The notes below the pieces were generated by a model. That model was not told where the DNA came from, made no database searches, and saw only the letters and a program-made list of their open reading frames with translations. A program made the translations under genes and the position numbers. From NCBI GenBank assembly GCA_047602405.1, contig JASGHJ010000002.1:800001-864000 (forward strand): a stretch of 64,000 nt of DNA, given 5' to 3'. The DNA comes from Anaeromyxobacteraceae bacterium (GTDB taxonomy: Bacteria > Myxococcota > Myxococcia > Myxococcales > Anaeromyxobacteraceae). Positions 1 to 64,000 of this stretch are shown piece after piece. Position 1 is the first letter of the stretch, and each line of letters starts with the position of its first letter.

Positions 1-16
1 CTGAACGCCTGTCAGG
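1..16 (+). promoter_or_regulatory. Putative Myxococcota-type LexA box upstream of tnpB (one base short)
   Basis: CTGAACGCCTGTCAGG matches the M. xanthus LexA consensus CTRHAMRYBYGTTCAGS except that TT is a single T; at window edge. Confidence 0.4.
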
Positions 17-37
17 GCTTCGGCTTAAAGTAGAAAG

Positions 38-1976
38 GTGGAAGTCGAACCCAAGCGGACCCGCGGTCCGAACAAGCAGGAGCCCTGGGCGCGCCGGCCC
101 CAGGACGGCGTGTCGGTCCTGCGGCTCGCGCTCGACGTCCACGATCCCCAGCAGCGTCGGCGGCTCGAGCGGATGTTCGCGGACGCGTACCGGGTGCGGC
201 GGGCGCTGCAGCGGGCGGCCCGGAACCGTACGCGGGCTTACTGGGCAGCGAAGCACGAACGAGGCCGGGACGCCGCGGGCACGCGCGACCGGCTCGGCCT
301 GAGCCGGGGGGCGCTCGAGCACACCGCGTACGCTGTTCTCGACGCGGCACCTCACCTCCGGCGCTTCGTCACGAAGGCGCTCGCGATGCACCTCGCCGAC
401 TCGGTCTGGTCGGCGGCGGAGCGGCACCTGTTCCCCGACGCGACCGGAAAGCGGCAGGGACTGCTCCACGTCGGACGGTGGTTCGACTTCGGGAGGCTGC
501 CCGGCCGCGCGCGCTCTCACACGACGGCGCGGAAGTGGGAGACCTTCCGGCTGCACGGCTCGCTCGCGGGCCATCGCCTCGGAGCCCCCTCGGCTCCGGG
601 CGGCCGCGTCGACTGGTGGGCGTACCAAGGTCCTTTGATGCTCGTGTTCAGCGGGCTCGCCGACGGCTCGCTGGTCCTCCCGGTGCGACTGCCCACGGCA
701 CCGTGCAACCAGCCCATCCTCGACTACCACCTCGCCGACCCGAGCCTCTGGCACAAGGTCGACCTCGTCCGCACCCGGGCACCTCATGCGCCCGGAGGTT
801 GGCGTTACGAAGCCCACCTGATGGTGCTGAAGGAGCCCTATGTCTCGCCGGCCACGAGGGTGCGCCGGGCGGAGGTCGCCGTCGCCGAGGCTGACCGCCT
901 CGCAGGGATCGACGTCAACGTGTCGAACCTGACGATCGCCTCGCAGGTGGCGGGAGGCGACCTGCGCCTCACGCGGATCGCGCGCGACCTTGCCACGAAG
1001 GATGGAGACCGTGGCCGGCGGCGCCGCGAGCGCCGCAGGCAGCGGGCGCTGGACCGGTCCCGCCGCGCTGCCAACAGCGAGCAGTACCGGTTATCGAAGC
1101 GCCAAGAGAAGCGCGCCCGGCGACGCGCCGCCGCTGGCCTCACGCCCGTGAACGTCATTCCCCAGGGGCCGAGGATCGCAAGGTCAGACGGCGTGCCGCT
1201 CCAGGCCTACCGGCGCGACCAGCTCTCGCGCCGTCACCGGCGGCTTCGGGCCGAAGAGGTCGCCAGCGCGGCTGCCGGGGTGCAGGCCCGCCGCGACCGC
1301 GCCAGGCGCGTGGCTGCCCAGGTCGTCCAAACCCACGGCTACCGGATCTTCGCCGAGGAAGGCCACATCTCCGCGTGGGCGCGCCGCTGGGGCCGCGGCG
1401 TGGCCGCATTCACGCCGGGCCTGCTCGTCTCGGCCTCGACCGCGAGGCAAAGGCGGTGGCATGCGTCGCCCAGACCAAGGGAGGCGTCGTCCGGATCCCC
1501 ACCCGCACGACCGCGCTCTCCCAGCATTGCCCCTGCGGCACCCGCGTGCCGAAGACCCTCGCCGACCGGGTCCACCGCTGCCCGCACTGCGGCCTCGGGG
1601 GCGACCGCGACGCCGTCTCCGCGGTGCTCGCGAGCTTCGTCGTGCTCGACCTCTCCGGCGAACCCGACTCGGCGCGCGTCGACTACGCCGCCGCAAACGG
1701 CTCCCGCCCCGAAATCCAGCGCCTCCTCGCTCCTTACCTGCCTCTCGGGTGGCAAGACACCCGGTCCGAGTCAAACGACCTCTTCGCCCGCGAGGCCAGT
1801 TGCCCCGCGTGGCGGACGTCCACACCGGCCTCATCGCCGGTGGCTCGGCGAACCGCCGGCACGGCCGCGGGCCCAACCCGGAATGAGCCTTCCTCACGGG
1901 AGACCACGTCCGAGCGGGCCCGGTGGCGAACCGGTCTGCCCCACGACTCGTTGAGCAATTGTGGGACAGCTCTTAG
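38..1976 (+). mobile_element. tnpB: Long TnpB-family RNA-guided RuvC nuclease of an IS200/IS605-like (TnpB-only in view) element; frameshifted near 1433 and possibly near 1940
   Basis: RuvC-I LAGIDVNVSN and RuvC-II IFAEEG in ORF 38..1954; Zn ribbon SQHCPCG...HRCPHCG and RuvC-III DRDAVSA in ORF 1375..2034; one extra C at tcggcctcgac joins the frames (LVSALDREA); terminal hairpin CCCAC..CTC-GTT-GAG..GTGGG at ~1940-1965. Confidence 0.8.
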
Positions 1977-4900
1977 GCCGGGCGGGCCCGCTCGATCAGC
2001 GACCGCACCTTCTCGAGCAGGTCGGCCCGCGTGAACGGCTTCGGCAGGAACGCCCCGTCCTCGCCGCCCGGGCTCGCCTCGCCGGCGCGGTCGGGCGCGT
2101 AGCCGGACACGTACAGCACCGGGAGCCCCGGGTGCCGCCCGCGGAGCGCGCGGGCGAGCGCGCGGCCGTCCATGCCCGGCATGACCACGTCGGTCACGAG
2201 CAGGCGGAAGCGCGCGGTCTCCTCCGTGGAGAGCGCGAGCGCCTCCGCCGGGAGCGAGAGCGCGACGACCTCGTAACCCGCGCTCTGGAGCGAGCGGCGC
2301 ATCACGGAGCGCACGCCGGGATCGTCCTCGACGAGCAGCACCCGCTCCGTCCCGCGCGCGGCGCCGGCGGTCCCGGCGGGCGGGTGGACCGGCGCCGCCG
2401 CGCGGGCGCGCGGCAGGCAGACCTCGAACGTCGTGCCCTGGCCCTGCTCGCTGCGCACGTGCACGTGGCCGCCGGCCTGGCTCACGATGCCGTACACCAT
2501 CGCGAGCCCGAGGCCCGTGCCCTTGCCGACCTCCTTCGTCGTGAAGAAGGGCTCGAAGACGTGCGCCTGCACGTCGGCGCTCATCCCGGCGCCGGTGTCC
2601 TGCACCGTGAGCCGCACCCACTCCCCGGGGACCCGCTCGCGGTCCTCCGGCCGGACGTCCGGCGGGACGGTCAGGTTCTCGGTGCGCAGGACGAGCGTGC
2701 CGCCCGCGGGCATCGCGTCGCGCGCGTTCACCGCGAGGTTCACGACCACCTGCCCGAGCTGGCCCGGGTCCGCCGTGGTCGCCCAGAGGTCCGGGGGGCA
2801 CTCCACCCGGAGCTCGACGTCCTCGCCGAGGAGCCTGCGCAGCATCTTCTCGCTCGACCGGACGACCTCGCCGACGTCGAGCGGCACCGGGTTCACCGGC
2901 TGCTTGCGGGCGAAGGCGAGGAGCTGCCCGGTGAGGTCGGCGGCGCGCTTCGCGGCGGTCGCGATCTCGCGCAGCTCGCCGGTGGGGCCCGGGCCCGCCG
3001 CGGCCACCGCCTCCTCCAGCGAGGAGGCGCACCCGAGGATGACGGTGAGGAGGTTGTTGAAGTCGTGGGCGACCCCGCCCGCGAGGCGCCCCATGCTCTC
3101 GAGCTTCTGCGCCTGCCGGTACTGCTCCTCGAGCTGCCGCTCGGCGGTGAGGTCCTGCCAGATGGCGAGGAAGCGGCGCTGCCCGCCGACCACGACCGGC
3201 CGGCTCGTGACGAGCACGGTGCGGGGCTCGCCGGCCTTCGTGAGGTGGACCGTCTCGAACTGCTCGAAGCCGGCCTGGTCGATCCGCCGGAGGTGGGCGG
3301 CGACGTCCTCCGGCACCGGCTCCCGCGGGTTGAAGTCGCTGACCCGCATGCGGGCGAACTCCTCGCGGGAGTAGCCCAGCGTCTGGCAGGCCTTGTCGTT
3401 GAACGTCACGATCCGGCCGGCCTCGTCGAGCAGGATCACGCCGCTCGGGGCGAGCCGGAAGAGCGAGCCATACAGCTCCGCGCTCTCCTCGAGGGCGGCC
3501 TGCGCCTTCACCCGCGCGGTGGCGTCGCGCGAGACGCCGACCACCTCGACGGGCCGCCCCGCCTCGTCCCGCACGACCGTGGTCGTGATCTCGACGTGCT
3601 TCGTCGTGCCGTCCTTGCAGGGCTGCTCGTAGATGCCGGTGAGGGGGCCGAGCTCCTGCGGCGTCCCGATGGTCGCCATGGCGGCCTGCACCCGCGCGAG
3701 CGACGCGGGCGTGAGGCTCTGCTCGATCCGCTCGGCGAGGGCCTCCTCCACCGTGAGGCCCCGCAGCGTCCGGATCGACGGGCTGATGTAGCCGTAGCGC
3801 CCCGTCGAGAGGTCGAGGGTCCAGATGACGTCGTTCGCGTGATCGGCGAGGAGCCGGTAGCGGCGCTCGCTCTCCTCGAGCGCCCGCGCCGCGCGCCGCT
3901 CCTCGGTCTGATCGCGGAAGACGAGCACGACGCCGATGGTGCGGCCGTGCGCGTCGCGGATGGGCGCGCCGCTGTCGGCGATCGGGATGATCCGCCCGTC
4001 GCGCGCGACGAGCGACGTGTGGTTCGTGAGCCCCACGACCGCGCCCTCGCGCAGGACGCGCTCGACCGGGCTCTCCACCGGCGAGCCGGTCCGCTCGGAG
4101 ACGATCCGGAAGACGTCCTGGAGCGGGCGCCCCAGCGCCTCGCGGGCGGTCCAGCCCGTCAGGCGCTCGGCCACGCCGTTGAACACGGTGACCCTGGCCT
4201 CGCGGTCGGTGGCGATGACCGCGTCGCCGATGCTCTCCAGCGTGACGGCGAGCCGCTCGCGCTCGGCGGCGAGGCGCTCCTCGGCCTCCACGCGCGCGGT
4301 GACGAGCTCGCTGAAGAGGATGAGCCCGCCGACCTCGCCCCGGGCGTCGCGCCACGGGCAGATCTCCCACTTCACCCAGTCGGTCCGGCCGTCGGCCCGG
4401 GGGAAGGGGTCCTCCTCGTTGGCCTCGGTCGCGCCGGCGAGGCACCGCCGGTGGACGTCGCGCCAGCGCTCGGGGATCTCCGGGAAGAGCGCGTAGTGGG
4501 AGCGGCCGAGGACCTCGACGTCGCCGAGGCGGTAGTCGGCGAGGTAGCGCCGGCTGGCCGCGAGGTAGCGCATCTCCCGGTCGAACATCGCGATCGCCGC
4601 CGGGGCGTGCTCGATGAGGAGGCGGAGCCGCTCCTCGCTCGCGCGGAGCTGGTCCTCGGTGCGCCGCTGCGCCGAGAGGTCGCGGACGACGGCCACCAGC
4701 ACCCGCTCGGCGCCGGCGGTGGTGCCGATGGAGCTCACCTCGACCGGGAAGATCGAGCCGTCCTTGCGCCGGTGGAGGGTCTCGAACCGGACGCCCGTCC
4801 CGGCGGCCGCGAGATCGCGCTCGACCGACGAGACGCGGCCCGGGGCGCGGAGGTCGCGCACGGTGCGCTGGCAGAGCTCCTCGATCGTGTACCCGTAAGC

Positions 4901-5134
4901 CTCGGACGCCGCGCGGTTGGCGCCGAGGATCCGGCCGTCGTCGGCCCGGACGAAGGCGATGGCCTCCTGCGCCTGGGCGGCGAGGAGCTCGTAGCGGGCC
5001 CAGGAGACCTCCGCTCCGGCGCCCGCGCCCTGGGCCGGGGACTTCGAGGGCGCGCGCGCGAGGCGGCGCGCGGCCACCCACCCGACGAATGCGCCGAGGC
5101 CCGCGACGAGGGCGTAGCCGATCAGGTGGCCCAC
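1973..5134 (-). CDS. Multi-PAS hybrid sensor histidine kinase/response regulator
   Basis: N-terminal TM, several PAS/PAC repeats, H-box GGVAHDFNNLLT, NARDAM, FFTTKEVGKGTGLGL, receiver LLVEDD...TDVVMP...KPF. Confidence 0.95.
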   Translation of the reverse strand: MGHLIGYALVAGLGAFVGWVAARRLARAPSKSPAQGAGAGAEVSWARYELLAAQAQEAIAFVRADDGRILGANRAASEAYGYTIEELCQRTVRDLRAPGRVSSVERDLAAAGTGVRFETLHRRKDGSIFPVEVSSIGTTAGAERVLVAVVRDLSAQRRTEDQLRASEERLRLLIEHAPAAIAMFDREMRYLAASRRYLADYRLGDVEVLGRSHYALFPEIPERWRDVHRRCLAGATEANEEDPFPRADGRTDWVKWEICPWRDARGEVGGLILFSELVTARVEAEERLAAERERLAVTLESIGDAVIATDREARVTVFNGVAERLTGWTAREALGRPLQDVFRIVSERTGSPVESPVERVLREGAVVGLTNHTSLVARDGRIIPIADSGAPIRDAHGRTIGVVLVFRDQTEERRAARALEESERRYRLLADHANDVIWTLDLSTGRYGYISPSIRTLRGLTVEEALAERIEQSLTPASLARVQAAMATIGTPQELGPLTGIYEQPCKDGTTKHVEITTTVVRDEAGRPVEVVGVSRDATARVKAQAALEESAELYGSLFRLAPSGVILLDEAGRIVTFNDKACQTLGYSREEFARMRVSDFNPREPVPEDVAAHLRRIDQAGFEQFETVHLTKAGEPRTVLVTSRPVVVGGQRRFLAIWQDLTAERQLEEQYRQAQKLESMGRLAGGVAHDFNNLLTVILGCASSLEEAVAAAGPGPTGELREIATAAKRAADLTGQLLAFARKQPVNPVPLDVGEVVRSSEKMLRRLLGEDVELRVECPPDLWATTADPGQLGQVVVNLAVNARDAMPAGGTLVLRTENLTVPPDVRPEDRERVPGEWVRLTVQDTGAGMSADVQAHVFEPFFTTKEVGKGTGLGLAMVYGIVSQAGGHVHVRSEQGQGTTFEVCLPRARAAAPVHPPAGTAGAARGTERVLLVEDDPGVRSVMRRSLQSAGYEVVALSLPAEALALSTEETARFRLLVTDVVMPGMDGRALARALRGRHPGLPVLYVSGYAPDRAGEASPGGEDGAFLPKPFTRADLLEKVRSLIERARPA

Positions 5135-5312
5135 ATGGGTAGCCTATCCTCCGGGAGGCCTCCCGGGGATGAGCAACCGCTCGATCCGCTCGCGGGTTGA
5201 CCCACCGTCGACCGGGGCGAGGGCGGGCCCGGACGCTCGGTGCGTCATGACGTACCGATCGTGAAGGAGGGTCGGCCTCCCTGCCGCCGCGCCGCTCTGG
5301 TACGACCACCCC

Positions 5313-5762
5313 ATGCCCTCCGGACCCGTCGAGCAGTTCCTGTCGCTCTGGCACGAGGCGGTCGCGCGAAAGGACCTCGCCGTGCTCGCGCCCGCGGTGG
5401 CGGACGACGTCGTGCTCTCGTCGCCGGCGCTGCACCGGCCGAAGCAAGGGAAGGCCGAGGTCCTGGCGCTCCTCGGCGACGTGGCGGCGTCGCTCGAGGG
5501 CTACCGGGTGACGCGCACCTGGGTGGACGGGCTCGAGGTGCTGCTCGAGTTCGACGCGAAGGTCGGGGAGCGGTCGCTGCAGGGCGTGGACCGCATCACG
5601 CTCGACGCCACCGGGCGGCTGAAGCACCTCAAGGTCTTCATCCGGCCCTACCGCGGGCTCGTCGCCCTGATGACGGCCGTCGTGCGCCGCCAGGTGGATC
5701 GCCTCGAGGGCCCGGCGCGGTTCATCGCGCGGGCGCGGCTGCGGCTGCGCGGGGTGGGGTGA
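5313..5762 (+). CDS. NTF2/SnoaL-like protein
   Basis: ADDVVLSSP...GKAEV...LEFDAKVG...GVDRI...VFIRP pattern; host codon usage. Confidence 0.8.
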   Translation: MPSGPVEQFLSLWHEAVARKDLAVLAPAVADDVVLSSPALHRPKQGKAEVLALLGDVAASLEGYRVTRTWVDGLEVLLEFDAKVGERSLQGVDRITLDATGRLKHLKVFIRPYRGLVALMTAVVRRQVDRLEGPARFIARARLRLRGVG

Positions 5763-5828
5763 GGCTCGTATGGGGCTCGACCGATGGGCACGGCCGGAGA
5801 TCGGGTCGAATGTGCGGAGGAAGAGCCC

Positions 5829-6437
5829 ATGCCGAAGATCGTGGTGAACGCGTTCCTGACCCTCGACGGCGTCATGCAGGCCCCCGGCGGCCCGGACGAG
5901 GACCGCGCGAGCGGCTTCGCGCACGGCGGCTGGATGGCGCCCTACGCCGACGACGGCCTCGTCGTGAAGGGCATCGGCGACGCCGACGGCTTCCTGCTCG
6001 GCCGCAAGACCTACGACATCTTCGCCAGCTACTGGCCGAAGATCACCGACCCGGAGCACCCGGTCGCGGTCCCGCTCAACGCGAAGCCGAAGTACGTCGT
6101 GTCACGCACGCTCGAGCGCGTCGACTGGAACGGTTCGAGCCTCGTGAAGGGCGACGTCGTGGCGGGCCTCCGCAAGCTCCGCGAGCTGCCGGGCCGGACG
6201 CTGCACACCTGGGGCAGCACCGAGCTCCTCCAGACGCTGCTCGCGCACGACCTCGTCGACGAGTTCCGGCTCTTCGTCTTCCCGGTGGTGCTCGGCACCG
6301 GCAAGCGCCTCTGGGCGAGCGGCACGGTGCCGGCGGCGCTCCGGCAGGTGAAGCAGGTCGCGCTCTCTAAGGGCGGCACGTACCTCCGTCTCGAGCGCGG
6401 CGGGAAGCCGACCTACGGCACGGTGGGGGCGGACTGA
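5829..6437 (+). CDS. Dihydrofolate reductase family (RibD C-terminal) protein
   Basis: AFLTLDGVMQAPGGPDED, LLGRKTYDIF, LVDEFRLFVFPVVLGTGKRL. Confidence 0.9.
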   Translation: MPKIVVNAFLTLDGVMQAPGGPDEDRASGFAHGGWMAPYADDGLVVKGIGDADGFLLGRKTYDIFASYWPKITDPEHPVAVPLNAKPKYVVSRTLERVDWNGSSLVKGDVVAGLRKLRELPGRTLHTWGSTELLQTLLAHDLVDEFRLFVFPVVLGTGKRLWASGTVPAALRQVKQVALSKGGTYLRLERGGKPTYGTVGAD

Positions 6438-6450
6438 AGAGGAGGACCGG

Positions 6451-6795
6451 ATGAAGCAGGATGAGGTGGTACCCGAGACCCGCGGCGTCACCTCGACGCT
6501 GCTCGCGACCGTCGACCTCGGCCCCGAGCTCGAGGGCATGGCGGGGCGCCAGCTGCGGATGCGCATGTTCACCTTCGCGCCCGGCGCCGTGTTCGGTCCG
6601 CTCCACGATCACAAGGGCCGGCCCGGGACCGTCTACGTCCTCGAGGGCACCATCACCGATCACCGCGACGGCGTCGCCACCGACTACGGCCCGGGCGTCG
6701 GCTGGCCCGAGGACTCGAGGACGCTCCACTGGCTCGAGAACCGGGGCACGGTCCCGGCGGTCGAGATCTCGGTGGACATCGTCAAGCAGGGGTAG
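6451..6795 (+). CDS. Cupin domain protein
   Basis: PGAVFGPLHDH...YVLEGTI...HWLENRG; GAGGAGG RBS. Confidence 0.85.
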   Translation: MKQDEVVPETRGVTSTLLATVDLGPELEGMAGRQLRMRMFTFAPGAVFGPLHDHKGRPGTVYVLEGTITDHRDGVATDYGPGVGWPEDSRTLHWLENRGTVPAVEISVDIVKQG

Positions 6796-6804
6796 AAGGA
6801 GGTC

Positions 6805-7137
6805 ATGTACCTCCCCGCCCACTTCGCCGAGACCCGCCCCGAGGTGCTGCACGAGGCGCTCCGCTCCGCCGGCCTCTTCACGCTCGTGACCCGCGACGGC
6901 GAGGGCCTCGACGCGAGCCACCTCCCGATGCTGCTCGACGCCCCGGAGGGCGGGCCGGCGCGGCTCGTCGGCCACCTCGCGCGCGCGAACGGGCAGTGGA
7001 AGGTGGCCGGAGAGGCGACGCCCGCGCTCGCGATCGCACTCGGCCCGGACGCCTACGTGTCCCCCTCCTGGTACGCGACGAAGCGCGAGACCGGGAAGGT
7101 GGTCCCGACCTGGAACGGGCTGAAGCGCCGGGCGTAG
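6805..7137 (+). pseudogene. paiB: Truncated PaiB-like FMN-binding negative transcriptional regulator
   Basis: MYLPAHF, GHLARAN, GPDAYVSPSWY, VPTWN then homology stops at ~7116; about half the usual length. Confidence 0.75.
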
Positions 7138-7234
7138 CACCGCGCGGACGATCCCCCCGGGACGCAGCCCGGAGCTAAGCCAGCCCTTCAAGGAACCTCC
7201 TGCAGGAGGGGCGGGCGCTCCTTACGCTCTCCGC

Positions 7235-7438
7235 GTGAGAAGCCTCGTCGGATACACCCTCCTCGCGGCCGGCGCCGCGCTCCTCGTCCTCCCGGGGCCT
7301 GGCATCCCGCTCGTCCTCGGCGGGCTCGCCCTCCTCGCGAAGGACCGCCCCTGGGCGCGGCGGGGGCTCGAGCGCGTGAAGCTCCACGTCGAGCGGGTCC
7401 GCGCGGGCATCCGCGAGCGCCGGGCGAGCGCGCGGTGA
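7235..7438 (+). CDS. Small PGPGW-domain membrane protein
   Basis: LLVLPGPGIPLVLGGLALLA...WARR. Confidence 0.7.
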   Translation: MRSLVGYTLLAAGAALLVLPGPGIPLVLGGLALLAKDRPWARRGLERVKLHVERVRAGIRERRASAR

Positions 7439-7454
7439 GCCCGCCCGGTCGCAC

Positions 7455-8654
7455 TCAGCGCGAGCCGCCGAGCCGCGCCGCCGCGGCGGCCGCGGTCGCG
7501 CGGGCGAGGTGCTCCTCGTAGATCCTGAGCGCCGGGTCCTTCGCCTTCGCGCCGAGGTCGACGGCGTGCTGGTACTCGCGCACGGCGTCCTCGAGGTTCC
7601 CGGCGCGCTCGTGCGCCTCGCCGAGCGAGTCGTGGGCATTCGCCGAGGCCGGGTGGCGCTCGGCGTTCTTCTGCAGGGTGCGCACGGCGAGGTCGAGGTC
7701 GCCGCGGCGCAGCGCCTCGTAGCCGGCGAGGTTCAAGGCCTGCTCCGGCGGCGCGATCTCGTACCCGACGCGGCGCGAGAGCCCCCGGTAGTGCGCCTCC
7801 ACGGCCGCGAAGCCGCCGCGGGGCCCGACATCGCCCTGTGCGACCGGCATGCGCCAGCCCTCGAAGAGGGCCTCGAGCCCGGCGTGCAGGGCCGGGAAGA
7901 CCACCGAGCCGTGGTCCTCGCCGGGGAAGGTCCTGCTCGCGTACGTCACGCCCTTCCCGGCGCGCAGGACGCGCGCCAGGCGCTCGAGCCCGCGGGCGAG
8001 CTCGGGGCCCTCGTCGCCGCTCGACGCGAACACGGTCGCCTCGAGCTCGGGCCTGGCCTTCACGAGCGCCTCGAGCGCGTCGAGGACCATCCCCCGGTCC
8101 CACGGCACGGACGGGCTCACCGTGAGGTAGGCGCGGAAGAGCCCGGGCCGCGTCGCGAGCGCGTGGAGCGCGAAGAGGCCGCCGAAGGAGTGGCCGCCGA
8201 GGACGCGCAGCGGCGCCGTCCGGTAGGAGCGCTCCACCCAGGGCACGACCTCCTTCTCGAGGTGGTCGAGGAGCGCGCCCGCGCCGCCGCTCGTGGGGAA
8301 GTTCCCGTCCTTCCCGGTCACCTTCGAGGGCGTGAGCTCGTTCGTGCGGTCCTCGTGCACGACGCCCACGAGCAGGACCGCCGGCATCCGGCCGTGGCGC
8401 TCGAGGAACCGCACCGCCGCCGCGAGCGGGTCGAGGTTCGTGGGGCCGTCGGTGAAGTAGAGGACCGGGTACCGGAGCCCGGCGTCCTCGGCGTAGCCCG
8501 GGGGCGTGCGCACCACGACCTGCCGCTCGCCGCCGAAGACCGCCGATTTCAGGGTGACGAGCCGGATCTCCTCGTCGCCCGCTGCGGTGGCGGGCCGGGT
8601 CGCCGCGAGGGCGAGCGCGGCGGTGAGCGGAAGGGCGAGACGAACGAGGCGCAT
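7455..8654 (-). CDS. Secreted alpha/beta hydrolase (esterase) with C-terminal TPR
   Basis: Signal peptide, YPVLYFTDG, GHSFGG nucleophile motif, EDHGS, ANAHDSLGEA TPR. Confidence 0.9.
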   Translation of the reverse strand: MRLVRLALPLTAALALAATRPATAAGDEEIRLVTLKSAVFGGERQVVVRTPPGYAEDAGLRYPVLYFTDGPTNLDPLAAAVRFLERHGRMPAVLLVGVVHEDRTNELTPSKVTGKDGNFPTSGGAGALLDHLEKEVVPWVERSYRTAPLRVLGGHSFGGLFALHALATRPGLFRAYLTVSPSVPWDRGMVLDALEALVKARPELEATVFASSGDEGPELARGLERLARVLRAGKGVTYASRTFPGEDHGSVVFPALHAGLEALFEGWRMPVAQGDVGPRGGFAAVEAHYRGLSRRVGYEIAPPEQALNLAGYEALRRGDLDLAVRTLQKNAERHPASANAHDSLGEAHERAGNLEDAVREYQHAVDLGAKAKDPALRIYEEHLARATAAAAAARLGGSR

Positions 8655-8733
8655 CCGGGGCTCCTGGTCAGGGCTGCGGGTGCAGGAGGCGCGGTGAGGC
8701 CGGACGTGACGTCCGGGCGGCGTCCGCGCCGGC

Positions 8734-9114
8734 TCAGGCCTCCGCCACGACGGCGATGGAGATCTTGAGGCCCGGCACGCGCACCGGGAGCTTCGCGCCC
8801 TGGCGCGCGGGAGGATCGGTGGGGAACCACCGCCTCCACTCCTCGTTCATGCCTGCGAAGTCGTCCTCCTCGGCGAGGATCACGGTCGCGGAGACGACCT
8901 TCTCGAGCGAGCTGCCGGCGGCCTCGAGGATCGCGGCGACGTTCTTCAGGCACTGCCGCGTCTGGTCCTGGATCGTCGCGCCCACGAGGGCTCCGGTCGC
9001 CGGGTCGGCGGGAGCGGTCCCCGAGACGAACACGAGCCCGGCGGCCTTGACGGCCTGGCTGTAGGTCGGCGGCGGCGCGGCGGCGGCCTTCGTGAAGACG
9101 ATCTGGCGGGGCAT
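8734..9114 (-). CDS. RidA/YjgF family protein
   Basis: YSQAVKAAGLVFVSG, MNEEW...PPAR. Confidence 0.9.
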   Translation of the reverse strand: MPRQIVFTKAAAAPPPTYSQAVKAAGLVFVSGTAPADPATGALVGATIQDQTRQCLKNVAAILEAAGSSLEKVVSATVILAEEDDFAGMNEEWRRWFPTDPPARQGAKLPVRVPGLKISIAVVAEA

Positions 9115-9222
9115 GGCGCTCACCTAGCGCCCCACGCAGCGCTGCGCCCGCTCCCATTCGAGCCGGCCCCTTCAGCCGTCGGTCGAGGAGACGGGGCACG
9201 GCCTGCCGTGACGAACCCCTGA

Positions 9223-10185
9223 TTCGCCATCGCGGACTACTTCGAGAAGGACGAGGAGCTGAAGCTGCTCCTCCACTTCCTCGGCGGCATCGGGCTCGAC
9301 TTCACCACCGCCGCCGGCGGCGAGGTCAAGGTCGACGACTCCCTGCTCGCCGCGAAGCGGCCGCGCGCCTTCGTCCAGCCGGTCGATCCGCCCGCGGACG
9401 TGCGCCTCTCGGTCAAGCCGTCCGGCGGCCTCGACGACGTCTGGACGCTCTTCCACGAGGCCGGGCACGCGGTGCACTTCGCGCGCGCGACCGTGCAGCC
9501 GTGGGAGAACGTCCTGCTCGGCCACGGCGCGCCCACCGAGGCGTTCGGCGAGTTCTTCCGCCACGCCTTCAGCGACCCGCGCTGGCTGGCCAGGTTCCGC
9601 GAGTTCCGCAAGGCGGAGGGGCGGTCGCTGCCCACGGACGCCGAGCTCTCGGCGACGCTGCGGCGCACCGCGCTCATCGAGATGCTCTACGTCCGCCGCT
9701 ACGCCTTCGCCAAGATCGCCTACGAGCTCAGGCTGCACGGCCGGCCGCTCGCGGAGCTCGCCCCGGCCGTGGCGCTGCTCCCGCACCCGGAGCAGGTGCA
9801 GGACGGCTCGGAGGCCGCGCTGCGCTCGCTGTACCAGCAGCTCTTCTCGCGCGCCTACGGCTTCGCGCTCAGCGACGAGGAGGCGGCCCGCTTCCGCAAC
9901 GACGTGGACGACACCTTCTACTCGGCGGACTACAGCCGGGCGTTCGTGCTCGCGGGGATGACGCACGAGGGGATGCGCAGGAAGTTCGGCGAGGACTGGT
10001 ACGGGAACCCCGGCGTCGGGAAGTTCCTGCGCGAGCAGCTCTTCGCGGCCGGCACCACGCTCTCCGCCGAGGACGTCGCCGCCCGGATGGGCTTCGGCCA
10101 GAAGGTCGACTTCCAGCTCGCCGCCCGCCGGGCCGCGCAGCTCGTGGCCGACGCCGACGCGCTGGAGAAGCCCGCGAGACGCTAG
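9223..10185 (+). pseudogene. 5'-truncated M3-like (HExxH) metallopeptidase fragment
   Basis: Open frame begins directly after TGA 9220-9222 with no start codon (FAIADYFEKD...KRPRAF...LFHEAGHAVH...EAFG). Confidence 0.7.
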
Positions 10186-10218
10186 GCGCTCCCCCTGCGG
10201 GCACGGTGTCGTCTCCGC

Positions 10219-10761
10219 TCATCCGTCCAGGCCCACGCGGGCGAGGCGGAGGAAGAACGTCACGAGGCTCCCGACGATCAGGAAGCCGGCGCCGATGATG
10301 CCGAGCACCCACGCCACCGTCTCGGCGGCGTGCGGCCGCTCGAAGAAGAGCAGGCAGTCCTGCTCCCGCAGGCTCCGGCCGAGCCCCTCGATGCGCAGCG
10401 TGTGCGGCCCCGGTGCGGTCACCACGAAGCGGCGGAGCTGGAGCGTGCCCCGCGAGAGGCCGCTCGAGCTCATGCGGAACAGGACCGGCCGCTGCGAGAC
10501 GATCGCGCCGTCCGGTCCCGCGAGCGCGTAGGTGAGCTCCGGCGGGCGCGTGAAGATCGGCCCCTCCATCGTGAGCACCACCGGGCCGGGCGCGGCGAGG
10601 ACCACCTCCTGCTCGGCCGCGAGCGGCACCGTCGCGACGCGCGCCCGGCGGCTGGTCCGGAACACGCCCGCGATGCTCTGGCTGAGGAGGACCACCCCGA
10701 GGACGAGGGTGACGGGGGCGAGCCAGAGGGCGAGGCGGTACGCGCCGGCGAGGAGCGCCAT
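10219..10761 (-). CDS. Hypothetical membrane protein (N- and C-terminal TM)
   Basis: GGAGG RBS, two hydrophobic segments, host codon usage. Confidence 0.7.
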   Translation of the reverse strand: MALLAGAYRLALWLAPVTLVLGVVLLSQSIAGVFRTSRRARVATVPLAAEQEVVLAAPGPVVLTMEGPIFTRPPELTYALAGPDGAIVSQRPVLFRMSSSGLSRGTLQLRRFVVTAPGPHTLRIEGLGRSLREQDCLLFFERPHAAETVAWVLGIIGAGFLIVGSLVTFFLRLARVGLDG

Positions 10762-10935
10762 GAAGAGCCTCCTTGGCCGGCGATGCTAGGCCTCCGGGCG
10801 GTCCGGCCGGCCGCGCCAGGTTGTCGCGCCCCGCCAGAGGCCGCGGGTGACGGACCGTGACGCGGCGGTGACCGGCGCCTGCGAGGTTCGGGGCGGCGTC
10901 GACCTCGACCTTCACCTCAGCCCGGAGCGCCACCC

Positions 10936-11592
10936 ATGTGCTTCTCGCCCACCGCGAGCTTCGCCGCGAGCGCCGTCCTCACGTCCACCGGCAGCTACTG
11001 CGTCCGCGAGAGCGTCCGGGGGGATCGCAGGTACCTGCCCCTCGCCCTCCTCCCGCTCCTCTTCGGCGTGCAGCAGGCCGCGGAGGGCGGGGTGTGGCTC
11101 GCGCTCGAGGGAGGGCACGCGCGGCTCGTCGCCGTGTTCTCGTCACTCTTCCTCTTCTTCGCGTTCGGGCTCTGGCCGTTCTACTGCCCGCTCATCGTGC
11201 ACGCGCTGGAAGGGAGGGGGACCGCGCGGCGGAAGGTGCTGCTCGGCCTGATGGTGGCCGGAGGGATCGTGGGCGGCCTCGTATACCTGCCGCTCGTCCT
11301 CGGGACGACCACCTTCACCGCCCGCGTCGTGAACGCCTGCATCGCGTACGAGACCGTCCGGCCCGGCTGGCTGAAGGGCCTCTACACCGGCGCGTACCTC
11401 CTCGTGACCATGGTCCCGTTCCTGATCGCCTCCAGCCGGCGGATCGTCGTCTTCGGGGCGATGCTGGTCGCGGCGGTCGTCGCGACGATGCTCTCCTACC
11501 GGTTCGCCTTCTTCTCCGTCTGGTGCTTCTTCGCGGCGTGGCTCTCGACGTACGTCCTCTACGCGGTCCGGAGGTCGCCGGCGCCGGCGTGA
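10936..11592 (+). CDS. DUF6629-type multi-pass membrane protein
   Basis: MCFSPTASF start, FGVQQAAEG, SVWCFFAA end. Confidence 0.8.
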   Translation: MCFSPTASFAASAVLTSTGSYCVRESVRGDRRYLPLALLPLLFGVQQAAEGGVWLALEGGHARLVAVFSSLFLFFAFGLWPFYCPLIVHALEGRGTARRKVLLGLMVAGGIVGGLVYLPLVLGTTTFTARVVNACIAYETVRPGWLKGLYTGAYLLVTMVPFLIASSRRIVVFGAMLVAAVVATMLSYRFAFFSVWCFFAAWLSTYVLYAVRRSPAPA

Positions 11593-11797
11593 CCCGCGAC
11601 GAGCTCCGCGCCCCATCGGGAGGCACCGAGCGGGCCGAGCACGAAGCGCAGTGCAGAACACCATGCCCAGCCCCAGGGCCCGGTGCCGAGTTTTCCGGCT
11701 GCCGGACCGAGGGCCGCTGTCACCATACAGGTGGTCAACCACTCGCGACGTCCATGCGGTAGCTTATCGAGCTGCAACACATCCCCTGGGGAGGCGC

Positions 11798-14035
11798 ATG
11801 GTCGTGAGACGCTTCTGGAGATGGCTCGCGCGTTCTTCGGAGGCGCCCGGCGCTTCGAGCCCGGAGGGGCTCGAGGCCGGAGAGGTTCAGGTCTCGACGG
11901 CCCACCCGTCCCGCGGTTCCATCTTGAGACTGCTCCTCCGCCGGCTCGTGGCCGTCGCGCTCGTCACGACCCTGGTGGTCGGCTCGGCGGTCTCCCTGCT
12001 CGCGGTGCTGCCGGTGTCGAGCCTGCCTTCCCCGCTGGTGATCGTCGCCTGGCGCCTCCGGCTCGCGGTGCGCAAGGCCCGGGGCGATGTCCCCACGCTC
12101 TCCTGGCGGGAGCTCCAGGAGATGGCGCGGGTCAGGGGCGGGTTCGGCCTGAAGGGCTTCGCGCTTCGCACCCAGAGCCTCGAGGGTGCCCTCACCAGCC
12201 CGTACGTCACCCCGGAGGACCACGAGGCGGGAAGCGCCATGTTCCGCGACCGGTGTGCCATGTGTCACGGGGGGCAGGGCGCGGGCATGCACGCCCCGCC
12301 GCTCAACCGCACGCTGAAGCACGGCGACAGCGATCTCGCGATCTACCGGGTGCTCAAGTACGGGGTCCCCGGCACGGCCATGTCCGCGCAGGACCTGCCC
12401 ATGAAGCAGGCGTGGCAGCTCGTCGGCTACGTCAGGATGCTGCAGACGGAGGCCAGCGGCGAGGAGGCCGCCGCCTCCAGCTCACGCCCGCCGGTCTCGG
12501 TGGACGCCGGCCGCCTGCGCGCCGCGGCCGACGCCCCGGACGAGTGGCTGACCTACTCGGGCACGCTCGACGGACGGCACCACTCGCCGCTCGCGGAGAT
12601 CACTCCCAGGAACGTGGACCGGCTGCGGCTCCTCTGGACCCACCAGTTCGAGGAGACGCGGCCGGAGCTCCAGGCGACGCCGCTGGTGGTCGGCGGGGTG
12701 ATCTACACCACCTTGCCCCCCTCGACCGCCGTGGCCCTGGACGTGCGCACCGGCGAGGAGCTCTGGCGGTACGCCCGGCCCATTCCCGACGTGCCCCTGT
12801 GTTGCCGGCGGGTGAACCGCGGCCTCGCGGTCCTGGGCGACAAGGTGTACATGGCGGCGCTCGACGGTTACCTGGTGGCGCTCGACGCTCGCACCGGCGC
12901 CGTGGCGTGGACGGCCATGGTGGGCGACGCGAGCGCCGGGTACAGCATGACCGGGGCACCACTCGCCGTGAACGACATGGTGGTGGTCGGGATCGCGGGA
13001 GGCGAGTTCGGGATCCGCGGCTACATCACCGCGTACGACGCGGAGACCGGGCGCCAGCGGTGGCGGTTCCACACCATCCCGGCTCCCGGCGAACCCGGCA
13101 ACGAGACCTGGACCGGCGACTCGTGGAAGACGGGCGGGGGGCCCACCTGGAACATCGGGTCCTACGACCCGGCCCTGGACCTCATCTACTGGGGCGTGGG
13201 GAATCCCGGCCCGGACTACAACGGCGACGAGCGACCCGGGGACAACCTCTACACCGACAGTGTCGTGGCGGTGCGCGGCGGCACGGGCAAGCTCGCGTGG
13301 CACTTCCAGTTCACGCCCCACGACGAGCACGACTGGGACTCGACACAGGTCCCCATCCTGGCCGACCTCCGCCGCGGGGAGAGGACCGCCAAGGTCATCT
13401 GCTGGCCCAACCGCAACGGCTTCTACTACGTGCTCGACCGGGTGACCGGTGCCTTCCTCTCGGGGACGCCGTTCGTCGAGCAGAACTGGGCGTCCGGGCT
13501 CACGCCCAGCGGCCGCCCCATCCCCCGGAGCTCCGGCACGACCGCCGGGCAGCTGACCCGGCCGGGCGGCAACGGCGGCACCAACTGGCAGAACGCGACC
13601 TACGACGAGAGGCGCGGCCTGGTGTTCGTTCACGCCACCGAGGGCGCGGCGGTCTTCACCAAGGCGGAGCAGACCACCCGCGGACCGATCGGTGCCGCCT
13701 TCCTGGGGAGCGCCGGAGGAAACCGGGAGCCCATCTATCCCTACGTGCGGGCCCTGGGGGCCGGCACGGGGACGATGGCCTGGCAGTACGAGTCCCCCCT
13801 GCCTGCCGACAGGGGGAAGACGGCCCTCTACACGGGCCTGCTCTCCACCGGCGGTGGCGTCGTCTTCGGAGCGTCCAGCGGCGTCTTCTTCGCGCTCGAC
13901 GCGGACACCGGCAAGGAGCGGTGGCGGGTGTCACTGGGCGGAAACACCATGGCCCCGCCGATCTCCTTCCGGCTCGACGGGCGCCAGGTGGTGCTGATCT
14001 CGGCGGGGTCGTCGCTGTTCCTGTTCGGGCTGTAG
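11798..14035 (+). CDS. Membrane-anchored cytochrome c / PQQ-dependent dehydrogenase
   Basis: TM segment, CAMCH heme motif, then PQQ beta-propeller with CCRRVNRG, GGEFGIRG, GNPGPD, HDEHDWD. Confidence 0.9.
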   Translation: MVVRRFWRWLARSSEAPGASSPEGLEAGEVQVSTAHPSRGSILRLLLRRLVAVALVTTLVVGSAVSLLAVLPVSSLPSPLVIVAWRLRLAVRKARGDVPTLSWRELQEMARVRGGFGLKGFALRTQSLEGALTSPYVTPEDHEAGSAMFRDRCAMCHGGQGAGMHAPPLNRTLKHGDSDLAIYRVLKYGVPGTAMSAQDLPMKQAWQLVGYVRMLQTEASGEEAAASSSRPPVSVDAGRLRAAADAPDEWLTYSGTLDGRHHSPLAEITPRNVDRLRLLWTHQFEETRPELQATPLVVGGVIYTTLPPSTAVALDVRTGEELWRYARPIPDVPLCCRRVNRGLAVLGDKVYMAALDGYLVALDARTGAVAWTAMVGDASAGYSMTGAPLAVNDMVVVGIAGGEFGIRGYITAYDAETGRQRWRFHTIPAPGEPGNETWTGDSWKTGGGPTWNIGSYDPALDLIYWGVGNPGPDYNGDERPGDNLYTDSVVAVRGGTGKLAWHFQFTPHDEHDWDSTQVPILADLRRGERTAKVICWPNRNGFYYVLDRVTGAFLSGTPFVEQNWASGLTPSGRPIPRSSGTTAGQLTRPGGNGGTNWQNATYDERRGLVFVHATEGAAVFTKAEQTTRGPIGAAFLGSAGGNREPIYPYVRALGAGTGTMAWQYESPLPADRGKTALYTGLLSTGGGVVFGASSGVFFALDADTGKERWRVSLGGNTMAPPISFRLDGRQVVLISAGSSLFLFGL

Positions 14036-14119
14036 CCGCTCTGCGGGGCGGGGAGCGTCCGGGGATACGACTCGGCCCAAGCTCCTCTCCAAGGTCGCCG
14101 AGGACGGCGCCGAGGAGGA

Positions 14120-14283
14120 CGCTGGCGACGCGAAGCTCGGCTTCGTCGAGAACAGCGAGGTGTTCTACAACCAGCAGCGGCGTCACTCGGCCATCGGCTA
14201 CGTCAGCCCGGCCGAGTTGGAGAGGGCAGCAAGGTTGAGGTCAGCAGCTTAGCCAACCTGTCCACCGAACAGGATCAAGCCCA
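14120..14283 (+). mobile_element. IS3-family remnant (integrase C-terminus plus right inverted repeat)
   Basis: Frame reads EVFYNQQRRHSAIGYVSPAELE...*, followed by CTGTCCACCGAACAGGATCAAGCCCA ending in CA; left boundary approximate. Confidence 0.8.
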
Positions 14284-14381
14284 GACGCCATCCCGGACAT
14301 GGCGAGCGCGATGACAGGCACTCGGAGAGTCGGTTGCATGCGACACATTACTCGCCGGAGGGCGCATCCCGCCGCTTCCAT
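14284..14381 (-). pseudogene. 5' stub of cassette 3 gene cut off by the IS3 end
   Basis: ATG follows site copy 3; ...MQPTLRVPVIALAMSGMA (signal-peptide-like) runs into the IS3 IR. Confidence 0.45.
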
Positions 14382-14383
14382 CT

Positions 14384-14410
14384 TCCTCCCCCATCTCACG
14401 CCGCGTGCGG
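14384..14410 (-). repeat. 27-bp cassette site, copy 3
   Basis: TCCTCCCCCATCTCACGCCGCGTGCGG, identical to 15377-15403; followed by TGCGCCnnGCGACC at 14423-14436. Confidence 0.9.
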
Positions 14411-14466
14411 TAGCAGGTGAGTTGCGCCCGGCGACCGTTCGCTTCGGGAGGAGGGTGGCGCGTCCC

Positions 14467-15369
14467 TCAGTTGCACCAGTCAACGCCCACCAGGCTCCAC
14501 CCGTCCGCTGTTGCGGCGAGGTCGAAGAAGTACTCCGTCGCCAGCGTCTTCGAGCGGAGCGCGACCGTGTAGCCGCCAAGCTGCACGGCCCTTGCGGTCA
14601 CGTCGGTGGTTGCGTCGGGCGCACTCGCAACGTCTAGGGCGGAGTGGGTGCGGATGTCGTTCCCGCAGGTGCCCAACTCTTCCGCAGAGAAGAAGAAGGC
14701 GTGGAAGTCGCAACCGGAACCGAGCGCCTTGGCCAGAGCTTCTCGCGGCACCTGGTCATCGCTGCACGTCAGGCCTTGAGGGGCTATCAGCGCCAAGATG
14801 CGTGCCGTGTTGCGAGTCCGAATAGCCTCCACGAGGTCACGAGCGACCTCGCGAACATCGAAATGTCGGCCGCTCTCCGCCTTCCCGTCGCCCTCAACAG
14901 GGCGGTTAAGAGTCTTCGCCAACGAAAGTCCCCGCGTGCGCACGTCCGCAATGCACCAGCGGCTTCCCTGGAACGAGAGGTCGAAGTCGATGTTGGTCGT
15001 GGTCTCGGGCGGGCCTTCGTAGCTCGCTCGCACTCGCGCGGTGCGTCCACGCCTCATGGTCTGCTTCAGCTTCAGGGTAGTGAGCCAGTCCTCGTCGAAG
15101 TCGTTGCCACCCATCAGCGGGTCCCAGTCCAGGTTGCAGATGCTCTTGTTTCGGCGGGAGCACTCTCTGTCGGCCACCAGGAGTGCGCGGAGCTTCGGGC
15201 AGTACCGCTCCTCAATACGGGAGCGGTACTCCTGAGCATGGGGGCCACGTAGCTCAAGCGCGTCCTTCTCAAGTGCGTAGACGTCTCGAACCGCGTCCAG
15301 TGGCGTCGTGGCCGGAGAGGCGCCAGTCACCTGAACGACGAGAACGGAGGCCATGACGAGGACGCTCAT
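14467..15369 (-). CDS. Exported DUF3828 (YbjP/YqhG/Tai3-like) domain protein, cassette 2
   Basis: Signal-like N-terminus, CNLDWDPLMGGND...ARVRASY...WCIADV; non-host codon usage. Confidence 0.7.
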   Translation of the reverse strand: MSVLVMASVLVVQVTGASPATTPLDAVRDVYALEKDALELRGPHAQEYRSRIEERYCPKLRALLVADRECSRRNKSICNLDWDPLMGGNDFDEDWLTTLKLKQTMRRGRTARVRASYEGPPETTTNIDFDLSFQGSRWCIADVRTRGLSLAKTLNRPVEGDGKAESGRHFDVREVARDLVEAIRTRNTARILALIAPQGLTCSDDQVPREALAKALGSGCDFHAFFFSAEELGTCGNDIRTHSALDVASAPDATTDVTARAVQLGGYTVALRSKTLATEYFFDLAATADGWSLVGVDWCN

Positions 15370-15376
15370 GCCCGCA

Positions 15377-15403
15377 TCCTCCCCCATCTCACGCCGCGTG
15401 CGG
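15377..15403 (-). repeat. 27-bp cassette site, copy 2
   Basis: TCCTCCCCCATCTCACGCCGCGTGCGG; followed by TGCGCCnnGCGACC at 15415-15428. Confidence 0.9.
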
Positions 15404-15450
15404 GAGGGTACGGGTGCGCCAAGCGACCTCAGAGATGACCGAGGGACGAG

Positions 15451-15896
15451 CTACCCGTTACCCCAGAAATGGAACACGTACACCGAGGAGCCGTCGCTAG
15501 AGACCTGTACGTAGCCTACGGCCTTGCTCGTCTCGCCGGTGCCCGGGGTCTCGCGCGTCCATCCTGAGTCGAACCGCATCACCGTCGATGGCACCGATAG
15601 GAAGTGCGGCTCGGTACCCGGCGAGCCGGCCACCGGCGTGCTCTCGACGCTCTTCATGTCGATGAACCTCCAGCCGTTGCGCTCGGCAAAGGCCCTTGCT
15701 TCGGCTTCGGAGAACGAACGGCCATCGCACGCCGCCCATCGCAGCCCGCGTGTGCCACCCCAAGGCCCCTGGTGCTCGTGTGCTCGCGAAGGCAGTTCGG
15801 GTGGAACTTGGTCCAGAAGCCAGCAGGACCCGGGGAACGGGAGCATCCGACGAGGGCGACCAGCAGGGCCAGCAGGGTCAGGCGGCGAGGGGCCAC
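15451..15896 (-). CDS. Hypothetical lipoprotein, cassette 1 (frameshift near 15775)
   Basis: Lipobox LVGC in ORF 15654..15896 joins QGPWGG...VFHFWGNG of ORF 15451..15846 with one added base. Confidence 0.65.
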
Positions 15897-15903
15897 ATCG
15901 CCA

Positions 15904-15930
15904 TCCTCCCCTATCTCACGCTCCGTGCGG
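15904..15930 (-). repeat. 27-bp cassette site, copy 1 (tmRNA-proximal variant)
   Basis: TCCTCCCCTATCTCACGCTCCGTGCGG, 24/27 identical to copies 2 and 3. Confidence 0.85.
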
Positions 15931-15931
15931 A

Positions 15932-15965
15932 GGAGACCAAGCGGAGGAGACCAAGGGAGACCAAG
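15932..15965. repeat. Three direct repeats GGAGACCAAG (possible recombinase arm-type sites)
   Basis: Exact copies at 15932, 15946 and 15956. Confidence 0.75.
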
Positions 15966-15970
15966 CCCGG

Positions 15971-16002
15971 AAAAGAAGAAGCCCCGTGATTAGCGGGGCT
16001 TC
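15971..16002 (-). terminator. Rho-independent terminator of ssrA
   Basis: Minus strand GAAGCCCCG-CTAATCA-CGGGGCTTC followed by TTCTTTT. Confidence 0.85.
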
Positions 16003-16004
16003 TA

Positions 16005-16353
<349 letters not shown>

Positions 16354-16500
16354 TGAACGGCAACTGCGGCGATGCAGACTCCCGTACACGTAAGGCTTCC
16401 GCCGCCCGAGTCAAGGCGGCGGGCGGAACCTAGCAGGTCTACGGACGTGGCGGAACCCCTGTGGCGGCGCGGGGTTCCTCGCGGGGCGCCCGGCCGGCCG

Positions 16501-17337
16501 TCAGGGGACCGTGACGTTCGCGGCCTGCACCAGGAACGTGCCGTTCGCCTTGATGCGCACCTGGTTCGACTCGAGCGTCGTCGTCGCGGCGACGCTCGTG
16601 GTCGAGTTTCCGCCCACGGAGGTGCTCGCGCTGCCGCCCACGGACGTGCTCGCGCTCCCGCCGATCGACGTGGCCGCGTTCCCCGCGACGGTCGTGGTCG
16701 AGGTGCTGCCGATCGAGGTCGTCGCGGTCCGGCCGACGTGCTCGGTCCGGTCGTTGCCGATGGTCTCGGCGACGCTGCCGCCCACGCTGACCGACGCGTC
16801 CGCGCCGACGGAGGTCACGGCGTTGCCGCCGACGGAGGTCGACGCGTGCGAGGCGACGATGGTGTCCGAGCTGCCCGCGACGGAGGTGGTCGAGTCGTGG
16901 CCGATGGACACGCTCGAGTCGCGACCGACGCCGACGGTGAGGTCCGTGCCGACCGCGAGCGTGAAGGTGCGGTCGACCCGGAGCGAGAGGTCCCGGAGCG
17001 CGGTGAGCGCGACGTCGGCCGGGAACTGCAGCTCCGCGGCGTTCACCTTCACGACGGCGCGGCCGCTCGAGGTGTCGAGCGTCAGCGCGCCGCCGAGGGC
17101 GCTCGTGGTGTTCGCGGCGACGGTGGCGCTCAGGCTCGCGACGGCGGCCTTGAGCGCGGCGACCTCCGCCTGCGTGGCCTGAAGCGCGGCGCGGGTGGCG
17201 GCGAGCTCGGCCTTGAGCTGGGCGAGGCCGCGGTCGCCGTGATGGTCGTCGCGGTCGTCGTGGGACTTGCGGCCGTCGGCGAGCGCGGGGCTCGCGAGGG
17301 TCAGGGCCGCGAGGGCGGCGAGGACGAGGCGGGTCAT
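16501..17337 (-). CDS. Secreted protein with coiled coil and gp5/VgrG-like 8-residue beta-helix repeats
   Basis: Signal peptide ending PALA, heptad segment, then repeats such as TSVGGNAV/ETIGNDRT/EHVGRTAT/TSIGGSAS. Confidence 0.75.
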   Translation of the reverse strand: MTRLVLAALAALTLASPALADGRKSHDDRDDHHGDRGLAQLKAELAATRAALQATQAEVAALKAAVASLSATVAANTTSALGGALTLDTSSGRAVVKVNAAELQFPADVALTALRDLSLRVDRTFTLAVGTDLTVGVGRDSSVSIGHDSTTSVAGSSDTIVASHASTSVGGNAVTSVGADASVSVGGSVAETIGNDRTEHVGRTATTSIGSTSTTTVAGNAATSIGGSASTSVGGSASTSVGGNSTTSVAATTTLESNQVRIKANGTFLVQAANVTVP

Positions 17338-17510
17338 GTGAGGTTCCCCCCGGCGCAGCCCCGGGGGCGAGGGCGCGCGTCCACCCATCGATAACGGGCG
17401 GCCGGGCGGGCGCACCCCTCTCGCCGGACGCCCCGGATCGAGGCCGTGCCGGCGCGATGTCAAGCCGACCCAGCCCACACGTGAGGCTTCGGCCACCCGA
17501 GTCGCGGCGT

Positions 17511-17873
17511 CTACCGGGTCCGAGCCGTGACGACCAGGCACTCCTCGCGCCAGAAGAGGATCCCGGTCTGGTGCAGGTCCACCTGCACGTCCGAGAGCGG
17601 GGCGCCGTTCGCCGCCTCGCTCGCCTTCCGGAGCGCCTCGCGGTAGCCACCCTCGCCCCAGGCGACGCTGAGGGTGGCGGACGGCACGGGGACCGCGAGC
17701 CCGCGGCGGCACGCCTCGCCGCGCACATCGCGCGTGCCGGCGCCGACGTCGCCACGGCACGCGAGCGGGCCGGCGCTGTCCTCGAAGAGGACGCCCACGG
17801 GCTGAGGGAAGGCGAGCCGCGGCAGGCACCCCGCCGCGGGCAGCGCGAGCAGGGCGAGCAGGAGCGGTCTCAC
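17511..17873 (-). CDS. TRL-domain lipoprotein
   Basis: Lipobox AAGC, GEAC...VAWGEGGY...LSDVQVD...CLVVTA. Confidence 0.7.
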   Translation of the reverse strand: MRPLLLALLALPAAGCLPRLAFPQPVGVLFEDSAGPLACRGDVGAGTRDVRGEACRRGLAVPVPSATLSVAWGEGGYREALRKASEAANGAPLSDVQVDLHQTGILFWREECLVVTARTR

Positions 17874-18211
17874 TTGACGATCCTCCCGGTCACCCGGGTG
17901 CAGGCCTTCTGGTAGACCCCGAGCACGTTGAAGAGCGTGGTGTCCGCGCGGACGTCGGCGAGCTGGTGGGCGCCCGAGCTCGCCTTCGCGTTCGCGACGG
18001 CGGCCGCGTAGCCGGCGTCACCCCAGGCCACGAGATAGAGGACGGCGTGATCGCACGCGACGCCCTCGGCCTCCGGGGCGCCCTCCGCCTTCGCCTCCTG
18101 CAGCGTGGCCGCGCGGTACGCGAGGGGCGTGGTGACGTTGGTGTAGAGGCAGCCGGAGCAGAGGATCGACGCGGCGGAGGCGGCGAAGAGGCGGGAGAGG
18201 CGACGGGACAT
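17870..18211 (-). CDS. TRL-domain lipoprotein
   Basis: CSGCLYT, EGVAC...LVAWGDAGY...ADVRAD...NVLGVY..CTRVTG. Confidence 0.75.
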   Translation of the reverse strand: MSRRLSRLFAASAASILCSGCLYTNVTTPLAYRAATLQEAKAEGAPEAEGVACDHAVLYLVAWGDAGYAAAVANAKASSGAHQLADVRADTTLFNVLGVYQKACTRVTGRIVK

Positions 18212-18380
18212 GTCGAGGCTCCTTCGGTTGGAGGACGGCGGAGGAGTCCAGCGGACGAGGACTCCGCGCGCGCCAGGCGCGCCGGTGGACCTCGTACGCC
18301 CGGTCCGGAGGTCGGAGAAGCTGCACGGCGGGTCACCTCCCGCGGGTGCGCCGAGGCGGCCCCGGCAATGTCAGACCCCT

Positions 18381-18397
18381 CCTGTACACCTGTGTAG
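18381..18397 (-). promoter_or_regulatory. Putative LexA box upstream of HNH gene
   Basis: Minus strand CTACACAGGTGTACAGG, 15/17 to CTRHAMRYBYGTTCAGS; inner palindrome TACAC-CT-GTGTA. Confidence 0.5.
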
Positions 18398-18435
18398 TCA
18401 TGGTTCCCGGCTGGAACATCCCGGAGGTCGGCACC

Positions 18436-20226
18436 GTGAGCGGTCCAGGGGGCCCGCTCGGCGGCGATGGCCTGGCTTCGCTCGCGGCGTACCGTTCGGC
18501 GCTCGACCTCATCGAGGTGCCGGCGCCCACCGAGCGGAAGTTCGTCGACCGGGAGGCCGCGGCGCTGCTCATCGACGCGCTCTCCGTGCGCATCGCGCGC
18601 GGCCGCGGCGCGCTCGACCTCGCCATCGGCCAGAAGCTGGGCGAGCTGTGGAACGTGTCCGGCGAGCTCGACCTCGGCTACTCGCAGGTACACGACCTCG
18701 CGCGCGAGAAGCTCGGCATGACCGCGAGCTTCGCGCGGCGGCTCCTGCGGCTCGAGCGGAACCTGCGCGAGCGGCCGCTCCTTCGCGCCGCGCTCTTCGC
18801 GGGCGAGGTCACGCGCAGCAAGGCCGAGGTCGTGATGAAGCGCGCGAAGGGAGAGGAGGAGGCGCGCTGGGTCGAGGCGGCGAGGCAGCTCACGGTCCGG
18901 CAGCTCGTGCAGGCCGTGAAGGACGTGCCGAAGGCAGCGTCACCGGTGGAGACCGTGCCGAAGGAGACCGTTTCGAAGGAGGCCGTGTCAGAGGAGGCCG
19001 TGTCAGAGGAGTCCGCGTCGAAGGAGTCGCCTGCAGGCGCGCCGGTCGAACCGGGAGCGGTGCCGCCCGTCGACGAGAACATGGACGAGCTCCCCTGGCG
19101 CCACCTGCGCCTGTGGCTCGGCAAGAAGGCGGCACCGATCGTCCGCGCGGCCATCGACCTCGCGCGGTACCTCGACGAGGCGCCGCGGACCATCCCGGAG
19201 TGCCTGCGGCTCATGGCCATGGAGTACCTCTCCTCGCACGCGGCGCCGGAGGTGCCGGAGGGCCAGAAGCCGTCGCCGGAGTACCTCGGCCAGCCGTACG
19301 AGCTGCGGCCAGAGCTCCGCGAGCTGCTCGAGAAGCAGTCGAACGGGTGGGCCTTCCTCTTCAAGCCGCTCGCGGTGGCGGCGCCGGCGCTCGAGCCGAC
19401 CTGGCCGCCGGACGCCTACGGCATCCTCGACGAGCTCCGCGGGCTCATGCAGCTCCGCAACGCCTGGGACGAGGAGCTCGGCCGCGTGCTCTTGCGCCTC
19501 AAGACGCTCGGCCTGTGGCGCACGATGATGTTCGCCTCGTTCGAGCACTACGCCGACGAGCGGCTCGGCCTCGGGGCCTCGAACCTGAAGCAGCGGATCG
19601 CGCTCGAGAAGCGGCTCACCGACCTGCCGCCGCTCCGCGAGGCGATGCGCTCGGGGAAGCTCTCCTACGAGCAGGCGCGGCTCGTCGCGAAGGACGCGAC
19701 GGCGGAGGACGTGGAGGCGAAGATCGCGGAGGCGGCAGGGAAGACCTGTCTCGCCCTGCAGCGCGAGGTGGAGGGCAAGGAAGAAGGCCAGATGTGGGAC
19801 GCGGGGTTCCTGGACGTGCCGGTGCCCGAGGAGGTCGATTCGCTGCTGGCCGAAGCGGTGAGGGCCGCCCGGAAGGCCGCGGGCCGCTGGCTCTCGACCG
19901 AGGACGCGCTCGAGGCCATCGCCCGGCACTGCCTCGACACCTGGACGCCGCTCGTGGAGCGGAAGCTGAAGGACGCCAACCCCGTGATGGTGCGGGACGG
20001 CGGGCTGTGCACCACCCCGGGCTGCTCGCGCGTCGGCGACGACGTCCACCACATCAAGTTCCGCTCGCAAGGCGGGGACGACTCGCCCGAGAACCAGACC
20101 GGGATGTGCAAGCCGCACCACCTGCGCGGCGTCCACGGCGGCAACGTCCTCGTCACTGGCTCGGCGCCCGACAAGCTGACCTGGGTCCTGGGCTGGAGGG
20201 AGGTGGCCGCGGCGAAGGGGCACTGA
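18436..20226 (+). CDS. DUF222-like / HNH endonuclease
   Basis: C-terminal RDGGLCTTPGC...HHIKFRSQGG...N...CKPHH; GGAGG before GTG 18436. Confidence 0.85.
   Translation: MSGPGGPLGGDGLASLAAYRSALDLIEVPAPTERKFVDREAAALLIDALSVRIARGRGALDLAIGQKLGELWNVSGELDLGYSQVHDLAREKLGMTASFARRLLRLERNLRERPLLRAALFAGEVTRSKAEVVMKRAKGEEEARWVEAARQLTVRQLVQAVKDVPKAASPVETVPKETVSKEAVSEEAVSEESASKESPAGAPVEPGAVPPVDENMDELPWRHLRLWLGKKAAPIVRAAIDLARYLDEAPRTIPECLRLMAMEYLSSHAAPEVPEGQKPSPEYLGQPYELRPELRELLEKQSNGWAFLFKPLAVAAPALEPTWPPDAYGILDELRGLMQLRNAWDEELGRVLLRLKTLGLWRTMMFASFEHYADERLGLGASNLKQRIALEKRLTDLPPLREAMRSGKLSYEQARLVAKDATAEDVEAKIAEAAGKTCLALQREVEGKEEGQMWDAGFLDVPVPEEVDSLLAEAVRAARKAAGRWLSTEDALEAIARHCLDTWTPLVERKLKDANPVMVRDGGLCTTPGCSRVGDDVHHIKFRSQGGDDSPENQTGMCKPHHLRGVHGGNVLVTGSAPDKLTWVLGWREVAAAKGH
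18948..19022 (+). repeat. Five imperfect 15-bp tandem repeats within HNH gene
   Basis: GGAG(A/G/T)CCG.. units encoding ETVPK-ETVSK-EAVSE-EAVSE-ESASK. Confidence 0.75.
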
Positions 20227-20386
20227 GCCCCGTCCGAGCGTCCGGGCGAGCGCACGAAAACCACGAAATTCCGGACACTTCTTGGCCTGGAGGCGGGGCC
20301 CAGGTAAGTTCACGAAGCGCCGAGGGCACCCCGTCTAGGATGCCCGTCCCCGGGGGCTGCACAGGCCCGGCGGCGCGGGAGACCGG

Positions 20387-22342
20387 ATGCGTTCGACCCA
20401 GGAGTATTCGTGGCTGCGCTTCAACCGGCGCGTCCTCGAGCAGACGCGGCGGCCCGACTTCCCGGTCCTCGAGCGGCTCCGCTTCCTCGCCATCTGGGCG
20501 ACCAACCTCGACGAGTTCTTCTCCGCCCGCATCGCGCGGCCGTTCAACGACGAGCGCGGCACGCCCGCGTACCGGATGCTCCTCGCCGAGGCGCGCGAGC
20601 AGTCGAACGTCGCCGACGACGTCTACGACGAGTTCCTGCCGGAGCTGAAGGACATCGGCATCCGCATCGTCTCCGAGGCCGACCTCACGCGCGAGGAGCG
20701 CAACTACTTCGGCGCCTACCTCGCCGAGAAGGTCGTCACCCGCACCGACGTCATGGCGGGCGCGAGCCTGCGCGACATGGTGAGCCGCTCGCTCTACTTC
20801 GCGGCGGGGGAGGGCGTGCTCGAGCACCTCGTGCGCCTGCCCGCCGGCGTGAAGCGGCTCCTCGAGATCCCGGGCCGCCCCGGCACCTTCATCCGCATCG
20901 GCGAGCTCCTCCGCGCGCGCAGCGACCTCCTCTTCGGCAAGGCGCTCCCGCTCCACGAGCTGCGCATGGTGCGGCTCACGAGCTTCGACCAGGCCTCGAT
21001 GGAGTGGGACGAGCTGCCCGCCGCGCTCGAGTCCCGGCTCGAGGGCAAGGTCAGCCACCTCGAGGTCGAGCGCGGGTTCCCGCCGCACTGGACCGAGTCC
21101 GTCCGGCTCGCGCTCGGGCTCGAGCCGGACGAGGTGTTCCAGGTCCGCCCGCCGCTCGACCCGCGCTTCGTCTCGACCCTCGTCGACGCCGGCCCCGAGG
21201 AGCACAAGTTCAAGAAGCTGAAGGCCTGGGTGCCGCCCCGCTTCGAGCGCGCGCCGTTCGACCAGATCGACCGCGGCGACGTGATGCTCTTCCACCCGTA
21301 CCAGGGCTACGAGGCGGTGGAGGCCTTCGCGCACGCGGCGGCGAGCGATCCCGAGGTGAGCGCGATCCGGATGACGCTCTACCGGGTCGGCGACGACAAC
21401 GTGCTCGCGCAGTCGCTCATCGACGCCGCGAAGGCGGGGAAGGACGTCGCGGTGCTGCTCGAGGCGCGCGCCCGCTTCGACGAGCTGCAGAACCTGGAGT
21501 GGGGCCTGCGCTTCCAGAACTCCGGCGTGAAGGTGCTGGAGCTGCCCGAGAAGAAGGTCCACGCGAAGGTGTTCTGGGTCCGGCGCGGGCGCCGGGAGTA
21601 CGTCCACCTCGGCACCGGCAACTACAACACCCGCAACGGCCGCGCCTACACCGACTTCTCGCTCTTCACCGCCGACCGCGGCCTCACCGGCGAGGCCCGC
21701 GCGTTCTTCGAGGCGCTCGAGGAGGGCGCCGCGCCCGCGCCGCGCTTCATGCGGACCGGCAAGGCGGTCCGCCGGCTCCTCCTCGAGCTCATCGCCGCCG
21801 AGGCGAGGCCGGGCGGGCACATGGTGCTGAAGTTCAACCACATGACCGACCCGGCCATCCTCGCGGCGGTCGCGAAGGCGGCGCGGGCCGGGGCGCGGGT
21901 CGACCTCCTCGTGCGCACGACGCTCACCGAGATCGCGCCGGGCGTGCGGGCGCGCAGCATCGTGGGGCGCTACCTGGAGCACGCGCGCGTCGCGGCGTTC
22001 CGGGCGGGCGGGCAGTGGAAGGTGCTCGCGGGCAGCCTGGACGCGATGCCGCGCAACTTCGACACGCGGTTCGAGCTCTTCTTCCCGGTGACCGACCTCC
22101 TGGCGAAGAAGCGCGTCCTGTCCGAGCTCGCCGCGCAGCTCGCCGACGACGTGAACGCGTTCGACCTGCTCCACGACGGCAGCCAGCTGCCGCGCTGGGG
22201 CGGCAAGGTCAACGCCCAGGCGGCCGTGGGCCACCGCCGGCTGCGCACGCTCGGCGAGCCGCCGCGGTCAGCGAAGGGCCGCCGCGCCGCGGCCGGCAAG
22301 CCCGGGAAGGGCAGGGCGGCCGCGCGCAGGCTCGCGGGCTGA
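20387..22342 (+). CDS. ppk1: Polyphosphate kinase 1
   Basis: [49 protein letters not shown]. Confidence 0.95.
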
Positions 22343-24364
22343 GGCGCCGGGGCCCGCATCCCGCTCGATGCGGAACTCCGACACCATCGCCGACAGCTCC
22401 TCGGCCTGGCCGTTGAGCTCGGCGGCGGCGGAGGACGACTCCTCGGCGGAGGCGGCGTTCTGCTGCGTCACGCGGTCGACCTCGTCGATGGCCGCCGTGA
22501 CCTGCGCGATCGTGCCGGACTGCTCCTGGGCCGCCTGGGAGATCTCCCCGACGATCGCGGCCACCCGGTCGATCTCCCGGCCGAGCTCGCCGAGCCGGGA
22601 GGCCACCGTGGCGCTCGTGGCCTCGCCCTCGGCGGTCTGCGCGACCGACTGCTTGATGAGCGCCTCGGTGCGGATCGCGGCGTCCTTCGCGCGCAGCGCG
22701 AGGGAGCGGACCTCCTCGGCGACGACCGCGAAGCCGCGCCCGGCCTCGCCGGCGCGGGCGGCCTCGACGGCGGCGTTGAGCGCGAGCAGGTTCGTCTGGA
22801 AGGCGATGTCCGAGACGTCCTTGATGATCTGCGAGGTGCCCTCGGCGGACGCGCGGATCTTCGCCATCGTGCCCTGCATGTGCGAGACGGCCTCGACGCC
22901 CTGGCTCGCGGCGCCCTTCGCCTGGGTGGCGAGCGCGTTCGCCTGGCGGGCGCTGTCGGCGGCGTGGCGGGTCGAGGCCGCGACGCTCTCGAGGGACTGG
23001 TTCGTGCGCGCGAGGGCCGAGGCCTGGTCGGAGGCGCCGTTCGCGACCCCGTGCGAGGTCGAGGCGATCTGGCTCGAGGCCGACGACACCTGCTCGGCGG
23101 CGTTGGCGACCTGCGCGAGCGCGGCGTTGAGGGCGGTCACCGTCGCGTCGAGGGCGACCTTGAGGCGGCCGTGGTCGCCCCGGTAGGTGCCGCTCATCCG
23201 GGCGCGCAGGTCGCGCGCGGCGATCTTCTCCAGCACCGCGGTCGCCTCCTGCACCGGCGCGATGGCGGCGTCGAGCGTGCGGTTCACGCCCTCGACGATC
23301 GCGCGGAACTCGCCCTGGTGCGCCGTGGCGTCGGCGCGCGTCGAGAGCCGGCCGTCGATGGCGGCCTCGGCGAGCGCCTCGGTGTCGGAGACGAGCAGGC
23401 CCACCGCGGCGATGCAGCGGTCGAGGCTCTGGCGGGTGTGATCGAAGTCGCCCGGCCAGCGGTCCTGGAGCGGGGGCGGCACGTCGCCCTTCGAGATCCG
23501 CTCGAGCAGCGCCGAGGAGTCCCGGATCGGCCGCACGACGGCGTCGAGCGTGTCGTTCATGCCCTGCACGATCTTGCGGAAGTCGCCCTGGTGGCGGGCG
23601 GCGTCGGCGCGCACCGCGAGGCGGCCCTCCACGCCGGCGCGGGCGAGCGCGCCCGCGTCCGCCACGAGCGCGTTCACGGCGTCGATGCAGGTGTTGAGGT
23701 CGTCCTGCAGCTTCCTGAACTCGCCCCGCACCTCGTCCCGCGCGCGCTCCGGGATCTCGCCGCGCGCGATGCGGGCGACGACGCCGGCCTGGGCCTTGAG
23801 CGGCGCGACGAGGGTGTCGAGGATGCTGTTGATGCGGCCGAGGAGCTTGCCGTTGTAGCCGGTGTACCGGCTGACGTCCGCGCGGACGTCGAGCTTGCCC
23901 TCGGTCGCGGCGCGCTGGAGGAGGTCGATGTCGGCGTTCCGCTGGAGCACCACGTCGATGAGCGCGTTCCAGGCGCGCCGCGCGTCCTCGTGCTCGCCGC
24001 GGTCCTCGGGCTCCATGTGGCCCGGCAGGTCTCCCAGGGAGACCCGCTTCGCGTACCCCCAGCTCGCCCGGTAGCGCCTCACCACCGCGGCCACCGCCGC
24101 GTGCGCCGCCGCGACGGCCTGCGCGTGCGCGGGGTCGAGCCCGCCGGTGGTGGGCGTCGCGTCGAGCGCGCCCGCCTCGGCGGCGTCGCGGAGCCCCTCG
24201 AGCGCGGCGGAGAGCGCGGCGTCGCGGCGGCGGAGGGCGGCGACGAGCCACGCGGCCGCGAGCAGCGACACGGCGGCGCCCGCGATCGGGTGGACGGCGC
24301 AGGCGACGGCGGTGAGCGCCCCGGCGAGAACGATGTGCGTGCGGAGGGTCTTCGTTCCGGACAT
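22268..24364 (-). CDS. Methyl-accepting chemotaxis protein with poly-HAMP
   Basis: [34 protein letters not shown]; repeated HQGDF/HQGEF HAMP units. Confidence 0.95.
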
Positions 24365-24552
24365 GCCAGCTCCCGTGCCGGCAACTCCTGCGCCGGCATC
24401 CCTCGAGAGAGCAGGGCCCGTGCCACGTTGTCGCAGTGGGCCCGGGTCCGACCCGCGCCGCAAGCGCCCGGGACCAGGGCGGGTTCCCGGGCGGCGCGCG
24501 GCCGGCGCGCCGCGGCCGGCGGGGTCGCGCGAACCCGGGTGCCGCGGGTCCC

Positions 24553-25336
24553 CTACTTCCCGAGGAGGGTGCCGAGGCTCTTCCGGTGGCTCCGGGAGAG
24601 CCTGAGGCGCGCGCCGTCACGCAGCACGACCGTCCACTCACCGTGCGTCGCCGGCTCGAGCGAGGACACGCGCGCGACGTTCACGATGGCCCCGCGGTGG
24701 ATGCGCGCGAAGCGGCGCGGATCGAGCCGGGCCTCGAGCGACCGGAGCGGCTCGCGCACGAGCCAGCTTCTTCTCTCCGACGTGGAGCTCCGCGTAGTAG
24801 TCCTGCGCCCCGATCCAGTCGATGTCCTCCACCGGCAGGAGGCGCACCGAGCCCGAGTCGCGCACCGCGATCCGCTCGAGGGCGCCGCCCGGGGCCACCG
24901 CGTTCTCCGGGGCGTTGCCGAGCGCGCCGAGCTTGCGGGCGAGGTCGAGCGCCTGGCGCTCGCGCACCGCCGCCTTGCCGCGGGCCAGCGCCTCGGCGAA
25001 GCGCTCGTCGGAGAACGGCTTCATGAGGTAGTCGACCGCGCCGACCTCGAAGGCCTGCAGCGCGTGCTCGCCGTGCGCCGTGACGAAGACGACGCGCGGG
25101 GCGGCCTCGCCGCCGCGGAGCGCCTCGGCGAGCTCGAGCCCGGTCGCCCCCGGCATCTGCACGTCGAGGAAGACGAGGTCCGGCTGGTCGCGGCGGAGCG
25201 CGAGGGCGGTCTCCGGCCCGGAGCGGCACTCGGCCACGAGCGAGACGTCCGGGTCCCGGGCCAGCAGGAGCCGGAGGGTGTCGCGGGCGGGGGCCTCGTC
25301 GTCGGCGACGACGGTCCGGACCGGGGTCGAGATCAC
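24553..25336 (-). CDS. LytTR-family response regulator (frameshift near 24770)
   Basis: [25 protein letters not shown]; Lyt[13 protein letters not shown]...LSR in a second frame. Confidence 0.9.
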
Positions 25337-26421
25337 GCTGCCTCCTCGCGGCGCGCCGCGCGGTAGGGGAGGGTGACGCGCACCACCGTCCCGCCGCCCT
25401 CGGCGGGGGTGAGCGCGACCGAGGCGGTCGCGCCGTACAGGTGGCGGAGCCGCTCGCGGGTGTTGCCGAGGCCGATGCCCGCCCCGCTCGTGGCCTCGTC
25501 GGAGCCGGCGCCGGTGTCGCGCACCTCGAGCACGAGGAGCGCCGCCGAGCGGCGGGCCGAGACCTCCACGCGGCCGGGCGCCTCCGACGGCTCGATGCCG
25601 TGCCGCACGGCGTTCTCGACGAGCGGCTGCAGGAGGAACCGCGGGACGAGCGCCCCGAGCAGCGCGGGGTCGACGTCGGTGCGGGTGGCGAGGCGGTCGC
25701 GGAAGCGGGCCTTCTCGAGCTCGAGGTAGTGGGTGGCGAAGGCGAGCTCCTCGCGCAGCGAGACCTCCTGCTGCGGCCCGCCGCGGAGCGCCATGCGCAA
25801 CAGGTCCCCGAGGCGCGCGACCGCCGAGACGGCCGCGGACTGCTCGCCCGAGCGCACGAGGGAGCCCACCGTGTGGAGCGCGTTGAAGAGGAAGTGCGGC
25901 CGGAGCTGGGCCTCGAGCACGCCGAGCCGGGTCTCCGCGAGCTGCTTCTCGAGCTTCGTGGCCTCGAGCTGCCGCTCCATGAAGAGGCGGTGGTACTCGA
26001 GCGCGTGCCCGATCGCGAGGACCGCGAAGTAGCTGTAGATGGAGAAGTTCGCGGTGCGGGTGACGAAGGCGGCGAAGGTGGGGTTGCGGTACGGGCCGAG
26101 CCAGGGCTGCACCGCGAGGCCGATGAACGCGTCGAGCACGGCGGTCACGAGCGCCGGCAGGACGTGCAGCGGGAGGTTGCGCTTCCAGGTGGCGCCGTTC
26201 ACCGGGAACTCGCGCGCGAGCCGGAAGATGAGCGGGGTGTAGAGCGCCCAGACCCAGGACTCGATCAGGAGGCGGGCGAACTTCTTCGGCGTCAGCGGAT
26301 CGACCACGGTGTGGTCGAGCGCCTGGATGTACACGTAGGCGGCCGCCCCCAGGGCGACCCCCGTCCAGCCCGCCCCGACGACGAGCGTGAACCTCGAGCG
26401 TGGCGACAGGCGGTCGAGCAC
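25333..26421 (-). CDS. LytS-type sensor histidine kinase
   Basis: TM segments, LEAQLRPHFLFNAL, LQPLVENAVRHG, GIGLGNTRERL. Confidence 0.92.
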   Translation of the reverse strand: MLDRLSPRSRFTLVVGAGWTGVALGAAAYVYIQALDHTVVDPLTPKKFARLLIESWVWALYTPLIFRLAREFPVNGATWKRNLPLHVLPALVTAVLDAFIGLAVQPWLGPYRNPTFAAFVTRTANFSIYSYFAVLAIGHALEYHRLFMERQLEATKLEKQLAETRLGVLEAQLRPHFLFNALHTVGSLVRSGEQSAAVSAVARLGDLLRMALRGGPQQEVSLREELAFATHYLELEKARFRDRLATRTDVDPALLGALVPRFLLQPLVENAVRHGIEPSEAPGRVEVSARRSAALLVLEVRDTGAGSDEATSGAGIGLGNTRERLRHLYGATASVALTPAEGGGTVVRVTLPYRAARREEAA

Positions 26422-26604
26422 GGCGTTCCTCGCACCACACGGTAACGCGCGACGGGCCGTGCGGGCCAGCCTCGTGGGGCGACCCTCGCGGGCTGAACGG
26501 CCGCCAGGCGATCCGCTGCACCGCCGGACCGGCTGGCTGCAACCTGCGCCCGGGACGCGGAGTCGACGTGGAGCGGTCGATGGTCGGCAGATAAGGTCAT
26601 CGGC

Positions 26605-27552
26605 ATGAGCCCGTCGCTCGTCCGCCTCGCAGGCCTGCTCCTCGCGGCGTCCCTCGCCCTGACGCCGTGGCGCACCGCGCCCGCCGCCCCGGGCGCGCGC
26701 GAGGCCCTCGTCGCCGCCGCGGACGCGCTCGCGGACGGGGTGGCGCGAGGTGGCTGGGCCGCAGGGGTCGCGGCGGCGCTCGCGGAGGACGCGGTCTACC
26801 TCCACCCCGGCGAGCCGCTCGTGCGCGGCCGCGCGGAGGTGCAGGCGGTGCTGGCGCGGGCCGGCGCCGGTGCGCAAGGCGGAGCGCCGCCGGACGGCAC
26901 CGCCGGGACGAGGCTGCGCCGGCTCGTCGCCGGCACCTCCGCCGACGGGTCGCTCGGGTACACGTGGGGCGTCCTCGAGGACGGGGGCACGCTGCTCAGC
27001 AAGAAGGCCGGTCGCTGGCTCGCCGCCTGGCGGCGCGGGCCCGTTGGCAGCACCGCCGGCTGGAAAGTCGCTGCGCTCGTGCGCGCGAACGCGCCCGACG
27101 CGCGCGGAGAGGTGCCCGCGGCGTCGCCGCTCGCGCGCGGGTACGCCGGCAGGGCCAGGCCCGGCGACCCGGCCGCGCTCGCGCGCGCCGCGGCCGAGGC
27201 GGACCGCGCGTTCGCCGCGCGCGCCGACGCCGTGCACGCCGCGTCCGGCTACGGCCCCGCGTTCGGCGAGCACGCCGACGCCGCGGCGATGATCCCCGGC
27301 AAGGACGGGCTGATGTGGGGCGCCGAGGCCATCCGCGCCGGCTACCGCACCGAGCCCGGCGAGGCGCTCACCTGGGCCCCCGACCACGCGGAGGCCGCCG
27401 CGAGCGGCGACCTCGCCTGGACCTCGGGCCGCGCCACCTGGCGGGGCGGCGGCGAGCAGGTCTTCACGAAGTACCTGACGATCTGGGCCCGGCAGGAGGA
27501 CGGGACGTGGCGGTGGTTGCTCGATCTCGGCAACCGCCGCCCGGGGCCCTGA
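26605..27552 (+). CDS. Secreted tandem NTF2-like (DUF4440-type) protein
   Basis: Signal peptide; SADGSLGYTWG and ASGDLAWTSG...YLTIWARQEDGTWR. Confidence 0.75.
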   Translation: MSPSLVRLAGLLLAASLALTPWRTAPAAPGAREALVAAADALADGVARGGWAAGVAAALAEDAVYLHPGEPLVRGRAEVQAVLARAGAGAQGGAPPDGTAGTRLRRLVAGTSADGSLGYTWGVLEDGGTLLSKKAGRWLAAWRRGPVGSTAGWKVAALVRANAPDARGEVPAASPLARGYAGRARPGDPAALARAAAEADRAFAARADAVHAASGYGPAFGEHADAAAMIPGKDGLMWGAEAIRAGYRTEPGEALTWAPDHAEAAASGDLAWTSGRATWRGGGEQVFTKYLTIWARQEDGTWRWLLDLGNRRPGP

Positions 27553-27630
27553 AGGGAAGTCGCACGGCGGTCGCGGCCTCGTGCGGGATAGGCCGCAGCC
27601 CACGAGACCCGGCCGCCGTGCGGCGATGCA

Positions 27631-29412
27631 CTACACGCCCGGACCCGACCGCCGCTGGCTGAGGTGCAGCGTCGCGCCACCGCCGGCGATGCCGTTCACG
27701 CGCGCGGTGCCGCTCTCGAGCTGCCGGCCGGTCACCGGCGCGGACATCACCATCCGCGCGGCGGGCCCCTCGCCGGCCCAGATCTTCACGAGGACCTGCT
27801 CGTCGGGGCGCACGAACAGGTAGACCGCGCGCGGCGTGAGCCGGGCGCTCGGGCCGGGGGTGGGTGCGGTCCGCCAGACCACGCGGCCCCGCTGCTCGAC
27901 CTCGAGCGTGAGCGCGCCGGCCGTGCCGGGGGGCGCCTGGATCTCGGCGGAGGCGATTCGGAGGCCGCGCGCGCCCTGCTCCGGCTGCGACCAGTCGCGG
28001 GAGAGGTTGTCGCGGTCGGCGATGATCTGCAGCCGGTCCACCGCGCCCTCGGTCCGGTCGCTCGGGACGGCCTCGACCCGCAGCTCGAGGAGCGCGTTCG
28101 TGGTGAGCCGCGCCTCGCGGTTCGAGACGAGGTCGGCGATGCGCACGTTCACCGTCCCGGCCTCGACCGGCGGGCCGACGCCGTCGTCGTGGGCGACCCG
28201 CAGCGTGACGACGCGGTCGTCGAAGCCGTTCGAGAGCACCGTGAAGCTGCCGTCGAGGAGCTGGTACGCCCCGCGCCGCGGGCCCGCCTGCACCGCGCGG
28301 CCGTCCGGGAGGGAGACGGTGATCGCGAGGTTCGGCTGGTTCTGCGCCGGGAGCCGGCGGGCGATCTCGAGGGCCAGGTTCGCGTTGACGCCGTTGCGCC
28401 CCGCGACGATGGCGATGAGCCGGTCGACGTCGCCGCGGGCGCCGGCCCACGGCCAGCCGTCCGGGCGGACCGGCTTCACGAGCACCGAGCGGAGCACGAC
28501 GGCGTACGGGCGGAGCTTCACCCGCTCGAGCTGCGCGGCGGCCTCGCCGCGGTCGAGGTTCATCTGCGCGGCCTCGCCGAACCCGCGCTCGGCCTGCACG
28601 AAGTCGCGCCGCTGCGCGGCGGCGAGCCCGCGGGCCATCGCCCCCGCGTAGCGGGAGAGGGGCGCCGCGCGCGACTGCGGGCGGAGCGCGGAGGCCTGCT
28701 TGTAGATCGCCTCGGCGTCGGCGTAGCGGCCCTGCGAGAGGGCCTGGTCGCCGGAGACGGCGAGGCGCTCGGCCTCGGCGTCCTTCCAGCGCTCGTACTC
28801 GGCCTGGACCGCCTGGAGCTGGCCGCGCACCGAGGGGTCGACCTGCGCGGCGAGGTTGAGGAGCTCGATCGCGGCGGGGTACTGCGCCTGGCCGCGGAGC
28901 CGGTTGGCCTCGCCGGTCGCGCCGGCGACGACGCCCGGGGAGGCGCCGGAGATCGCGCTCGTGACGGCGGGGTCCTGGCTCGCCTGGCGGGCCGAGACGA
29001 GGAGGTTGAGGGCGCCACGGTGGTCGCCCGCGGCGGAGGCGCGGCCCGCGTTCTGGACGCGGAGCAGCGCGGCCTCGCGCGAGGCCGCGGCGCGCATCGA
29101 CGTCATCGCGGCGTCGCCCGGGTCGAGGTTCACGACGTAGTCGCTCTCCGCGAACGCGCACTCGACGTCGCGCGCGCCCCAGCACGCGTTCGCGTGGCGG
29201 CGGGCCTGGTCGAGCGCGGCGGCCTTCGCCTGCGCGTACTTCGCCTGGAGATCCTTCTTGCCCGGATCCTTCTGGAGCGCGGCGCCGTACTGCGCCTCGG
29301 CGGCCTTCCAGTCACCGGTGGCGGCGGCCTTGTCGCCGGCCTTCTCGGCGCTCGCGCACGCGAGCGCGAGGGTGAAGGCGAGGGCGGCGGCGAGGTGGCG
29401 GGAGCGGAGCAT
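27631..29412 (-). CDS. TPR-repeat lipoprotein
   Basis: Lipobox LAC, helical TPR-like repeats, beta-rich C-terminus. Confidence 0.7.
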   Translation of the reverse strand: MLRSRHLAAALAFTLALACASAEKAGDKAAATGDWKAAEAQYGAALQKDPGKKDLQAKYAQAKAAALDQARRHANACWGARDVECAFAESDYVVNLDPGDAAMTSMRAAASREAALLRVQNAGRASAAGDHRGALNLLVSARQASQDPAVTSAISGASPGVVAGATGEANRLRGQAQYPAAIELLNLAAQVDPSVRGQLQAVQAEYERWKDAEAERLAVSGDQALSQGRYADAEAIYKQASALRPQSRAAPLSRYAGAMARGLAAAQRRDFVQAERGFGEAAQMNLDRGEAAAQLERVKLRPYAVVLRSVLVKPVRPDGWPWAGARGDVDRLIAIVAGRNGVNANLALEIARRLPAQNQPNLAITVSLPDGRAVQAGPRRGAYQLLDGSFTVLSNGFDDRVVTLRVAHDDGVGPPVEAGTVNVRIADLVSNREARLTTNALLELRVEAVPSDRTEGAVDRLQIIADRDNLSRDWSQPEQGARGLRIASAEIQAPPGTAGALTLEVEQRGRVVWRTAPTPGPSARLTPRAVYLFVRPDEQVLVKIWAGEGPAARMVMSAPVTGRQLESGTARVNGIAGGGATLHLSQRRSGPGV

Positions 29413-29513
29413 GCGGGGTCCTCCGGGAGTCGGGGGCACCACCGTAGCCAGCCCCCGCCGGGGCACGCAAGTCGCCGGCCGCGAGCGCCGATGTAGGACC
29501 CGCTATCGCCCGC

Positions 29514-30566
29514 TCAGCCCTCGCCGGCCTTCGGCGGCGACGGATCCACGGGCTGCGTGACGTCGAGCGGGCGGGGCTCGAGCGGCTCGAGGGGCTCGGG
29601 CGGCGGCGTGGGCTCGACCTGCGCCGGCAGGAGCGGCTCGGTCTGCGCGACGCGCGCGGCCTTCCTCGCGGCCTTCAGCGCCCTCCTCCGCGCGCGGTCG
29701 GCGCCGTCCCACGCGGCGAGCTCCGCGAGCGCGGCGAGGCGCACGGAGCGCCCCCACGCGACCGCGGCGGTCGCGAGCGTCGCGAGCACGAAGCCGGCCA
29801 CCGTCGACCACGCCGGCCAGAGCGGCAGCCGCCCGCGGAGCGCGAGCAGCGCCACCGCGATCGCGAGCGCGAGGCCGGTGCCCACCGCGCCGACGACGAT
29901 CGTCGCCACCGGCCGCCGGACGACCAGCCACGCGCCGGCGACCCAGGCGAGGAACGCGCTCCGCCGGCCGGGATCGGCGGCGAAGTGAGCGCGACCGGCG
30001 TCGAGGGTGAGGTGCGCGAGGAACACCACCGCCGCGGCGGCGGCGAGCGCCACGTACGAGCGCGCGTCGGCGGCCGACTCGAGCGTCACCCGCTTCGCGG
30101 CCTCCCCGCCCGCCTTCATGATGCCCCCCGCGATCGCCGCCGCGACGCCGAGCGGGAGCGCGGCGACGAGGAGCGTACGCACCATCCGGCCCCACAGGTC
30201 GCCGGCGGACGCGAGGAGCCCCCGCATCCGCATCGGCTCCGCCGCGCGCGCCTCGGCGAGCGCGGCGCCCGCGGACCACGGCGCGACGAGGAGCGCGAGC
30301 ACGAGCGCGGCGGCGAGGCCGTAGGTGATGGACCGGGAGAGGTTCTCGGCGTCGAAGAGGACCTCGAGGACCACCGGCGCCGTGAAGCCGCCCTCGAGCG
30401 CCGCGGCCCCGGGCCACGCGTCGAGCTTCTTCGCGAGGTGCGCCCAGAGCGGCGCGACGCCGGCGATCGACGGGAGGAGCGCGAGGCCGGAGAACAGCGC
30501 GAGCACCCGCCACCGGGAGCCGCGCGCGAGGCCGATCCGGAGGAGGCCGGGCAGGGTGGGCTTCAC
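29514..30566 (-). CDS. Multi-pass membrane protein coupled to M1 peptidase
   Basis: GTGA overlap with upstream stop; several hydrophobic segments. Confidence 0.75.
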   Translation of the reverse strand: MKPTLPGLLRIGLARGSRWRVLALFSGLALLPSIAGVAPLWAHLAKKLDAWPGAAALEGGFTAPVVLEVLFDAENLSRSITYGLAAALVLALLVAPWSAGAALAEARAAEPMRMRGLLASAGDLWGRMVRTLLVAALPLGVAAAIAGGIMKAGGEAAKRVTLESAADARSYVALAAAAAVVFLAHLTLDAGRAHFAADPGRRSAFLAWVAGAWLVVRRPVATIVVGAVGTGLALAIAVALLALRGRLPLWPAWSTVAGFVLATLATAAVAWGRSVRLAALAELAAWDGADRARRRALKAARKAARVAQTEPLLPAQVEPTPPPEPLEPLEPRPLDVTQPVDPSPPKAGEG

Positions 30567-32743
30567 AGGGCCTCCACGAGCGAGAGGACGACGCGCAGGA
30601 AGCTCTCGGCCCCGAGCGCGACGCGGGCGGACACGCCGTGGTCCGGCTCGCGGAGGCGCGCGGTCGCGGTGCGGTCCACCTCGAGCTGGAACCCCTTCCC
30701 GGGCGAGAGCGCCGCCTCGCGCACCTTCGTGTCGCGCACGACCTCGACGCGCATCCAGCGCTCGCCGGGCGGCCAGGGCACCCGCTCGGTCGAGCCGTCC
30801 ATGAACGTGAGCACCACGTCCCGCGGGAGGGCCGCGCCGTAGCGGCGGACCTTCACGACCGAGCGCCACTTGAAGGGCCCCGGCTTCTTCTCGTCCGGCG
30901 CGCCGTGCTCCTTCCGCCAGGCCTTGCGCACCTTCGACACCTGCTCGGCGCGCGCCTCGTCCTCGAGCTCCGCGAGCTTCCCGTCCGGGCCGGGCACGAG
31001 CCCGAGCACGGGCAGGACCTCGGCGCTCGCGACGCCCTCCACCCGATCGTCGACGGGCGTCGCCCCGAAGACCTGCTCCTCGAACCAGCGCTCGACGATC
31101 GCGCGGCGCGCGTCGGTGCCGGCGGCGTCGAGGAAGGCCTGGCGGAGGTCGGCGGTGGACGGGTGCCGGTGGTGCCAGCGCTGGTAGTAGAGCTTCATCG
31201 CCGCGGCGGCGGTCTCGTCGCCGATGAGGCCGGCGAGGTCCTGGAAGGCGGTCGCGGTGCGGCCGTAGACCATCCCGTAGCTCCCGCTCGACCAGCGGTG
31301 CCAGGCGTTCCCGGCGATGGTGTCGGCGGGGGTCCGATCGATCGCGCTCGGCCGCTCCGCGAACCAGCCGTCGAGCCGGAAGTCGGTCGCGCCGAGGAGC
31401 TTGAGCGGCGCGGGCGTCTTCATCTCCCACAGCTGGCCGTCGAGCATGCGGTTGTCCCACCACTCGTTGAGCCCCTCGTCGAGGAACGGCTCCTCGAACT
31501 CGTTCGAGGCGAGGAGGCCCATGAAGTACCCGTGCCCGAACTCGTGCACCGCGACGAAGCGGGCCGCGCCCACCGCGTTGAACGGGAAGGCGTTCGTCGC
31601 GGCGCTCGTGAAGAAGGTCTCGTACTCCATCCCGCCCGCCTCGAAGGCGTTGTACGGCGGCACGATCACCGTGACGTGCGGGTACGGGTAGGGCCCGAGG
31701 GTCCTCGAGAAGTAGCCGAGCGCGGCCACGGTCGCGTCGAGCGACTCCTGCGCGGCGGCGGCGTACTCGGGCGCGTAGAAGCACTCGACCTGCACCTCGG
31801 GGCTGCCCGGGCCCCGGTAGGTCGCGACGAGGGGCTTCGGGTAGCCGTCCCAGGCGGTGAAGACGACGTCGTGCACGTCCTCGACCCGGAACCGGTGCGT
31901 GACGAGCCCGTCCTTGCCGGGCTCGGCCGCCCCCTGCCGCACGCCGCTCGCCGCGACCGTGTAGCCGGCCGGCGCGACGACCTCGAGGTCGTACGCGCCG
32001 AAGTCCGCGTAGAACTCGCTGTGCAGGTGGAACTCGTGGCAGTTCCAGCGCGGTCGCGTGGCGCCGCGCTCGCCCGGCAGCTCGAGGACGCCGATCTTCG
32101 GGTACCACTGGCCCACGAGGTGGAAGCGGTCGAAGTAGCCGGTGCGCGCCATCACCCGCGGGAGCTGATCGAAGAAGGCGAGGTCGAGCACCGTGCTCCC
32201 GCCCGGCGGCACGGCCTCCTGGAGGTCCACCCGCACCACGGTGTGGTCGGTCTCGGGGCCGCCGTCCGGGTGCACGAACGTGCGCGCGCACTCCTTCCCG
32301 CCCTGCTTCACCGAGCGGAGCTCGATGCGCCCCCACTCGCCGGCCTCGAGCGAGAGGTCGGTGCGGAAGGCGCCGTAGCGGCGCTTCTCGGTCTGGAAGG
32401 TCGACCCGTCCGACTCGAAGCCGTTCAGGTAGAGGTGGAAGTAGACGCTCTTCACCGGGACGGCGCTGCGGTTCCGCCAGGTGAGCCTCCCCGTGCCGTC
32501 GACGGTGTGCTTCACCGGGTCGAGCACGGCCCGCAGCTGGTAGTCCGCCACGCGCTGCGAGAGCGTCGGCTCCTGCCCGGTCCGCGGGCCGCCCCAGGCG
32601 TCGGGCGCCGACGGCGTGCGCACCGCGCCGGCGTCGGCCCCGACGAGCTCGAGCTCCGGTGCCGTCGAGGGGGGCGGGGCGGAGGACGGAGCGGCCTGGC
32701 CCGCGGCGAGGAGCGCCGCGGCGACGAGCGGGGGGGAGAGCAT
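30563..32743 (-). CDS. M1 family metallopeptidase
   Basis: GGMEY, HEFGH...LDEGLN, signal peptide. Confidence 0.92.
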   Translation of the reverse strand: MLSPPLVAAALLAAGQAAPSSAPPPSTAPELELVGADAGAVRTPSAPDAWGGPRTGQEPTLSQRVADYQLRAVLDPVKHTVDGTGRLTWRNRSAVPVKSVYFHLYLNGFESDGSTFQTEKRRYGAFRTDLSLEAGEWGRIELRSVKQGGKECARTFVHPDGGPETDHTVVRVDLQEAVPPGGSTVLDLAFFDQLPRVMARTGYFDRFHLVGQWYPKIGVLELPGERGATRPRWNCHEFHLHSEFYADFGAYDLEVVAPAGYTVAASGVRQGAAEPGKDGLVTHRFRVEDVHDVVFTAWDGYPKPLVATYRGPGSPEVQVECFYAPEYAAAAQESLDATVAALGYFSRTLGPYPYPHVTVIVPPYNAFEAGGMEYETFFTSAATNAFPFNAVGAARFVAVHEFGHGYFMGLLASNEFEEPFLDEGLNEWWDNRMLDGQLWEMKTPAPLKLLGATDFRLDGWFAERPSAIDRTPADTIAGNAWHRWSSGSYGMVYGRTATAFQDLAGLIGDETAAAAMKLYYQRWHHRHPSTADLRQAFLDAAGTDARRAIVERWFEEQVFGATPVDDRVEGVASAEVLPVLGLVPGPDGKLAELEDEARAEQVSKVRKAWRKEHGAPDEKKPGPFKWRSVVKVRRYGAALPRDVVLTFMDGSTERVPWPPGERWMRVEVVRDTKVREAALSPGKGFQLEVDRTATARLREPDHGVSARVALGAESFLRVVLSLVEAL

Positions 32744-32845
32744 CCCCGATCGTCTAGCAAGGGACGCAGGGCCGGGGAAGCGGGATCCCGGGGAGCCGGG
32801 CTCCTCCGTTCGCCCCGGTCCCGTCGAGGGGCGCGGCGCACGGCG

Positions 32846-33310
32846 TCAGAAGACGCGGGCCGGACCCGGGCCGCGCTCGAAGGAGGCGGCGGCCTCCCGC
32901 GCCTTCTGGCGCGCGAGGGGGAGCGCTGCCTCGACCTCGGCGGACAGGGCCTCGCCCCAGGCGAAGTCGCGCCCGGAGACGGTGACGAGCGCGGCGGGCG
33001 GGACCCGGCCGTGCAGCGCGGAGGCGAGCCCGAGGATCTCCTCGGGCATGAGCGCGTGGATCACGGCCGTGCGGGCGGGCTTCGGGCCGATGCGCGCGAC
33101 GCGCACGTCGCCGGGCCTCCCCTCGACCGAGGCGTCGAGGAACAGCACGCCGTCCGCCGCCGCCACCCGCTCGGCGTGCTCGGGGAGGAGCTCCTGGACC
33201 TCCACGATCTCCACGCCCGGGAGCACGGCCTCGAGCCCGGCCGCCACGGCGCTCCCGGCGCCGTCGTCGGCGCGCACCACGTTGCCCATCGCGATCGCGA
33301 GCAGCTTCAT
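32846..33310 (-). CDS. hoxW: Hydrogenase maturation protease
   Basis: GNVVRADDGAG, LFLDA, directly downstream of hoxH. Confidence 0.88.
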   Translation of the reverse strand: MKLLAIAMGNVVRADDGAGSAVAAGLEAVLPGVEIVEVQELLPEHAERVAAADGVLFLDASVEGRPGDVRVARIGPKPARTAVIHALMPEEILGLASALHGRVPPAALVTVSGRDFAWGEALSAEVEAALPLARQKAREAAASFERGPGPARVF

Positions 33311-33312
33311 CT

Positions 33313-34740
33313 TCAGCGGACCCTCCGGTCGAGGAGCTGCCCCTCGGCGCCCAGGAGCGCCACCTCGAGCGGCATACGCCCGTCGGCGTGCGTGGAGCAG
33401 GAGAGGCACGGGTCGAAGGCGCGGATGCCGGCCTCGACGCGGTTGAGGAGCCCCTCCTCGATGCGGGGCTTGCCCGGGACGATGAAGTGCTTCGCGATCT
33501 GCGCGACCGTGCGGTTCATCGCGAGGTTGTTCTGGCCGGTCGCGATCACGAGGTTGACCTTCGTGAGCAGGCCGCCCCGGGCGACCTCGTAGTCGTGGAA
33601 CAGCGTGCCGCGCGGCGCCTCGCAGGCGCCCACGCCCTGGAGCCGGTTGCGCATCGCGACCGCCTCGACGTCCTCGGAGAGGATGTCGGGCCACTCGAGG
33701 AGCTCCTGGGTGCGCTCCACGGCGTAGAGGATCTCGACGAGCCGGGCGTAGTGGTAGTGGAACGAGGAGAGCACCGCGCCGCGCCCGAGCTGCCGGAACT
33801 CGGCGAGCTCTGCGTCGGCCTTGGGCGTGCCGCAGTAGGTCGCGACGTTGAGGCGCGCCAGCGGTCCGACCCGGTACATGCCGTCCGGGTAGCCCTGCGG
33901 CTTGTAGTACGGCGACTTGAGGTAGCTCTGCTTCTCGCCGGACTCGCCGATCCACTGCGCGTAGTCGGCGGGGTCGACCTGGTCCTGGACGATCTCGCCC
34001 TTCTCGTCGACGAAGCGGAGCTTCCCGTACGTGTGCTCGAGGCCGCCGTCCTCGGTGACCATCCCCATGAACATCGAGGGGAAGTTGCCGAACACGCGCG
34101 CCTCCTCCTGGCGCTCGTCGAGCGTGCGCTTCCAGTAGGCGAGCGTCCGCTCGGCGATGGAGAGCGCCTCGGGGATGCCGTCGCGGATCTTCTGGCGGCC
34201 GGCCTCGGTGAGCGGCGCGGCGACGCCGCCGGGCACCGCCCAGTGCGGGTGGATGCGCTTGCCGCCGAGGACCTCGATGGTCTCCTGGCCCCACTTGCGC
34301 AGCCGCACGCCGTCGCGGGCGACGTCCGGGAACCTCGCCGCGAGGCCGAAGAGGTTCCGGGTGGCGGGCTCGGCGTCGAAGCCGAGGAGGAAGTCCGGCG
34401 AGGAGAGGTGGAAGAACGACAGCGCGTGCGACTGCACGAGCTGGGCGAGGTTCATGATCGAGCGCAGCCGCTTCGCGGTGGGCGGCACGTCGACCGCGAG
34501 GATCGCGTCGGTGGCCTTCGCCGAGGCGAGCAGGTGCGAGACCGGGCAGATGCCGCAGATGCGCGGGGTGATGACCGGCATCTCGCGGAAGCTGCGCCCC
34601 TCGCAGAACTTCTCGAAGCCGCGGAACTCGGTGACGTGGAACTTCGCGTCCTGGACGTCGCCGCGGTCGTCGAGGTGGATGGTGATCTTGGCGTGACCCT
34701 CGATGCGCGTGACGGGGTCGATGACGAGGCGCTGGGCCAT
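33313..34740 (-). CDS. hoxH: Bidirectional NiFe hydrogenase large subunit
   Basis: [29 protein letters not shown] plus cleavable C-terminal extension. Confidence 0.96.
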
Positions 34741-34742
34741 GG

Positions 34743-35303
34743 CTAGCCGAACCTCACCTTCTGGCCGAGGTCGGGGAGCTTGCCGGCGAGGAGATCGACC
34801 ACCGCCGCGTGGATGAGGTCGGGGTGGGTCGGGCAGCCGGGCAGGAACGCGTCGACCTTCACGACCTGGTGCACCGGCAGCACCCGGTCGAGCAGCTTCG
34901 GCACGATGCCGGGCTCCTCCGGGATGCCGGGGTTCACGTCCACCGCGTCCTTGTAGGCGCGCTCGAGCACCGGCAGCGCGGAGCCCAGCGCGTTGCGGAT
35001 GGCGGTCACGTTCCCGTTCACCGCGCAGTCGCCGAAGGAGACCAGCACCTTCGTGGCCTTGCGGATCACGTGGATGAGGTGGAGGTGCTCCTCGTTGCAG
35101 ATGGCGCCCTCCACGAGCGTCACGTCCACCTTGTCGGGGAACTTCTTCGCGTCGGCGATGGGGCTGTAGACGAGGTCCACCTGGTCGGCGAGCGCGAGCA
35201 GCCGCTCGTCCATGTCGAGGAAGGACATGTGGCAGCCGGAGCAGCCGCCCATCCAGACCGTCGCCACCCGCGCCTTGGTCGGCAGGGTTTTCACCGGATC
35301 CAC
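34743..35303 (-). CDS. hoxY: Bidirectional hydrogenase small subunit
   Basis: [19 protein letters not shown]. Confidence 0.93.
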
Positions 35304-36003
35304 TGCTTCTTCTCCCGCGCGTTACGGATGTAGGTGAGGAAGTCGCGCCGCTTCTCCATGCCGGTCGCGGCCGTGGCCTTCTCGAAGAGCGCGCCGGTGG
35401 GGCAGACGTTCACGCACTTGCCGCAGCTCGTGCAGGACTGCGCGTTGCCCCAGGGCTGCGCGAGGTCGGTGATGACGCGGGTGTTCGCCCCGCGCGAGGC
35501 GAGGTCCCAGGTGTGCGCCCCCTCGATCTCGTCGCACACCCGCACGCAGCGCGTGCAGAGGATGCAGCGGCCGTGGTCGAGGATGAAGCGCGGGTGCGAG
35601 ACGTCCATCTCGGTCTGCGGGTGCTGGTACTCGAACCGGACCGAGTCCATCCCGACCGAGTACGCCGCCTGCTGCAGCTCGCACTCGCCGTTCGCGGTGC
35701 AGATGGCGCAGACGTGGTTCCGCTCGGCGAAGAGCAGCTCCACGATCTCACGGCGGTACTTCTGGAGCCGCGGCGAGGAGGTGGTGACCTCCATGCCCTC
35801 CTCGGCGCGGGTGACGCACGCGGGGAGGAGCTTGTTCGAGCCCTTCACCTCGACGAGGCACAGCCGGCAGGCGCCGATGTCGCCGAGGCCGTCGAGGTGG
35901 CAGAGGGTGGGCAAGGGGACGTCGTGCTCGCGGCAGACCTGCAGGAGCGTCTCCTCCTCGCGGGCGGAGACCTGCTTGCCGTTCACGGTGAGGGTCTTGA
36001 CCG

Positions 36004-36007
<4 letters not shown>
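35291..36007 (-). CDS. hoxU: Bidirectional hydrogenase diaphorase Fe-S subunit
   Basis: [34 protein letters not shown]. Confidence 0.94.
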
Positions 36008-37679
<1,672 letters not shown>

Positions 37680-37683
<4 letters not shown>

Positions 37684-38183
37684 GTCGCGGTCCACTCCCT
37701 CGTGCGCTTCAGGACCGTCTCCTTCGTCTGCTTCCCGGAGACCTCGGAGTCGAAGACCACCGCCGGCGCGATGCCGCACGCGCCGACGCAGCGGGCGACC
37801 ACGACGGAGACCTTCCCGTCCGCGGTGGTGCCGCCGGCCTTCACCCCGTGCGCGTGCTCGACCGCGCCGAGGATCTCGCCCGCGCCCTTCACGAAGCAGG
37901 CGGTGCCCATGCACACGGTGCAGGTGTGCTCGCCCTTCGGCTTCAGCGAGAACAGGTTGTAGAAGGTGGCGACGCCGTAGACCCGGGAGAGCGGGAGCGC
38001 GAGCGCCCGCCCGACGTAGACCAGCACGTCATCGGAGAGGAACCCGAAGAGCTCCTGGGCGCCGTGAAGCACCTCGAGGAGCGCGTCGGGCTGGTGCTGG
38101 TGACGCCGGATCTGGGCGTCGAGCATCTTGAACCGCTTGTCGCCGCTGGGATGGCCCTGCGCGACGCGAGCCGGAGCCGACAT
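37680..38183 (-). CDS. hoxE: Bidirectional hydrogenase 2Fe-2S subunit (NuoE-like)
   Basis: [23 protein letters not shown]. Confidence 0.93.
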
Positions 38184-38292
38184 GCGGCGACCGTACACCT
38201 GGACCCGGCGTGCGTCACGCGCAGTGCCTGCGCGCGGCAAAGTGGCCGAGCGAGGCGCGCAAAATTCGCGCGCCTCCCTTCGGCCTGCGCCG

Positions 38293-39084
38293 TCAGGTCT
38301 TCGGATGCTCCGGCTCCACCAGGTGGAAGTGGCAGGCGTTGCAGTCCATCTTCGAGCGCGCGTCGTCGCGGGCCGCACCCTGGGTGTGGCAGCTGCCGCA
38401 CTGCGAGGCGGCGCTCGCCGGCACGACCGGGAGCGCGCGGCCGGCGAGCTGCGCGTTGAGGAGCTCGGTCGTCCGCCGCGCGACCGACGCCACGAGCGCG
38501 CCGCAGCGGTGGACCCGCGCCGGGTCGTCCGCCTTCTTGCCGGTCGCGGCGCACCAGCGCGCGATGGACACGTGGCAGAGCGGCGAGCCCGCGACGGTCT
38601 GCGTCGCGGCGGTCGACGAGGTGAGCTGGACGTTCGGGAGCGGCTCGCGCTCGTACCAGGCGAAGAGCGAGTCGACGACCGGGCCGGGCTCCTTCGAGAG
38701 CAGGTGGATCGCCGCCGCCGCGCCGTTGAGCGCGCCGCACACGGTGCCCCAGCCCCCGATCCCCTCGGCGCCGTACGCCATCACGTCGAAGGGGAAGTTG
38801 TGGTAGCGGCCGCCGAGCTTGTCGGCGGCGCTGCCGACGAGGGCCTCGAAGGTGCCGTACATGCACTTCTTGTGGTCGAAGCCCTTGAAGGCGCGGAAGG
38901 CGACCTGGTCCGGCTCGAGCTTCGCGTACGGCCACGGCACCGACCTGAACTTCTCGTCCTCCTCCGCACTCGACTTGCGCACCGCCGCCACCGCCGCGGT
39001 GGCGCCGCCCCCCACCACCATCACGCCCGCAACGCCCGCGAAGATCCGCCCGAAGTTCCTGCGACCCGTGACGACGTCGAACAT
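38293..39084 (-). CDS. Tat-exported split-Soret cytochrome c-like (C-GCAxxG-C-C) protein with two extra CxxCH motifs
   Basis: GRRNF twin-arginine signal, CMYGTF, WGTVCGALNG, CHVS, RCG, CGSCH, CNACH. Confidence 0.8.
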   Translation of the reverse strand: MFDVVTGRRNFGRIFAGVAGVMVVGGGATAAVAAVRKSSAEEDEKFRSVPWPYAKLEPDQVAFRAFKGFDHKKCMYGTFEALVGSAADKLGGRYHNFPFDVMAYGAEGIGGWGTVCGALNGAAAAIHLLSKEPGPVVDSLFAWYEREPLPNVQLTSSTAATQTVAGSPLCHVSIARWCAATGKKADDPARVHRCGALVASVARRTTELLNAQLAGRALPVVPASAASQCGSCHTQGAARDDARSKMDCNACHFHLVEPEHPKT

Positions 39085-39168
39085 GGTTTGACCTCCCGTC
39101 TTCGCAGCGTAGGTCCGCCGCGCGAGGAGGGTGCCCGGGCCGTCCGTCGCAGCCCCATGGCGGTCGGG

Positions 39169-40413
39169 TCAATCCGCCGCGCCCGAAGGCTCGCCCCGCG
39201 CGACGAACGCCGCCGCGGCGAGGTCGCCCATGACGTTCACGGTCGTGCGGCACATGTCGAGGAGCCGGTCCACGCCGAGGACGAGCCCCACGCCCTCCAC
39301 CGGCACGCCGATGATCCCGAGGATCATGGCGATGAACGGGATGGACGCGGTGGGGATGCCCGCCGTGCCGATGCCGGCGAGGACGCAGAGCGACATCGCC
39401 ACGATCTGCTGGCCCACCGTGAGGTCCACCCCGTACACCTGGGCGAGGAACAGCACGGTGACGCCCTCGAAGAGCGCGCTGCCGTTCTGGTTCATCGCCG
39501 AGCCCGCGGTCAGCACGAAGCGGGAGACCCGGCGCGGCAGCCGCAGGTTCTCCTCCGCCACCCGGAGCGCGGTCGGCAGGGTCGCCGACGACGAGGCCGT
39601 CGAGAACGCGGTGAGCATCGCGAGGCGCGAGCCCTGGAAGAAGAACCGCGGGCTCATCCCGCCGAGGTACTTCACCGACAGCGAGTAGACGCCGAAGAGG
39701 TGCAGCGCGAGCCCGCCGATCACCACGAGCACGTACAGCAGCACCGGCTTCACGACCGCGAGCCCGAGCCGCGAGGTCATCACGAAGAGCAGGCAGCCCA
39801 CCCCGAGCGGCGCGAGCTTGAGGACGATGGAGATGACGGTCATCGAGACGTCGTAGACGCCCTGCAGCACCTCGCGGAGCTTCCGCGCCGGCTCGCCGTC
39901 GGTGAGGGCGAGGGCGATGCCGAAGAAGAGCGCGAAGAAGATGAGCCCGACGTAGTCGCCGGTCGCGGCGGCCTTCACCGGGTTGTCGGGCACGAGGGCG
40001 AGCACGAACGCGCCCACCGTGTCGCCCGCCGGCGCGGCCACCGGCTTCACCGCGCCGCCCGCCTCGCGGGCGAGCCGCCGCACCTCGTCCGGCAGGCCAC
40101 GGCCCGGGCCGACGACGTCGACCAGCACGAGGCCGATGACGACCGCGATGGCCGACACCACCACCGTGTAGCCGAGCATCTTCGCGCCCATCCGGCCGAG
40201 CTGCCTCAGCTCGAGCTCGGACACGCCCAGGACCAGCGCCGAGAAGAGCATCGGCACCACGATCATGAAGAGGAGCCGGATGAAGAGCTGCCCGATGGGC
40301 TGCGCCAGGTCCTTCGCGAGCGTCTCGACCCAGGCGGCGCCGGGGGCGAGCAGGTTGGCGGCCACGCCCAGGGCGGCCCCGAGGACCACCGCGACGATCA
40401 TCTTCCGGTGCAT
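39169..40413 (-). CDS. Dicarboxylate/amino acid:cation symporter (DAACS)
   Basis: AFSTASSSATLP, MNQNGSALFE, GVDRLLDMCRTTVNVMGD. Confidence 0.95.
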   Translation of the reverse strand: MHRKMIVAVVLGAALGVAANLLAPGAAWVETLAKDLAQPIGQLFIRLLFMIVVPMLFSALVLGVSELELRQLGRMGAKMLGYTVVVSAIAVVIGLVLVDVVGPGRGLPDEVRRLAREAGGAVKPVAAPAGDTVGAFVLALVPDNPVKAAATGDYVGLIFFALFFGIALALTDGEPARKLREVLQGVYDVSMTVISIVLKLAPLGVGCLLFVMTSRLGLAVVKPVLLYVLVVIGGLALHLFGVYSLSVKYLGGMSPRFFFQGSRLAMLTAFSTASSSATLPTALRVAEENLRLPRRVSRFVLTAGSAMNQNGSALFEGVTVLFLAQVYGVDLTVGQQIVAMSLCVLAGIGTAGIPTASIPFIAMILGIIGVPVEGVGLVLGVDRLLDMCRTTVNVMGDLAAAAFVARGEPSGAAD

Positions 40414-40439
40414 CCGCGGTCCTTAGCGCGGCGGGCGAC

Positions 40440-42035
40440 CTAGCGCCAGGCCCCCGCGCGCGCGTAGACCACCGCGAGCGGGACCTCGTCGACGTAGAAC
40501 CCCGCCACCGGCCGGTCGGAGCGGAGCGCCGCGAGCGCGCGGTACTCCGCGTCGCGGTTCGCGCCGTCGAGCGGCACCACCGCGAGGTCGGCCTCCTCCG
40601 CGTCCGGCACGATCGCGAGGTCGCTGCGCACGAGCCCGGCGCGGGTCCACGCCCGCACCGCCTCGGGCGCGACGCCCAGGAACGCGACCTTCGCGCCGGG
40701 CCTCGCCCGGAGCGCGAGCGCCTCGAGGACCCCGGCCGCGCCCTCGCCGCCGGCCTGCCGCGGCAGGCCGCGCGTGGCGGCCCCGGTCGCGCCGCCGGCG
40801 AGCTCGTTCCAGGCCGCGCCGCCGGGCGCGTCCCGCACGGCGGCGAGCCCGGCCGGCGCGAGCGTCGCCGCGAGCACGAGCGCGAGGGCCGCGCGCGGCG
40901 CGGCGGGCCAGGCCGCGTGCGTGGCGACGTCGGCGGCGCGGGCGCCCAGGAGGGCGAGGAAGGGCAGGGCGGGGAGCACCGGCGCGACGCCCGGCCCGCC
41001 CGGCGCGAGGCCGAGCGCGGCCCCGGCGAGCGGCGCGGCGGCGAGCGCGAGGAGGAGCGCGTCGTCGGAGGCGACGGCGGGGTGTCCGCCGCGGCCCGTG
41101 AGCGCCCGCGCGGCGCGCAGGGCCGCGATCGTGGCGCCGGCAACGTAGAGGAGGAGGAGCGCCGCCGGCACCGTGAGCCCCACGAGCGCCAGCGCCGCGA
41201 GCGGGCCGCCCACCGCGCCGAGCGAGGGCGCGGCGCCCGCGCCGAGGGCCGAGAGCGCGCGCAGGAGGGGCGAGGGCCAGAGCGCGGGGGAGGCGGCGAC
41301 CGCGAGCGGCAGCCCGAGGGCGAGCATCGCGGCGAGCGCCACGGGCACGCCGTGCAGCCGGGCCTCGAGGCCCTCCGCGGCCGCCTCGGGGTGCGGCCTC
41401 GCCACGCGCCCGAGCACCGCGGCGCCCGCCGCGTGCAGCGCGAGCGCCGGCAGGAGCACGAGGAGGTCGATCCGCACCGCGACGGCGAGCCCGAACGCCA
41501 CGCCCGCCACCGCGGCGCTGCGCAGCCGGGCCACGCGCGACTGCGCGCCGGCGGCGGTGCGGTAGCCCCACGCGGTCGCGAGCGCGAGGGCGGTCGCGGC
41601 GAGGTCGGGCCCGGCGGCGAGCCCCGCCGCGAGGTGGCGCGGCGCGACCCAGAAGAGCGCGGGCGCGACGAGCGCGCCGGGGCGCCCGGCCACGGTCCGC
41701 CCGAGCGCGGCGAGGAACAGCGTGAGCAGGGCGCCCGCGAGCGCGGTCGCGAGGCGGCCGGCGCGGACCTCACCGGCGGCGGGCCCGGCGACGGCGACGC
41801 CGGCGCCGGTCAGCGCGTCGCCCAGCCCGGCGGGCGCGGCGTGATCGGGGAGGGCACCCCGCGTGGCGAGCGCGGTCCAGGCCGCGGCCGCGGCGCGCCC
41901 GCGCGCGATCGCCTCGCCCTCCGGGCGGGAGACCCACGGGTGGCCACAGAGGGCGGCGAGCGCGACGAAGGCGGCGAGGCCGAGGGCGAGGGGCGCGGCC
42001 CCGGAGGTCGCGAAGGCGAGGGCGCGGCGCTTCAC
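40440..42035 (-). CDS. Glycosyltransferase family 39-like integral membrane protein
   Basis: Many TM segments, WNELAGG..GA..RGL motif; family call tentative. Confidence 0.55.
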   Translation of the reverse strand: MKRRALAFATSGAAPLALGLAAFVALAALCGHPWVSRPEGEAIARGRAAAAAWTALATRGALPDHAAPAGLGDALTGAGVAVAGPAAGEVRAGRLATALAGALLTLFLAALGRTVAGRPGALVAPALFWVAPRHLAAGLAAGPDLAATALALATAWGYRTAAGAQSRVARLRSAAVAGVAFGLAVAVRIDLLVLLPALALHAAGAAVLGRVARPHPEAAAEGLEARLHGVPVALAAMLALGLPLAVAASPALWPSPLLRALSALGAGAAPSLGAVGGPLAALALVGLTVPAALLLLYVAGATIAALRAARALTGRGGHPAVASDDALLLALAAAPLAGAALGLAPGGPGVAPVLPALPFLALLGARAADVATHAAWPAAPRAALALVLAATLAPAGLAAVRDAPGGAAWNELAGGATGAATRGLPRQAGGEGAAGVLEALALRARPGAKVAFLGVAPEAVRAWTRAGLVRSDLAIVPDAEEADLAVVPLDGANRDAEYRALAALRSDRPVAGFYVDEVPLAVVYARAGAWR

Positions 42036-42934
42036 GGCGTCGTCACCGCGTCCAGGCAGAGGTCGCCCACCGGCGCCGCGGCGGTGAGCACGAGCGCGAC
42101 CTCGCGCGCCGGACCGGCGAGGCGCGCGGTGTCGACCCGGAACGGCGTCCAGCCCGCGGTCGCGAGCTCGGTGCCGCCGAGCGCCTCGCCGTCCACCACG
42201 ACCGAGATCCCGACCTGCCCGGCCGGGCCGCCCGCGACGCCGGCGTGGCCGCGCAGCCAGCGCCCGACCGGCGCGTCGCGGAACGCGAGCGCGAGCGGGG
42301 CGGGGAGCGGGCCCGCGGGGGAGATCGAGAGGCACGGGCGGGCGGCGCCGGCGACCTCGCGCAGGGTGCGCTCGACGCGGGGCCCGCCGGGGCCGCAGGA
42401 GAAGCCGGCCGCGGTGGGCGCGCAGGCCGCGTCCCCGAGCCTCACGGTCAGCGCGCCGGCGCGGTCGGGCAGGAACGCGAGCGGGAGCACGGGGTCGACG
42501 AGGTCGAGCCGCGCCACCGAGAGGCGCCCCAGCGCCACCCGCTGGCCCTCGACGGCGCGCGGCCCGACGAGCGCCTCGACCCGCGGGCGCGGGGCCGGGA
42601 CGCCGGAGAGCGAGACCACCCAGAGCCGCTTCACGCCGGGGAGGTCGCCGCCCGCCACCGCGGCCGCCGGCACCACCGGGACCGCCGCCGGGAGCACCTC
42701 GCGGGCGCGCTCGGCCCAGGCCGGCTCGACCGCCACCGCGTCGCCGGGGCGGGCGTCGCGCTCGAGGAGGGCGCGCGCGGCCGCCCACTCGAGCGCGGTC
42801 GGCAGCCGCCGCGCCGCGAGCACCGGCGCCGCGACCGACCAGGTCCCGGCGGCGACGAGCGCGAGCAGGAGGAGGATCGCGAGGGTCCGGGTGACCGGCG
42901 GACGGTCGATCCAGGCCTGGCGCAGGCCGTCCAT
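42032..42934 (-). CDS. Hypothetical membrane-anchored protein (start may be up to ~43066)
   Basis: Single TM then soluble domain; GTGA overlap with next gene. Confidence 0.6.
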   Translation of the reverse strand: MDGLRQAWIDRPPVTRTLAILLLLALVAAGTWSVAAPVLAARRLPTALEWAAARALLERDARPGDAVAVEPAWAERAREVLPAAVPVVPAAAVAGGDLPGVKRLWVVSLSGVPAPRPRVEALVGPRAVEGQRVALGRLSVARLDLVDPVLPLAFLPDRAGALTVRLGDAACAPTAAGFSCGPGGPRVERTLREVAGAARPCLSISPAGPLPAPLALAFRDAPVGRWLRGHAGVAGGPAGQVGISVVVDGEALGGTELATAGWTPFRVDTARLAGPAREVALVLTAAAPVGDLCLDAVTTP

Positions 42935-43073
42935 CGCCGCCTGCCGGCGGATGCGGGCGGTGTCGACGATGTCGCCGGTGATCTCGCGGACCGCGGCGTC
43001 GAGCAGCGTCTGCCGGCGGGGCTGCGGGCCGTCGTCCGCACCGGTCCTGTGCGGGTCCTCGCTCAGGGGCGTC

Positions 43074-43620
43074 TCAGGTCTTCGCGAGCCGGACCTCTCG
43101 CTCGCTCTTCTCGCGGCAGAACGTGCAGAGGTCCATCTCGGGGTTCGCAGGCAGGTTGGGCGACCACGAGGGGTGCATGGCGCACTTCGCGTCGTAGCAG
43201 TGGTGCAGGCCCCACAGGTGGCCGACCGCGTGGGTGGACTCGCGGGCGAGCCGGCGCCGCCGAGATCTCGACCGAGGCCTCGGTGACGCCGCGCGCCGGG
43301 AAGCGCGAGGTCGATACCACCGCGCGGTCGCCGCCGTAGAGCGCGAAGCCCCAGCACGGCGGCTCGCCGAGGGGGCCCGGCGCGAGCGCGAGCGGGGCGG
43401 TGGTGAGGTAGAGGACCTTGTCGTCGGCGAACGTCCGGACGCGCTCGACGTCCTCGAGGAGCGCGACCGCGTCGATGCGGCCGTCGCGCTTCGTCGCGTC
43501 GCGCGGCATCGAGCGCTGGCCCGCGAACTCGGTGCCTGCGCCGAAGGCCCGGTAGAGCTGCTTCACCAGGAAGGCGACGTCGCCCGGGTCGAAGTCGTCG
43601 AGGGTCGCGACGCGGATCAC
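43074..43620 (-). CDS. carG: Non-proteolytic archaemetzincin-like CarD partner (frameshift near 43262)
   Basis: HAVGHLWGLHHCYDAKCAM...CTFC lacking the catalytic Glu; coupled to carD. Confidence 0.82.
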
Positions 43621-44651
43621 TTCTTCCCCTTCTTGGCCGCCGGCTTCTTCGCCGCGGCGGGCTTCTTCTCGGCCTTCTTCGGCGCGGCCTTCTTCTCGGC
43701 GTGCTTCTCCGGCGCGTGCTTCTCCGCCCTGGCCGCGGGCTTCTTCTCGGGCGGGTGCTTCGCGGCGGGCTTCCTCTCCGGCGCGTGCTTCTCCGCCTTC
43801 GCCGCGGGCTTCGCCGGGACCTTCGCGCCCTTCTTCGGGGGCGGCGCCTCCTCCACGGCCGGCGCTTCCGCCTCGCCCTCCGCCGCCTCGCCGCCCTCGC
43901 CCTCCGCGGCGGCCTCTCCGCCCTCGCCCGCGGCGGCCTCGCCTCCGGCCTCCGCGCCGGCGGCGCCGAGCGCCGCGTCGAGATCGCCGCCGCCGAGGTC
44001 GATGCCGAGCTCGCCCAGCCCGAGGTCGTCGAGCCCTTCGCCCTCCTCCTCGGCGGCCGCCGCCGGGCGGCGCCGCTGCCGCGGGGGCAGCACGACCGGC
44101 TTCGGCGGGGGCTTGAGCTCGAACTTCGTGCCCGCGGGGGGCATCAGCGCGTAGTCGATGTAGTCCTCGGCGAGCCCGCCCGGCACGCCGAGCGACACCG
44201 CGACCTCGTTCACGAGCAGGTGGCGCGCGTTGTCGTACTGCTCGCGCTCCTTGGTCGGGAGCGGGCGGATGCGCGAGAGCGCGTGCAGCCCCTTCACGAC
44301 CTCGGCCACGCCGAGCACGCCGCCCGCGATGAGCCGGTCGGCGTTGTCGCGGTGGCGGATCTTCCAGTCGAGCTCGGGGTCGTCGAAGGTCGCCGCGAGG
44401 TAGTGGAAGACGCCCTCCATCTGCTCGCCGGAGGCGACGCGGCGCAGGCCGATGCTGGGCACCTTGTTGCGCGGCACCATGACCGTCGCGCCGTCCTCCT
44501 CGCGCTTCATCTTCACGAAGAGGAGCTTCTGGCCGGAGATGTCCTTCTCCTCCATGCCTTCGATGGCGCAGACGCCCTGGTTCGGGTAGACGACGCGGTC
44601 GCCCGCCTTGAGCTCGGCGGCGTCGGCGATCACGCCCTCGACGGGGAGCAT
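43617..44651 (-). CDS. carD: CarD-family regulator with acidic region and histone H1-like K/A/P tail
   Basis: GDRVVYPNQGVC, acidic linker, KPAAK repeats. Confidence 0.9.
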   Translation of the reverse strand: MLPVEGVIADAAELKAGDRVVYPNQGVCAIEGMEEKDISGQKLLFVKMKREEDGATVMVPRNKVPSIGLRRVASGEQMEGVFHYLAATFDDPELDWKIRHRDNADRLIAGGVLGVAEVVKGLHALSRIRPLPTKEREQYDNARHLLVNEVAVSLGVPGGLAEDYIDYALMPPAGTKFELKPPPKPVVLPPRQRRRPAAAAEEEGEGLDDLGLGELGIDLGGGDLDAALGAAGAEAGGEAAAGEGGEAAAEGEGGEAAEGEAEAPAVEEAPPPKKGAKVPAKPAAKAEKHAPERKPAAKHPPEKKPAARAEKHAPEKHAEKKAAPKKAEKKPAAAKKPAAKKGKK

Positions 44652-44738
44652 CGCGTCGCGGTTGTCGTCGGGATGACGGGGAGGGGGGCCTCGCACGGTC
44701 CATTGCTCCTACCACGCGATCCGTGGGGCATCAACGAC

Positions 44739-45578
44739 TCAGGGCACCCCCCGACGCCCTCTTCCGGGCTCCAGCCGGAACACCTCGGCGAGCCGGAACG
44801 GCGGGCGCGCCGCGCGCGGCTCCGCCCGCCGGAGCGCGGCGTAGATCGACCAGGTCCGCCGGATGGCCGTCCCCGCGGTCAGCGCCGCGAGCAGGGTGAG
44901 CGCGGCCGCCACGAGCGTCCGGTCCGCGCCGGGGCCGGCCCAGGCCGCGGCGAGCGGCGAGAGCGCGCACGCCACGCCGCAGAGCACGACCCGCTCCGGA
45001 CGTTGCATGCCCCCCACCCGGGCGGCGTCGCCCGCGCCGAGCGCCTCGCCGCGCGCGCGCGCGTACGAGACGAGGAGCGAGGCCCCGGCTGCGGCCAGGC
45101 AGGCGAGGAGCACCGGTCCGTCCCGGAAGGCGATCGCGAGGCCGCCGAGCACGCACAGCTCGCCCACCCGGTCGAGGGTCGAGTCGAGGAACGCCCCCGC
45201 CCGGCTCGCCTGCCCGCTCGCGCGGGCCACCCGCCCGTCGATGAAGTCGAGGCTCGAGGCGAGGAGGAAGATCCAGCCGCCCAGCGAGAGGCGCCCGGAG
45301 GCGAGGAGCGCCCCGGCGAGCGCGGTGAATGCCGTGCTCGCGAGCGTGATCGCGTCGGGGGTGATCCGCAGGGCGAGGCAGGCCCGCTCCACCGGGGTGA
45401 AGAGCCGAATCCACCACTCCTGGAAGAACTTCGAGAGGAAGCTCCGCGGCCGCTCCTCGATGTAGCGCTCGTGCGCGCGCCCGACGAGGAGCGTGCGAGC
45501 GCCGTACACCGCCATGGTCGAGAAGACGAACGCCAGGACGGCGGCGAGCGGGACCAGGGCGGGCAGGGCAGGGGCCAC
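44739..45578 (-). CDS. CDP-alcohol phosphatidyltransferase
   Basis: DFIDGRVAR...GAFLDSTLDR, SYARARGE. Confidence 0.92.
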   Translation of the reverse strand: MAPALPALVPLAAVLAFVFSTMAVYGARTLLVGRAHERYIEERPRSFLSKFFQEWWIRLFTPVERACLALRITPDAITLASTAFTALAGALLASGRLSLGGWIFLLASSLDFIDGRVARASGQASRAGAFLDSTLDRVGELCVLGGLAIAFRDGPVLLACLAAAGASLLVSYARARGEALGAGDAARVGGMQRPERVVLCGVACALSPLAAAWAGPGADRTLVAAALTLLAALTAGTAIRRTWSIYAALRRAEPRAARPPFRLAEVFRLEPGRGRRGVP

Positions 45579-45640
45579 GCCCTGATATGGACACTGCGTG
45601 CGGGTCGGGCAGCCGCAGCGGGCGAGCGGCCGACCGCCCG

Positions 45641-46006
45641 CTACCGGTGCCCGCCGAGGTCGGACTCGCCCGTCGCGCCGGCCGAGGCGCTCACGGTGAC
45701 CGCGGCGCTCCTCGTCGCGCCGGACGCGTCGGTCACGGTGACCGTGTCGGTGCCCGCGGTCGCGCCGGCGGTGTAGGCGCCCGTGGCGGGATCGATCGAG
45801 CCCCCCGAGCCGTTGCCGGTCAGCTCGTAGGAGTAGCCGCCCGCGCCGCCGGAGGCCTTGAAGGCCACCTGCCCCCCGGCGACGACGCTCGCGCCGGTGG
45901 GCGAGAGCGCGAGCGGGACCGGCTTGCCGGCCGCGGCCGGCAGGGCCAGGGAGAGGAGCGCGACGGCGGCGAGGACGCGGGCGGCGGCGGGCGCGAGGCG
46001 GCGCAT
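45641..46006 (-). CDS. Short secreted single Ig-like domain protein (possibly a truncated adhesin)
   Basis: Signal peptide, ASGGAGGYSY...TGAYTAG...DTVTVTD. Confidence 0.6.
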   Translation of the reverse strand: MRRLAPAAARVLAAVALLSLALPAAAGKPVPLALSPTGASVVAGGQVAFKASGGAGGYSYELTGNGSGGSIDPATGAYTAGATAGTDTVTVTDASGATRSAAVTVSASAGATGESDLGGHR

Positions 46007-46098
46007 GGCGAGACCCCCTGGTTCACGGAGCGTGTCACGAGGCGTGGAGCGGAGGCTCTAGGCGGACGGCCCGTCCGCCGCAACGTCGGGGCGGGTCC

Positions 46099-48060
46099 CT
46101 AGGGCGCGATATCGCCACGGACTGCCGCGAAGCGGGGATCCGCCCGCAGCGCGGCGGGGGTGACGAAGCCGTCCCGCTTCGCGAGCGCCTCGCGCAGCGC
46201 GTCGAGGGCGAGATCGGACCGCCCCGCGGCGAGCGCGGCGTCGGCCATGGCGATCCGCAGGTTCGCGCCCGAGAGCCCCTGGGTCCGTAGCAGGTCCCGG
46301 GCGACCCCGAGCTCCCGCAGGGCGTCCGCGCTCCAGCCCAGGCCGGCGTAGCAGCGCGCGAGCGTGACCCTCGGCCCCGGCTCCTCCGGCTCCGCGCGCA
46401 CGCGCCGCTCGAGGGCCGGACGCGCCGCCTCGAAGGCGCGACGGGCCTCGTCGCCCTGGCCCAGGGTGGCGTGCGCGAGCGCCACCACGAACGCGCGCGA
46501 CACGAACGGCGTCTCGGAGACGGGATCGGGGAGGTCGCCGCGGGCCGCGAGCGCGAGCGTGCGCTCCGGGAGCAGGACGAGGATCTCCGCCAGGTAGCGG
46601 GCCCCGTCGCCCATGGTCGGCCACTGGCGCGGCATCGCCGCGAGCGCGCGCGCGGCCGGCTCCAGGTCGCCGCCCTGCCAGTGGGGCACCAGCCCCGAGA
46701 GGGCCCCCGCGAACGCGTCGCCGGGCGCGAGCGCGAGGACGCGCCGCAGCTCGCCCTCGGCCTCCGTGAAGCGGCGCGCGCTGGCGAGGGCGAGGGCCCG
46801 GTACGCGCCGACCGCGTAGGAGTTCGGGTCGAGCGCGCGGGCGTGGTCGAGCTCCACGAGGCCGTCGTCCACCTGGCCCGCGTCGGACCGCAGGAAGCCG
46901 AGGTAGGTGCGGAGCTGGGCGTCGCCGGGCGCGGCGCGGACGGCGGCGGCGTAGGCCTCCACGCCGGCGAGCGTGTTCCGGCCGCAGTAGTACGCGAACG
47001 AGCCGCGCGCGGCGTGCGCCTCGGGGGCGCCGGGCGCGAGCTCGGCGGCGCGGTCGGCCTCCGCGCGGGCGCCGGGGCAGTCCCGCTTCCACTCCGAGAG
47101 CACCTGCGAGAGCTTCGCGTGGGCGAGCGCGAAGCCCGGGTCGCGCGCGAGGGCCTTGCGGAGCAGCTCCTCGGCGGTGCGGTTGTCCTCCTCGACGCCC
47201 ATCGACCGCTCCCAGAACGTGACGGCGCGCAGGTAGAGGTCGTGCGCCTCGCGGTCGGCGGTCGGCTCCTTCCCGACCTCCTGGCGCTCGGCGCCGGTGA
47301 TGCGCGCGCCCAGGGTCCCGGCGATGTCGAGCGCGACCTCCGTCTGGATCGCGAAGGTGTCGGCGAGGTCGCGATCGTAGCTCTGGGCCCACAGCGGCCG
47401 GCGGGTGGCGGCGTTCACGAGCTGGGCGGCGATCCGCACCCGGTTCCCGACGCGCTGGACCGTCCCCTCGAGCACGGTCGCGACCCCGAGCGCCACGGCG
47501 ATCGCGGGGAGGTCGCGCGCGCCCGGCGCGTACTGCTGCACCGAGCCGCGGGCGATCACCTTCAGGCCGGAGAGCCGGGCGAGCTGCGTGATGATCTCGC
47601 TGTGCACGCCCTCCGCGAAGTAGGCGTCCTCGGGGGAGGGGCTGAGGTTGCTGAACGGCAGCACCGCGACCGACCGGGCGTCCTGCGCCGGCCTCGCGGA
47701 GCGCGCCGCCACGAAGAAATGGAGCGCGACGCCGGGCAGCGCCGCGAGGACCCCGATGGCGACGACCGTGAGCGTGACCCGCGGGCCGCGGGCGAGCGCC
47801 TCGTCCTCCTCCGCTCCGGAGTCGGCGGTGCGCTCGATGCCCTTCGCGGTGATGTCGAAGACCCAGGCGAGCGCGGCCGCCACGGGGAACCCGAGCCCGA
47901 GGCCGATGACCGCCGCGGTGAGGACCCAGTCCGGCAGGTGGAGCCCGTTCTTCACGGGCTCGACGACCTGCAGGATCGCGAACGCGGCGATGCCGTAGCC
48001 CGCGAGCGCGCTGAAGACGCGGCGGCGGCGGAGCTCCCGGACGAGCGCGGAGAGGTTCAC
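46099..48060 (-). CDS. Membrane protein with TolB-N-like and TPR domains
   Basis: ELRRRRVF, three TMs, SVAVLPFSNLS...YFAEG, TPR repeats. Confidence 0.88.
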   Translation of the reverse strand: MNLSALVRELRRRRVFSALAGYGIAAFAILQVVEPVKNGLHLPDWVLTAAVIGLGLGFPVAAALAWVFDITAKGIERTADSGAEEDEALARGPRVTLTVVAIGVLAALPGVALHFFVAARSARPAQDARSVAVLPFSNLSPSPEDAYFAEGVHSEIITQLARLSGLKVIARGSVQQYAPGARDLPAIAVALGVATVLEGTVQRVGNRVRIAAQLVNAATRRPLWAQSYDRDLADTFAIQTEVALDIAGTLGARITGAERQEVGKEPTADREAHDLYLRAVTFWERSMGVEEDNRTAEELLRKALARDPGFALAHAKLSQVLSEWKRDCPGARAEADRAAELAPGAPEAHAARGSFAYYCGRNTLAGVEAYAAAVRAAPGDAQLRTYLGFLRSDAGQVDDGLVELDHARALDPNSYAVGAYRALALASARRFTEAEGELRRVLALAPGDAFAGALSGLVPHWQGGDLEPAARALAAMPRQWPTMGDGARYLAEILVLLPERTLALAARGDLPDPVSETPFVSRAFVVALAHATLGQGDEARRAFEAARPALERRVRAEPEEPGPRVTLARCYAGLGWSADALRELGVARDLLRTQGLSGANLRIAMADAALAAGRSDLALDALREALAKRDGFVTPAALRADPRFAAVRGDIAP

Positions 48061-48175
48061 GTGTGAGGGAGGCTAGCGGGCGGGCCCGCGCCCTGCCAGT
48101 AAGCCTGCCGACGGCGGCGCGCGCACCCGCCGCCTTGGTGCGGCCCTCGGCGGGGCGCCGCACGCTGCGTGAGCC

Positions 48176-49029
48176 CTACCGCTCGGGATCGAGCTGCGCC
48201 GCGCGCAGGCGGCGCGCCGCGAGGTCGACGTACTGCTCGTCGCGCTCGAGCCCGAGGAACCGGCAGCCGGACTGGACCGCGGCCACGCCGGTGGTCCCGG
48301 AGCCGGAGAACGGGTCGAGCACGAGGTCGCCCGGCGCCGCGCTCGCGGCGAGCACGCGATCGAGGAGCGCGAGCGGCTTCTGCGTCGGGTGGCGCCCGTG
48401 GACCTTCTCGCGCGGGCCGGGCGTGGGGAGCGACCAGACCACCTGCTCGCCCTCGGCCTCCGGCATCTGCCAGAGAATCGCGCATCTGCTTGCCGCCGTT
48501 CTCCTCCTTCATCCGCTTGTAGTTGAAGCGGTGGGCGAGGGGGCGGCTTCTTCGACGGGCTCGCCCAGAGGATGAGCTCGGTCGAGTGCGTGAACATGCG
48601 GCAGGCGAGGTTCGGGGAGGCGTTCGGCTTGTACCAGGTCACCGTGTTGAGGAGGTGGTAGCCGAGCTCCTGCATGGCGAAGCCGATGGAGAAGATGACG
48701 TGCTGGGTGCCGGACACCCAGATCGTGCCGGAGGGCTTCAGCACGCGGCGGACCGCCTCCAGCCACCGGGCCTGGAAGGCGTGGTCGGCCATGACGCCGT
48801 TCGAGGCGTCCCACTCGCCCTTGTCCACCCGGACGCGGCGCCCGCTCTGGCAGGTCGTGCCGCCGTTCGACAGGTGGTAAGGCGGGTCGGCGAACGCCAC
48901 GTCCACCGAGTGCGGCGGCAGCTTCTCGAGCGCCTCGAGGCAGTCCCCCTGCACGAGCGCCCACCCCTTGCCCCGCGCCGCGGTGTTCGGCAGCGCATCC
49001 CACGCCCTGAGATCCAACCGTCGCGCCAT
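48176..49029 (-). CDS. Orphan beta-class N6/N4 DNA methyltransferase, DpnA-like (frameshifts near 48540 and 48477)
   Basis: FADPPYHLSNGG...VDKGEWD, NGGKQM, HPTQKP, LDPFSGSGTT across three frames. Confidence 0.88.
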
Positions 49030-49198
49030 CGTCCGCCAACTCTATGGGCGATATCGATCGCGTCCATTTTTCGGCCGTTCGCTCGGCCCCGCGTCCCCTC
49101 TCTCCCGCCGCGCAGCGTCGGGAGAGGGTTCAGGGTGAGGGGGCGACCGGCCCACCCGTGACCGCGCCCGGGTTTCGCGCTAACTCAAGGGCCCGCCG

Positions 49199-50240
49199 AT
49201 GCCCGCCCTCACCGCCGCCTTCGTGAAGGACGCCGCCCGCCGGGCCGGCTTCCACCACGCCGGAGTAGCCCGGGCAGGCCCGCTCGACCCGCGCGCGCTC
49301 GACCGGATGCTCGCGGTGGGCGCCGAGGCGGACCTCGACTGGCTCCGCACGCAGCGGGAGGAGCGGCTGCGATCCTGCGCGGCTCTTGCCCGGCGTCCGG
49401 AGCGTCCTCGCCGTCGGGCTCGCGCACGGTCCCAACGGGCTCCCGGCGCCGCCCCCGGCCGGGCACGGCGAGGTGGCGCGCTACGCCCGCGGCCGCGACT
49501 ACCACGCGGTCATGAAGAAGAAGCTTCGCGCGCTGTGCGAGGTCCTCGAGCGCGAGGACCCCGGCGTGAGGACGTTCGCGTCCTCCGACATGGCCCCGGT
49601 CATGGAGAAGGTCTGGGCCGAGCGCGCGGGGCTCGGCTGGATCGGCAAGAACGCCTGCCTCATCACCGAGCAGCACGGGAGCTGGGTCGTGCTCGGCACC
49701 GTGCTCCTCGACCGCGACCTCGAGCCCGACGCCCCGCACCCGGAGCGCTGCGGCACCTGCGAGGCGTGCCTGCCGGCGTGCCCGACCGGCGCCATCCCGG
49801 AGCCCGGGTTCGTCGACGCGCGCCGCTGCATCTCCTACTGGACGATCGAGCGGCGTGGCGTGGTCCCGCCGGAGGCCGCGGCGGCGCACGGCCGCTGGGT
49901 GTTCGGCTGCGACGCGTGCCAGCTCGCCTGCCCCTGGAACCGCAGGCCCGACCCGGTCGGCGACCCCGACCTCGCCGCGCGCCCGGGCCAGGCGGCGCTC
50001 CCGCTCGACGCGCTGCTCGCGCTCGACGAGGCGGGCTTCCGCAAGCGCTACGAGGGCACGCCGCTCGCGCGGGCCCGGTACGACGGGCTGCTCCGGAACG
50101 CCCTGTTGCTCGCGGGCCGCGAGGGCGACGCCCGCCGGCTCCACGCGGTCTCGGCGCACCTCGCGAGCCCGCACGACGGCGTCCGGGCGGCGGCGCGCTG
50201 GGCGGCGGAGCGGCTCGCTTCGGGCGGCGATCCCGGCTAG
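49199..50240 (+). CDS. queG: tRNA epoxyqueuosine reductase (frameshift near 49370)
   Basis: ARYARGRDYH, GWIGKN, CGTCEACLPACPTGA, CISYWTIE, GCDACQLACPWN. Confidence 0.93.
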
Positions 50241-50253
50241 ATTCCGCGCCCCC

Positions 50254-51117
50254 GTGGCCGTCCACCTCGTCATGCTCTTGCACTCCGTCATCTCGGCGGG
50301 GACCTACCTCGCCGCGAAGCGCGCGCTCGACGAGCTGCCGCCGTGGGAGGTCGCGCTCGTGCGCTTCACGCTCGCCGGGCTCGTGTTCGGCGGGCTCCTC
50401 GTCGTGCGGCGGGCGCGCATCGCGCGGAAGGACCTCCCCGGCTTCCTCGCGCTCGGCTTCGTGGCGGTGCCGCTCAACCAGGGGTTCTTCCTCGCCGGGC
50501 TCTCGCTCTCGACGCCGGGCCACGCGGCGCTCCTCTACGCGCTCACCCCGATCTTCGTGTTCATCCTCGCGCACCTCCGGCTGGGCGAGCGGGTGAGCCT
50601 CGCGAAGCTCCTCGGCATCGGGGTCGCGTTCGCGGGCGTCGTCATCGTCCTGCTCGCCCGCGGCTCCGTCGCGTTCGGCGGCAACACGCGCCTCGTGATG
50701 GGCGACCTCCTCATGCTGCTCGCGGTCATCGCCTGGGCCATCTTCGCGGTCGCCGGCAAGGTCTACGCCGAGCGTTACGGCGCGGTCGTCTCGACCTCCA
50801 CCGCCATCGCGCTCGGCGCGCTCATGTACGTCCCGGTCGGCCTCTGGATGAGCGACTTCCACCGGCTCGCCGCCACCTCCGCCGCGGGCTGGGCGAGCCT
50901 CGCGTACCTCGTGTTCTTCACGAGCGTCGCCGCGTACCTCCTCTACTACTGGGCGCTCGCGCGGGCCGAGGCGAGCCGGGTCGCCATCTGGTCGAACCTG
51001 CAGCCGGTGCTCACCGCCGCCGCGGCGTGGGCCATCTACGGCGAGCGGCTCACGGGGCCGTTCCTCGCCGGCGGCGCGATGGTGCTCCTCGGCGTCGTGC
51101 TGACGGAGCGGGGCTGA
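50254..51117 (+). CDS. DMT/EamA family transporter
   Basis: About ten TM segments in two EamA halves, GER motifs. Confidence 0.9.
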   Translation: MAVHLVMLLHSVISAGTYLAAKRALDELPPWEVALVRFTLAGLVFGGLLVVRRARIARKDLPGFLALGFVAVPLNQGFFLAGLSLSTPGHAALLYALTPIFVFILAHLRLGERVSLAKLLGIGVAFAGVVIVLLARGSVAFGGNTRLVMGDLLMLLAVIAWAIFAVAGKVYAERYGAVVSTSTAIALGALMYVPVGLWMSDFHRLAATSAAGWASLAYLVFFTSVAAYLLYYWALARAEASRVAIWSNLQPVLTAAAAWAIYGERLTGPFLAGGAMVLLGVVLTERG

Positions 51118-51178
51118 GCCACCCGCCAGCCACGCGCGGCGCGAGCGTGCGCGCGTCCGCGGCGTTAAGCTCTCCCGC

Positions 51179-52085
51179 GTGAACGCGCAGGAGCTGTCGC
51201 TCGCCCGGACGAGCTGGGCCGTCGGACCCGTGGAGGCGCGCGCGCTCGTGCGCGCGACCGGCGCCGACGCCCGGGCCTACCTCAACCGGATGTCCACCCA
51301 GAAGCTCGACGCGCTCGCGCCGGGCGAGACCGCCTTCGCCGCGCTGCTCGATGCGAAGGGGCACCTCCTCGCCGACCTGCAGGTGCTCGGGCGCGAGGAC
51401 GGGCTGCTCCTCGAGCTCGAATCCCGCCGCCGCGGCGACCGCCATCCCGCACCTCGAGAGGTTCGTCATCGCCGACGACGTCACGTTCGAGGACGCGTCC
51501 GCCGCGCTCCGGGTGATCCCGGTGCTCGGCCCCGAGGCCGCCGCGAAGGTGGCGGACGTCGCCGGCGACCGCCTCGAGAGCCGCCGCCGGGGCCTCCCCG
51601 CCGTGGACCTCGTGGTACCCGCCGCCGAGGCGGAGCCCGTGCGCGCCGCGCTCGTCGCGCGTGGCGCCGCCGCGCTCGACGCGGACGCGCTGGAGCTGTT
51701 GCGCATCGAGGCCGGCCGTCCGCGCTGGGGCGCGGAGCTCGACGGGAGCCGGCTGCCGATGGAGGCGGGGCTCACGAAGGAGGCAATCTCCTTCTTCAAG
51801 GGCTGCTACGTCGGCCAGGAGGTCGTGATGCGCGCGACCGCCCGCGGCCGGCTGCAGAAGGGCCTCGTGGTGCTCGGCCTCCCGCCCGGCGCCGCCCCCG
51901 GCGCGAAGCTCACCGCGGCTGGCCAGGAGGTCGGCTGGGTGACGAGCGCCGCCGACGGGCCGGAGGGCCGGGTGGGGCTCGGGTACCTGCGCCGGGCCCA
52001 CTGGAACGTGGGCGAGCGGGTCGCCGTCGCGAGCGGGGGCGACGCCGAGGTGCGGCGGGTCGTCGTGGAGGAGCCGGAGCCGTAG
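51179..52085 (+). CDS. ygfZ: Folate-binding protein YgfZ (frameshift near 51420)
   Basis: GADARAYLN, KGCYVGQEVV signature. Confidence 0.9.
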
Positions 52086-52109
52086 GAGACGTTCCGGACG
52101 CCCCCGCAA

Positions 52110-52433
52110 GTGCCATCACCGGTGATGGCAGGGCGCCGTGAGGGCGCAAGCTGGAACCCCGGCGTCGTCCGCTGCCAGGGGCCGGCCGGCGATCGGCATT
52201 CACCATCGGTAACACTCGCCCTCATCGTCTTCGTCGTGTTCCTCGCGCCCTGGTGGAGCATGCTCCGGAAGGCGGGCCACAGCGGCGCGCTGGCGCTCCT
52301 GCTGTTCATCCCCTACGTGAACGTCGCGTTCGTCCTCTGGTTCGCGTTCGCCAAGTGGCCGGTGCAGCGCGAGCTGGAGGCGCTCAAGGCCGCACGTGCC
52401 GCGTCGACCGCCGCCCCTCGACAGACGGGGTGA
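52110..52433 (+). CDS. Small membrane protein (DUF805-like; start uncertain)
   Basis: RKAGHSG..ALLLFIPYVN....WFAFAKWP. Confidence 0.6.
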   Translation: MPSPVMAGRREGASWNPGVVRCQGPAGDRHSPSVTLALIVFVVFLAPWWSMLRKAGHSGALALLLFIPYVNVAFVLWFAFAKWPVQRELEALKAARAASTAAPRQTG

Positions 52434-52505
52434 ATCGGCAGGCCCCGACACGCGCGTCCGGATCTCTGCCGAATTCAAGTTCGGCAACGCTGCGTTCCGG
52501 CGGCC

Positions 52506-52556
52506 GCCCCTCGTCTCCGCCGCCGCCTTGGCGGCGGCTACGCTCGGGACGGGCGG
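52506..52556. repeat. Intergenic palindromic (REP-like) element
   Basis: GCCGCCGC-CTTG-GCGGCGGC hairpin between convergent genes. Confidence 0.4.
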
Positions 52557-52641
52557 ACGGAGACCACAAAAGGGCCGCGAAAGCGTCCTGAGACGACGCC
52601 GAGGGCCCGCGGACGAAGAGACTCCCGCCTTTCAGCGCCTC

Positions 52642-52857
52642 TCAGGCCTTCGCCTCCGGCAGGTCGTCGTCGGCGACGTCCTCCGGCGGCGGGTGCACGC
52701 CGAGGTCCTTGCGGAGCCTCGCGAGGTCGCCCTTCAGCTCCGCGCGCACCGAGCGGATCTCCGCGCGCACGTCCTCGATCGTGTACCGGATCTCCTCGGC
52801 GGAGATGCCGAGCGCGCGGCGGCGGAGCTCGCCGAGGAGGGCCGAGAGGAGGCTCAC
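52642..52857 (-). CDS. Small coiled-coil hypothetical protein
   Basis: GTGA overlap with bcp stop; host codon usage. Confidence 0.55.
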
Positions 52858-53345
52858 GACTTCTTCTTCAGCGGGCACGCCGCGATGGCGGAGTTCGGAT
52901 CGACGGCGTCGCTGCCCTCGACCACCTGCGCGACCTTGCCGTCCTGGCCGATGACGAAGTTCGCGCGGCTCGACACCCCGACGAGCGGCATCGTGCCGCC
53001 GTACTGCTTCGACACCGCGCCGCCCGGATCGGAGAGGAGCGAGTAGGGGAGCTTCAGCTCGTCCTTGAACCGCTTCTGCGTCGCCACGTCGTCGACCGAC
53101 ACGCCGAAGACCTGGGCGCCCTTGCCGGAGACGTCGGAGTACTTGTCGCGGAAGTTGGAGTTCTGCTTCGTGCAGCCCGGGGTGAAGGCCTTCGGGTAGA
53201 AGGCCAGGATCACCGGGCCGCTCTCGAGGGCCTTCGAGAGCGTGACGGGCTTGCCGTCCTGGTCCATGAGCGTGAAGTCGGGGGCCTTGTCGCCGACCTT
53301 GAGCGGCGTCGCGGCGAAGATGAGCGCGGTCAGGGCAGAGAGCAT
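52854..53345 (-). CDS. bcp: Peroxiredoxin (BCP/PrxQ)
   Basis: [18 protein letters not shown]. Confidence 0.9.
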
Positions 53346-53444
53346 GGCGCCTCCTTAACGGGCGGGCCCCCGCCGGGCAACGCGGCCCGCGGGGCGCGGC
53401 CCCCCGCCGCCGGCTAGAACACGGACCACCCGATGGGGACGCCC

Positions 53445-53843
53445 ATGATCGAGAAACTGCACCTGACCGATGCCGAGTGGCAGAAGCGCCTGACGCCCGA
53501 GGAGTACGACGTGCTCCGCGGCCACGGGACCGAGCGGCCGGGCACCGGCTGCTTCCTCGGCACGAAGGAGCCCGGCACCTACGTCTGCGCCGGCTGCGGG
53601 AACCCGCTCTTCCCGAGCGGCACGAAGTTCGAGTCCGGCACCGGCTGGCCGTCCTTCACGAAGCCGGTCTCGGGGGACGCCGTGGTCGAGATCGAGGACC
53701 GCTCCCACGGCATGCGCCGGGTCGAGGTCCGCTGCGCCCGGTGCGACGGCCACCTCGGGCACGTCTTCCCGGACGGCCCGCCGCCCACGGGCCTGCGGTA
53801 CTGCATGAACTCGGTCGCGATGAAGCACGTGAAGGCGGGCTGA
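53445..53843 (+). CDS. msrB: Peptide-methionine (R)-S-oxide reductase
   Basis: [27 protein letters not shown]. Confidence 0.96.
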
Positions 53844-53986
53844 GCGCGGCGCCCGGCCCTCCCGGCGCGCCGCCGGAGCCCCATCCACTCCGGGTGCGAG
53901 GCGCCCCCACACGACCGCCTGACTCGACGGGGGTTCCTCCACCGTGGGTGGCGGTCCGCGCGCCGGAGCGGCGACGATGGCCGCCG

Positions 53987-54484
53987 GTGTTGAGCCTCCC
54001 CGACCGCTTCCCGGCCCGCCTCGCCGCCCTCGCCACCGCCGGCGCGCTCTCCGCCTGCGCCACCGGCTCCGGTGCCGATGGCTCCGCGAACGTCGCGGGC
54101 CGGAACCGCCGCGTGGAGGTGCTCGACCTCATGGCGAGGAAGGCGGACGCCGCGCCGATGGACACGGGGCCGGTTCCGGGCGGCGGCCGCGCGCGCGGGC
54201 GGTCGCTCGACCACGCGGTGAGCCGCACGGTCGAGGGCCACCGCCGCGCGTTCCAGTCCTGCCTCGAGCGCACCTCGAAGGGCCCGCCGGTCCGCACGCG
54301 CGCGACGCTGCTCCTCAAGGTGCGCGCGAGCGGCGCCGTCTCCGACGCGCGCGTCGTCGAGCGGCACGTGCGCGCCCGCCCGCTCGGACAATGCCTCGTG
54401 GACGCCTCTTACCGGATGACGTTCCCGGCGTTCGACGGCCCGCCGCTCGAGGTCAGGGTGCCCCTCGACCTGCAGGCCCGGTAG
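53987..54484 (+). CDS. Lipoprotein with AgmX/PglI (TonB-C-like) C-terminal domain
   Basis: Lipobox LSAC, FQSCLE...SGAVSDA...LGQCL...FPAFDG. Confidence 0.65.
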   Translation: MLSLPDRFPARLAALATAGALSACATGSGADGSANVAGRNRRVEVLDLMARKADAAPMDTGPVPGGGRARGRSLDHAVSRTVEGHRRAFQSCLERTSKGPPVRTRATLLLKVRASGAVSDARVVERHVRARPLGQCLVDASYRMTFPAFDGPPLEVRVPLDLQAR

Positions 54485-56804
54485 CGGGCACGGCGGACGC
54501 GCCGAGCCGGGCGAGCGCGGCCACGCTCCGGGGGTACGCCCAGCCGCGCCACATCGTCCGCGGCAGGTAGAGCGCCTGGAACGCGCGCAGCGCGCGCGCT
54601 GCCTCGGCGCCGCGCCCGTGCTCGGCCGCGAGGTCGGCGTAGAGGAAGCGCGGCGGCAGCCGCCAGGCCGTCACGGGGTGCTCCGCCGCGAGCGCGCGGA
54701 GCGCCTCGAGCCCGCGGTCCACGTCGCCGGCCCGCACCGCGGCCACGCCCGCGTACGCGCGGGCCTCCACGGACCCGGGCGCGAGCCCGGCCGCGAGCCG
54801 CGCGGCGAGCGCGGCCTCGCCCACCCACGCGAGCCCGGCCGCGTGCTCGGGGGCGTCGGCCGGCGAGACCGCGAGGAGCTCCTCGGCACGGGCCCGCGCC
54901 TCGGCGCGCCCGAGCCCGAGCGCGTGATCGACGCGGAGCGCGAGGTGGAGCGCGTCGCGCGAGAGCGCCGGCCGCTCCTTCACGAGCGCCGCCAGCCGGG
55001 CGTCGCCCGCGCGCGGATCGCCGCGGTAGGCGTCGAGCGTCGCGAGCGCGTAGGCCGCGAGCGGGCGGCCCAGGGTGCCCGCCGAGGCGAGCGCGGCGAG
55101 CGCGGCCTCGGCGTCCGCGTACCGGCCCGCGAGCACGAGCGCGGCCACGAGGTCCTCGCGCGCGACGAGCCCGCCGCCCGCGTCGACGCCGCTGCGGGCC
55201 GCGCCCTCGGCCGCCGGCAGCTCCCCGAGCCAGCCCCGGCCGATCGAGACCGCGTGCCAGGCGGCCGCGTCGCCCCGCCCCTCCCACGCCGCGATCCGCG
55301 CGCGGAGGTCGTCCGCGCGGCCGGTCGCGCCGAGGGCCTCGGCGAGGAGTCCCTGCGCGCGCGGCGAGCCGGGGTCGAGCGCCGCGGCCCGCTCGAGCCA
55401 GGGGAGGGCCGCCGCGAGGTCGTCCGCCGCGCGCAGCGTCGCCCCGGCCTCGAAGAACGCCTCGGGGTCGTCCGGCCAGCGGCGCGTCGCCTCGCGGTAG
55501 CGCGCGAGCGCCTCCTCCGGGCGCCGGTCGATGCGGGCCTTCCAGGCCTGCGCGAGGAGCCGCTCCTTGTCGGGCGCGCCGCGGGCGTGCTCGAGCGCCT
55601 TCTCGATGGCGAAGCGCTGCTCGGCGCGGTCGCCGCCCTCGCTCGCGCTCCAGGCGGCGAGCCGGTACCACGCGGCCGCGAAGGCGGGATCGCGGGCGAG
55701 CGCGTTGCGGAAGAGCGCGCCGCAGTCCTCGCCGAGCGTCGGCCGCGTCGCGCACTCGGTGCCGAGGACGTACCAGCGGTGGGCCTCGGCGTCGGCGGCG
55801 CCGGCGCGCACGCTGCCGGGGTGGGGCCCCGACGAGCTTTGCTCGGCGGGGCGGGGGGCGCCGAGCCCCCCGCGAGACGCAGCATCGGGCGCCGCGCGCC
55901 CGGCGAGGTAGCCGACGACGGCGGCCGCGACGGCGAGCACCCCGCCCGCCGCGAGCGCGAGGCGCAGCCGCCGCCGCCCGGGCCGGAGCTTTCGCCCCGC
56001 GTCCTCGAGCGCCGCGAGGAACGCGGCGGCGCTCGCCGGGCGCCGGGCCGGGTCCGGATCGCGCGCGTTCGCGGCGAGCGCCCGGAGCGCGGTGGGCGCG
56101 CCGGCCCCGTCGCCGAGCGCGTCGCCGAGGAGCACGCCGAGCGCGAAGAGATCGGTGCGGGCGTCCTCGGCGCCGCCGGCCCGCTGCTCCGGCGCCATGT
56201 AGCCCGGCGTGCCGCCCTTCACGCCGTCGCGGCCGAAGACGTGGGCGAGGCCGAAGTCGAGCACCTTCACCTCGCCGCCCGCGGTCAGGAAGACGTTGCC
56301 GGGCTTGAGATCGCGGTGCAGCACGCCGCGCGCGTGGGCGTGCTCGAGGGCCCGCCCCACCGCGCGCGCCACCTGCACGGCCTCGCGGGCGGGGAGCGGC
56401 CCGCGAACGAGCCGGTCGGCGAGCGTCTCGCCCTCGAGGAGCTCGAGCACGAGGTACGGCCCGGCCTCCGAGCGCCCGACGTCGTGGAGGGTGACGATGT
56501 TGGGGTGGTGGAGCGCCGCGACCGCGGCCGCCTCGCGCGCGAGCAGCGCCTCGCGGGCGGGGTCGCGCGCGCGCCGGCCGGGCCGGACCGCCTTGAAGGC
56601 GACGCGCCGCCCGAGCTCGACGTCGCGCGCCTCGAGCACGACCCCGAAGCCGCCGCGACCGAGCTCCCGCACGAGCTCGAAGCGGCCGACCCGCTCGCCG
56701 GGGCGCGGCGCGCGGGCCCAGGCGTCCGCGAGGTCGGCCTCGGGGGCGCTCGCGAGCTCGGCGATGAGGGCGGACAGCCCGCCCCGCTCGGCGGGCGCTC
56801 TCAC
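54453..56804 (-). CDS. Membrane Ser/Thr protein kinase with TPR region
   Basis: LGRGGFGVV, HRDLKPGN, DFGLA, GTPGYMAPE, TM, TPR. Confidence 0.92.
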   Translation of the reverse strand: MRAPAERGGLSALIAELASAPEADLADAWARAPRPGERVGRFELVRELGRGGFGVVLEARDVELGRRVAFKAVRPGRRARDPAREALLAREAAAVAALHHPNIVTLHDVGRSEAGPYLVLELLEGETLADRLVRGPLPAREAVQVARAVGRALEHAHARGVLHRDLKPGNVFLTAGGEVKVLDFGLAHVFGRDGVKGGTPGYMAPEQRAGGAEDARTDLFALGVLLGDALGDGAGAPTALRALAANARDPDPARRPASAAAFLAALEDAGRKLRPGRRRLRLALAAGGVLAVAAAVVGYLAGRAAPDAASRGGLGAPRPAEQSSSGPHPGSVRAGAADAEAHRWYVLGTECATRPTLGEDCGALFRNALARDPAFAAAWYRLAAWSASEGGDRAEQRFAIEKALEHARGAPDKERLLAQAWKARIDRRPEEALARYREATRRWPDDPEAFFEAGATLRAADDLAAALPWLERAAALDPGSPRAQGLLAEALGATGRADDLRARIAAWEGRGDAAAWHAVSIGRGWLGELPAAEGAARSGVDAGGGLVAREDLVAALVLAGRYADAEAALAALASAGTLGRPLAAYALATLDAYRGDPRAGDARLAALVKERPALSRDALHLALRVDHALGLGRAEARARAEELLAVSPADAPEHAAGLAWVGEAALAARLAAGLAPGSVEARAYAGVAAVRAGDVDRGLEALRALAAEHPVTAWRLPPRFLYADLAAEHGRGAEAARALRAFQALYLPRTMWRGWAYPRSVAALARLGASAVPATGPAGRGAP

Positions 56805-56806
56805 GG

Positions 56807-57375
56807 TCAGTCGACGAGCCCGCGCTCGCGGGCGAGCCCGGCGAGCCGGTCCTTGAGCCGCTCGAAGCGCTTGCGGAGGGCGGCGGGCGAGACGTCCTCG
56901 CCGGTCTCGGCGAGCGCGGCGGCGACCTCGTCCCACTCGAGCCCGCGATCCACGCGCAGGACGAGCAGCGTGCGGTCCTCGGGGGAGAGCTCCGCGCGGA
57001 GCTGGGCGAGCCGGTCGCGCCTCGAGCCGGGCTCGTGGCCCGAGTCCGGCGCGATCGAGGCCGCGAGCCGCGACGCCATGCTCGTCGGCAGGTGCTCCCG
57101 CCGGACCTTGTAGCCCTCCCGCATGACCCGGGCGGCGGCGCGGTAGGCGACCCGGTACGCCCAGCCCCGGAGCGAGCACTCGAACCGGAAGCCGGGCAGC
57201 CCCTTCCAGAGATATCCTCCGCGAAGAGCGAGAAGGCATCCCGCGCGTCGTCCGGCTCCAGCATCGAGAAGAGGTAACCGAGCACGCCGGGGCCGAGGGC
57301 CTCGAGCGCGCGCGTCGCGGCGGTCGCCTGCTGCCCGGCGGCGAGCTCTTCCCGGATCTGCCCCTCGAGGTCCAC
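56807..57375 (-). CDS. ECF sigma factor (frameshift near 57212)
   Basis: EDLWKGLPGFRFECSLRGWAY (region 2, after correction); LVLRVDRGLEWDEVA...LRKRFER (region 4). Confidence 0.82.
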
Positions 57376-57473
57376 GTCGGGAGTGTACCGTCCCGTCCGC
57401 CCCCCGAGGTAGCGGACGGCCGGGCCGACAACGTCCGCCCGTCCGGGGCGGTCCGTGGTTGAATCACGGGCGC

Positions 57474-60134
57474 ATGCGCCTCCCAGCACGCACTCCGTCC
57501 GAGGCCGAGGGGCTCGCGGCCCTCGCCGCGGAGATTGGCGGCAAGGGGGCCGGGCTCGCCGCGCTCACCGGGCTCGGCATGCCGGTGCCGCCGTGGGTGC
57601 CCGTGCTCGCCTCCACCTGCGACCGCGTGCTCGCCCGCGCCCGGCCCGAGATCGACGCCGCGCTCGTCGGGCTCGGCGCGGGCCCGCTCGACCGCGCCGC
57701 GTGCGAGGACGCCGCGCGCCGGATCGCCCGGGCCATCCGCGAGGCGGGCTTCGTGCCCGCCGACGCCGCCCGCCTCGAGGCCGACCTCGGCCGCGCGTTC
57801 CCGGACGATCCCCAGGTGGCGGTCCGCTCGTCGGCCGTCGGCGAGGACGGCGAGCTCGACTCGTTCGCGGGCCAGCTCGACACCTTCCTCGCGGTCCCGC
57901 GCGCGGAGGTGAAGGAGCGGGTGCTCGACGCCCTCGCGTCCGCCTTCGGCGCGCGCGCGCTGCTCTACCGGCGCGCCCGCGGCCTGCCGCTCGACGGCAT
58001 CCGCGCGGCGGTGATTGTGCAGCGGCTCGTGCCGGCCCGGCGCTCGGGCGTGATCTTCACGGCCAACCCCACGACCGGCGACGCCTCGGAGGCGGTCGTG
58101 GTCGCGGGCTTCGGCCTCGGCGAGGGCGTGGTCGAGGGCCGGGTCGCCGTCGACGAGTGGACCTGCGAGCTCGCCTCGGGCGCCGTGCGCCGCGCGGTAC
58201 CCGCCTCGAAGCGGACCCGGGTGGTGGCGGCGGCGGAGGGCGGGACGCGCGAGGAGCCGGTGCCGCCGTCCGACGTCGAGTTCCCGGCGCTCTCCGAGGC
58301 CGAGGTCGCGCGGCTCGTGGAGCTGGGGCGCGAGATTGGGGCGGCCGCGGGCGTCCCGCAGGACGTCGAGTGGGCCATCGATCCGGCCGGGAAGCCCTGG
58401 ATCCTCCAGGCGCGGGCGATCACCACGCTCGCGCGCGGGCGCGAGCACGTCTTCGACGGCGCGAGCGTCGTCGAGGGCTACCCCGGCCTCACCCGCCCGC
58501 TCACCTTCACGACGCTCTGCCGCTCGCAGGCGGCGTCGCTGCGCGAGGCGGCCCGCCAGCTCGGCGTCCCGGACGACGTGCTCGACCGCGAGGGCCGGGT
58601 CTTCGACCAGCTCTACGCGCTCGTCGAGGGCCGGGTGGTGCAGGACCTCGTCGCGCGGCGCCGCGTGGTCGGGTTCGCGCCGGGGCTCGAGTTCCTGCTC
58701 GACGGCCTCGACGAGCAGCTCGGCCTGCCGGGCCGGCCGGGCGACCGGACGCGCAAGCCGAGGCGCGCGGGTCGGCTCGCGCGGCTGCGCGGCCGCCTCC
58801 GCCTCCTCGCGCTGCTGCGCTCGCACGCACGGCTCGCCGAGCGGTACGTCGCCGCCGTGGACGAGGAGCGTGCGCGCCACGCCCGGCTCGACCGCGGCGC
58901 CCTCGACGCGCACGCGCTCCTCGAGGAGGTCGAGGCGCTCTCGCAGCGGGTCGATCGCCTCGCGGCGGCGGCGCCGCTCAACGACCTCTTCACCTCCCGC
59001 CTGCACGCCCTCGTCCAGCGGCTCCTCGCGCGCTGGGCGCCGGGCGACCCCGCCGCCCTGGGCGACGCCCTCGTCGGCCGCCTCACGAACCTCGAGAGCC
59101 TGGAGCCGGCCCGGTCGTTCGCCGAGCTCGCGGAGCTCGCGCGGGCGGTGCCCGACGTCGTGCACGCCCTCGAGTCCACGCTCCCGCCCGCGGAGGCGTG
59201 GGCCGCGATCGAGTCGGAGCAGGGGACGCGGGCGTGGCGCGGCGCGCTCGCCGAGCACGTCGACCGGTTCGGCGAGCGGACCGTCGAGGAGCTGAAGCTC
59301 GAGACGCCCCCGCTCGCCGAGCGTCCGGACGTGTGCATCGCGCTCGTGCGCCACGCGCTCGTCCCGAGCGCGCTCGGCCACGGCGAGGCGCCCGCGGTCG
59401 CCGAGGCCCGCGCCGCGGTGGAGCGTGCGCTCGTGGGCCACCCGCTCCGCCGGGCGATCCTGGGGTGGGCGGTGCGGCGCTGCCGCGAGGGGCTCCGCCG
59501 CCGCGAGGTCCTGCGGCTCGCGCGGGCGCGGACGGTCGGCATCGCCCGGACGCTCTGGCTCGCGCTCGGGGAGGTGCTCGTCGAGGACGGCCTCCTCGGC
59601 GCGCGGGCGGACGTCTTCTGGCTCGGCGCCGACGAGCTCTCCGGCCTCGTGCGCGGGCAGGCCCTCGACGTCGAGCCCGCGAAGGTGGTCGCGGCCCGCA
59701 GTGCGGCCTGGGACGCCTGGGCGAGGCGGCAGCCGGCCCCGCGCATCGTCACCCACGGCACCGTGCACGCCCGGCCCTTCCCGCAGGCGCCCCGGTCCGC
59801 GTCCGACCGCGCGGGCGAGCTGCGCGGCCGCGGCTGCTGCCCGGGCAAGGTCCGCGGCCCGGCGCGGGTGGTGAAGGACGCCGCCACGGCGCCGCCGGTG
59901 CGGGGCCACGTGCTCGTCGCGCCCTCGACCGACCCGGGCTGGATCTTCCTCATGGTCTCGGCCGCCGCGCTCGTCTCGGAGCGCGGCAACCCGCTCTCGC
60001 ACACCGCCATCGTCGGCCGGGAGCTCGGCATCCCGACGGTGGTCGGCGTGCCGCGCGCGACCGAGCGCTTCGCCGACGGCGAGACGCTCGAGGTCGACGG
60101 CGCCGCGGGGACCGTGAAGCGGGTCGCGAGGTAG
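57474..60134 (+). CDS. PEP-utilising phosphotransferase with rifamycin-phosphotransferase-like domain order
   Basis: GGKG, AVRSSAVGED, SFAGQ, DVEWA..LQARAIT; central domain; C-terminal TDPGW...SHTAIVGRELGIP. Confidence 0.88.
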   Translation: MRLPARTPSEAEGLAALAAEIGGKGAGLAALTGLGMPVPPWVPVLASTCDRVLARARPEIDAALVGLGAGPLDRAACEDAARRIARAIREAGFVPADAARLEADLGRAFPDDPQVAVRSSAVGEDGELDSFAGQLDTFLAVPRAEVKERVLDALASAFGARALLYRRARGLPLDGIRAAVIVQRLVPARRSGVIFTANPTTGDASEAVVVAGFGLGEGVVEGRVAVDEWTCELASGAVRRAVPASKRTRVVAAAEGGTREEPVPPSDVEFPALSEAEVARLVELGREIGAAAGVPQDVEWAIDPAGKPWILQARAITTLARGREHVFDGASVVEGYPGLTRPLTFTTLCRSQAASLREAARQLGVPDDVLDREGRVFDQLYALVEGRVVQDLVARRRVVGFAPGLEFLLDGLDEQLGLPGRPGDRTRKPRRAGRLARLRGRLRLLALLRSHARLAERYVAAVDEERARHARLDRGALDAHALLEEVEALSQRVDRLAAAAPLNDLFTSRLHALVQRLLARWAPGDPAALGDALVGRLTNLESLEPARSFAELAELARAVPDVVHALESTLPPAEAWAAIESEQGTRAWRGALAEHVDRFGERTVEELKLETPPLAERPDVCIALVRHALVPSALGHGEAPAVAEARAAVERALVGHPLRRAILGWAVRRCREGLRRREVLRLARARTVGIARTLWLALGEVLVEDGLLGARADVFWLGADELSGLVRGQALDVEPAKVVAARSAAWDAWARRQPAPRIVTHGTVHARPFPQAPRSASDRAGELRGRGCCPGKVRGPARVVKDAATAPPVRGHVLVAPSTDPGWIFLMVSAAALVSERGNPLSHTAIVGRELGIPTVVGVPRATERFADGETLEVDGAAGTVKRVAR

Positions 60135-60665
60135 TCAGCGCACGTGGCCGCCGGCGCGGTTCACGCGCTCGACGAGGCGGCGGGCGCGCGCGACGGCGTG
60201 GGCGCTCGCGCCTTCCACGGGCACGAGCTCGGCGCGCCGCAGGAACCCGGGCGTGCGCGCGAGGCGCAGCGCGATCGTGCGGGCGGGGTGGGGGAGGCGC
60301 TCCGCGAGGCGTGCAGCGGAGCGGTCGTCCGGCGCAGCGACGAGCGCCGAGGCGCGGAGGTGGTGCGCGGCGAGGACGGACGCCCCACCAGAGCCGTCGA
60401 GGACGAGATCGGCCGCGGTGATCGCCTCCTCGAGGTCCGGCGTGAAGAGGATCCCGTCGAGCACGCGCTGCCGCTCGCCGCGCGTGAGCGCGCCCGCACC
60501 GGTGGCGGCGTCCACGAGCGCGCGAACCCCAGTCGCGGCGCGCTCCAGCGCCTCCTCCGAAGGGTCGTGCAGCCGGACCGCGCAGCGCGCGAGCGCGCAC
60601 AGGAGCGCCCACGCGGCCTCCGCGTCGCCGCAGCCCAGGATCGCGACCGTCTCGACTTCCTGCAC
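60135..60665 (-). CDS. Degenerate 3-hydroxyacyl-CoA dehydrogenase NAD-binding-domain protein
   Basis: VAILGCG, DLEEAITAADLV, HPAR.I; short and lacks a full GxGxxG. Confidence 0.6.
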   Translation of the reverse strand: MQEVETVAILGCGDAEAAWALLCALARCAVRLHDPSEEALERAATGVRALVDAATGAGALTRGERQRVLDGILFTPDLEEAITAADLVLDGSGGASVLAAHHLRASALVAAPDDRSAARLAERLPHPARTIALRLARTPGFLRRAELVPVEGASAHAVARARRLVERVNRAGGHVR

Positions 60666-60740
60666 CTTCCCTCCCGGGAGGGGTGTATTCCGCCGGGGTT
60701 CGCGCTGGCAAGCGGGCGCCTCCGACCGTACAAATGAAGC

Positions 60741-61214
60741 ATGACCTGGACCCGCGCCGCCGCCACCCTGGCCGCCCTCGCGCTCGCCGCCTGCGGCCCT
60801 TCGAAGGAGGAGGAGCGCCTGAAGCAGCTGAAGCAGCAGTGCGAGGCCTCCGTGGGGGGGACGATCCGCGATCTCGAGATCACCTACGGCGGGCTCGACA
60901 TCCAGATCCGCGCGCTCGGGGTCGACCAGAGCGGCAACGTCGTGCTCGCCTGCGGCACCGACATCTCGAAGCTCCAGTGCACCTCCGAGGCCGATCGCTG
61001 CATCCTGGGGTTCTTCTTCCCGAGGTCGAACGACCCGGGCACCTGCGGCGCCACGGGCTGCTACTTCACCTGCGAGGTGCGCGCGGACCTCGCGGACCTC
61101 GCCGCCCACCAGGACGACCACCTCGCCACCATCTGCGGCGCGCGGTGGGACCAGCACCTGGAAATCCCGCCGTTCTATTACGATCCGTACCTGTTCGAAG
61201 TGAACCTCAACTGA
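60741..61214 (+). CDS. Cysteine-rich lipoprotein
   Basis: Lipobox LAAC, multiple Cys. Confidence 0.75.
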   Translation: MTWTRAAATLAALALAACGPSKEEERLKQLKQQCEASVGGTIRDLEITYGGLDIQIRALGVDQSGNVVLACGTDISKLQCTSEADRCILGFFFPRSNDPGTCGATGCYFTCEVRADLADLAAHQDDHLATICGARWDQHLEIPPFYYDPYLFEVNLN

Positions 61215-61222
61215 GACCGCCC

Positions 61223-61657
61223 GTGATCCGCACGCCCTCGAAGCTCGCCGTCGTCCTCGCTGCCGCCGCCGCGGCGCTCACCCTCGCCGCCTGCGGCGAC
61301 AAGTGCCCGACCGAGTCGCCGAACATCGACAAGGTGCCGAGCTGCACCTACCCGCCCGGCGCCACCGCCTCGGTGACCATCCGCGTCTGCGAGAAGTGCA
61401 ACCAGAGCGCGACCACCTGCCAGGTCGACATCCAGGGCAACACCATCCAGCTCGACCCGATGAGCGAGGCCTGCTCCGACGCGTCCTCCTGCTCCGGCGC
61501 CTCCTGCAACATCAACCCGAACATCACCTGCTCGTTCCAGGTCCCGGCGGCGACCGGCACCTACACGCTGCTCGTGTACGACCCCGGGACGGCCAGCACC
61601 AAGCAGGGCACGCTCACGGTGCAGCAGGACGCGGTGGCGAGCTGCGCCTTTCCCTGA
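61223..61657 (+). CDS. Cysteine-rich lipoprotein
   Basis: Lipobox LAAC, multiple Cys. Confidence 0.75.
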   Translation: MIRTPSKLAVVLAAAAAALTLAACGDKCPTESPNIDKVPSCTYPPGATASVTIRVCEKCNQSATTCQVDIQGNTIQLDPMSEACSDASSCSGASCNINPNITCSFQVPAATGTYTLLVYDPGTASTKQGTLTVQQDAVASCAFP

Positions 61658-61731
61658 GCCCTCGCGCCCTGCACCGATGGTAGAGTCGCCCTCCGCGCGC
61701 CGCACCCTGGCGGCGCACGAGGAGGGGCGAC

Positions 61732-63501
61732 ATGTCCACCCATCGTGACGAGTGGCTCGCGACCGCGGGCCACGACCTCCCGCTCGACGCCGCCACGCTG
61801 TTCCCCGAGGGGGACGGCTTCCTGGAGCGCCGCCGCGCCGCGCGCCGCGCGGGCCAGGTCGCGAAGCTGCGGCCGGTGCTCTCGAGGCTCGAGCCGGGCG
61901 AGGTGGTGCGGTACGTGGCGCTCGGCGCGTACCACAAGCTCGCGGAGGCCTACTTCACGGGCTACTGGGTCTCGTACCAGACCAACCTGACCGCGCTCGT
62001 CCTCACCGATCGGCGCCTGCTCCTCGTCCACTGCAGGTCGAGCGGCGCGCCGCGCGACGTGAAGAACCAGGTCCGGCTCGACCAGCTCCGCGAGGTGAAG
62101 CCTCGCGGGCTCTTCAGCGGCGCGACGCTCCTGCTCGCCGACGGGGCGAAGCTCTTCTACCAGGGGCTCCCGAAGGCGGACGCGCAGCGCCTCGCGGCGC
62201 TGGTCGCCGCCGCGCGCGGCGCCTCGCCCGGCCCGGCGGTCGCGCCGCCGGGGGCCCCGGCGTCGCTCGAGCACCTGTGCCCGTCCTGCCTCGCGCAGGT
62301 GCCCGGCCCGGCCGCGAGCGCGCGCGCCTGCCCCCGGCCGGAGTGCCGCATCCCGTTCCGCGACGCCCGGCGCGCCGCGCGGCTCTCCGCGGTCGTCCCC
62401 GGCATGGGCGACCTGTACCTCCGCCACCACCTCTTCGGCGCGTGGGAGTTCGTGGTCTCGATCGCCCTCCTGTGCTTCGCGGTGTTCCTGATCGCGGACG
62501 CCGCCACGGGCCAGGCGACCGTGATCGCGGGGGTGGTGGGCCTGCTCTTCGTCGTGCTGCCGCGGGTCATCGACTACTTCCTCACCCTGCACATGGGGAA
62601 GAAGGGCTACATCGCGCTCGCCGACCGGCCCGCGCCGGGCGGCGACGTGCGCAACCTGCCCGCGTTCCCGCGCTGGGCCATGGCGCTCTTCGCCGTGGGC
62701 GCCATCGCGGTCCTCGGGACGGCGGCCGGCGCGATCGGGCACGCGGGGGAGCGGCGGGTGGTCCGGCGGGCGATGGAGGCGGCCACGGCGGCGCGCTTCG
62801 ACGAGGCGCTCACCGCCTGGGGGGAGGCCGAGGCGAAGCAGGTGGCGGACAAGGAGGACCTCGCGGACCTCGTGCTCGCGCTGCTCCGCGCGGGCGACGT
62901 GCTCGACGCCGAGCGGCTCATGGCCGGGCTGGCCGGCGTGCAGATCGAGGACGCGAAGGCGAAGGAGATCGACGCCTCCTACGAGCGCTACTCGCAGGCC
63001 TTCGGGCGGTACGAGCGCGGCATCCGCGCGCTCGGCGAGCGCGACGACGAGGCCGCCTGGAAGGAGCTCGACCCGGCGTTCCCCGTGCTGCGGACGGTGA
63101 AGCGCCCGGCGGTGCCCGCGACGCGGGCCGAGGCGGCGCTGGAGCTCGCCGAGGGCGTGCTCGCCGGACCGGAGCAGCCCACCTCCGAGCACGTCGCCGC
63201 GGTGACGCACCTCGTGGAGCTCGGGAAGGGCGGCGGCGCCCGCCTCGCGCTCGTCGAGGCCCGCGTCGCCGCGGCGTCCGGCGAGGGCGACGCGGCCCGC
63301 GCGAAGCTCGCCGTCCGCGGCGCGCGCCTCGGTGGCCCGAACTGGAGCCTGCTCGAGCTCGAGACCCGGCTCGCCATCGCGAAGGACGCCACGGAGGCCG
63401 CCGCGGTCGCCGCCGAGGCGAAGGCCCTCGGCGAGCTCGAGGAGGGGCTCGCGGCGCGCCGGGACGCGGTGGTCGAGGGCGCGGCGGGGTTCGGGAAGTA
63501 G
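61732..63501 (+). CDS. Membrane protein with PH-like N-terminus, Zn-ribbon and helical C-terminus
   Basis: GGAGG RBS, LVLTDRRLLLV, CPSC...CPRPEC, TM segments. Confidence 0.75.
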   Translation: MSTHRDEWLATAGHDLPLDAATLFPEGDGFLERRRAARRAGQVAKLRPVLSRLEPGEVVRYVALGAYHKLAEAYFTGYWVSYQTNLTALVLTDRRLLLVHCRSSGAPRDVKNQVRLDQLREVKPRGLFSGATLLLADGAKLFYQGLPKADAQRLAALVAAARGASPGPAVAPPGAPASLEHLCPSCLAQVPGPAASARACPRPECRIPFRDARRAARLSAVVPGMGDLYLRHHLFGAWEFVVSIALLCFAVFLIADAATGQATVIAGVVGLLFVVLPRVIDYFLTLHMGKKGYIALADRPAPGGDVRNLPAFPRWAMALFAVGAIAVLGTAAGAIGHAGERRVVRRAMEAATAARFDEALTAWGEAEAKQVADKEDLADLVLALLRAGDVLDAERLMAGLAGVQIEDAKAKEIDASYERYSQAFGRYERGIRALGERDDEAAWKELDPAFPVLRTVKRPAVPATRAEAALELAEGVLAGPEQPTSEHVAAVTHLVELGKGGGARLALVEARVAAASGEGDAARAKLAVRGARLGGPNWSLLELETRLAIAKDATEAAAVAAEAKALGELEEGLAARRDAVVEGAAGFGK

Positions 63502-63502
63502 C

Positions 63503-64000
63503 CTACGCGAACCGCACGCCGCGGCGCATGGCGCGGAGGCGGCGGACGCGCTCCTCGATGGGCGGGTGCGTCGAGAACAGGCGCAGGAAGCTCGCGCCGC
63601 CGCCACCGCCGCGCAGCGGGCTCACGATGAAGAAGTGCGCGGTCGCCGGGCCGGCGTGGTCGTACGGGATCACCTCGTTGCCGCGCTCGAGCGTCTCGAG
63701 CGCGTCGGCGAGCGCGTCGGGGTCGCCGCACAGCTCGGCGCCGGAGGCGTCCGCGCCGTACTCGCGCGAGCGGGAGACGGCGAGCTGGATGATCATCGCG
63801 ACGAGCGGGGCGAGGAGCGCCCAGGCGATCGCGGCGATGGGGTGGCCGCGGTCGTCGTCGGAGGAGCGGCCGAAGCCGAGGATCGCGCCCCACTGGATTG
63901 CGTGGCCGAGCGCGGAGACGAGGCCGGCCACCGCGGCGGCGACGGTCGCGATGAGGATGTCCCGGTTGCGGACGTGGGCGAGCTCGTGGGCGAGCACGCC
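63503..64000 (-). CDS. htpX: Zinc metalloprotease HtpX (partial, runs off window)
   Basis: HELAHVRNRD, SRSREYGAD, LFSTHPP. Confidence 0.93.
   Translation of the reverse strand, partial: GVLAHELAHVRNRDILIATVAAAVAGLVSALGHAIQWGAILGFGRSSDDDRGHPIAAIAWALLAPLVAMIIQLAVSRSREYGADASGAELCGDPDALADALETLERGNEVIPYDHAGPATAHFFIVSPLRGGGGGASFLRLFSTHPPIEERVRRLRAMRRGVRFA

Follow-up and report, generated by a model that had tools for sequence, protein, structure and literature searches.

The stretch of DNA considered here (the window) comprises 64,000 nucleotides of contig JASGHJ010000002.1 from an Anaeromyxobacteraceae bacterium, whose genome we refer to as G000. It carries a tmRNA gene, ssrA, at 16005-16353 on the minus strand, recognized by ARAGORN and by Rfam, and the last 20 bases of this gene are an integration hotspot in relatives; no Rfam family besides tmRNA was found. 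Reading on from the tmRNA 3' end along the same strand, there is an intrinsic terminator-like hairpin at 15977-16003, which is part of an islet left end and differs between relatives depending on which islet they carry, followed by three direct repeats of CTTGGTCTC at 15932-15965 and then by a short array of genes with a related module in front of each. Module copy 1 (15897-15930) consists of a 27-bp core that ends in a -10-like hexamer (15903-15908), plus a 6-nt spacer. Junction 2 (15370-15432) is made up of a 14-bp element (15414-15427), a spacer, the 27-bp core (15377-15403) and a 6-nt spacer, and junction 3 (14382-14436) of a 14-bp element (14422-14435), a spacer and the 27-bp core (14384-14410), with the last base of the hexamer changed. 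On the other side, upstream of the tmRNA, the gene in the 16439-17755 region contains repeats with a period of 24 nt (8-residue repeats), and the frame tested gave no Pfam match.

An earlier note on this DNA had placed the 27-bp site at 15904-15930, 15377-15403 and 14384-14410 on the gene strand behind the tmRNA, with copies 2 and 3 identical, copy 1 different at three positions and spacings of 527 and 993 bp; we recovered the same coordinates, matches and distances. A motif search of the assembly located the site, with up to five substitutions allowed, at these three places only in the 6.16-Mb genome, and the second element 11-12 bp outside the core at copies 2 and 3 is indeed there. By itself, an exact 27-mer that recurs within 2 kb is nothing singular, as the genome has 31 such places. 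The low GC content noted previously also holds, at 65.8% for the array versus 74% for the genome, with a GC3 of 0.78 in gene 2 versus 0.95 in the adjoining PQQ gene. The array is a set of co-oriented single-gene units, and it is damaged: the previous description, in which each site precedes one exported-protein gene, has to be amended, as gene 1 is frameshifted, gene 2 alone is whole, and site 3 leads into an open frame of about 97 bp, a stub of gene 3 cut by an IS3 remnant.

Gene 1 (15451-15896, minus strand) encodes a lipoprotein of an unnamed conserved family and is frameshifted near 15775-15785; since its N-terminal and C-terminal pieces each align with 17 full-length homologues, its start is fixed at the GTG at 15896. 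The family counts 21 relatives besides gene 1 itself, yielded no Pfam or NCBIfam match for gene 1 and no match in a fold search at E <= 0.001, and occurs among 401 phylum genomes in G000 and the sister Anaeromyxobacter MAG G010 only, with no relative among viral contigs and one partial match among plasmids. A distant, high-GC paralogue of gene 1 is syntenic in both sisters (G000 C1:1178058-1178495, L239:1375-1812; G010 C3, L238:1453-1899). Gene 2 (14467-15369, minus strand) encodes a whole, predicted exported protein of 300 aa with an N-terminal DUF3828 domain, for which the Pfam E-value of 1.2e-5 lies at the cut-off and structural neighbours are also DUF3828 proteins; no other relative of similar length was found. 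The gene 3 stub (14285-14381, minus strand) is without a Pfam match, and its open frame runs into the end of an insertion sequence at 14158-14284 on the plus strand, which we take to be of the IS3 family and which retains the last transposase codons and the right end. This remnant matches rve_3 at E 0.0015, under the cut-off, and a stretch in G304 at 93% over 69 nt and 85% over 34 nt. Fused to it are 79 bp (14079-14157) that are 93.7% identical to C1:1064250-1064328, within a gene whose translation reads like a DNA polymerase III beta clamp (presumably dnaN). DUF1963 and DUF4288 are encoded behind related modules elsewhere, and 13 other cargo-type proteins and homologues had no Pfam match; the cargo may consist of envelope or immunity proteins (DUF3828, DUF1963, lipoproteins).

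The setting of the array is best understood from relatives, where two to five copies of the tmRNA 3' end were present in 10 of the 18 flanking stretches examined. Many of these copies bound small integrase-less islets with a common 140-bp right end; one left-end class carries two or three CTTGGTCTC repeats, and the repeats also sit behind tmRNA-end copies. As a 2-copy CTTGGTCTC variant lies at an island in G052 that encodes a 455-aa tyrosine integrase, the repeats probably serve a tmRNA-targeting tyrosine integrase as arm sites. Stacks of small islets are found at the tmRNA on L035, L037, L038, L039, L046 and L048 (G021, G015, G024, G012, G007 and G009, respectively); their conserved right end of about 140 bp has internal repeats, they mostly lack a homologue of the G052 integrase, and the first islet of G015 is one gene between both ends. 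The integrase frames of L049:2100-3467 (G052) and L048 (G009), both of the tmRNA-targeting tyrosine type, run through the arm repeats and the terminator into the tmRNA on the opposite strand. G000 has a single copy of the tmRNA 3' end, with the left end directly against it, complete with an element-specific terminator and arm-like repeats. It has no islet right end or second tmRNA fragment, its right side being cut by the IS3 remnant, no integrase was found near the array, and no homologue of the G052 integrase was found in the genome at E <= 1e-20 (best identity 27%); viral sequences held no relative of that integrase either. The right end of the locus is gone, and as an islet it is probably no longer mobile.

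Judged by sequence comparison, the site belongs to an Anaeromyxobacteraceae module family that occupies the left end of integrase-less tmRNA islets. The modules of relatives lie behind the repeats and end in GGG(C/G)AGGAT, and patterns together with a profile yielded 18 members, including five array copies; some are stranded far from any att core, with ragged left ends, and one lone module (C2:785531-785590) sits between divergent genes in G000, 30 kb from the array. In 13 of the 18 modules the distance from the hexamer to a start codon (ATG or GTG) is exactly 6 nt, in three it is 9 nt and in two it is neither (background 3.3% and 2.5%), and as four of the modules were found using the start codon, the corresponding counts for the other 14 are ten, three and one. 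The six spacer bases vary freely at constant length, and independent evidence bears out the +6 start for gene 1 and for a complete DUF1963 gene in G020. Two pairs of relatives differ in how much they share: G050 and G020 have the module and its gene in common up to the stop codon (785 bp, 77.7%) and differ in what surrounds them, and G015 and G007 share 71 bp only, after which different genes follow, the new gene entering 12 nt into the frame.

The part of the module nearest to the gene is likely a leaderless promoter, a reading that is based on the spacing of the starts, the spacing of TANNNT hexamers and the profile of the flanking bases. TANNNT signals about 12 bp before the start have been read as leaderless promoters, according to the available text of PMC3160421. 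The hexamers TAGGAT, TAGAAT, TAAGAT and TAGACT in G000 have their main peak 6 nt before the start codon and, except for TAGACT, a second one at 9 nt; more generally, the peaks of TANNNT hexamers 6 and 9 nt before ATG or GTG suggest that leaderless mRNAs are numerous in Anaeromyxobacter. Bases -18 to -13 and -10 to -8 fit the G000 leaderless profile, with 17 of the 18 modules scoring in roughly the highest 2% of background; this score is partly circular, given the kinship of the modules and the use, for several of them, of search patterns that fix the same bases. The earlier proposal that the site merely supplies a Shine-Dalgarno sequence does not account for most relatives, which read GGCAGGAT at the same fixed spacing to the start; GGAGG has no start-codon spacing peak in G000. 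Against a promoter, position -12 is G or C and not T, there is no TTG at -35, a consensus promoter scan found none in the module, of 59 non-coding occurrences of GGCAGGAT outside the module only one has a start codon at +6, and AGGA plus 7 nt is also compatible with a Shine-Dalgarno sequence. Terminator stem-loops were absent from the module (RNA z-scores from -0.60 to +0.47 over seven stretches), and a terminator reading was rejected on these folding scores. We also note about ten near-identical intergenic stretches in G000, at C1:210193, 429779 and 1659275, at C2:657739, 1175878, 2199353, 2830453, 2927612, 3045605 and 3332306, and at others, in which TGGCAGGAT is followed by 7 nt, a start codon and the same gene beginning each time; this family has the look of a mobile gene that exists in multiple copies and carries a leaderless promoter.

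Two further loci carry the site itself. The tmRNA region of G010 is 99% identical to that of G000 and contains one homologous copy behind a matching terminator and repeats, with different genes following; the match to the window stops 2 nt past the hexamer. Comparison of the gene content downstream of ssrA thus shows copy 1 kept and the genes directly behind it changed, in support of the earlier idea of a variable gene array at the tmRNA. The metagenome contig L055 (1,050 bp) is an independent second array, with two core copies between three co-oriented genes that are all unrelated to the array genes of G000; one of its two junctions matches junction 2 at 83.8% identity over 68 nt and at 27/27 positions of the core, so this type of junction exists outside G000. 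The middle gene of L055 is also encoded on a contig of 6,630 bp. Chance does not account for three intergenic copies that each precede the start of a gene, together with two more in a second organism. We saw no cassette-precise gain or loss between strains and no such reordering, the comparison being limited to two arrays that share no gene.

The site is rare in the genomes searched. Exact and near-exact scans covered viral, metagenome and species-genome collections, and G010 and L055 were the two true loci: the species-genome scan returned two loci (G010 plus a match within a long ORF that is due to chance), the metagenome scan the same chance contig and L055, and viral contigs gave none. Such scans likewise found no site in 40 relatives (the G010 copy escaped through a 1-nt deletion) or in 400 phylum genomes, and chance-level matches only in plasmids. 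BLAST of junction 2 against 92 family genomes produced G000, G010 and chance-level matches only; there was no second multi-copy array in these 92 genomes, no long array in them or in 80 others, and no match (0/80) to profile R1 at E <= 1e-4 in 80 genomes outside the family, a search run without a positive control.

The anatomy of the junctions bears on how the units are delimited. The six copies of the core are identical at 22-27 of 27 positions and the 5' halves of the inner junctions at 17-23 of 31-32. Among the four inner junctions, five of the six pairs of 5' elements are more alike than random 30-mers (p <= 0.025), the pair c2-c3 reaching p 0.135. Comparison of this element with copy 1 or with the arm repeats gave no significant similarity (p 0.135-0.999), in agreement with the earlier observation that copy 1 has a different 5' flank; a reading of the junction 5' half as a decayed arm repeat is unsupported, its similarity to the arms not being significant. 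Because the inner junctions share this second, 14-bp element and the tmRNA-proximal copy lacks it, the units have two defined ends. In G010, the last small gene is followed by a core-less stretch that resembles the 5' element (p 0.007 for two of four). The recombinase core proposed previously, CAC-N5-GTG with GTGAGAT, fares less well, as CAC-N5-GTG is retained in only 6 of 17 parsed family members (G007 was left out of this count and of that of the dyads), and AC-N5-GT in 12 of 17. A 3-bp dyad around a 3-nt centre (ACG/CGT or ACT/AGT) is present in 11 of the 17 modules versus 9% of background, which is a weak sign of a dimeric binder, whether regulator or recombinase. By eye, the reverse strand resembles the last codons of an integrase and the right arm of the islets, a likeness that we attribute to chance.

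The site is not an integron site. The ends of attC sites read RYYYAAC ... GTTRRRY, and attC motifs were found at none of six sites on either strand. Single-strand hairpins of the attC type were not found on eight junction strands (z-scores from -1.53 to +1.48; two strands at about -2.5 include the terminator), and single-strand hairpin readings, be it as attC, REP or single-strand promoter, were rejected on these values. An IntI was sought with TIGR02249 in the assembly, which is 98% complete, and none of nine matches passed the cut-off (best 84 bits versus 265). G000 has seven tyrosine-recombinase loci, none of them IntI and none within the window, the nearest being about 104 kb away, and we could link no recombinase to the site.

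How, then, might single genes come to lie behind a common site? We tentatively favour, as a reading only a little less probable than its negation, that promoter-bearing junction modules, which likely lie in the eroded left end of a tmRNA islet lacking an integrase, swap single genes by crossovers in the identical core, likely without a dedicated recombinase. Single genes would be added or swapped by crossovers inside the identical 27-30 bp, and a circle of one gene and one hybrid junction would enter copy 1 by a single core crossover, which would account for the geometry; the enzyme would be host or phage recombination acting on short homology, as in the T4-type PeSL cassettes considered below. 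We favour short-homology exchange because no enzyme and no recombinase-like site anatomy was found and because the conserved part is promoter-like. Against it, 27-30 bp is short for homologous recombination, and no shared cassette was seen in two orders. Alternatively, the core could be the target of a site-specific recombinase encoded elsewhere, with copy 1 as the platform and with inner junctions in which a cassette's 3' end meets the 5' end of the following cassette. The 5' element that is absent from copy 1 and the islet arms, its core-less counterpart in G010, the loop GAG shared by the platform copies of G000 and G010 before they diverge 2 nt past the hexamer, the excess of dyads and the conservation of the core across organisms all speak for such an enzyme; nevertheless, we consider it rather unlikely, given the poor retention of CAC-N5-GTG, the poorly inverted arms around the core, the varying distance from 5' element to core, the remoteness of the nearest recombinase locus, the lack of long arrays and the ragged left ends of stranded modules.

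It is also conceivable, though slightly less probable still, that the module is only a regulated promoter, its dyad and 14-bp element being activator or repressor sites, and that the three genes arrived as one block from a donor element that makes repeated use of this promoter, with no exchange at the site. Activator sites can sit about 48-60 nt upstream of such hexamers, and the 14-bp element lies at about this distance from the hexamer end; all of the promoter evidence fits as well, and single copies occur in ordinary or stranded contexts (C2:785531-785590, G388, G410). Against this, the platform copy that G000 and G010 share is directly followed by different genes in each, five different genes stand behind near-identical cores in two organisms, and in G010 the 14-bp element is also found, without a core, at the end of a gene; moreover, a promoter alone does not explain whole-core identity between organisms (c2 versus L055b, 27/27) where other members of the family vary. 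We deem it highly improbable that the junctions derive from a stack of islets at the tmRNA end, as eroded boundaries that have each shed the att core, the terminator and the right arm. Relatives do often have stacked islets with complete att junctions, and a MAFFT alignment puts the 14-bp element on the second arm repeat, but G000 has no tmRNA-end copy or right-arm sequence outside the gene, the 5' halves are not significantly arm-like, and four junctions in two organisms would need identical deletions. A more far-reaching version of the case for a dedicated enzyme would be a non-integron gene-capture system of the Anaeromyxobacteraceae, in which a cassette site that is promoter and recombinase target in one is plugged into a tmRNA islet left end, served by a recombinase in trans and collecting envelope or immunity genes; we regard this as doubtful.

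The exchange of single genes through short identical modules that we favour has its nearest parallel in phages. The available text of Arbiol et al. 2010 (PMC2839356) describes PeSL cassettes of T4-type phages as repeated intergenic promoter modules before single ORFans in a variable region, where recombination between neighbours gives mini-circles with one hybrid module, and its authors left a dedicated recombinase open. Here, too, repeated intergenic modules with a predicted promoter lie ahead of single genes. PeSLs, however, are described there as having consensus -35 and -10 boxes, a strong terminator hairpin, a Shine-Dalgarno sequence and about 50 copies per phage genome, as compared to the two to three copies in a chromosomal islet found here, with a non-consensus -10, no significant hairpin and a likely leaderless start. 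The ssrA-specific islands of Dehalococcoides, stacked at a hotspot at the tmRNA 3' end and in some cases without integration genes (McMurdie et al. 2011, PMC3146451, as far as its text was available), fit the loci of the relatives well. Their units are bounded by tmRNA-end copies and served by a serine recombinase, according to the same source, whereas the units of G000 have no tmRNA-end copies and the integrase in relatives is of the tyrosine type.

Two further comparisons concern arrays of cassettes. The rAID-1 arrays of Bacteroidales, in the text available to us (10.1101/471110), are co-oriented low-GC genes with repetitive intergenic sequences "reminiscent of integrons"; the array likewise has co-oriented low-GC genes with repeats between them, and its cargo includes DUF3828, a candidate immunity domain. 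DUF3828 is named Tai3-type immunity in the accessible part of PMC12135965 and linked to NlpC/P60 genes in that of PMC3924330. The rAID-1 arrays as described differ in an adjacent XerD-family recombinase and in their size of up to 31 genes, and no XerD-like neighbour is present here. Integrons and CALINs, as the accessible text of PMC8618304 presents them, share the single-gene units, the one orientation and a platform copy unlike the inner junctions; here there is no IntI, attC motif or hairpin, and the units likely carry their own promoter. The consulted portion of PMC13616975 reports no integron cassettes in the myxobacterial genomes sequenced there. Our literature search, with most subscription papers outside its reach, found no description of the 27-bp site.

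Until a long array turns up, the small size of the system, its rarity in the genomes searched and its partial decay in G000 limit the weight of the finding. If a recombinase is involved, the array would represent a cassette system that tools based on attC would miss. If crossovers in the core do move single genes, it would be a chromosomal counterpart of the shuffling of phage PeSLs and a cheap route to expressed new genes, in which the crossover point and the promoter would be the same 30 bases.
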